Assembly: GCA_040220235.1 (NCBI GenBank)
Contig: JAVJTO010000045.1
Length of the DNA: 20,116 nucleotides
Direction: 5' to 3' (one strand)
Origin: Coleofasciculus sp. B1-GNL1-01
GTDB taxonomy: Bacteria > Cyanobacteriota > Cyanobacteriia > Cyanobacteriales > Coleofasciculaceae
The notes under the pieces are model-generated. The model did no database searches, was not told the origin of the DNA, and saw only the letters and a list, made by a program, of their open reading frames with translations. Within the stretch, counting starts at the first letter, position 1, and each line of letters starts with the position of its first letter. The translations under genes and the position numbers were made by a program. This document shows, piece after piece, positions 1-20,116 of the stretch.

Positions 1-145
1 TTATCGGAAGAGGCAATTGGCTGTTTAGACTACGAACCAATCGCGACATCGTCTCGATCTAACGGTGTACATTCCCCATGTTTTTGTGCCAAAACGACAA
101 CTAATCACACCTCGACATGTTTGCCCATTAACCATCAATAAACCG

Positions 146-742
146 ATGTCTTTATCCACAAAAACTCCCTCTACATTTCCCACCCGTCTGCATGTTGTGT
201 ATCCCCAAAAAGCGTTTAATCGCAAAGACTTGCTACCTCTGGGTTCAGACTATCTTTGGGAAATTGAACAAGGTATCGTGCGATCGCTAACTTGGAATGA
301 AGAGGGTCAACTGGTTACCCTCGGCTTTTGGGGTCCGGGAGATGTGGTGGGACGACGGTTATCTCGGATCAAGCCTTACCAGGTGGTGTGTTTGTCTCGA
401 GTACAGGCAAGTCAAATCCCTTTAGAGAGTCAATCGTTACCAGAGGCGTTACTGATTCATGCTTGCAAAAGCGAAGAACTATTGAGTATTTTACATCAGC
501 ACTCTGCCTATGCTCGCCTGGTGCATCTGTTAGAATGGCTATCCTGTCAATTTGGACAAACAGTTCCTCAGGGTAAATTGCTGAACTTTCACCTGACTCA
601 TCAGGATATTTCCGAGACGATTGGGATTACTCGGGTAACCGCAACTCGCCTGATCAATCGGTTGGAACGAGAAGGGAGGATTGTGCGATCGCATCGAAAT
701 CTCATCCTCACCACTGGTAAACCTTCTCGGTATAATGAATAA
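146..742 (+). CDS. Crp/Fnr family transcriptional regulator (cyanobacterial CysR/SyCrp-like)
   Basis: ORF 65..742, likelier in-frame ATG at 146. N-terminal cNMP-like beta domain (LWEIEQGIVRSLTWNEEGQLVTLGFWGPGDVVG) and C-terminal Crp HTH (LTHQDISETIGITRVTATRLINRLEREG). Confidence 0.9.
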   Translation: MSLSTKTPSTFPTRLHVVYPQKAFNRKDLLPLGSDYLWEIEQGIVRSLTWNEEGQLVTLGFWGPGDVVGRRLSRIKPYQVVCLSRVQASQIPLESQSLPEALLIHACKSEELLSILHQHSAYARLVHLLEWLSCQFGQTVPQGKLLNFHLTHQDISETIGITRVTATRLINRLEREGRIVRSHRNLILTTGKPSRYNE

Positions 743-774
743 GCATTTTGGAAGCATCAAAACCTTGATATACC

Positions 775-795
775 GTAGGGTGGGCATTGCCCACC
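775..795. repeat. GTAG-type REP-like palindrome between convergent genes
   Basis: GTAG-GGTGGGCA-T-TGCCCACC inverted repeat; could also act as a terminator or RNA stabiliser. Confidence 0.6.
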
Positions 796-830
796 AGCCT
801 TAATTAGCGTGCCTTATTGACTTTTGAGCG

Positions 831-1343
831 TTAGAAATCCAGCACTTTGTCAGCCGCTAAAATTAAGTTAGGGATTTCATCATTCTCCAAGGCAAGTTGG
901 CTTCCAGGACGCAGAGAATTTTGATCAATCCCGACGGCGCTAGCACAAACCGGACAGACGATAATCTTGCCACCTGCTGTCACAAAATCCTCATAGAGTT
1001 CAGATACAGTCATAGTACCGTTTCCCCAACGCAGATCTAAGGGTTGTCGAGCATCTGCCAGTCGCACGCCTTCCAGGGTTAGCACCAGTGTAACCTGCGC
1101 CCCTTTCCTTTGCATATTGCCTCCCAGCTTCAGCGCCATAAAAACAGCATGAAGATCATCGGTGCTGTGTTGAAGATGCACAATAATGTTCTGCTGGTTA
1201 GCGGCGGTCATTTCCTCCCCTGTGTTGGGTGTGATCTCCCTAGGTTGGGCGTAACCCGGTAATGGCGTAGCTAACGGTAATACCAGCACTGCGCCTAAAA
1301 GTGCGATCGCCCCTCTACCTACTCTGCGACTGCCCTGTTGCAT
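831..1343 (-). CDS. DsrE/DsrF-like family protein with N-terminal signal peptide
   Basis: Basic then hydrophobic leader (RRVGRGAIALLGAVLVLPLATPLPGYA), followed by DsrE-like motifs (VTLVLTLEGVRLA, GGKIIVCPVCASAVGI, ILAADKVLDF). Confidence 0.75.
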   Translation of the reverse strand: MQQGSRRVGRGAIALLGAVLVLPLATPLPGYAQPREITPNTGEEMTAANQQNIIVHLQHSTDDLHAVFMALKLGGNMQRKGAQVTLVLTLEGVRLADARQPLDLRWGNGTMTVSELYEDFVTAGGKIIVCPVCASAVGIDQNSLRPGSQLALENDEIPNLILAADKVLDF

Positions 1344-1536
1344 AATGTCTATACCTCAAGCCGTTTAATTATGTTTATGTAGTTGCTTCGGTGCGGCACA
1401 ACGTTTGAGAAATGCCGAATCGATGATCATGCTTGTCTTGTGTTTTGTCAAAAGACAAACGGTCAAATCTATGATTAGGGGCGATCGCACTCTATGCTCA
1501 TGTCATCATACCCATCTGTTATAGTTCGGCACCATT

Positions 1537-1560
1537 GTAGAGACGTTGCATGCAACGTCT
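1537..1560. repeat. GTAG-type REP-like palindrome
   Basis: GTAG-AGACGTTGCATGCAACGTCT perfect palindrome; near-identical copy at 13493-13520. Confidence 0.7.
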
Positions 1561-1643
1561 GGAACATAAATGATGTGTCCTAACAGCCATGGCGGTTGCT
1601 ATAATTCGGGGCGATCGCGTCTTTTTTTGGTTAACCCGTCGCC

Positions 1644-2093
1644 TCATCTTTTTCGTTCTTTGGATTGGGTGTCCTCCGGTTGGAATTCTGCCCATCCTCT
1701 ACAGACAATTTCGTAACATTTTGGTGGGGCAATGGGTAAATTTGTCAAGTTAAAAAATGCTGCTTGATTGGCATACTCCAGCAACAAAACAACATCTTTG
1801 TAAGGATTATAATGATCCACCACTTGCAGAATATAGCCATTCATGAAATGTTTTTGCAGTAGCACCGTATCAGGAGCCGCCAGCCATGCATTTAAAAAAG
1901 CAGCTAGACGACGGCGCGGTACAAAATGAGCTGGGAATGTTTCTCCAAAGGCACCAACAGTCGGAGTATTGGTACTACAGACAACAGCACCACGATCCCC
2001 ACTCAAGTAGCCAACCCAAGCGTTATAACCAATGACCAACAGGTTAGTGGCGATAAAATCGTGCTGCCAATCTTGAGAGTTTGTTTCAGTCAT
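1644..2093 (-). CDS. Hypothetical protein, paralog of 3081..3518
   Basis: 149 aa. Shares WQxxFIxxNLLVIGYxAWxGY...RG, VDxYxPxxDVxLLL and NLxIxPPxC...VxRxWxEFQP with the 145-aa ORF. Confidence 0.8.
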   Translation of the reverse strand: MTETNSQDWQHDFIATNLLVIGYNAWVGYLSGDRGAVVCSTNTPTVGAFGETFPAHFVPRRRLAAFLNAWLAAPDTVLLQKHFMNGYILQVVDHYNPYKDVVLLLEYANQAAFFNLTNLPIAPPKCYEIVCRGWAEFQPEDTQSKERKR

Positions 2094-2108
2094 TTGTCAT
2101 TTGTCATT
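2089..2108. repeat. Short tandem heptamer repeat (STRR-like), (GTCATTT)x~3
   Basis: gtcattt-gtcattt-gtcatt, overlapping the start codon at 2093. Confidence 0.55.
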
Positions 2109-2138
2109 CGTCTTATGTGATAATTGAATGGTTAGGTC

Positions 2139-2198
2139 GGGGCGGGTTTAGTGATGTTAGGGTGGACAAAAAACGATAGTAGTGAAACCCGCCCCTAC
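2139..2198. repeat. REP/REPIN-like inverted repeat
   Basis: GGGGCGGGTTT (2139-2149) ... AAACCCGCCCC-TAC (2185-2198). Confidence 0.6.
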
Positions 2199-2259
2199 AC
2201 CCCTACAATAGACGTTCTAATTGCTTCTCCATCTTCCCCAAGCACTTAATCCTGTAGGT

Positions 2260-3054
2260 TTAGAAAACTCTGACCTTAGTCGCCAATCCCAGTCTTCGCA
2301 ACAGACGAATGATCAGCCAAACCAGGTCAATTTCCCACCACAATACGCCGTACCGTGCAGAAGATTGGCAAGCATGGTGATTGTTGTGCCATCCTTCACC
2401 AAACGTCAGCCAAGCCACCCACCAGCAATTCGTGGAGCGATCGCCTGTCGCGTGGCTGCGATAACCAAATTTGTGGCATACGCTATTCACACAACAGGTA
2501 CTATGAAATCCGACAAACAGGCGCACAAAAATGCCCCACACCACAAACGGCATTCCTCCTAACCCATACAATAAAATCGCCAATCCTACTTGCAAACTAA
2601 TATAGTGCTGGTGGCAGAACCGATAAAATTGATCATCAGCAATATCTTGAGTAAACCGAGACAATTCAGTTTTTGCGGGCACCTCATGCATCAACCAACT
2701 GATATGACTCCACCACAATCCCTGAGTCGAATCATGGGGATCAAGGGGTTGATCACTATGCAAATGATGAATTCGATGGTAACCAACCCAACCCAGAACC
2801 GCTCCTTGTCCCGCCAACGTACCGCAGAAAATTAGACAATATTCCAACCATTGAGGCACTTGAAAACTACGGTGACTGGCTAAACGATGGAAACCCAACG
2901 AAATACCGAGTCCAATCGTTATCCAGTGCAACAATAGGGCAACACCAACAGCACTCCAGTTAAAATTACTCGGCAAAAATGCCAAGAGAGCTAATAGGTG
3001 TAACGCGCCAGTCGCGAGAATAATTGTCCAACGTGGACGGGGTATATTTGACAT
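2260..3054 (-). CDS. Membrane fatty-acid desaturase, delta-9/acyl-CoA desaturase (DesC-like) family
   Basis: Three His boxes HRLASH, HRIHH and GEGWHNNHH, plus DPH and WSH motifs and hydrophobic segments. ATG at 3054 (alternative TTG at 3066). Confidence 0.92.
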   Translation of the reverse strand: MSNIPRPRWTIILATGALHLLALLAFLPSNFNWSAVGVALLLHWITIGLGISLGFHRLASHRSFQVPQWLEYCLIFCGTLAGQGAVLGWVGYHRIHHLHSDQPLDPHDSTQGLWWSHISWLMHEVPAKTELSRFTQDIADDQFYRFCHQHYISLQVGLAILLYGLGGMPFVVWGIFVRLFVGFHSTCCVNSVCHKFGYRSHATGDRSTNCWWVAWLTFGEGWHNNHHACQSSARYGVLWWEIDLVWLIIRLLRRLGLATKVRVF

Positions 3055-3080
3055 ACAAATGCTCAAGATTTTAACAATTC

Positions 3081-3518
3081 TTACCGGAAACAGGGCTGAA
3101 ATTCATGCCAACGCCGACGAACTTGTCGGTCACATTCAGGAGGGGAAATTTTTAGGTTATGCAAGAGATGAATTTCGGTTTGAGTCTGCGCCGTGAGTAG
3201 CAAGATTACATCGTCGTCAGGGTGATACCGATCCACCAATAGCATAAGTTGGTCAATGACACCTTCCTCAAATTTGTGTGCTTGCATTTGACTCATTATC
3301 TGGGGTTTAGCCATGAATTCAGCACGGAACGGTATCCAATCCAGACTGATTATCTTTGATGCGATCGCGGCATCCTGCACATCCACACAAACTATCCCGC
3401 GACCCGATTCAACATAACCGTTCCAAGCGTAATACCCAATCACCAACAAATTGGCATGAATAAACTCATTTTGCCAATAGCAAAAATTACCTTGCCAAAC
3501 ACTATTTTCCGGACGCAT
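3081..3518 (-). CDS. Hypothetical protein, paralog of 1644..2093; overlaps the metE stop
   Basis: 145 aa, 17-nt overlap with the metE 3' end, conserved blocks shared with 1644..2093. Confidence 0.8.
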   Translation of the reverse strand: MRPENSVWQGNFCYWQNEFIHANLLVIGYYAWNGYVESGRGIVCVDVQDAAIASKIISLDWIPFRAEFMAKPQIMSQMQAHKFEEGVIDQLMLLVDRYHPDDDVILLLTAQTQTEIHLLHNLKISPPECDRQVRRRWHEFQPCFR

Positions 3519-5748
3519 GGGTTTCCTCCCGCAGCATTTTTGCCGCTTCTACCATATTTTTCAACGCCGGAATCACTTCGTCCCAATGGCGAGTTTTCAA
3601 GCCACAGTCGGGATTCACCCAAATTTGTTCAACGGGCAAATTAGCCACTCCTGTCCGCAGTTGTTCCATCATCTGTTCTGTTGTGGGAATTACTGGACTA
3701 TGGATGTCATAAATCCCATTCCCCACCTGATGAGCATATCCAGCATTGGTAATTTCAAACAAGGTTTCATTATTACTGCGGCTATTTTCAATCGATAAAA
3801 CATCCGCATCCAGACGCTGAATGTGCTGAATAATATCCCCAAATTCGGAATAACACATATGAGTATGAATTTGGGTTTGGGGTTTGGCAATTCCGGCACT
3901 GAGACGAAACGCATCCACTGCCCAAGACAGATAATCCTGCCACCGTTCTGGTTTCAGCGGTAAACCCTCTCGCAATGCCGGTTCATCAATCTGAATAATC
4001 GTCGCTCCCGCTGCTTCTAAATCCGCTACTTCTTGCCGCAAGGCTAAGGCAATTTGAAACGCCTGTTCCTGTCGGGAAATGTCGGTACGGGGGTACGACC
4101 AATTAATCATAGTTACGGGTCCGGTGAGCATCCCTTTAATCGGTTTTTCCGTTAATGACTGGGCAACGTTAAACTCACGAACCGTCATCGGCATCTGACG
4201 CACGACATCACCATAAATAATTGGGGGACGAACATAGCGACTGCCATAACTTTGCACCCATCCATGTTGAGTGAAGGCAAAACCTTGGAGTTGCTGTCCA
4301 AAAAACTCTACCATATCAGTGCGTTCAAATTCACCATGTACCAGCACATCCAATCCGGCTTCTTCTTGATAGCGAATACACTGAGCAATTTCGGCATCAA
4401 TTGCCTTTTGGTAATCAGCCAGAGTGATTTCGCCGCGCTTCCATTGCAGCCGTAGTTTCCGCACCTGTGAGGTTTGCGGAAATGAGCCAATTGTGGTAGT
4501 GGGAAATGGGGGAAGTTGAAGTTGTAGTGGCTGTCGTTGGGTATAGGGGAGCAATCGCTCAAAGGCATCAACATTCAATGACTGAAGCTGTTGTTGAACC
4601 TGTACATTGGGGGGACTAAATTGCTCAAATACTGTTTGGCGTGTGGCAATATCCTGCAATTGCGATCGCCTGTCTTCCCCTTGGAGGGTTTGCGCCAAAA
4701 TGACCACTTCTTGCAGTTTTTGTTCCGCAAAACTCAGCACATTTCGTAGGGGTTCGGGTAACTTGGTTTCCCGTGTCGCATCGTAGGGAACAAACTGTAG
4801 GGAGGCGGAGGGTTGAATGGATAGGTTGGAGGTAATCGGTTTAATCTCGTCTAGGATGGGTAAAAGGCGATCGGGTCGAATTTGCCAGACGTTTCGTCCA
4901 TCCACAATACCCACACCCAGGCGTTTATCGCTGGGAAACCCATGATGTTTAAGTTGGTCTAGATTGCGCCCCCGGGTAAAGTCTAAACTGATGCTGGCAA
5001 CGGGTAATTGGATCACCCAGGGATAACTTTCACCCAAGTCATCAAAATAGGTGACCAAATCTAGCGGTATACCCACCTGCGCCAATGAAGCGTAAGTTGA
5101 TTCATAGTCGTCTTTAAACTTAGCCGTATTTCCCAAAACCAGGGCAGGTTCATGAATTTGGACTTCCTCTATACCCAAGGGTTTGAGTGCCTGTAGCAGA
5201 TTCACATAGCGATCGCACAGGGGACGAATGATCTCCGCAATTGGCATATCTAACCGACTCAATCGTAGGAGTGTCATCGGTCCTAAAATAATCGGAGTTG
5301 CCCGTTTTCCCAAAATTTGTTGGGCGCGTTTAACGGTTGCCAAAACCGGATTAAAATCTGTCGGTTGCAGTGGGGCGGAAATTTCCGGCACGAGGTAGTG
5401 GTAATTCGTATCAAACCACTTGGTCATTTCCAGGGCGGGAATGCCTTCTTTCCCCCGTGCCATGGCAAAGTATTGTTCTAAACCGGATAGATGGCGAAAT
5501 CGTTCTGGAATCAATCCCAAATAAATGGACCAATCGAGTACAGAGTCATAGAGGGTAGCGTCACCAATCCCAATGCGATCGATACCTGCTTCACGTTGGG
5601 TTTGCCAGTTGGTTTCTTCAACCTGGCGCACGGTTTCCCATAAGGATTCTGCGTCTAATTTGTTACTCCAGAAGGCTTCTAAGGCTTTTTTGACTTCGCG
5701 GTTTTTGCCGATGCGAGGATAGCCTACTGTTGCGGTTTGAATGGACAT
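3502..5748 (-). CDS. metE: Cobalamin-independent methionine synthase
   Basis: 748 aa. GYPRIG, MTKWFDTNYHY, TTTIGSFPQT, HGEFERTDMVEFF, and Zn ligands in HMCY and NPDCGLKT. Confidence 0.98.
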   Translation of the reverse strand: MSIQTATVGYPRIGKNREVKKALEAFWSNKLDAESLWETVRQVEETNWQTQREAGIDRIGIGDATLYDSVLDWSIYLGLIPERFRHLSGLEQYFAMARGKEGIPALEMTKWFDTNYHYLVPEISAPLQPTDFNPVLATVKRAQQILGKRATPIILGPMTLLRLSRLDMPIAEIIRPLCDRYVNLLQALKPLGIEEVQIHEPALVLGNTAKFKDDYESTYASLAQVGIPLDLVTYFDDLGESYPWVIQLPVASISLDFTRGRNLDQLKHHGFPSDKRLGVGIVDGRNVWQIRPDRLLPILDEIKPITSNLSIQPSASLQFVPYDATRETKLPEPLRNVLSFAEQKLQEVVILAQTLQGEDRRSQLQDIATRQTVFEQFSPPNVQVQQQLQSLNVDAFERLLPYTQRQPLQLQLPPFPTTTIGSFPQTSQVRKLRLQWKRGEITLADYQKAIDAEIAQCIRYQEEAGLDVLVHGEFERTDMVEFFGQQLQGFAFTQHGWVQSYGSRYVRPPIIYGDVVRQMPMTVREFNVAQSLTEKPIKGMLTGPVTMINWSYPRTDISRQEQAFQIALALRQEVADLEAAGATIIQIDEPALREGLPLKPERWQDYLSWAVDAFRLSAGIAKPQTQIHTHMCYSEFGDIIQHIQRLDADVLSIENSRSNNETLFEITNAGYAHQVGNGIYDIHSPVIPTTEQMMEQLRTGVANLPVEQIWVNPDCGLKTRHWDEVIPALKNMVEAAKMLREETHASGK

Positions 5749-6078
5749 GGTTTTTCTGGGTTTAATTAAGGTGTAATAGCCCGGATTTGATCAAGCGCTA
5801 AGGGTAGCACTTCACCATCAAGGAACAGCACTCAAGCTATCTAATGCCTCAGGCAATTAATCGGTGTTCCCGGAGTCATTAGAGCGATGAAATGCTATAG
5901 GTTGTGTTTAATTGGTGCAATTTCCTCAAAGGCAGAATCTGTGCCAGAAAATCCGGTTCAACGGTTCAGGCGATTCTGACCTAGGCGGGAAAGCATTGGA
6001 TATAGTAATGCTATATTTCCGGACAGCAGAAGCACTGCCTTGGATGGATAAATTGCCAAACCAATCGAGTAATGCCAG

Positions 6079-6153
6079 TTAGCATCTGTAGCGTATTTCT
6101 GGCACGATCAGAGCGTAAAATCGCGGGATGAGACTATTCATGATTGTATACAT
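6079..6153 (-). CDS. Putative 24-aa leader peptide (MYTIMNSLIPRFYALIVPEIRYRC) downstream of the cobalamin riboswitch
   Basis: GAGG Shine-Dalgarno-like motif 5 nt before the ATG; both lie in the hairpin CATCTG-CGAGGTA-CAGATG (6151-6169). Confidence 0.45.
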   Translation of the reverse strand: MYTIMNSLIPRFYALIVPEIRYRC

Positions 6154-6196
6154 CTGTACCTCGCAGATGGATGAAATGATTTGACTAAAATTTCTT

Positions 6197-6320
6197 GACA
6201 TTCGGCGGGCATTCTGACTCAGAGACCTCAATCTCATTACAGCTGCGGGACAGCGTCGGATTTGCACCGAACTTTCCCCATTACTTCTAACGGCTGATCC
6301 CCGTTAGAACCGAAGGTTGA
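6197..6320 (-). ncRNA. Cobalamin (B12) riboswitch aptamer
   Basis: Minus strand reads GGTTCTAACGG..CCGTTAGAA-GTAATGGGGAAAG-TTCGGTGCAAATCCGA-CGCTGTCCCGCAGCTGT..GAGTCAGAATGCCCGCC: B12 box, T-loop stem and P5 loop, upstream of metE. Confidence 0.93.
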
Positions 6321-6547
6321 TTTTCACTATATCACCATTATGTCTTTTTTGTCTCCCCAGGTTCCCAGGCACACGACGTTTACCCTTGCGGGTGTCGTGT
6401 TTTCTCCTTTTAGGCACTGTTAATTCAGTGCTGGGCGTTTCAAACAGAGTTAACTGCTTGGGTTCCGCCGAGTCCCGGCGTACCTTAACTAATTTCAAGC
6501 CATATTCAATAACGGCTTTGTGCTTAATGTTTCGTGCCGCCTGCTTG
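6304..6547 (-). pseudogene. tnpB: 3' exon of an intron-interrupted tnpB remnant
   Basis: Joined to 9095+ it reads CTECGHFDHA-D-KQAARNIKHKA (RuvC-III DxxAAxNI). The basic tail runs to a stop inside the riboswitch; no recognisable IS right end. Confidence 0.8.
6326..6334 (-). promoter_or_regulatory. Putative extended -10 promoter (TGnTATAGT) for the riboswitch/metE transcript
   Basis: Minus strand TGA-TATAGT, about 6 nt upstream of the aptamer 5' stem. Confidence 0.5.
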
Positions 6548-9094
6548 ATTAAAGTCGGCGACTCCCTCACGAGAGCCGCCGCTCTCCAAAACCGTGCTTG
6601 ACACTTTCGCGTCACACGGCTCCTCAGTAATACGGTGTTTGTCATACATACCTCGTTACCAGCATGTCGTCAATCCAGAACCATTCTGTGTTGACTGGCG
6701 GCTTAGGCTCGACTCTATTGCAGCCGGATTTTGCGCCATAACTGCCATCTAAGGCAGTCTTTGTATCGTGGCAGTGTCGATGGAGAAGTTGCCAGTTCTT
6801 ATATTCATCCCTTCCACCTTTTGATTTGGGGATGATATGGTCTAGTTCAATTACATCTCCATCTTTAAAATAGAGTTCACAGTGGGTACATTTCCCTTTT
6901 TGCTGTTTGAGCAGCGATGCTGTTCGCTTGGGCATCTCAGGATTTTTCCCCATTCTTGTACTCCAGTAAACCAGGTTACCGTCGTATGGTGACGCATCGC
7001 CTTTAACTTTTACATAGTCTTGTATTTTAGTGGCACTATGCTTAAGTAACCGGATGGGATTTTTCCCTTCCCTGGTTGCGAAGACCCAGTTATCACCGCC
7101 AATTGTTTTCCAATATCTCTTGGCTAGCCACTTATTGCCTTTATTTCTATGACGGTGTTTTGCCCATGATTCAAGTAAGGCGTAAACTCGGTCATCCATT
7201 TTAGAGAATGCCTTCTTGCTATTAACCCTTGAGTAGTAATTCGTCCATCCTCGAATGATAGGATTGAGTCTTTCTATCAGCCTCTTTTGTGAGGTTCCTT
7301 TATGGGTTTTTACTACTTCCTTTATGTTTTGGTAATGCTTCTTACACTTTTCTCTACTTGGGGTGATGATGGACTTAAAACCTAGCGGTATTCCTTTAGA
7401 GTTTTTTCCGGTTGTGTATTTTCCTACCGGAAACTGTTGAATATGGAATCCTAGGAAATCAAATCCTGGTTTTTGTTTCTCATATTCATAGAGAGTATGT
7501 ACTAATCTGGTTTTACTAGGTTTCAATTCCAAGCCTATGTCTTTTAACCATTCAGAGATTATCTCCCGGCATCCTTGGACAACAGTTAAGTCTTTGTGGA
7601 GGATTACAAAGTCATCGGCATAGCGTATTATTGAGACTGAATTACGTTTATCCCGTTTGGGAAGTTGATATCTTCCATCTGACCTTTTTAGGTCACAGGT
7701 TGCCGCGTAGTCTTTTATCCGCCATTCCATCCCGTGGAGGGCTATGTTTGCTAGTAACGGAGAAATGACCCCGCCCTGTGGCGTTCCCTCGGATGTCTCG
7801 AAGTGCTGCATATTATCCATCACCCCCGCTTTTAACCAAGCTCGGATTTGTCGGCGTATGGTGGGGGTTGTATTTAGTTTTTTGAGCAGTGCTTCATGGT
7901 CGATACGGTCAAAACATTTGGCTATATCAGCATCCAGCACATATTTGGCTTTATATCTGATTGCGCCGAATATTGCTTTAATCGCATCTTGAGTTGACCT
8001 TCCTGGTCTGAACCCGTATGAGTTAGGTTCAAAATGCGCTTCCCATTCTGGCTCTAATGCCATTTTGACTAGCGCCTGCAATGCGCGGTCTTTCATGGTA
8101 GGTATTCCTAGAGGTCTTTTCTCCTCCGTTCCAGGTTTGGGTATCCATACTCTCCTGGTTGGTTTGACCTTAGTCCCCAATTTTAAGTTGTTTACCAGGG
8201 TTAGACGTTGAAGAGGGGTCAACGATTTTACGCCATCCACACCTGCCGTCTTTTTACCTTGGTTGTCTTGGGAAACCTTACGCACCGCTAGACATTTTGC
8301 CGCCCAGGAATTCATCAGTAACTTTTGGAGGGAGCGAACTAATTTGACATCTCCACGACTAGAGGCTTGATAAATCCGTTTTTGTAGCTTGAACACATTT
8401 TTCTCTAGCTTGCGCCAGGGAATCTGGTTCCATTCATACATCGGTGTTTCCGTGTTCATGACTTATTTACTACTACTTTTGGCTTTATCTTCCGTATTAC
8501 CGTGAGTCCGTCAGCATATCCTTGGAGTTACTCAAGGCATTCGCTTCTGACTCAATCTCTCCGACCCGTAGCATCCAGTTAGCACCTACTCTAAGAATCG
8601 ACCCTCCTAGAGAGCATACGGGTGGTTACTTCGTTCCTAATAACCATTGGTTGTACCTTTGAGAACGATGCTCTCCACCAGGTTTTAGGGAAACGCTTAT
8701 CAGATAGTGCGGACCCTTCTGACTCCCTGACCTTGCCCTTTTGGGACTCCCAGCGTATCAGACCTTATTTCGCTGGTTCGCCCTTTTGATGGGTAAACAC
8801 ATCTTCACTTACGTTATTCATGGGTACTTGCTCAACGGTTGTCGGGTAAGGCTCCCTACAGTGCCGTCTTTCATCCCTGCTTTACGGATTGATGGCTAGT
8901 CGCTACCGTAAGGGAAGTGCTTTCACTCCTGCGCTTGGAGGGTGGGATTTGGGGGTTCTAGGATACTCACCCTCACCCACATGGTTATTAAGTTGTCATC
9001 TGTAAGGGATTTAAGTGCGAACTCAACCTTAATCGATTACCCTACAGAAGCCTGGAATCCTCCCATTACTGGGTTTCTCCAGAACGAATCGCAC
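6548..9094 (-). mobile_element. Complete group II intron (IIB, probably chloroplast-like class), about 2.55 kb
   Basis: 5' end GTGCGATTCG at 9094. Domain V GAGCCGTGTGACGCGAAAGTGTCAAGCACGGTTT (~6588-6622), domain VI ending ACTTTAAT at 6548. EBS1 TCCGCA (8708-8713) in a stem-loop is complementary to IBS1 TGCGGA (9095-9100). Splicing restores the exon frame. Confidence 0.93.
6642..8459 (-). CDS. ltrA: Group II intron reverse transcriptase/maturase with HNH endonuclease
   Basis: 605 aa. RT0 (GKKTAGVDG), RPLGIPT, SYGFRPGRS, GTPQGGVISPLLANIAL, RYADDF, X domain (LNPIIRGWTNYY), HNH (CTHC..DHIIPKSKGG..N..LLHRHCH). Confidence 0.97.
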   Translation of the reverse strand: MNTETPMYEWNQIPWRKLEKNVFKLQKRIYQASSRGDVKLVRSLQKLLMNSWAAKCLAVRKVSQDNQGKKTAGVDGVKSLTPLQRLTLVNNLKLGTKVKPTRRVWIPKPGTEEKRPLGIPTMKDRALQALVKMALEPEWEAHFEPNSYGFRPGRSTQDAIKAIFGAIRYKAKYVLDADIAKCFDRIDHEALLKKLNTTPTIRRQIRAWLKAGVMDNMQHFETSEGTPQGGVISPLLANIALHGMEWRIKDYAATCDLKRSDGRYQLPKRDKRNSVSIIRYADDFVILHKDLTVVQGCREIISEWLKDIGLELKPSKTRLVHTLYEYEKQKPGFDFLGFHIQQFPVGKYTTGKNSKGIPLGFKSIITPSREKCKKHYQNIKEVVKTHKGTSQKRLIERLNPIIRGWTNYYSRVNSKKAFSKMDDRVYALLESWAKHRHRNKGNKWLAKRYWKTIGGDNWVFATREGKNPIRLLKHSATKIQDYVKVKGDASPYDGNLVYWSTRMGKNPEMPKRTASLLKQQKGKCTHCELYFKDGDVIELDHIIPKSKGGRDEYKNWQLLHRHCHDTKTALDGSYGAKSGCNRVEPKPPVNTEWFWIDDMLVTRYV

Positions 9095-9257
9095 TCCGCA
9101 TGGTCGAAATGTCCACACTCGGTACAGATAAACCGTTCTCTATCCCGGTTGGCTTTATCGATATGACCACAGGCACTGCACTCTCTGGACGTGTCCCGTG
9201 GGTTCACCTTGAACAAGACCTTTCCTGACTTTGCAGCCACGTACTGAATCTTTTCAA
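9095..9257 (-). pseudogene. tnpB: 5' exon of the tnpB remnant (zinc-finger region only; upstream part lost)
   Basis: EKIQYVAAKSGKVLFKVNPRDTSRECSACGHIDKANRDRERFICTECGHFDHA: the TnpB V-P--TS--C--CG..F-C--CG signature, cut at the IS left end. Confidence 0.85.
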
Positions 9258-9355
9258 CGCATCGCGGGAGTCCCCACCCTCAATGAAATAGGGTGGGGAG
9301 GGATAGCGGATTGCCGGAGGAACGGAGGCAATCAACCCTTCGACTTGCGAGAGGG

Positions 9356-9590
9356 TTAATCTTGAGGTGTTTCTTGGGATTTGATGTAAGCCTTAACTCT
9401 TTCAATGGGAGCGCCACCAGTGGAAGCAACATAGTAAGAGCCTGACCAAAATGCTGACTTAGTATAAGTCTTTGACAGTTCCACAGCAAAGTCTTTTCTG
9501 ATAATTCGACGCTTAGGCAGACTTTAGGCTACCAATCAGAGATGATAAATTGTTGTCTGGATGAAAGTCTACCAATAGATGTACATGACC
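9356..9590 (-). pseudogene. tnpA: Y1 (HUH) transposase remnant, N-terminally deleted and frameshifted
   Basis: GHVHLLVDFHPDNNLSSLIGSLKSA, then stop/frameshift near 9510, then RIIRKDF..FWSGSYYVASTGGAPIERVKAYIKSQ. Confidence 0.88.
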
Positions 9591-9631
9591 ACCTGAGTGT
9601 GTTAGATTGATTTTAACAGGAGGAAGCGGCA

Positions 9632-10837
9632 ATGCCAACAAGACGTGTAACTTTTCGGCTATACCCCAATAGAAAGCAATCTTCAGCATTGCGGTATCAC
9701 CGTAAGTTGCACAAGGACTTGTACAACGCTGCTGTTTGTAATCGGTTCACTCAGTACCAAAAGTTTAACCATCGGGTTAACTATTTTGAACAACAAAACT
9801 CTTTGCCGGCTTTTAAGGAAGTTTGGACAGAATACAAAGAGTGCAACTGTATGACTCTACAAGCCACATTAAAACGTGTTGATTACGCATTTAATCGCTG
9901 GTTTAAGGGGTTAGCTAAACGTCCTAAATACAAGTCAATAAAACATTATTCTGGCTGGACGTATCCGAGTAAAACGGGTTGGAAAGTACACACAACGGGC
10001 GACAATGGCTATCTAGAGTTGGCTAAAATTGGCTCAATTCAGATGCGCGGTAAAGCCCGGAATTGGGGAACTCCGACAACTTGTACTATCGTTTACCGCA
10101 ATAGAAAATGGTATGCCAGTATAACCGTTAACCTAACTGAGTTGCAGGCAGCAACAAGACCAACAGATTTTGGCTCAGTTGGCATTGACTTTGGGTGCAA
10201 GTCAGCATTAGCCATAACCGATGGAGAAAATCACTCTTTTATCGAGGCTCCTAAGTTTTTGCGAAAAGCTGAAGCTAAGATTAAACATCTATCCAAGGGA
10301 AAGCGTCGTAAGAAAGCGCCCAATAGAAAGAAGAAACAGAAAGGCTCTAGTCGGTGGAAAAAGACCCAAGCAAAAATTAGCAAAGTAACTCGCAAGGTAG
10401 CTAATCAACGCCAAAACTGGGTACACCAAGTAGCAACAGATATTGTACGCTGTAATAGCTTCGTTGCTACAGAAAAACTAGAAGTCTCTAAGATGACCCG
10501 CCAAGCTAAAAAAGGTAAGCGCAAAAAGCAAAAAGCTGGACTAAACAAATCCATCTTAGATGTGGGAATGGGAATGCTAAGGTCAGCAATTGAATACAAG
10601 GTAAAAGACGTTGGTGGGGTTTTTGTCGAGGTTCCTACTCGCAAAGTGAAACCATCTCAGACTTGTCCTAACTGTGGAAATCAGCAGAAAAAGACCTTAG
10701 ACGAAAGAGTTCATCATTGCCATAAATGCGGATTTACCATAGACAGGGATTTAGCCGCTGCCTTAGTAATGCTTTTGTGGGCGTTAGGAATTCTACCGGG
10801 GTTTGGAACGAGCCTCGTAGACGAGTCAAGTCTCTAG
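9632..10837 (+). CDS. tnpB: RNA-guided endonuclease TnpB
   Basis: 401 aa. FRLYPN N-terminus, RuvC-I GIDFG, RuvC-II ATEKL, CPNCG/CHKCG zinc finger, RuvC-III DRDLAAA; AGGAGG RBS at 9618-9623. Confidence 0.95.
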   Translation: MPTRRVTFRLYPNRKQSSALRYHRKLHKDLYNAAVCNRFTQYQKFNHRVNYFEQQNSLPAFKEVWTEYKECNCMTLQATLKRVDYAFNRWFKGLAKRPKYKSIKHYSGWTYPSKTGWKVHTTGDNGYLELAKIGSIQMRGKARNWGTPTTCTIVYRNRKWYASITVNLTELQAATRPTDFGSVGIDFGCKSALAITDGENHSFIEAPKFLRKAEAKIKHLSKGKRRKKAPNRKKKQKGSSRWKKTQAKISKVTRKVANQRQNWVHQVATDIVRCNSFVATEKLEVSKMTRQAKKGKRKKQKAGLNKSILDVGMGMLRSAIEYKVKDVGGVFVEVPTRKVKPSQTCPNCGNQQKKTLDERVHHCHKCGFTIDRDLAAALVMLLWALGILPGFGTSLVDESSL

Positions 10838-10990
10838 CTCTACTTCAGAAACCCGTGAGCGTAAACAGACGGGAAGCATGAAGCAACTAGGACAGATGAA
10901 GCGTCAGAAACATAGCCCTACTGGTCTGGTTGTAGAAACCCAGACCTCAACGAAGTAGGGCTGGGTAGTTCATCAACATCTTCATCCCAA
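10790..10990 (+). ncRNA. Predicted TnpB omega/reRNA: scaffold to 10973, guide from 10974
   Basis: Inferred from the known architecture, in which the reRNA overlaps the tnpB 3' end and right end and the guide comes from the flank. The 5' boundary is approximate. Confidence 0.55.
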
Positions 10991-11175
10991 CATCCCTGAC
11001 AGGTGGGAATATCGAGAGAGCGAATTTGTTCGACTACAGCATTGGGATGGGGTCCATAACCCACTAAGTCGCCAACACAAACGATTTTGTCAGCGTTTTG
11101 GCGATCAATATCTAATAAAACGGCATCTAAGGCTGGGTAGTTTCCGTGAATGCAGGAGATAACAGCAAGTTTCAT
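10974..11175 (-). pseudogene. Truncated metallophosphoesterase (first 67 codons), cut by the IS right end
   Basis: 63/67 aa identical to the N-terminus of 18287..19096; ATGA overlap with the upstream gene. Confidence 0.9.
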
Positions 11176-11783
11176 GCTTTTTCTTCGTCTGGGTCTAACG
11201 ATTCTTTGATTTGTTGTTGGTAATGATGAACAGCTACATCCGATAAACAGCAATCTTTCAGTGTTTGGGCGATCGCGCTCTTATCCAACGCCACACCCAC
11301 CACTTCAATCCCACTGAAGCGCTGGGGACGACCTTCAAGCCAACGCGGAAGCGCTAACTCGGTGTAGGTACTATTTATCCCCGCGACAAAATCAAAATAA
11401 AAGGCGCGTCCATCGGCTAGGTCAAAAATTCCCTTGGCTCGATTCACATTGCCATAGGCTCCCTGGGTTAACTCCGCCCAAAAGACATCCAGACTAGCTG
11501 GATCAAGCACTTGACCGCTAATCGGCGCACGCCAAAGCTCAGGATTTCCCTCTGGGGTGGCAATTGTCACCCCTGGCACGACTTGGTCTGCCCAAACGTG
11601 CCATCCGGTATCCTGAACATTGGGTGGCATCACGGCAACGCGACGATAGCTGAGGTGATCTAATACGGACAACACTGGCTCGAGGGACTCTAAATCTAGA
11701 TGAAATCCCAATTCTATATAGGCAAGACACTCCAGCCGAGCTAAGTCTAATGGCAAAAACCGTATTTTGTTCAGGACTTTCAC
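11172..11783 (-). pseudogene. CobW_C/COG0523-related protein, N-terminal (P-loop) part missing
   Basis: GAYGNVNRAKGIFDLADG, GIEVVGVALDKSAIAQTLKDCCL (CobW_C-like). No GxxGxGKT; sequence upstream of AYIELG looks unrelated. Confidence 0.65.
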
Positions 11784-11956
11784 GAGTTATGGTTCCCGTT
11801 GGGCTAAAGACTGACGGGAACGTCACTTGGGTTCCGTCTCCTGCTAAAACATCGGTAACGGCGAAGCGGCGCAAATATTTTCGCCAAATCTGACCCAAAT
11901 CAGGCATTTCTGTATCAATCCTCAGTAAAGTGAGTATTTTAAGGGCGGAATGTGAG

Positions 11957-13447
11957 CTATAAATCAGTGAGCAGCCTTGCCTTTCTGAGAATAAAGGTAA
12001 GAACTGTCTCTTCTCTAGAAATGATGTCAGCTCTACCTTCCATGCCGGATTGGATGGTACATTGGCGTTCACCAGCAATTAGAGATAGGGTTTCTGGCTG
12101 AATCGTCACTTCGTAGATGCCAGCAACAGCACTAGCACCACTGCCTGGAGATGCACTGACACCATTACCTTGAGGTGCGATCGCGTCTGGAGAAATGGTG
12201 CTAACTGTACCTGGAAGCGTGCCGTAGTCGGGGTAGGGGCAGGCAGAGACTCGCATTTGCACCCGTTGATCTGTTTCCACTTTGCCGATATCTTGAGAGG
12301 GTACGGAGGTTTTGATCACTAACGGCGCTTCACTGGGGGCAATTTGGGCGATCGCTTCTCCCGAATTGACCACTTGTCCGGTGTTGCGGAGATTGAGTTG
12401 CTGGATAATGCCAGATGCCGAAGCGCGAATCACAGTACCAGTCAGTTCGGTTTCAATTTGTTGGAGTTCTTGTGTATCCCGGTTGAGTTGGTTCTGAATT
12501 TCAACCCGACGTTGGATGAGCTGCTCTCGTTCTTGGTTTAATCGGGATAGGCTGGCTTCCCCAGTAGCCCGTTCTTGGGCGATTTTCTCCTTAGCGATTG
12601 CTACACCTGCATCACTGGGATTGAGGGTAGCTAATGCCCCTTGACGTCTAGCTTGGGCAGCATCGACGGCTGATGAAAGCCGTTGGATGTCTTGTTTTTG
12701 CGCCTCGACGGTAGCTTTTTGCGCCTCTAGAGCTTGTTCTTGTTGTTCAACGGCAAGTTGGGCTTCTTGGAATTGATCCTGAGAAAGAGCGCCAGTTTCG
12801 GCAATGGGTTTATAGCGATTGCGCCTTGCTATGGCTGCATTTAATGCGGCTTCGGTTGATTTTAAGTTGGCTTCGGCTGATTTAAGAAGAGCCTGAGTTC
12901 GTTGTAATTCCTCTTGAGCTTGTTTTAAATTAGCTTCGGCTTCTTGAACTTGGCTTTGAGTGGTAATTTTTCTATCTCGATAGTCCCGTTGAGTACGGCT
13001 GAGTTCAGCTTGCGCGGAGGTAATGGTGCGGTTGGTGCGATCGCGTTCTGCGGTAATCTGTCTATCGAGAGCGATAATCTGGGCGTCAATTTGAGCCAGT
13101 TGTTGTTGATTTTGTTTAATATTACTTTGCAGTTGGCTTTTTTGGGTTTGCAGGCGGGAATCGTCTATAGTGGCAATAATATCCCCTTGGTTGACGGGTT
13201 GATTTTCGTTCACTTCAATGCGTTCGACGGTTCCCTCTGTTGCTGTTTGCACGAGACGCAGTTCACCAGCAGGACGAATGGTAGCCGGGGCTTTAACCGT
13301 AATTTTGTACTCTGTCAAAGCGGCGAGAGCAATAGCTACGCCAAATGTCCCAACTAAAAACAGTCCACCTAAGGTTGTCCAACGACTGATTGGGGGTAGG
13401 AATTCGTCGCTTTTGACAAGCGGTAAAGATGTTTCGTTAATGTTCAT
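11957..13447 (-). CDS. HlyD-family membrane fusion protein of a type I secretion/peptide exporter
   Basis: Single N-terminal TM segment, lipoyl-like halves (GTVERIEVNENQPVNQGD; IRASASGIIQQL), long Gln/Ala coiled coil, YPDYGTLPGTVSTISPD, IQSGMEGRADI. Likely ATG at 13447 (ORF extends to 13507). Confidence 0.92.
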   Translation of the reverse strand: MNINETSLPLVKSDEFLPPISRWTTLGGLFLVGTFGVAIALAALTEYKITVKAPATIRPAGELRLVQTATEGTVERIEVNENQPVNQGDIIATIDDSRLQTQKSQLQSNIKQNQQQLAQIDAQIIALDRQITAERDRTNRTITSAQAELSRTQRDYRDRKITTQSQVQEAEANLKQAQEELQRTQALLKSAEANLKSTEAALNAAIARRNRYKPIAETGALSQDQFQEAQLAVEQQEQALEAQKATVEAQKQDIQRLSSAVDAAQARRQGALATLNPSDAGVAIAKEKIAQERATGEASLSRLNQEREQLIQRRVEIQNQLNRDTQELQQIETELTGTVIRASASGIIQQLNLRNTGQVVNSGEAIAQIAPSEAPLVIKTSVPSQDIGKVETDQRVQMRVSACPYPDYGTLPGTVSTISPDAIAPQGNGVSASPGSGASAVAGIYEVTIQPETLSLIAGERQCTIQSGMEGRADIISREETVLTFILRKARLLTDL

Positions 13448-13492
13448 TTTTTTTGCTATGGCGCTACGTGAAGGAATAGGGAATAGGAAAAT

Positions 13493-13520
13493 GTAGAGAC
13501 GTAGCATGCTACGTTTCTAC
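13493..13520. repeat. GTAG-type REP-like palindrome
   Basis: GTAGAGACGTAGCATGCTACGTTTCTAC, same family as 1537-1560. Confidence 0.7.
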
Positions 13521-13615
13521 TATAATTGGAAACAAAGTCAATCATTAATTGATTCTCAACGTTTATTTTTAATCTTAATTTACACTCCATCCCAGTTCCC
13601 CATCTCCCTTTTATA

Positions 13616-15787
13616 TTAAACTGAATAATTCATGATCTCCAAACTATTTCCGGGTTGAGACAATAAATCTGACTGAATGCCTTGAAACTTAGCCTGACCA
13701 TTTTCTAACAAAATAATCCAATCTGCTCGCTGAATTACTCTAGGGCGATGGCTAATCAGAATCGTTGTTTTTCCTTGGCGATGGAACAGTAAATTATCTA
13801 ATACTTGGGTTTCATTTACAGGATCGAGAGCTGATGTCGATTCATCTAAAATTAAAATAGGTGGATCAGTAATAATTCCTCTCGCTATCGCCAAGCGTTG
13901 CTTTTGTCCACCTGACAGATTAGCACCAAATTCACCGAGGACTGTTTGATATTTATCGGGTAATTTACTGATAAATTCATCAGCTTTAGCAATCTGACAG
14001 GCTTTAACAATATTCTCAAAAGTTGCATCGGGTGCAGCTAACCGCAAGTTATCAATAATGGTACGACTCCAAAAATGAGCATCTTGGGACACTAAAACAA
14101 CCTGTTTTCGCAGGCAGTCTAGAGAGAGGTCGTCTTGGTTATAAATGCTATAGCGGATATTACCGGATTGGGGCTTGTATAACCCGGACATCAGTTTTGC
14201 CAAAGTGCTTTTCCCACAACCGGATTCACCAATAATGGCAATGACTTTCCCACCTGAAATTGTGAGAGAGAAGTCTTTCAGTAAGTCCACTCGACCAGGA
14301 TGGTGAAAATTGAGAGTTGTACAAGTAATCTCTGTATTATCCGGAAGGGTTGCCCAGGCTTTTTGACGATCATCTTGAACTTCTGGAGTCGCATCAATCA
14401 CTTCAGTAAGTCGTTGAGTCGCGAGTTGAGCGCGGATGAAGGGATTGATAAAGCTCAAGATGTTAATGATTAAGGTAAAGAAATTTGCACTGAGGCTATT
14501 AAACGCTAACAATTGCCCGATACTTAATCCTTGACGAATAACCAGTGTACTACCAAACCAGAGTAATAGAATACTACCATTTCTGTAGAGAAAACCGGAT
14601 AAGGTCGTGCTAACAATTGCCATTTGCATTGCTCGGAAGCTCAGGTAGGCTTGTTCCCCATAGCGCCGCTGAAATTCTTCCCAAAAAGACGGAGCAGAGT
14701 TGGTGCTTTTGAGGGCGATCGCCCCTTTAAAGGTTTCGACTAAAATTCCTTGATTTTCAGAGGATAAAACCAACAACCGACGCATTTTATTGCGAATGAG
14801 TGGGAACAACACCAGAGTCGAAAAAATCATCAAGCCAGCAACTCCCAAAGAAACAAGGGTGAGTACCCCACTGTAGAAAATCATAAACCCTAGAGAAAAG
14901 GCGGCAATGAAAATTTGACTGGGTAAGGTGATACCCACCTGAGAAATCAACATATTTATATCTTGAATATCCCGCAAGCGGCTACTAATTTCCCCACTGC
15001 GTCGGGATTCGTAGTAGGAGAGGGGTAAACTTAGAATTGCTCTACCAAATTCTAGGATTAAATCTAACTCTAGGCGTTGGGCAAAGTGAGCAATTAGGTT
15101 AGATTGCAAGAATCTTAGCCCCATAGCCATTAAGTTCATCACGAATACAGCGATCGCAATCCCCGTTAATAAGTCCGTATCCCGTCGGATTAGTACCTCA
15201 TCGGTGAGAATTTGGATAAAAAAGGGAGACGTTAGGGATAGCAAACCAATGACTAGGTTCAGCAGCAACGCTTCAGTCAGAAGGGGGCGATAGTTCCAGA
15301 TTCGTCCCACCAACCGCCACAAACTGCTAACCTTATTTCGATCGTCTGGAACTTGGTAAAATTCAGGACGTGGTTCGAGTAACAGCATGGCGTTATTACT
15401 CCAGCCTGAAACCAGTTCTTCTCTAGATAGGGTGCGAATTCCCGCTGCTGGATCAGCAATAATATACTTTCTGCCTCGTCGCCCATACAAAATGACCCAG
15501 TGATTACCCTTCCAGTGAATGATTCCAGGTAGAGGCAGGCTATTTTTATCAACTAATTCTAAGGGAACTTTCACGCCGCGTGCATTGAAGCCAAGTACTT
15601 TTGCTCCTTGCTTAAGGTTAAGCATCGTTGTGCCAAGTTGACCGGTTCCCGTCGCTTCACGAGTGCGAGTAATACTAAAAATTTGCCCATAATGTTTGGC
15701 AACGGATGCCAAACAAGCTGCGCCGCAGTCTTCTATACTATGCTGTCGAACAATAACTGGAGATTTCATAGACGTTTTACAAGTCAT
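13616..15787 (-). CDS. Peptidase C39 domain-containing ABC transporter (PCAT, bacteriocin/RiPP exporter type)
   Basis: Q-x5-C (RQHSIEDCGAACL) and HWVIL catalytic motifs, TM domain, Walker A GESGCGKST, LSGGQKQR, ILDE, H-loop ISH. Alternative start at 15769. Confidence 0.95.
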   Translation of the reverse strand: MTCKTSMKSPVIVRQHSIEDCGAACLASVAKHYGQIFSITRTREATGTGQLGTTMLNLKQGAKVLGFNARGVKVPLELVDKNSLPLPGIIHWKGNHWVILYGRRGRKYIIADPAAGIRTLSREELVSGWSNNAMLLLEPRPEFYQVPDDRNKVSSLWRLVGRIWNYRPLLTEALLLNLVIGLLSLTSPFFIQILTDEVLIRRDTDLLTGIAIAVFVMNLMAMGLRFLQSNLIAHFAQRLELDLILEFGRAILSLPLSYYESRRSGEISSRLRDIQDINMLISQVGITLPSQIFIAAFSLGFMIFYSGVLTLVSLGVAGLMIFSTLVLFPLIRNKMRRLLVLSSENQGILVETFKGAIALKSTNSAPSFWEEFQRRYGEQAYLSFRAMQMAIVSTTLSGFLYRNGSILLLWFGSTLVIRQGLSIGQLLAFNSLSANFFTLIINILSFINPFIRAQLATQRLTEVIDATPEVQDDRQKAWATLPDNTEITCTTLNFHHPGRVDLLKDFSLTISGGKVIAIIGESGCGKSTLAKLMSGLYKPQSGNIRYSIYNQDDLSLDCLRKQVVLVSQDAHFWSRTIIDNLRLAAPDATFENIVKACQIAKADEFISKLPDKYQTVLGEFGANLSGGQKQRLAIARGIITDPPILILDESTSALDPVNETQVLDNLLFHRQGKTTILISHRPRVIQRADWIILLENGQAKFQGIQSDLLSQPGNSLEIMNYSV

Positions 15788-15855
15788 TGAATGAAAAATT
15801 TTATGGCATTATCCCTAGATAGAATCAGGTGAAGCGATCGCCCTAGAAACAAAAA

Positions 15856-16587
15856 TTAATAGGTTTGAAATCCCTTCCCTATCCCATAACGCACCGTCCG
15901 AAATTCCACGCAGTTTGTCTCTGGGTCATAAAGCGTATAAGTAGCTTTTCCGGGTTCTCGTCCCACATTACCCACCCCAATTACTCGCCGAGGAGATACT
16001 GTCGCTGTCTGAACTGGCTGTTGACCATCAAGAGTGGTTACTTGGGAGGAGACGGAACCCTCTTGCAGTTCGTACTCAAACGTTAAACCAGACCGACCGC
16101 AAAATAGGTTATTCGCACCTATACGCATTAAGCGATCGCACAATTGCCAGGGGGGTGTCTGAGGAGTCAGTTTATCATCCACACTCACACTACTACCATG
16201 AATCAGCAAGCAATCGAGTTCAAAGAAGCCAAAATCTAGAGAACGAATCCATTCAACAGTTTGACGAGAAACGCTATTCCAAAGTTCTTGAACGGTATCA
16301 GCACCATAGTATTCGATCAATTGAGTCGGTTCGCCTGTAGTCCCCAATCCATAAAGAATCAAACATTGTTCCTCCCACCATCCTGTACAAACATTGGGAA
16401 TCAGTTCATTTGATTTAGGAAAACGAATCCGCTGTACTACCCGCTCGCTTTCTGGTCTAGGACTAATAAAATCCCCCAAGATATAGATATCCTCCACCCA
16501 CCGTTTCTGACGTTTGATATCCGTAAGTACCGCTTCATAAGCCGCGATATTCCCTTCAATTCCACTTAATATTGCCCAGTTTTTCAT
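15856..16587 (-). CDS. Metallophosphoesterase-fold protein with degenerate metal ligands
   Basis: Colinear with 18287..19096, but the motifs read SGIEGN, LGDFI, GWWEE, IHGS, CGRSG, GNVGREPGKATY. Confidence 0.8.
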   Translation of the reverse strand: MKNWAILSGIEGNIAAYEAVLTDIKRQKRWVEDIYILGDFISPRPESERVVQRIRFPKSNELIPNVCTGWWEEQCLILYGLGTTGEPTQLIEYYGADTVQELWNSVSRQTVEWIRSLDFGFFELDCLLIHGSSVSVDDKLTPQTPPWQLCDRLMRIGANNLFCGRSGLTFEYELQEGSVSSQVTTLDGQQPVQTATVSPRRVIGVGNVGREPGKATYTLYDPETNCVEFRTVRYGIGKGFQTY

Positions 16588-16652
16588 TGGTTATTCGTTA
16601 GCCGTCAAGTATCAAGCTCTATTCGAGTCAGAACTTACGCAAAACCTATACA

Positions 16653-18257
16653 CTACTTACGTTTCAATAGTGAAGCGACACCTATTGCACCAAACGCTAA
16701 TAGGCTTATTGCAGAATCAGGTTCAGGCACTGACTGCCGACCATTGATGTAGTATTGCGTCTTCTCCCAAACCTGCCCTCCGATGGTTCGCCCCAAAACC
16801 CTTCCATTTAGATCTCCATCGAGAAAGTGGATACCACCATATAACCGAGAAATTCCGGCTTCATCAGCAGCTTCTGAAAAGGTAGTCCAGCAAAGCAGTA
16901 CGTCAGTTGCTGGTGTACCCGTTTCAAAGGCAGAGCTATTGGCTGGTTGGATATGGCAAGCGCCGAAGTAATCATTCCCTGTAAACCGTTTCAGAATCTC
17001 GGCACTAGCGGCGCTGAAAGTACTGTGTCCCGATACATATTCGGCAAAAGGAGGCGTGACAAAGCTAATCTTCTGGTAAGGCAGCCAGGTTGAACCATCC
17101 ATCCACTGGGAGCCTTGATTAGAACCCGCCCAAGCGTAGATTTCTTGAACGCCCGTGTCTGGATTGGTGCGGACATAGGGGTGATTATCAGGTAATAGAT
17201 GGTTCTGTGCCAGATATCGGATGGCTGTCACCGGACGGACGTAATCATAGAATCGTTTGGCATCCCAAGCCGCAATCCCAGCGTCGAAGACAGCGTTGCC
17301 TAAGGCAAAGAACATCTTTACATCATCGTCAAGGGTGTGGATATCTCTCTGAGAGATATACTCGCCAAAAAGGTTCCAGTGACCGGGTGGCAGTACAGTT
17401 GCCGGACCGTCTGCCCAGTACTCAGCGATTACTTTTTGCTCGTCCGTGAGTTCGGCACTGTACTCAATGAGTTGCAAAGCCTGATCAATGTACTCCTGAG
17501 TGCCAAACTGCGCCGGGGGGGGAGGTAAGAATTGATCACCAGATGTCAGGGCAAAGGGGAACACCTCTCCCCAGTGGGGTGTGAGGAACTTTTGAACAGT
17601 AACGCCATTGTTGACGTTCAACGGTTGCCAGCGATTCGGATCGTTAACTGTATCCCAGGTGTTGACTGGCACATAGCCAGTGGTGTCAGCGTAACCGTTT
17701 AATTGGTTTGAACCATCGTTGTGCCGGAAATTAAGTAAAGCCTGGGCAACGACGTTACCAATTCCAGCCGCCGTACTGATGTCGATGGTTGGGGTGTAAG
17801 TGTAATCCAGGCTAGTCATCAGGTCATCAAATAAAGAAACCTGAGACGGGAATAGGTCTACCAGTGTGGTGTAAGCAGCATAGCTGATAGCCTCGCTTTT
17901 GTTCTCATCGGTAATGAACTCCTCAGAGACTTGGAGATTATCTCCCAATTGAGTGCCGATTGCTATTGGGTCGTAGGCAGCCCAGGCATCGAAGATGCTG
18001 GTATGTACAATGCCGAGAACCCGCGATACTGGCGTGGGTCCAAGATTTGTATTGCTGATTGCTTGTAGAGTGACATTGTTCCATTTGGCAACTACAGTTG
18101 CATCATTACTCAAGGTAAAGCCACCCAAGGTAGCAGCTTTGGTTGGTAACCCAAGAAATAAGCTTGCTACTGCTACTCCAACGGATAAGTATGATTTGAT
18201 TCTTTGTTGTGTGTGCAGCTCAGGGAGAGTCTTACGCCTAAAAATGGGGTTTTTCAT
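16653..18257 (-). CDS. Vanadium-dependent haloperoxidase/PAP2-superfamily protein with signal peptide and PEP-CTERM sorting signal
   Basis: AKRFYDYVRP (Kx6RP), PPFAEYVSGH, SRLYGGIHFLDGD; C-terminal VPEP, TM segment, KRK. Likely ATG at 18257 (ORF extends to 18299). Confidence 0.88.
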   Translation of the reverse strand: MKNPIFRRKTLPELHTQQRIKSYLSVGVAVASLFLGLPTKAATLGGFTLSNDATVVAKWNNVTLQAISNTNLGPTPVSRVLGIVHTSIFDAWAAYDPIAIGTQLGDNLQVSEEFITDENKSEAISYAAYTTLVDLFPSQVSLFDDLMTSLDYTYTPTIDISTAAGIGNVVAQALLNFRHNDGSNQLNGYADTTGYVPVNTWDTVNDPNRWQPLNVNNGVTVQKFLTPHWGEVFPFALTSGDQFLPPPPAQFGTQEYIDQALQLIEYSAELTDEQKVIAEYWADGPATVLPPGHWNLFGEYISQRDIHTLDDDVKMFFALGNAVFDAGIAAWDAKRFYDYVRPVTAIRYLAQNHLLPDNHPYVRTNPDTGVQEIYAWAGSNQGSQWMDGSTWLPYQKISFVTPPFAEYVSGHSTFSAASAEILKRFTGNDYFGACHIQPANSSAFETGTPATDVLLCWTTFSEAADEAGISRLYGGIHFLDGDLNGRVLGRTIGGQVWEKTQYYINGRQSVPEPDSAISLLAFGAIGVASLLKRK

Positions 18258-18286
18258 GCTAAATATGGGAACACCACAATTAATAG

Positions 18287-19096
18287 TTATCGCGTACAAA
18301 TGTGAGTTGGGTCATCGGCTTTTTCGGCATACTCCAGCCCTCGCGCCAACCGCCACGCAAAGATAGGAGGTAAACCTTTAGCCATAATGGCAGCACAGGT
18401 TTTTTGGTAGTCGTACTCAACCTCTCTAAGTGTTACCTGATCGGTGTCGGTGTCGTAAATAACATAAGTCGCATTGGGGCGTCCGTGACGGGGTTCTCCG
18501 ACGGAACCTACATTAACAATACGTTTGAGGGGAGCATTAAACGTTTGCTGTTGTTGTTGTCCCTCTGCCCTAATCTTGACTTGTAGTTGCCCTGCCTCCA
18601 GAGTACGAATATAAGGTACATGAGTATGTCCGCAAAAGAGGATATCTGCATCTACAGATAATACTCGTTCTGAGGCGAGAAAAGCATCTAAGGTCGGTAA
18701 CAAATACTCGTGGTTGCTCTGAGGACTACCGTGAACAAAACAGAGGTTTCCGTCTTTTAAGCTATGAGGCAATTGTTCCAAAAATTCTCGTGTTTCCGGG
18801 TGAATTTCCTGGTTAGTCCATTCATGGGCAAGACGACCCCGTTTTTCGGCTAATACTGAAGGATAGGAACATTCGCAGGCATTGAGTCCTTCGACAACAT
18901 CTTCATCCCAACATCCTTGGCAAGTGGGAATATCCAACGAGCGAATTTGTTCGACTACGGCATTAGGATAGGGACTATAACCTACTAAGTCACCCACGCA
19001 AAAAATTTTGTCAGCATTTTGGCGATCAATATCTAATAAAACGGCATCTAAGGCTTCGTAATTACCGTGAATGCAAGAGATAACAGCGAGTTTCAT
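18287..19096 (-). CDS. Metallophosphoesterase (calcineurin-like, YfcE/Metallophos_2 type) with Cys substitutions
   Basis: SCIHGN, GDLVGY, GCWD, VHGSP, CGHTH, NVGSVGEPRHG. Confidence 0.9.
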   Translation of the reverse strand: MKLAVISCIHGNYEALDAVLLDIDRQNADKIFCVGDLVGYSPYPNAVVEQIRSLDIPTCQGCWDEDVVEGLNACECSYPSVLAEKRGRLAHEWTNQEIHPETREFLEQLPHSLKDGNLCFVHGSPQSNHEYLLPTLDAFLASERVLSVDADILFCGHTHVPYIRTLEAGQLQVKIRAEGQQQQQTFNAPLKRIVNVGSVGEPRHGRPNATYVIYDTDTDQVTLREVEYDYQKTCAAIMAKGLPPIFAWRLARGLEYAEKADDPTHICTR

Positions 19097-19188
19097 ACTT
19101 CCTCTAAGTCTTCTTCTAATGATTCTTTAATTTGTTGCTGGTAGTGATGAATGGCAGTGTCGGATAAACAACAATCTTTTAAGGTTTG
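19093..19188 (-). pseudogene. C-terminal 31 codons of a second CobW_C-like gene
   Basis: QTLKDCCLSDTAIHHYQQQIKESLEEDLEEV matches the end of 11172..11783, with the same ATGA overlap. Confidence 0.85.
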
Positions 19189-19342
19189 AGAAAGACAGTT
19201 CGGATAATGAAGATGTCATTTTATATACCCCTAAGAAATGGAGTCAAGAATTTGGGTCATGGTTCAGGGAGCCAAAACGTGAGCTTTGGGGATAAGAATG
19301 GTCAGCCGAAAAATCGCAAGTTGAGCGGCGACAATGCTAGGG

Positions 19343-19662
19343 GCGATCGCCCCAATCCCCAACTCATACGCCTGCTTCACCTCATCAAGTCGCAGATCCA
19401 GCGTGTAGCGGTAGCAACCGGGCATCGATGGTACTTCTTCCCGCTGCCCCTCTCCTTCCATCACAAACAAGGGATAGATCAAATCTTCGACCCGCAGAAC
19501 ATTCTCCCGCACCATCCGACGCAGGGTTTCACTTCGCCGCAAGCGCCGAGGACGGTGTATGATGGCTGGCACCGTAGAGTTGGCTTGACGATCAGAATCA
19601 GAGGGTTCGATTGCTGCCTGTGGAGTTTGAGGTGCAAGCGTTGAGGCTTCAGTCAGGCTCAT
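19343..19662 (-). pseudogene. hemB: Truncated porphobilinogen synthase (first ~107 codons)
   Basis: [46 protein letters not shown]. Similarity ends at HIP1 (19343-19350); the frame runs on to a stop at 19264. Confidence 0.88.
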
Positions 19663-19667
19663 AGTAG

Positions 19668-19686
19668 AATGAGAATGGTTATCATT
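19668..19686. promoter_or_regulatory. Putative Zur (Fur-family) box between divergent hemB and zur-like genes
   Basis: AA-TGAGAATGGTTATCA-TT, close to the cyanobacterial Zur 7-1-7 consensus TGATAATnATTATCA; flanked by opposite-strand TAGAAT hexamers (19665-19670 +, 19692-19697 -). Confidence 0.7.
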
Positions 19687-19708
19687 CGCCTATTCTACAG
19701 CACCCGCC

Positions 19709-19984
19709 GTGAAAAGTGACTCATCATCTCAAGAAAGTGCAACCTATTCGCCTCGTCTGACTCGCAATCAGCAAGCGGTGCTGGATGTCCTGCTAAGCCA
19801 AGCGGATGCCCGCTCAGCCCAGGAGTTGTATAGCCTGCTGCGTGAACGACAGGCGATCGGGTTGGCAACGGTGTATCGGGCATTAGAAACGTTGAAATTG
19901 CATGGATTGATCAAAAGTCGAATGGGGGCAAACGGCGAAGCGTTATACAGCCCCGTAGCACTTGACCAGCACTACCTTACATGA
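19709..19984 (+). pseudogene. Fur-family regulator (Zur-like), truncated by IS insertion before the CxxC motif
   Basis: RLTRNQQAVL..SAQELY..IGLATVYRALETL..GEALYS..DQHYLT then stop; the dimerisation/Zn domain is missing. Confidence 0.85.
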
Positions 19985-20116
19985 TAGCGATGGTGAAAGC
20001 CCTCGTGTTTTAACCGAGGGATGAAACCGAGCGAAGCGTCCAGCATAGCAGCTTTAGCTGCGAGTCTTAGAAACCGTCCTGATGGTAGCTAATTAATGGA
20101 GTATACTGGGATAAGG
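19981..20116 (+). mobile_element. Left end of a second IS200/IS605-family element (runs off the window)
   Basis: TTAC (19977-19980), then AAAG (19996-19999) before hairpin CCCTCG/CGAGGG (20000-20020): the AAAG/TTAC guide-target pair known from IS608. Confidence 0.75.

What the first reader, a model, noticed from the sequence alone, without database searches (positions are those of the whole stretch)
10974..18916. Intact TnpB whose predicted guide matches a host paralog 8 kb away, 22/22 nt, beside a TAM-like motif
Seen: the sequence right after the IS right end, CAACATCTTCATCCCAACATCC (10974-10995), recurs exactly at 18895-18916 inside the intact metallophosphoesterase, preceded by TTCGA. The element's own left-flank motif is TTCAA. 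TnpB keeps D-E-D and the Zn finger while tnpA is dead. The match itself is expected from insertion into a paralog. Known: TnpB takes its guide from the right flank, and its TAM mirrors the TnpA target. Inference: either a natural self-targeting set-up (cleavage, homing into the paralog, or binding-only repression), or escape through one synonymous base (GTC vs GTT Val) in the TAM. Past cutting might also help explain the heavy local rearrangement.
Basis: partly seen in the sequence, partly recalled or inferred. Interest (0 to 1): 0.75.

Follow-up and report, generated by a model that had tools for sequence, protein, structure and literature searches.

The report
Transposon guide matching duplicated host gene
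A jumping gene landed in one of two similar copies of a cyanobacterial enzyme gene, so the guide RNA of its DNA-cutting protein also matches the other copy; that copy differs by one letter in the short motif the cutter needs, which probably spares it, though weak cutting is not ruled out.

Summary
The 22/22 match is real. The element is an IS605-family insertion (9258-10973) whose ends obey the guide/cleavage-site rule. Relatives carry the empty gene with TTCAA at this site, so the predicted TAM is (T)TCAA. The intact copy, 83% identical, has TTCGA.

The match follows from homology: 2 of the 8 TCAA sites in the empty gene have a perfect 16-nt match in the second copy. Selected escape is not supported: 48 of 54 homologs lack A at TAM -2, and the closest relative has TTCTA. 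TnpB keeps D186/E281/D373, but its -35-like box is deleted and, in this genome only, two reRNA pairs and the C-terminal tail are altered. Two other sequencing runs show the target unchanged.

Best reading: an ordinary homing nuclease whose cognate target is the empty allele, with the second copy spared or only weakly cut. Weak cutting stays open, because SisTnpB7 tolerates the same -2 A-to-G change. Homing into the paralog and cut-driven rearrangement are not supported.

The parts
6367..6547 (-). 3' end and right end of a second, broken tnpB element (boundary ambiguous within about 6349-6366)
   Evidence: Absent from the empty alleles, where homology stops at 6366; 88% copy on C107
6548..9094 (-). 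Group II intron with RT/maturase/HNH ORF (6642-8459) inserted in the second tnpB; not in the G007 allele
   Evidence: Pfam, Rfam RF00029 at 6548-6624, G007 alignment joins 6547 to 9095
9095..9257 (-). Zinc-finger part of the second tnpB, cut off at the left end of the IS605 element
   Evidence: Cas12f1-like_TNB hit; translation
9253..9257 (+). TTCAA left cleavage motif (C_L = TCAA); not the original host flank
9258..9330 (+). IS left end: DNA guide GAGT (9268-9271) and subterminal hairpin
   Evidence: 15 of 15 left ends with GAGT follow TCAA; 8 of 9 with AAGT follow TTAA
9359..9588 (-). tnpA remnant: about 187 nt of the 5' half deleted, plus a 1-nt frameshift
9580..9631 (+). tnpB upstream region: extended -10-like motif and AGGAGG kept, family TTGACA -35-like box lost in the tnpA deletion
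   Evidence: no + strand promoter hit at the scan threshold
9632..10837 (+). tnpB, 401 aa (family norm about 441 aa); D186/E281/D373, zinc finger, Q77 aligned to ISDra2 Q80
10790..10973 (+). Predicted reRNA scaffold and right end (DNA guide GAAA 10935-10938, C_R TCAT 10970-10973); variant at 10824-10829 breaks 2 of 19 tested pairs
10974..10995 (+). Predicted guide (first about 16 nt), taken from the interrupted native metallophosphoesterase gene
   Evidence: Family conservation stops after TTCAT/TTTAT in 22 of 22 aligned right ends; 16-nt guide in ISDra2 (PMC8612924)
10974..11175 (-). 5' remnant of the native metallophosphoesterase gene; 201 of 202 nt identical to the empty alleles
11172..11864 (-). 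CobW_C-domain gene remnant upstream of the native gene
18287..19096 (-). Intact second metallophosphoesterase gene (269 aa), 83% nt identity to the native allele and 88% to G014
18890..18894 (+). TTCGA, one base (G18893, TAM -2, Val GTC) off the predicted TAM
18895..18916 (+). 22-nt perfect match to the guide; encodes the conserved G-C-W-D-E-D-V-V motif on the - strand

Best explanation
An IS605-family element inserted at a TTCAA site in the native metallophosphoesterase gene (shown by empty alleles). About 1.6 kb of host DNA to its left was then lost, with the junction exactly at TCAA|left end. That fits a TnpA-made deletion or recombination between two same-direction copies (inferred). The element is now stuck: tnpA is dead and no cognate tnpA was found in the assembly. 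Its TnpB, if expressed, carries a guide from the right flank and would cut (T)TCAA + guide, which is the empty native allele still found in related strains. That is the known homing and retention role (inferred from the family). The second, 83%-identical gene copy matches the guide because the site encodes a conserved motif. It carries G at TAM -2, most likely as a silent variant older than the insertion. It is therefore not cut, or cut too rarely to matter. We see this arrangement because one with a perfect TAM would probably not have survived: a survivorship filter, not an evolved escape or a regulatory circuit (inferred).
For: Empty alleles with TTCAA + guide in 4 loci at the same genomic position (G002, G004, L118, L119), plus one distant homolog. 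The remnant differs from them at 1 of 202 nt, so the insertion is recent next to the 12% distance between the intact copy and its closest relative. TAM -2 letter in 54 homologs: T 28, C 12, G 8, A 6; the intact copy groups with G014 (TTCTA) at support 100/97. 2 of 8 TCAA sites have a perfect 16-nt match in the second copy. A at -2 in 24 of 24 left-end targets. Q77 is invariant and aligns with ISDra2 Q80, which reads the -2 A and is needed for cleavage (review PMC13639567 section 2.2). Single-base TAM changes abolished cleavage by GstTnpB2 (bioRxiv 2023.03.14.532601). The target and predicted cut zone are unchanged in G007 and in runs X2 and X4 of two other studies. In the same genome, 2 of 26 TnpB loci with an assigned right end have a perfect 16-nt second site, and neither has the motif that precedes its element's left end.
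Against: SisTnpB7 (TAM TTTAA) keeps about 40% activity after the same -2 A-to-G change and edits TTTGA sites without killing cells, provided the guide matches fully (PMC11043419). That is the situation here. The invariant -2 A of insertion targets has a TnpA-side cause (the T-4/A-2 hydrogen bond, PMC3201880), so it does not prove that TnpB rejects G. The perfect match is on the lucky side: only 2 of 50 uninvolved homologs match the first 16 nt perfectly, and the sister sequence has one mismatch at guide position 2. No genome with the TTCGA allele but without the element was found, so the order of events is not shown. Assembled contigs hide rare indels.
Confidence: 0.66

Rival explanations
1. 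Natural weak-TAM self-target: the TnpB-reRNA complex cuts the intact copy at a low rate. Breaks are repaired from sister chromosomes, so the sequence stays unchanged and the cell survives.
For: Perfect guide match and intact catalytic core. SisTnpB7 precedent for -2 A-to-G: 18.5% of substrate cut in the source data, with non-lethal editing that needs a full match. Related copies of this element are abundant in one RNA run (X15), though not this copy and not shown to be transcribed.
Against: Strict TAMs in GstTnpB2 and the Q80-type readout. Lost -35-like box. No 7.9-kb deletion between the two 294-nt repeats, no indel and no insertion at the site in G000, G007, X2 or X4. No RNA evidence for this copy.
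Confidence: 0.15
2. Selected escape: the intact copy had TTCAA, was attacked after the insertion, and survived by an A-to-G transition.
For: A-to-G is a single transition. The intact copy differs from its sister G014 at both variable sites next to the TAM (-2 and +2), and at +2 it shares the native letter.
Against: The sister and the neighbouring 7-gene clade have T (7 of 8) or G (1 of 8) at -2, never A. Sharing the native letter is common along the whole gene (32 of 121 informative sites), and so is a third letter (17 of 121), with no cluster at this site. The insertion is much younger than most of the branch on which the change could have happened.
Confidence: 0.07
3. The nuclease is effectively off (promoter damage, weakened reRNA, lost tail), so the TAM difference does not matter.
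For: TTGACA is present in 5 of 8 relatives aligned and missing here. This genome's variant breaks 2 of 19 scaffold pairs and removes 40 residues. Some TnpBs with normal sequences are inactive, such as HpyTnpB.
Against: The extended -10-like motif and ribosome site remain. The ORF is open, with 0 differences from G007 over 1,729 nt. G007, X2 and X4 have the full-length protein and intact scaffold together with the same target, so the variant is not needed for survival.
Confidence: 0.1
4. Domesticated RNA-guided or antisense repression of the intact gene.
For: The guide and any read-through RNA are antisense to the gene's mRNA, 84% identical over 294 nt including the start region. No terminator-like site was found in 9200-11300.
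Against: TldR repressors have degraded RuvC sites, new gene partners and promoter targets (bioRxiv 2023.11.30.569447 passages). Here the triad is intact, both IS ends are present, the target is in codons 61-68, and the arrangement is recent and seen in one lineage.
Confidence: 0.02

Closest known systems
IS605-family TnpB homing nucleases (ISDra2 TnpB; ISGst2 TnpB2)
   Same: Divergent tnpA/tnpB layout, hairpin ends with DNA guides, reRNA overlapping the tnpB 3' end, guide from the right flank, D-E-D triad and zinc finger, Y51/Q77 aligned to ISDra2 Y52/Q80.
   Different: Predicted TAM is (T)TCAA rather than TTGAT or TTTAT. tnpA is dead. The left flank is not the original one. The genome holds a second full guide match one base off the TAM.
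SisTnpB7 (Sulfolobus islandicus IS605-type TnpB, PMC11043419)
   Same: TAM ending in AA; a -2 A-to-G variant with a fully matched guide is the configuration tested there as a weak TAM.
   Different: Archaeal enzyme tested with engineered guides. Whether its -2 readout residue matches Q77 was not checked. Here the configuration is natural and untested.
TldR nuclease-dead RNA-guided repressors
   Same: TnpB-derived protein whose guide matches a host gene elsewhere in the genome.
   Different: TldRs have lost RuvC residues, sit with new partner genes and target promoters. None of this holds here.

Membership tests
IS200/IS605 family, tnpA+tnpB type | Subterminal hairpins at both ends, no terminal inverted repeats | tested here: met
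   Left and right hairpins seen directly; right hairpin shows compensatory changes
IS200/IS605 family, tnpA+tnpB type | Insertion 3' of a fixed tetranucleotide set by a DNA guide, without target duplication | tested here: met
   GAGT with TCAA 15 of 15, AAGT with TTAA 8 of 9; empty allele TTCAA|guide. The exact pairing scheme is partly recalled; guide-directed cleavage is from PMC3201880 passages
IS200/IS605 family, tnpA+tnpB type | Y1 (HUH) transposase tnpA | tested here: met
   Present only as a pseudogene, 78% identical over its last 50 aa to the TnpA of a related element; so a non-autonomous member
TnpB RNA-guided nuclease | OrfB_IS605 and TNB domains, guided_TnpB model | tested here: met
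   PF01385, PF07282; NF040570 at 255 bits against a cutoff of 100
TnpB RNA-guided nuclease | RuvC D-E-D triad and zinc finger | tested here: met
   D186, E281, D373; C345/C348/C363/C366
TnpB RNA-guided nuclease | Structured reRNA scaffold at the right end | tested here: met
   20 of 49 predicted pairs show a two-sided change; z = -3.67; 17 of 19 tested pairs kept in this copy
TnpB RNA-guided nuclease | reRNA is made and ends about 16 nt past the right end | tested here: inconclusive
   RNA run X21 had no reads on the stretch; X15 holds only related copies
TnpB RNA-guided nuclease | TAM equals the TnpA target and licenses cleavage | not testable with these tools
   Indirect only: residue 74 is M in 12 of 12 TCAA-flanked copies and T or Q in 4 of 4 TTAA-flanked copies; copies are related, not independent
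TldR repressors | Two or more RuvC catalytic residues lost | tested here: not met
TldR repressors | Target in a promoter, outside a transposon context | tested here: not met
   Target in codons 61-68; both IS ends present

The most novel reading that the evidence does not exclude
A natural weak-TAM self-target: a transposon nuclease chronically and sub-lethally cuts an intact host gene whose only protection is one silent base, while it destroys incoming wild-type alleles from related strains and so locks in the deletion. The promoter loss and the reRNA variant could then be attenuation of a self-damaging nuclease.
Probability: 0.15. Interest if true: 0.55.

Novelty: new member of a known kind. 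Interest (0 to 1): 0.27.

Why it matters
If the best reading holds, this is a tidy natural example of how TAM strictness limits where TnpB elements can stay inserted in duplicated genes, and it points to an untested cyanobacterial TnpB family with a TCAA or TTAA TAM. If the second copy is cut weakly, it would be a ready-made test of how much self-cutting a host tolerates from a resident transposon. I did not see that case described in the listings of four searches; the library lacks most subscription papers.

Tried and rejected
Structure prediction of TnpB from a 13-sequence alignment gave mean pLDDT 36 and was not used. No ancestral state was computed for TAM -2; the argument rests on extant letters and the tree.

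RNA evidence: X21 had 0 reads on the stretch (no test). X15 covers the element and other repeats but not the flanking host genes, so it reports other copies.

A homing-driven sweep across species was considered. G007 is 92.5% identical to G000 over 152 kb sampled from 20 of its 1,440 contigs (longest exact run 769 nt), yet identical over 2,045 nt around the element. I rejected this as evidence because an unrelated region (C135) is also about 100% identical in G007, so mixed binning or shared accessory DNA explains it.

Gene conversion from the native copy into the intact copy: no tract seen. The 3' part of the interrupted gene and further copies of the element were not found in the assembly. 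Six other family copies in relatives had no homologous second flank at the guide (0 of 6). Paper search returned only unrelated papers. Look-ups of earlier findings by place (near), words and sequence were empty.
Full report
OBSERVATION. The window is a whole 20,116-nt contig (C45) of an 8.66-Mb, 172-contig cyanobacterial assembly. Same-genus records are titled Coleofasciculus. 10974-10995 and 18895-18916 are identical for exactly 22 nt and are the only copies of 18 nt or more in the assembly. They lie in a 294-nt, 84%-identical repeat: the 5' part of a metallophosphoesterase gene and the end of the gene before it. That repeat also holds exact runs of 20 and 39 nt.

THE ELEMENT. It runs from 9258 to 10973 and is single-copy in the assembly. 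In 22 of 22 aligned right ends, conservation stops after TTCAT or TTTAT, which fixes the guide start at 10974. Of 24 distinct left ends from relatives and the own genome, 15 have the DNA guide GAGT and follow TCAA; 9 have AAGT and follow TTAA (8) or ATAA (1). Position -2 is A in 24 of 24, and position -5 is T in 12 of 24. That tally includes related ends that carry other cargo. tnpA has lost about 187 nt and is frameshifted; the best other TnpA in the assembly is 38% identical to a family TnpA. TnpB has the full triad and zinc finger. The tnpA deletion also removes a TTGACA box found upstream of tnpB in 5 of 8 relatives aligned. A change at 10824-10829 shortens the protein from 441 to 401 aa. 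The same change breaks 2 of 19 tested reRNA pairs. It occurs in one G002 copy, but not in G007, X2 or X4.

HISTORY OF THE LOCUS. G002, G004 and two metagenome contigs keep the ancestral order: metE, cobalamin riboswitch, two metallophosphoesterase genes, CobW-domain gene. All have TTCAA followed by the guide sequence at the insertion point. The remnant here differs from them at 1 of 202 nt. The present left flank is a broken second tnpB, and about 1,590 nt of host DNA are gone. The junction is exactly TCAA|left end, which points to TnpA or to recombination between two copies (inference). It does not look like repair of a TnpB cut, which falls 15-21 nt from the TAM (PMC8612924 passages). The intact gene belongs to a separate block: it is 83% identical to the native allele and 88% to G014, its sister in the tree. 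Among 8 other genomes of the genus, only G007 holds that block near-identically.

IS THE MATCH SURPRISING? Given insertion into this gene, only mildly. 7.6-8.0% of positions begin a perfect 16-nt match, and 2 of the 8 TCAA sites do. One of those two, near 19025, even has TCAA conserved in both copies plus a 26-nt run; it was not the site used. Against this, only 2 of 50 uninvolved homologs match the first 16 nt perfectly, and 34 have one mismatch (55 genes collected, 1 dropped for lacking the motif). The situation is uncommon among elements. In the own genome, 26 of 29 TnpB rows got a right end by an automatic rule that I did not verify one by one, and 2 of the 26 have a perfect second site. 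The other case (C3) sits in a dispersed repeat with 3 perfect sites, none preceded by the TTTAA that I read by eye before its left end. Six family copies in relatives had no homologous second flank.

WAS THERE AN ESCAPE? The -2 base is a four-fold silent position. In 54 homologs it is T 28, C 12, G 8 and A 6. G014 has T, and the neighbouring clade has T in 6 of 7 and G in 1. I did not check whether the 6 other G-bearing genomes carry such an element. At 121 sites where the native allele and G014 differ, the intact copy follows G014 at 72, the native allele at 32 and neither at 17, so the pattern at +2 and -2 is background. The TTCGA allele was found only together with the element, so the order of events is inferred, not shown. 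A silent variant older than the insertion is the simplest reading.

WOULD TTCGA BE CUT? The literature points both ways. Against cutting: single-base TAM changes abolished GstTnpB2 activity (bioRxiv 2023.03.14.532601, section read). ISDra2 reads the -2 A with Q80 and needs it (review PMC13639567, section read), and Q77 here aligns to it and is invariant. For cutting: SisTnpB7 loses only about 60% of its activity on -2 A-to-G and edits such sites without killing cells when the guide matches fully (PMC11043419, one section, passages and supplement rows read). The invariant A of insertion sites is explained on the TnpA side (PMC3201880 passages), so it cannot settle the question. Residue 74 co-varies with the target (M in 12 of 12 TCAA copies; T or Q in 4 of 4 TTAA copies), which supports a TAM that tracks the TnpA target. 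Supplements of the bioRxiv preprints could not be seen and hold the per-position TAM data.

IS THERE DAMAGE? G007 and runs X2 and X4 (two studies other than the possible source run) carry the element and the intact copy together. Their 30 and 31 differences over 13870-18899 and 13870-18990 equal the counts expected from the differences known in G007 and the listed rows, which leaves none for the TAM or target. This is inferred from counts, because 25 rows of the table were not shown. Contigs drop rare variants, and X2 has a contig break and extra depth near 18875-18899 that I could not resolve. G007 may not be independent of G000's species. Two-sided homing into the intact copy is unlikely because the left homology arm is gone. 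One-sided repair would delete 7.9 kb, which is not seen.

VERDICT. This is an ordinary, immobile IS605/TnpB element whose cognate target is the empty allele of related strains. The second gene copy matches by descent and is most likely spared by a pre-existing silent base (0.66). Weak self-cutting (0.15), a silent nuclease (0.10), selected escape (0.07) and regulation (0.02) remain. Other papers: bioRxiv 2023.11.30.569447 passages; bioRxiv 2026.09.24.754181 passages, nothing used. The link of this gene cluster to zinc limitation is recalled; one search gave listings only.

Noticed in passing
TnpB residue 74 (window 9851-9853) and loci L003-L043: The residue aligned with the ISDra2 K76/F77 TAM helix is M in 12 of 12 TCAA-flanked copies and T or Q in 4 of 4 TTAA-flanked copies, in step with the left-end DNA guide (GAGT or AAGT): a candidate natural TAM switch.
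   Followed up: partly
window:10824-10829: A 6-nt variant that replaces 5 nt, shared with one G002 copy but not with the otherwise identical G007 copy; origin unexplained, possibly short conversion between family copies. A G021 copy has a 30-nt insertion at the same spot.
   Followed up: partly
window:6548-9094 and G000:C161:9961-11913: Group II introns sit inside two different tnpB genes of this genome; the two introns are about 71% identical.
   Followed up: no
G000:C3:2808-4100: Another TnpB with an open 426-aa frame has its guide in a dispersed repeat, with 23 other sites within 1 mismatch, 3 of them perfect, and none preceded by its apparent TTTAA target.
   Followed up: partly
G000:C6:59691, C87 and C170 contig starts: Elements with a left end like this one, each after TCAA, but followed by a different gene on the opposite strand (IscB/IsrB-like by recall, not tested).
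   Followed up: no
G000:C135:72586-72630: A short perfect palindrome made of two right-end hairpin halves, with TTCAT on both strands; also seen in X2 and X4.
   Followed up: partly
window:187-6366 and 10974-11750: The metE and metallophosphoesterase region is 97-99.5% identical to G002, whose other sampled regions are 92-94% identical: the locus seems to be exchanged between species.
   Followed up: partly
window:13448-13870, 11751-11944, 19993-20116: Insertions or replacements that differ between G000 and G007/X2/X4; 11865-11911 matches the ends of contigs C163 and C31, probably another mobile element end.
   Followed up: no
window:16653-18299 (-): A vanadium haloperoxidase-like gene (DUF6851, VCPO_2nd) sits between the two metallophosphoesterase genes of the second cluster, which are adjacent in relatives.
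   Followed up: no
window:19264-19984: Truncated hemB (ALAD) and fur-family genes, with a palindrome at 19670 that resembles a Zur box (motif recalled).
   Followed up: no
window:6187-6329 (-): Cobalamin riboswitch upstream of metE, directly next to the second tnpB element.
   Followed up: no
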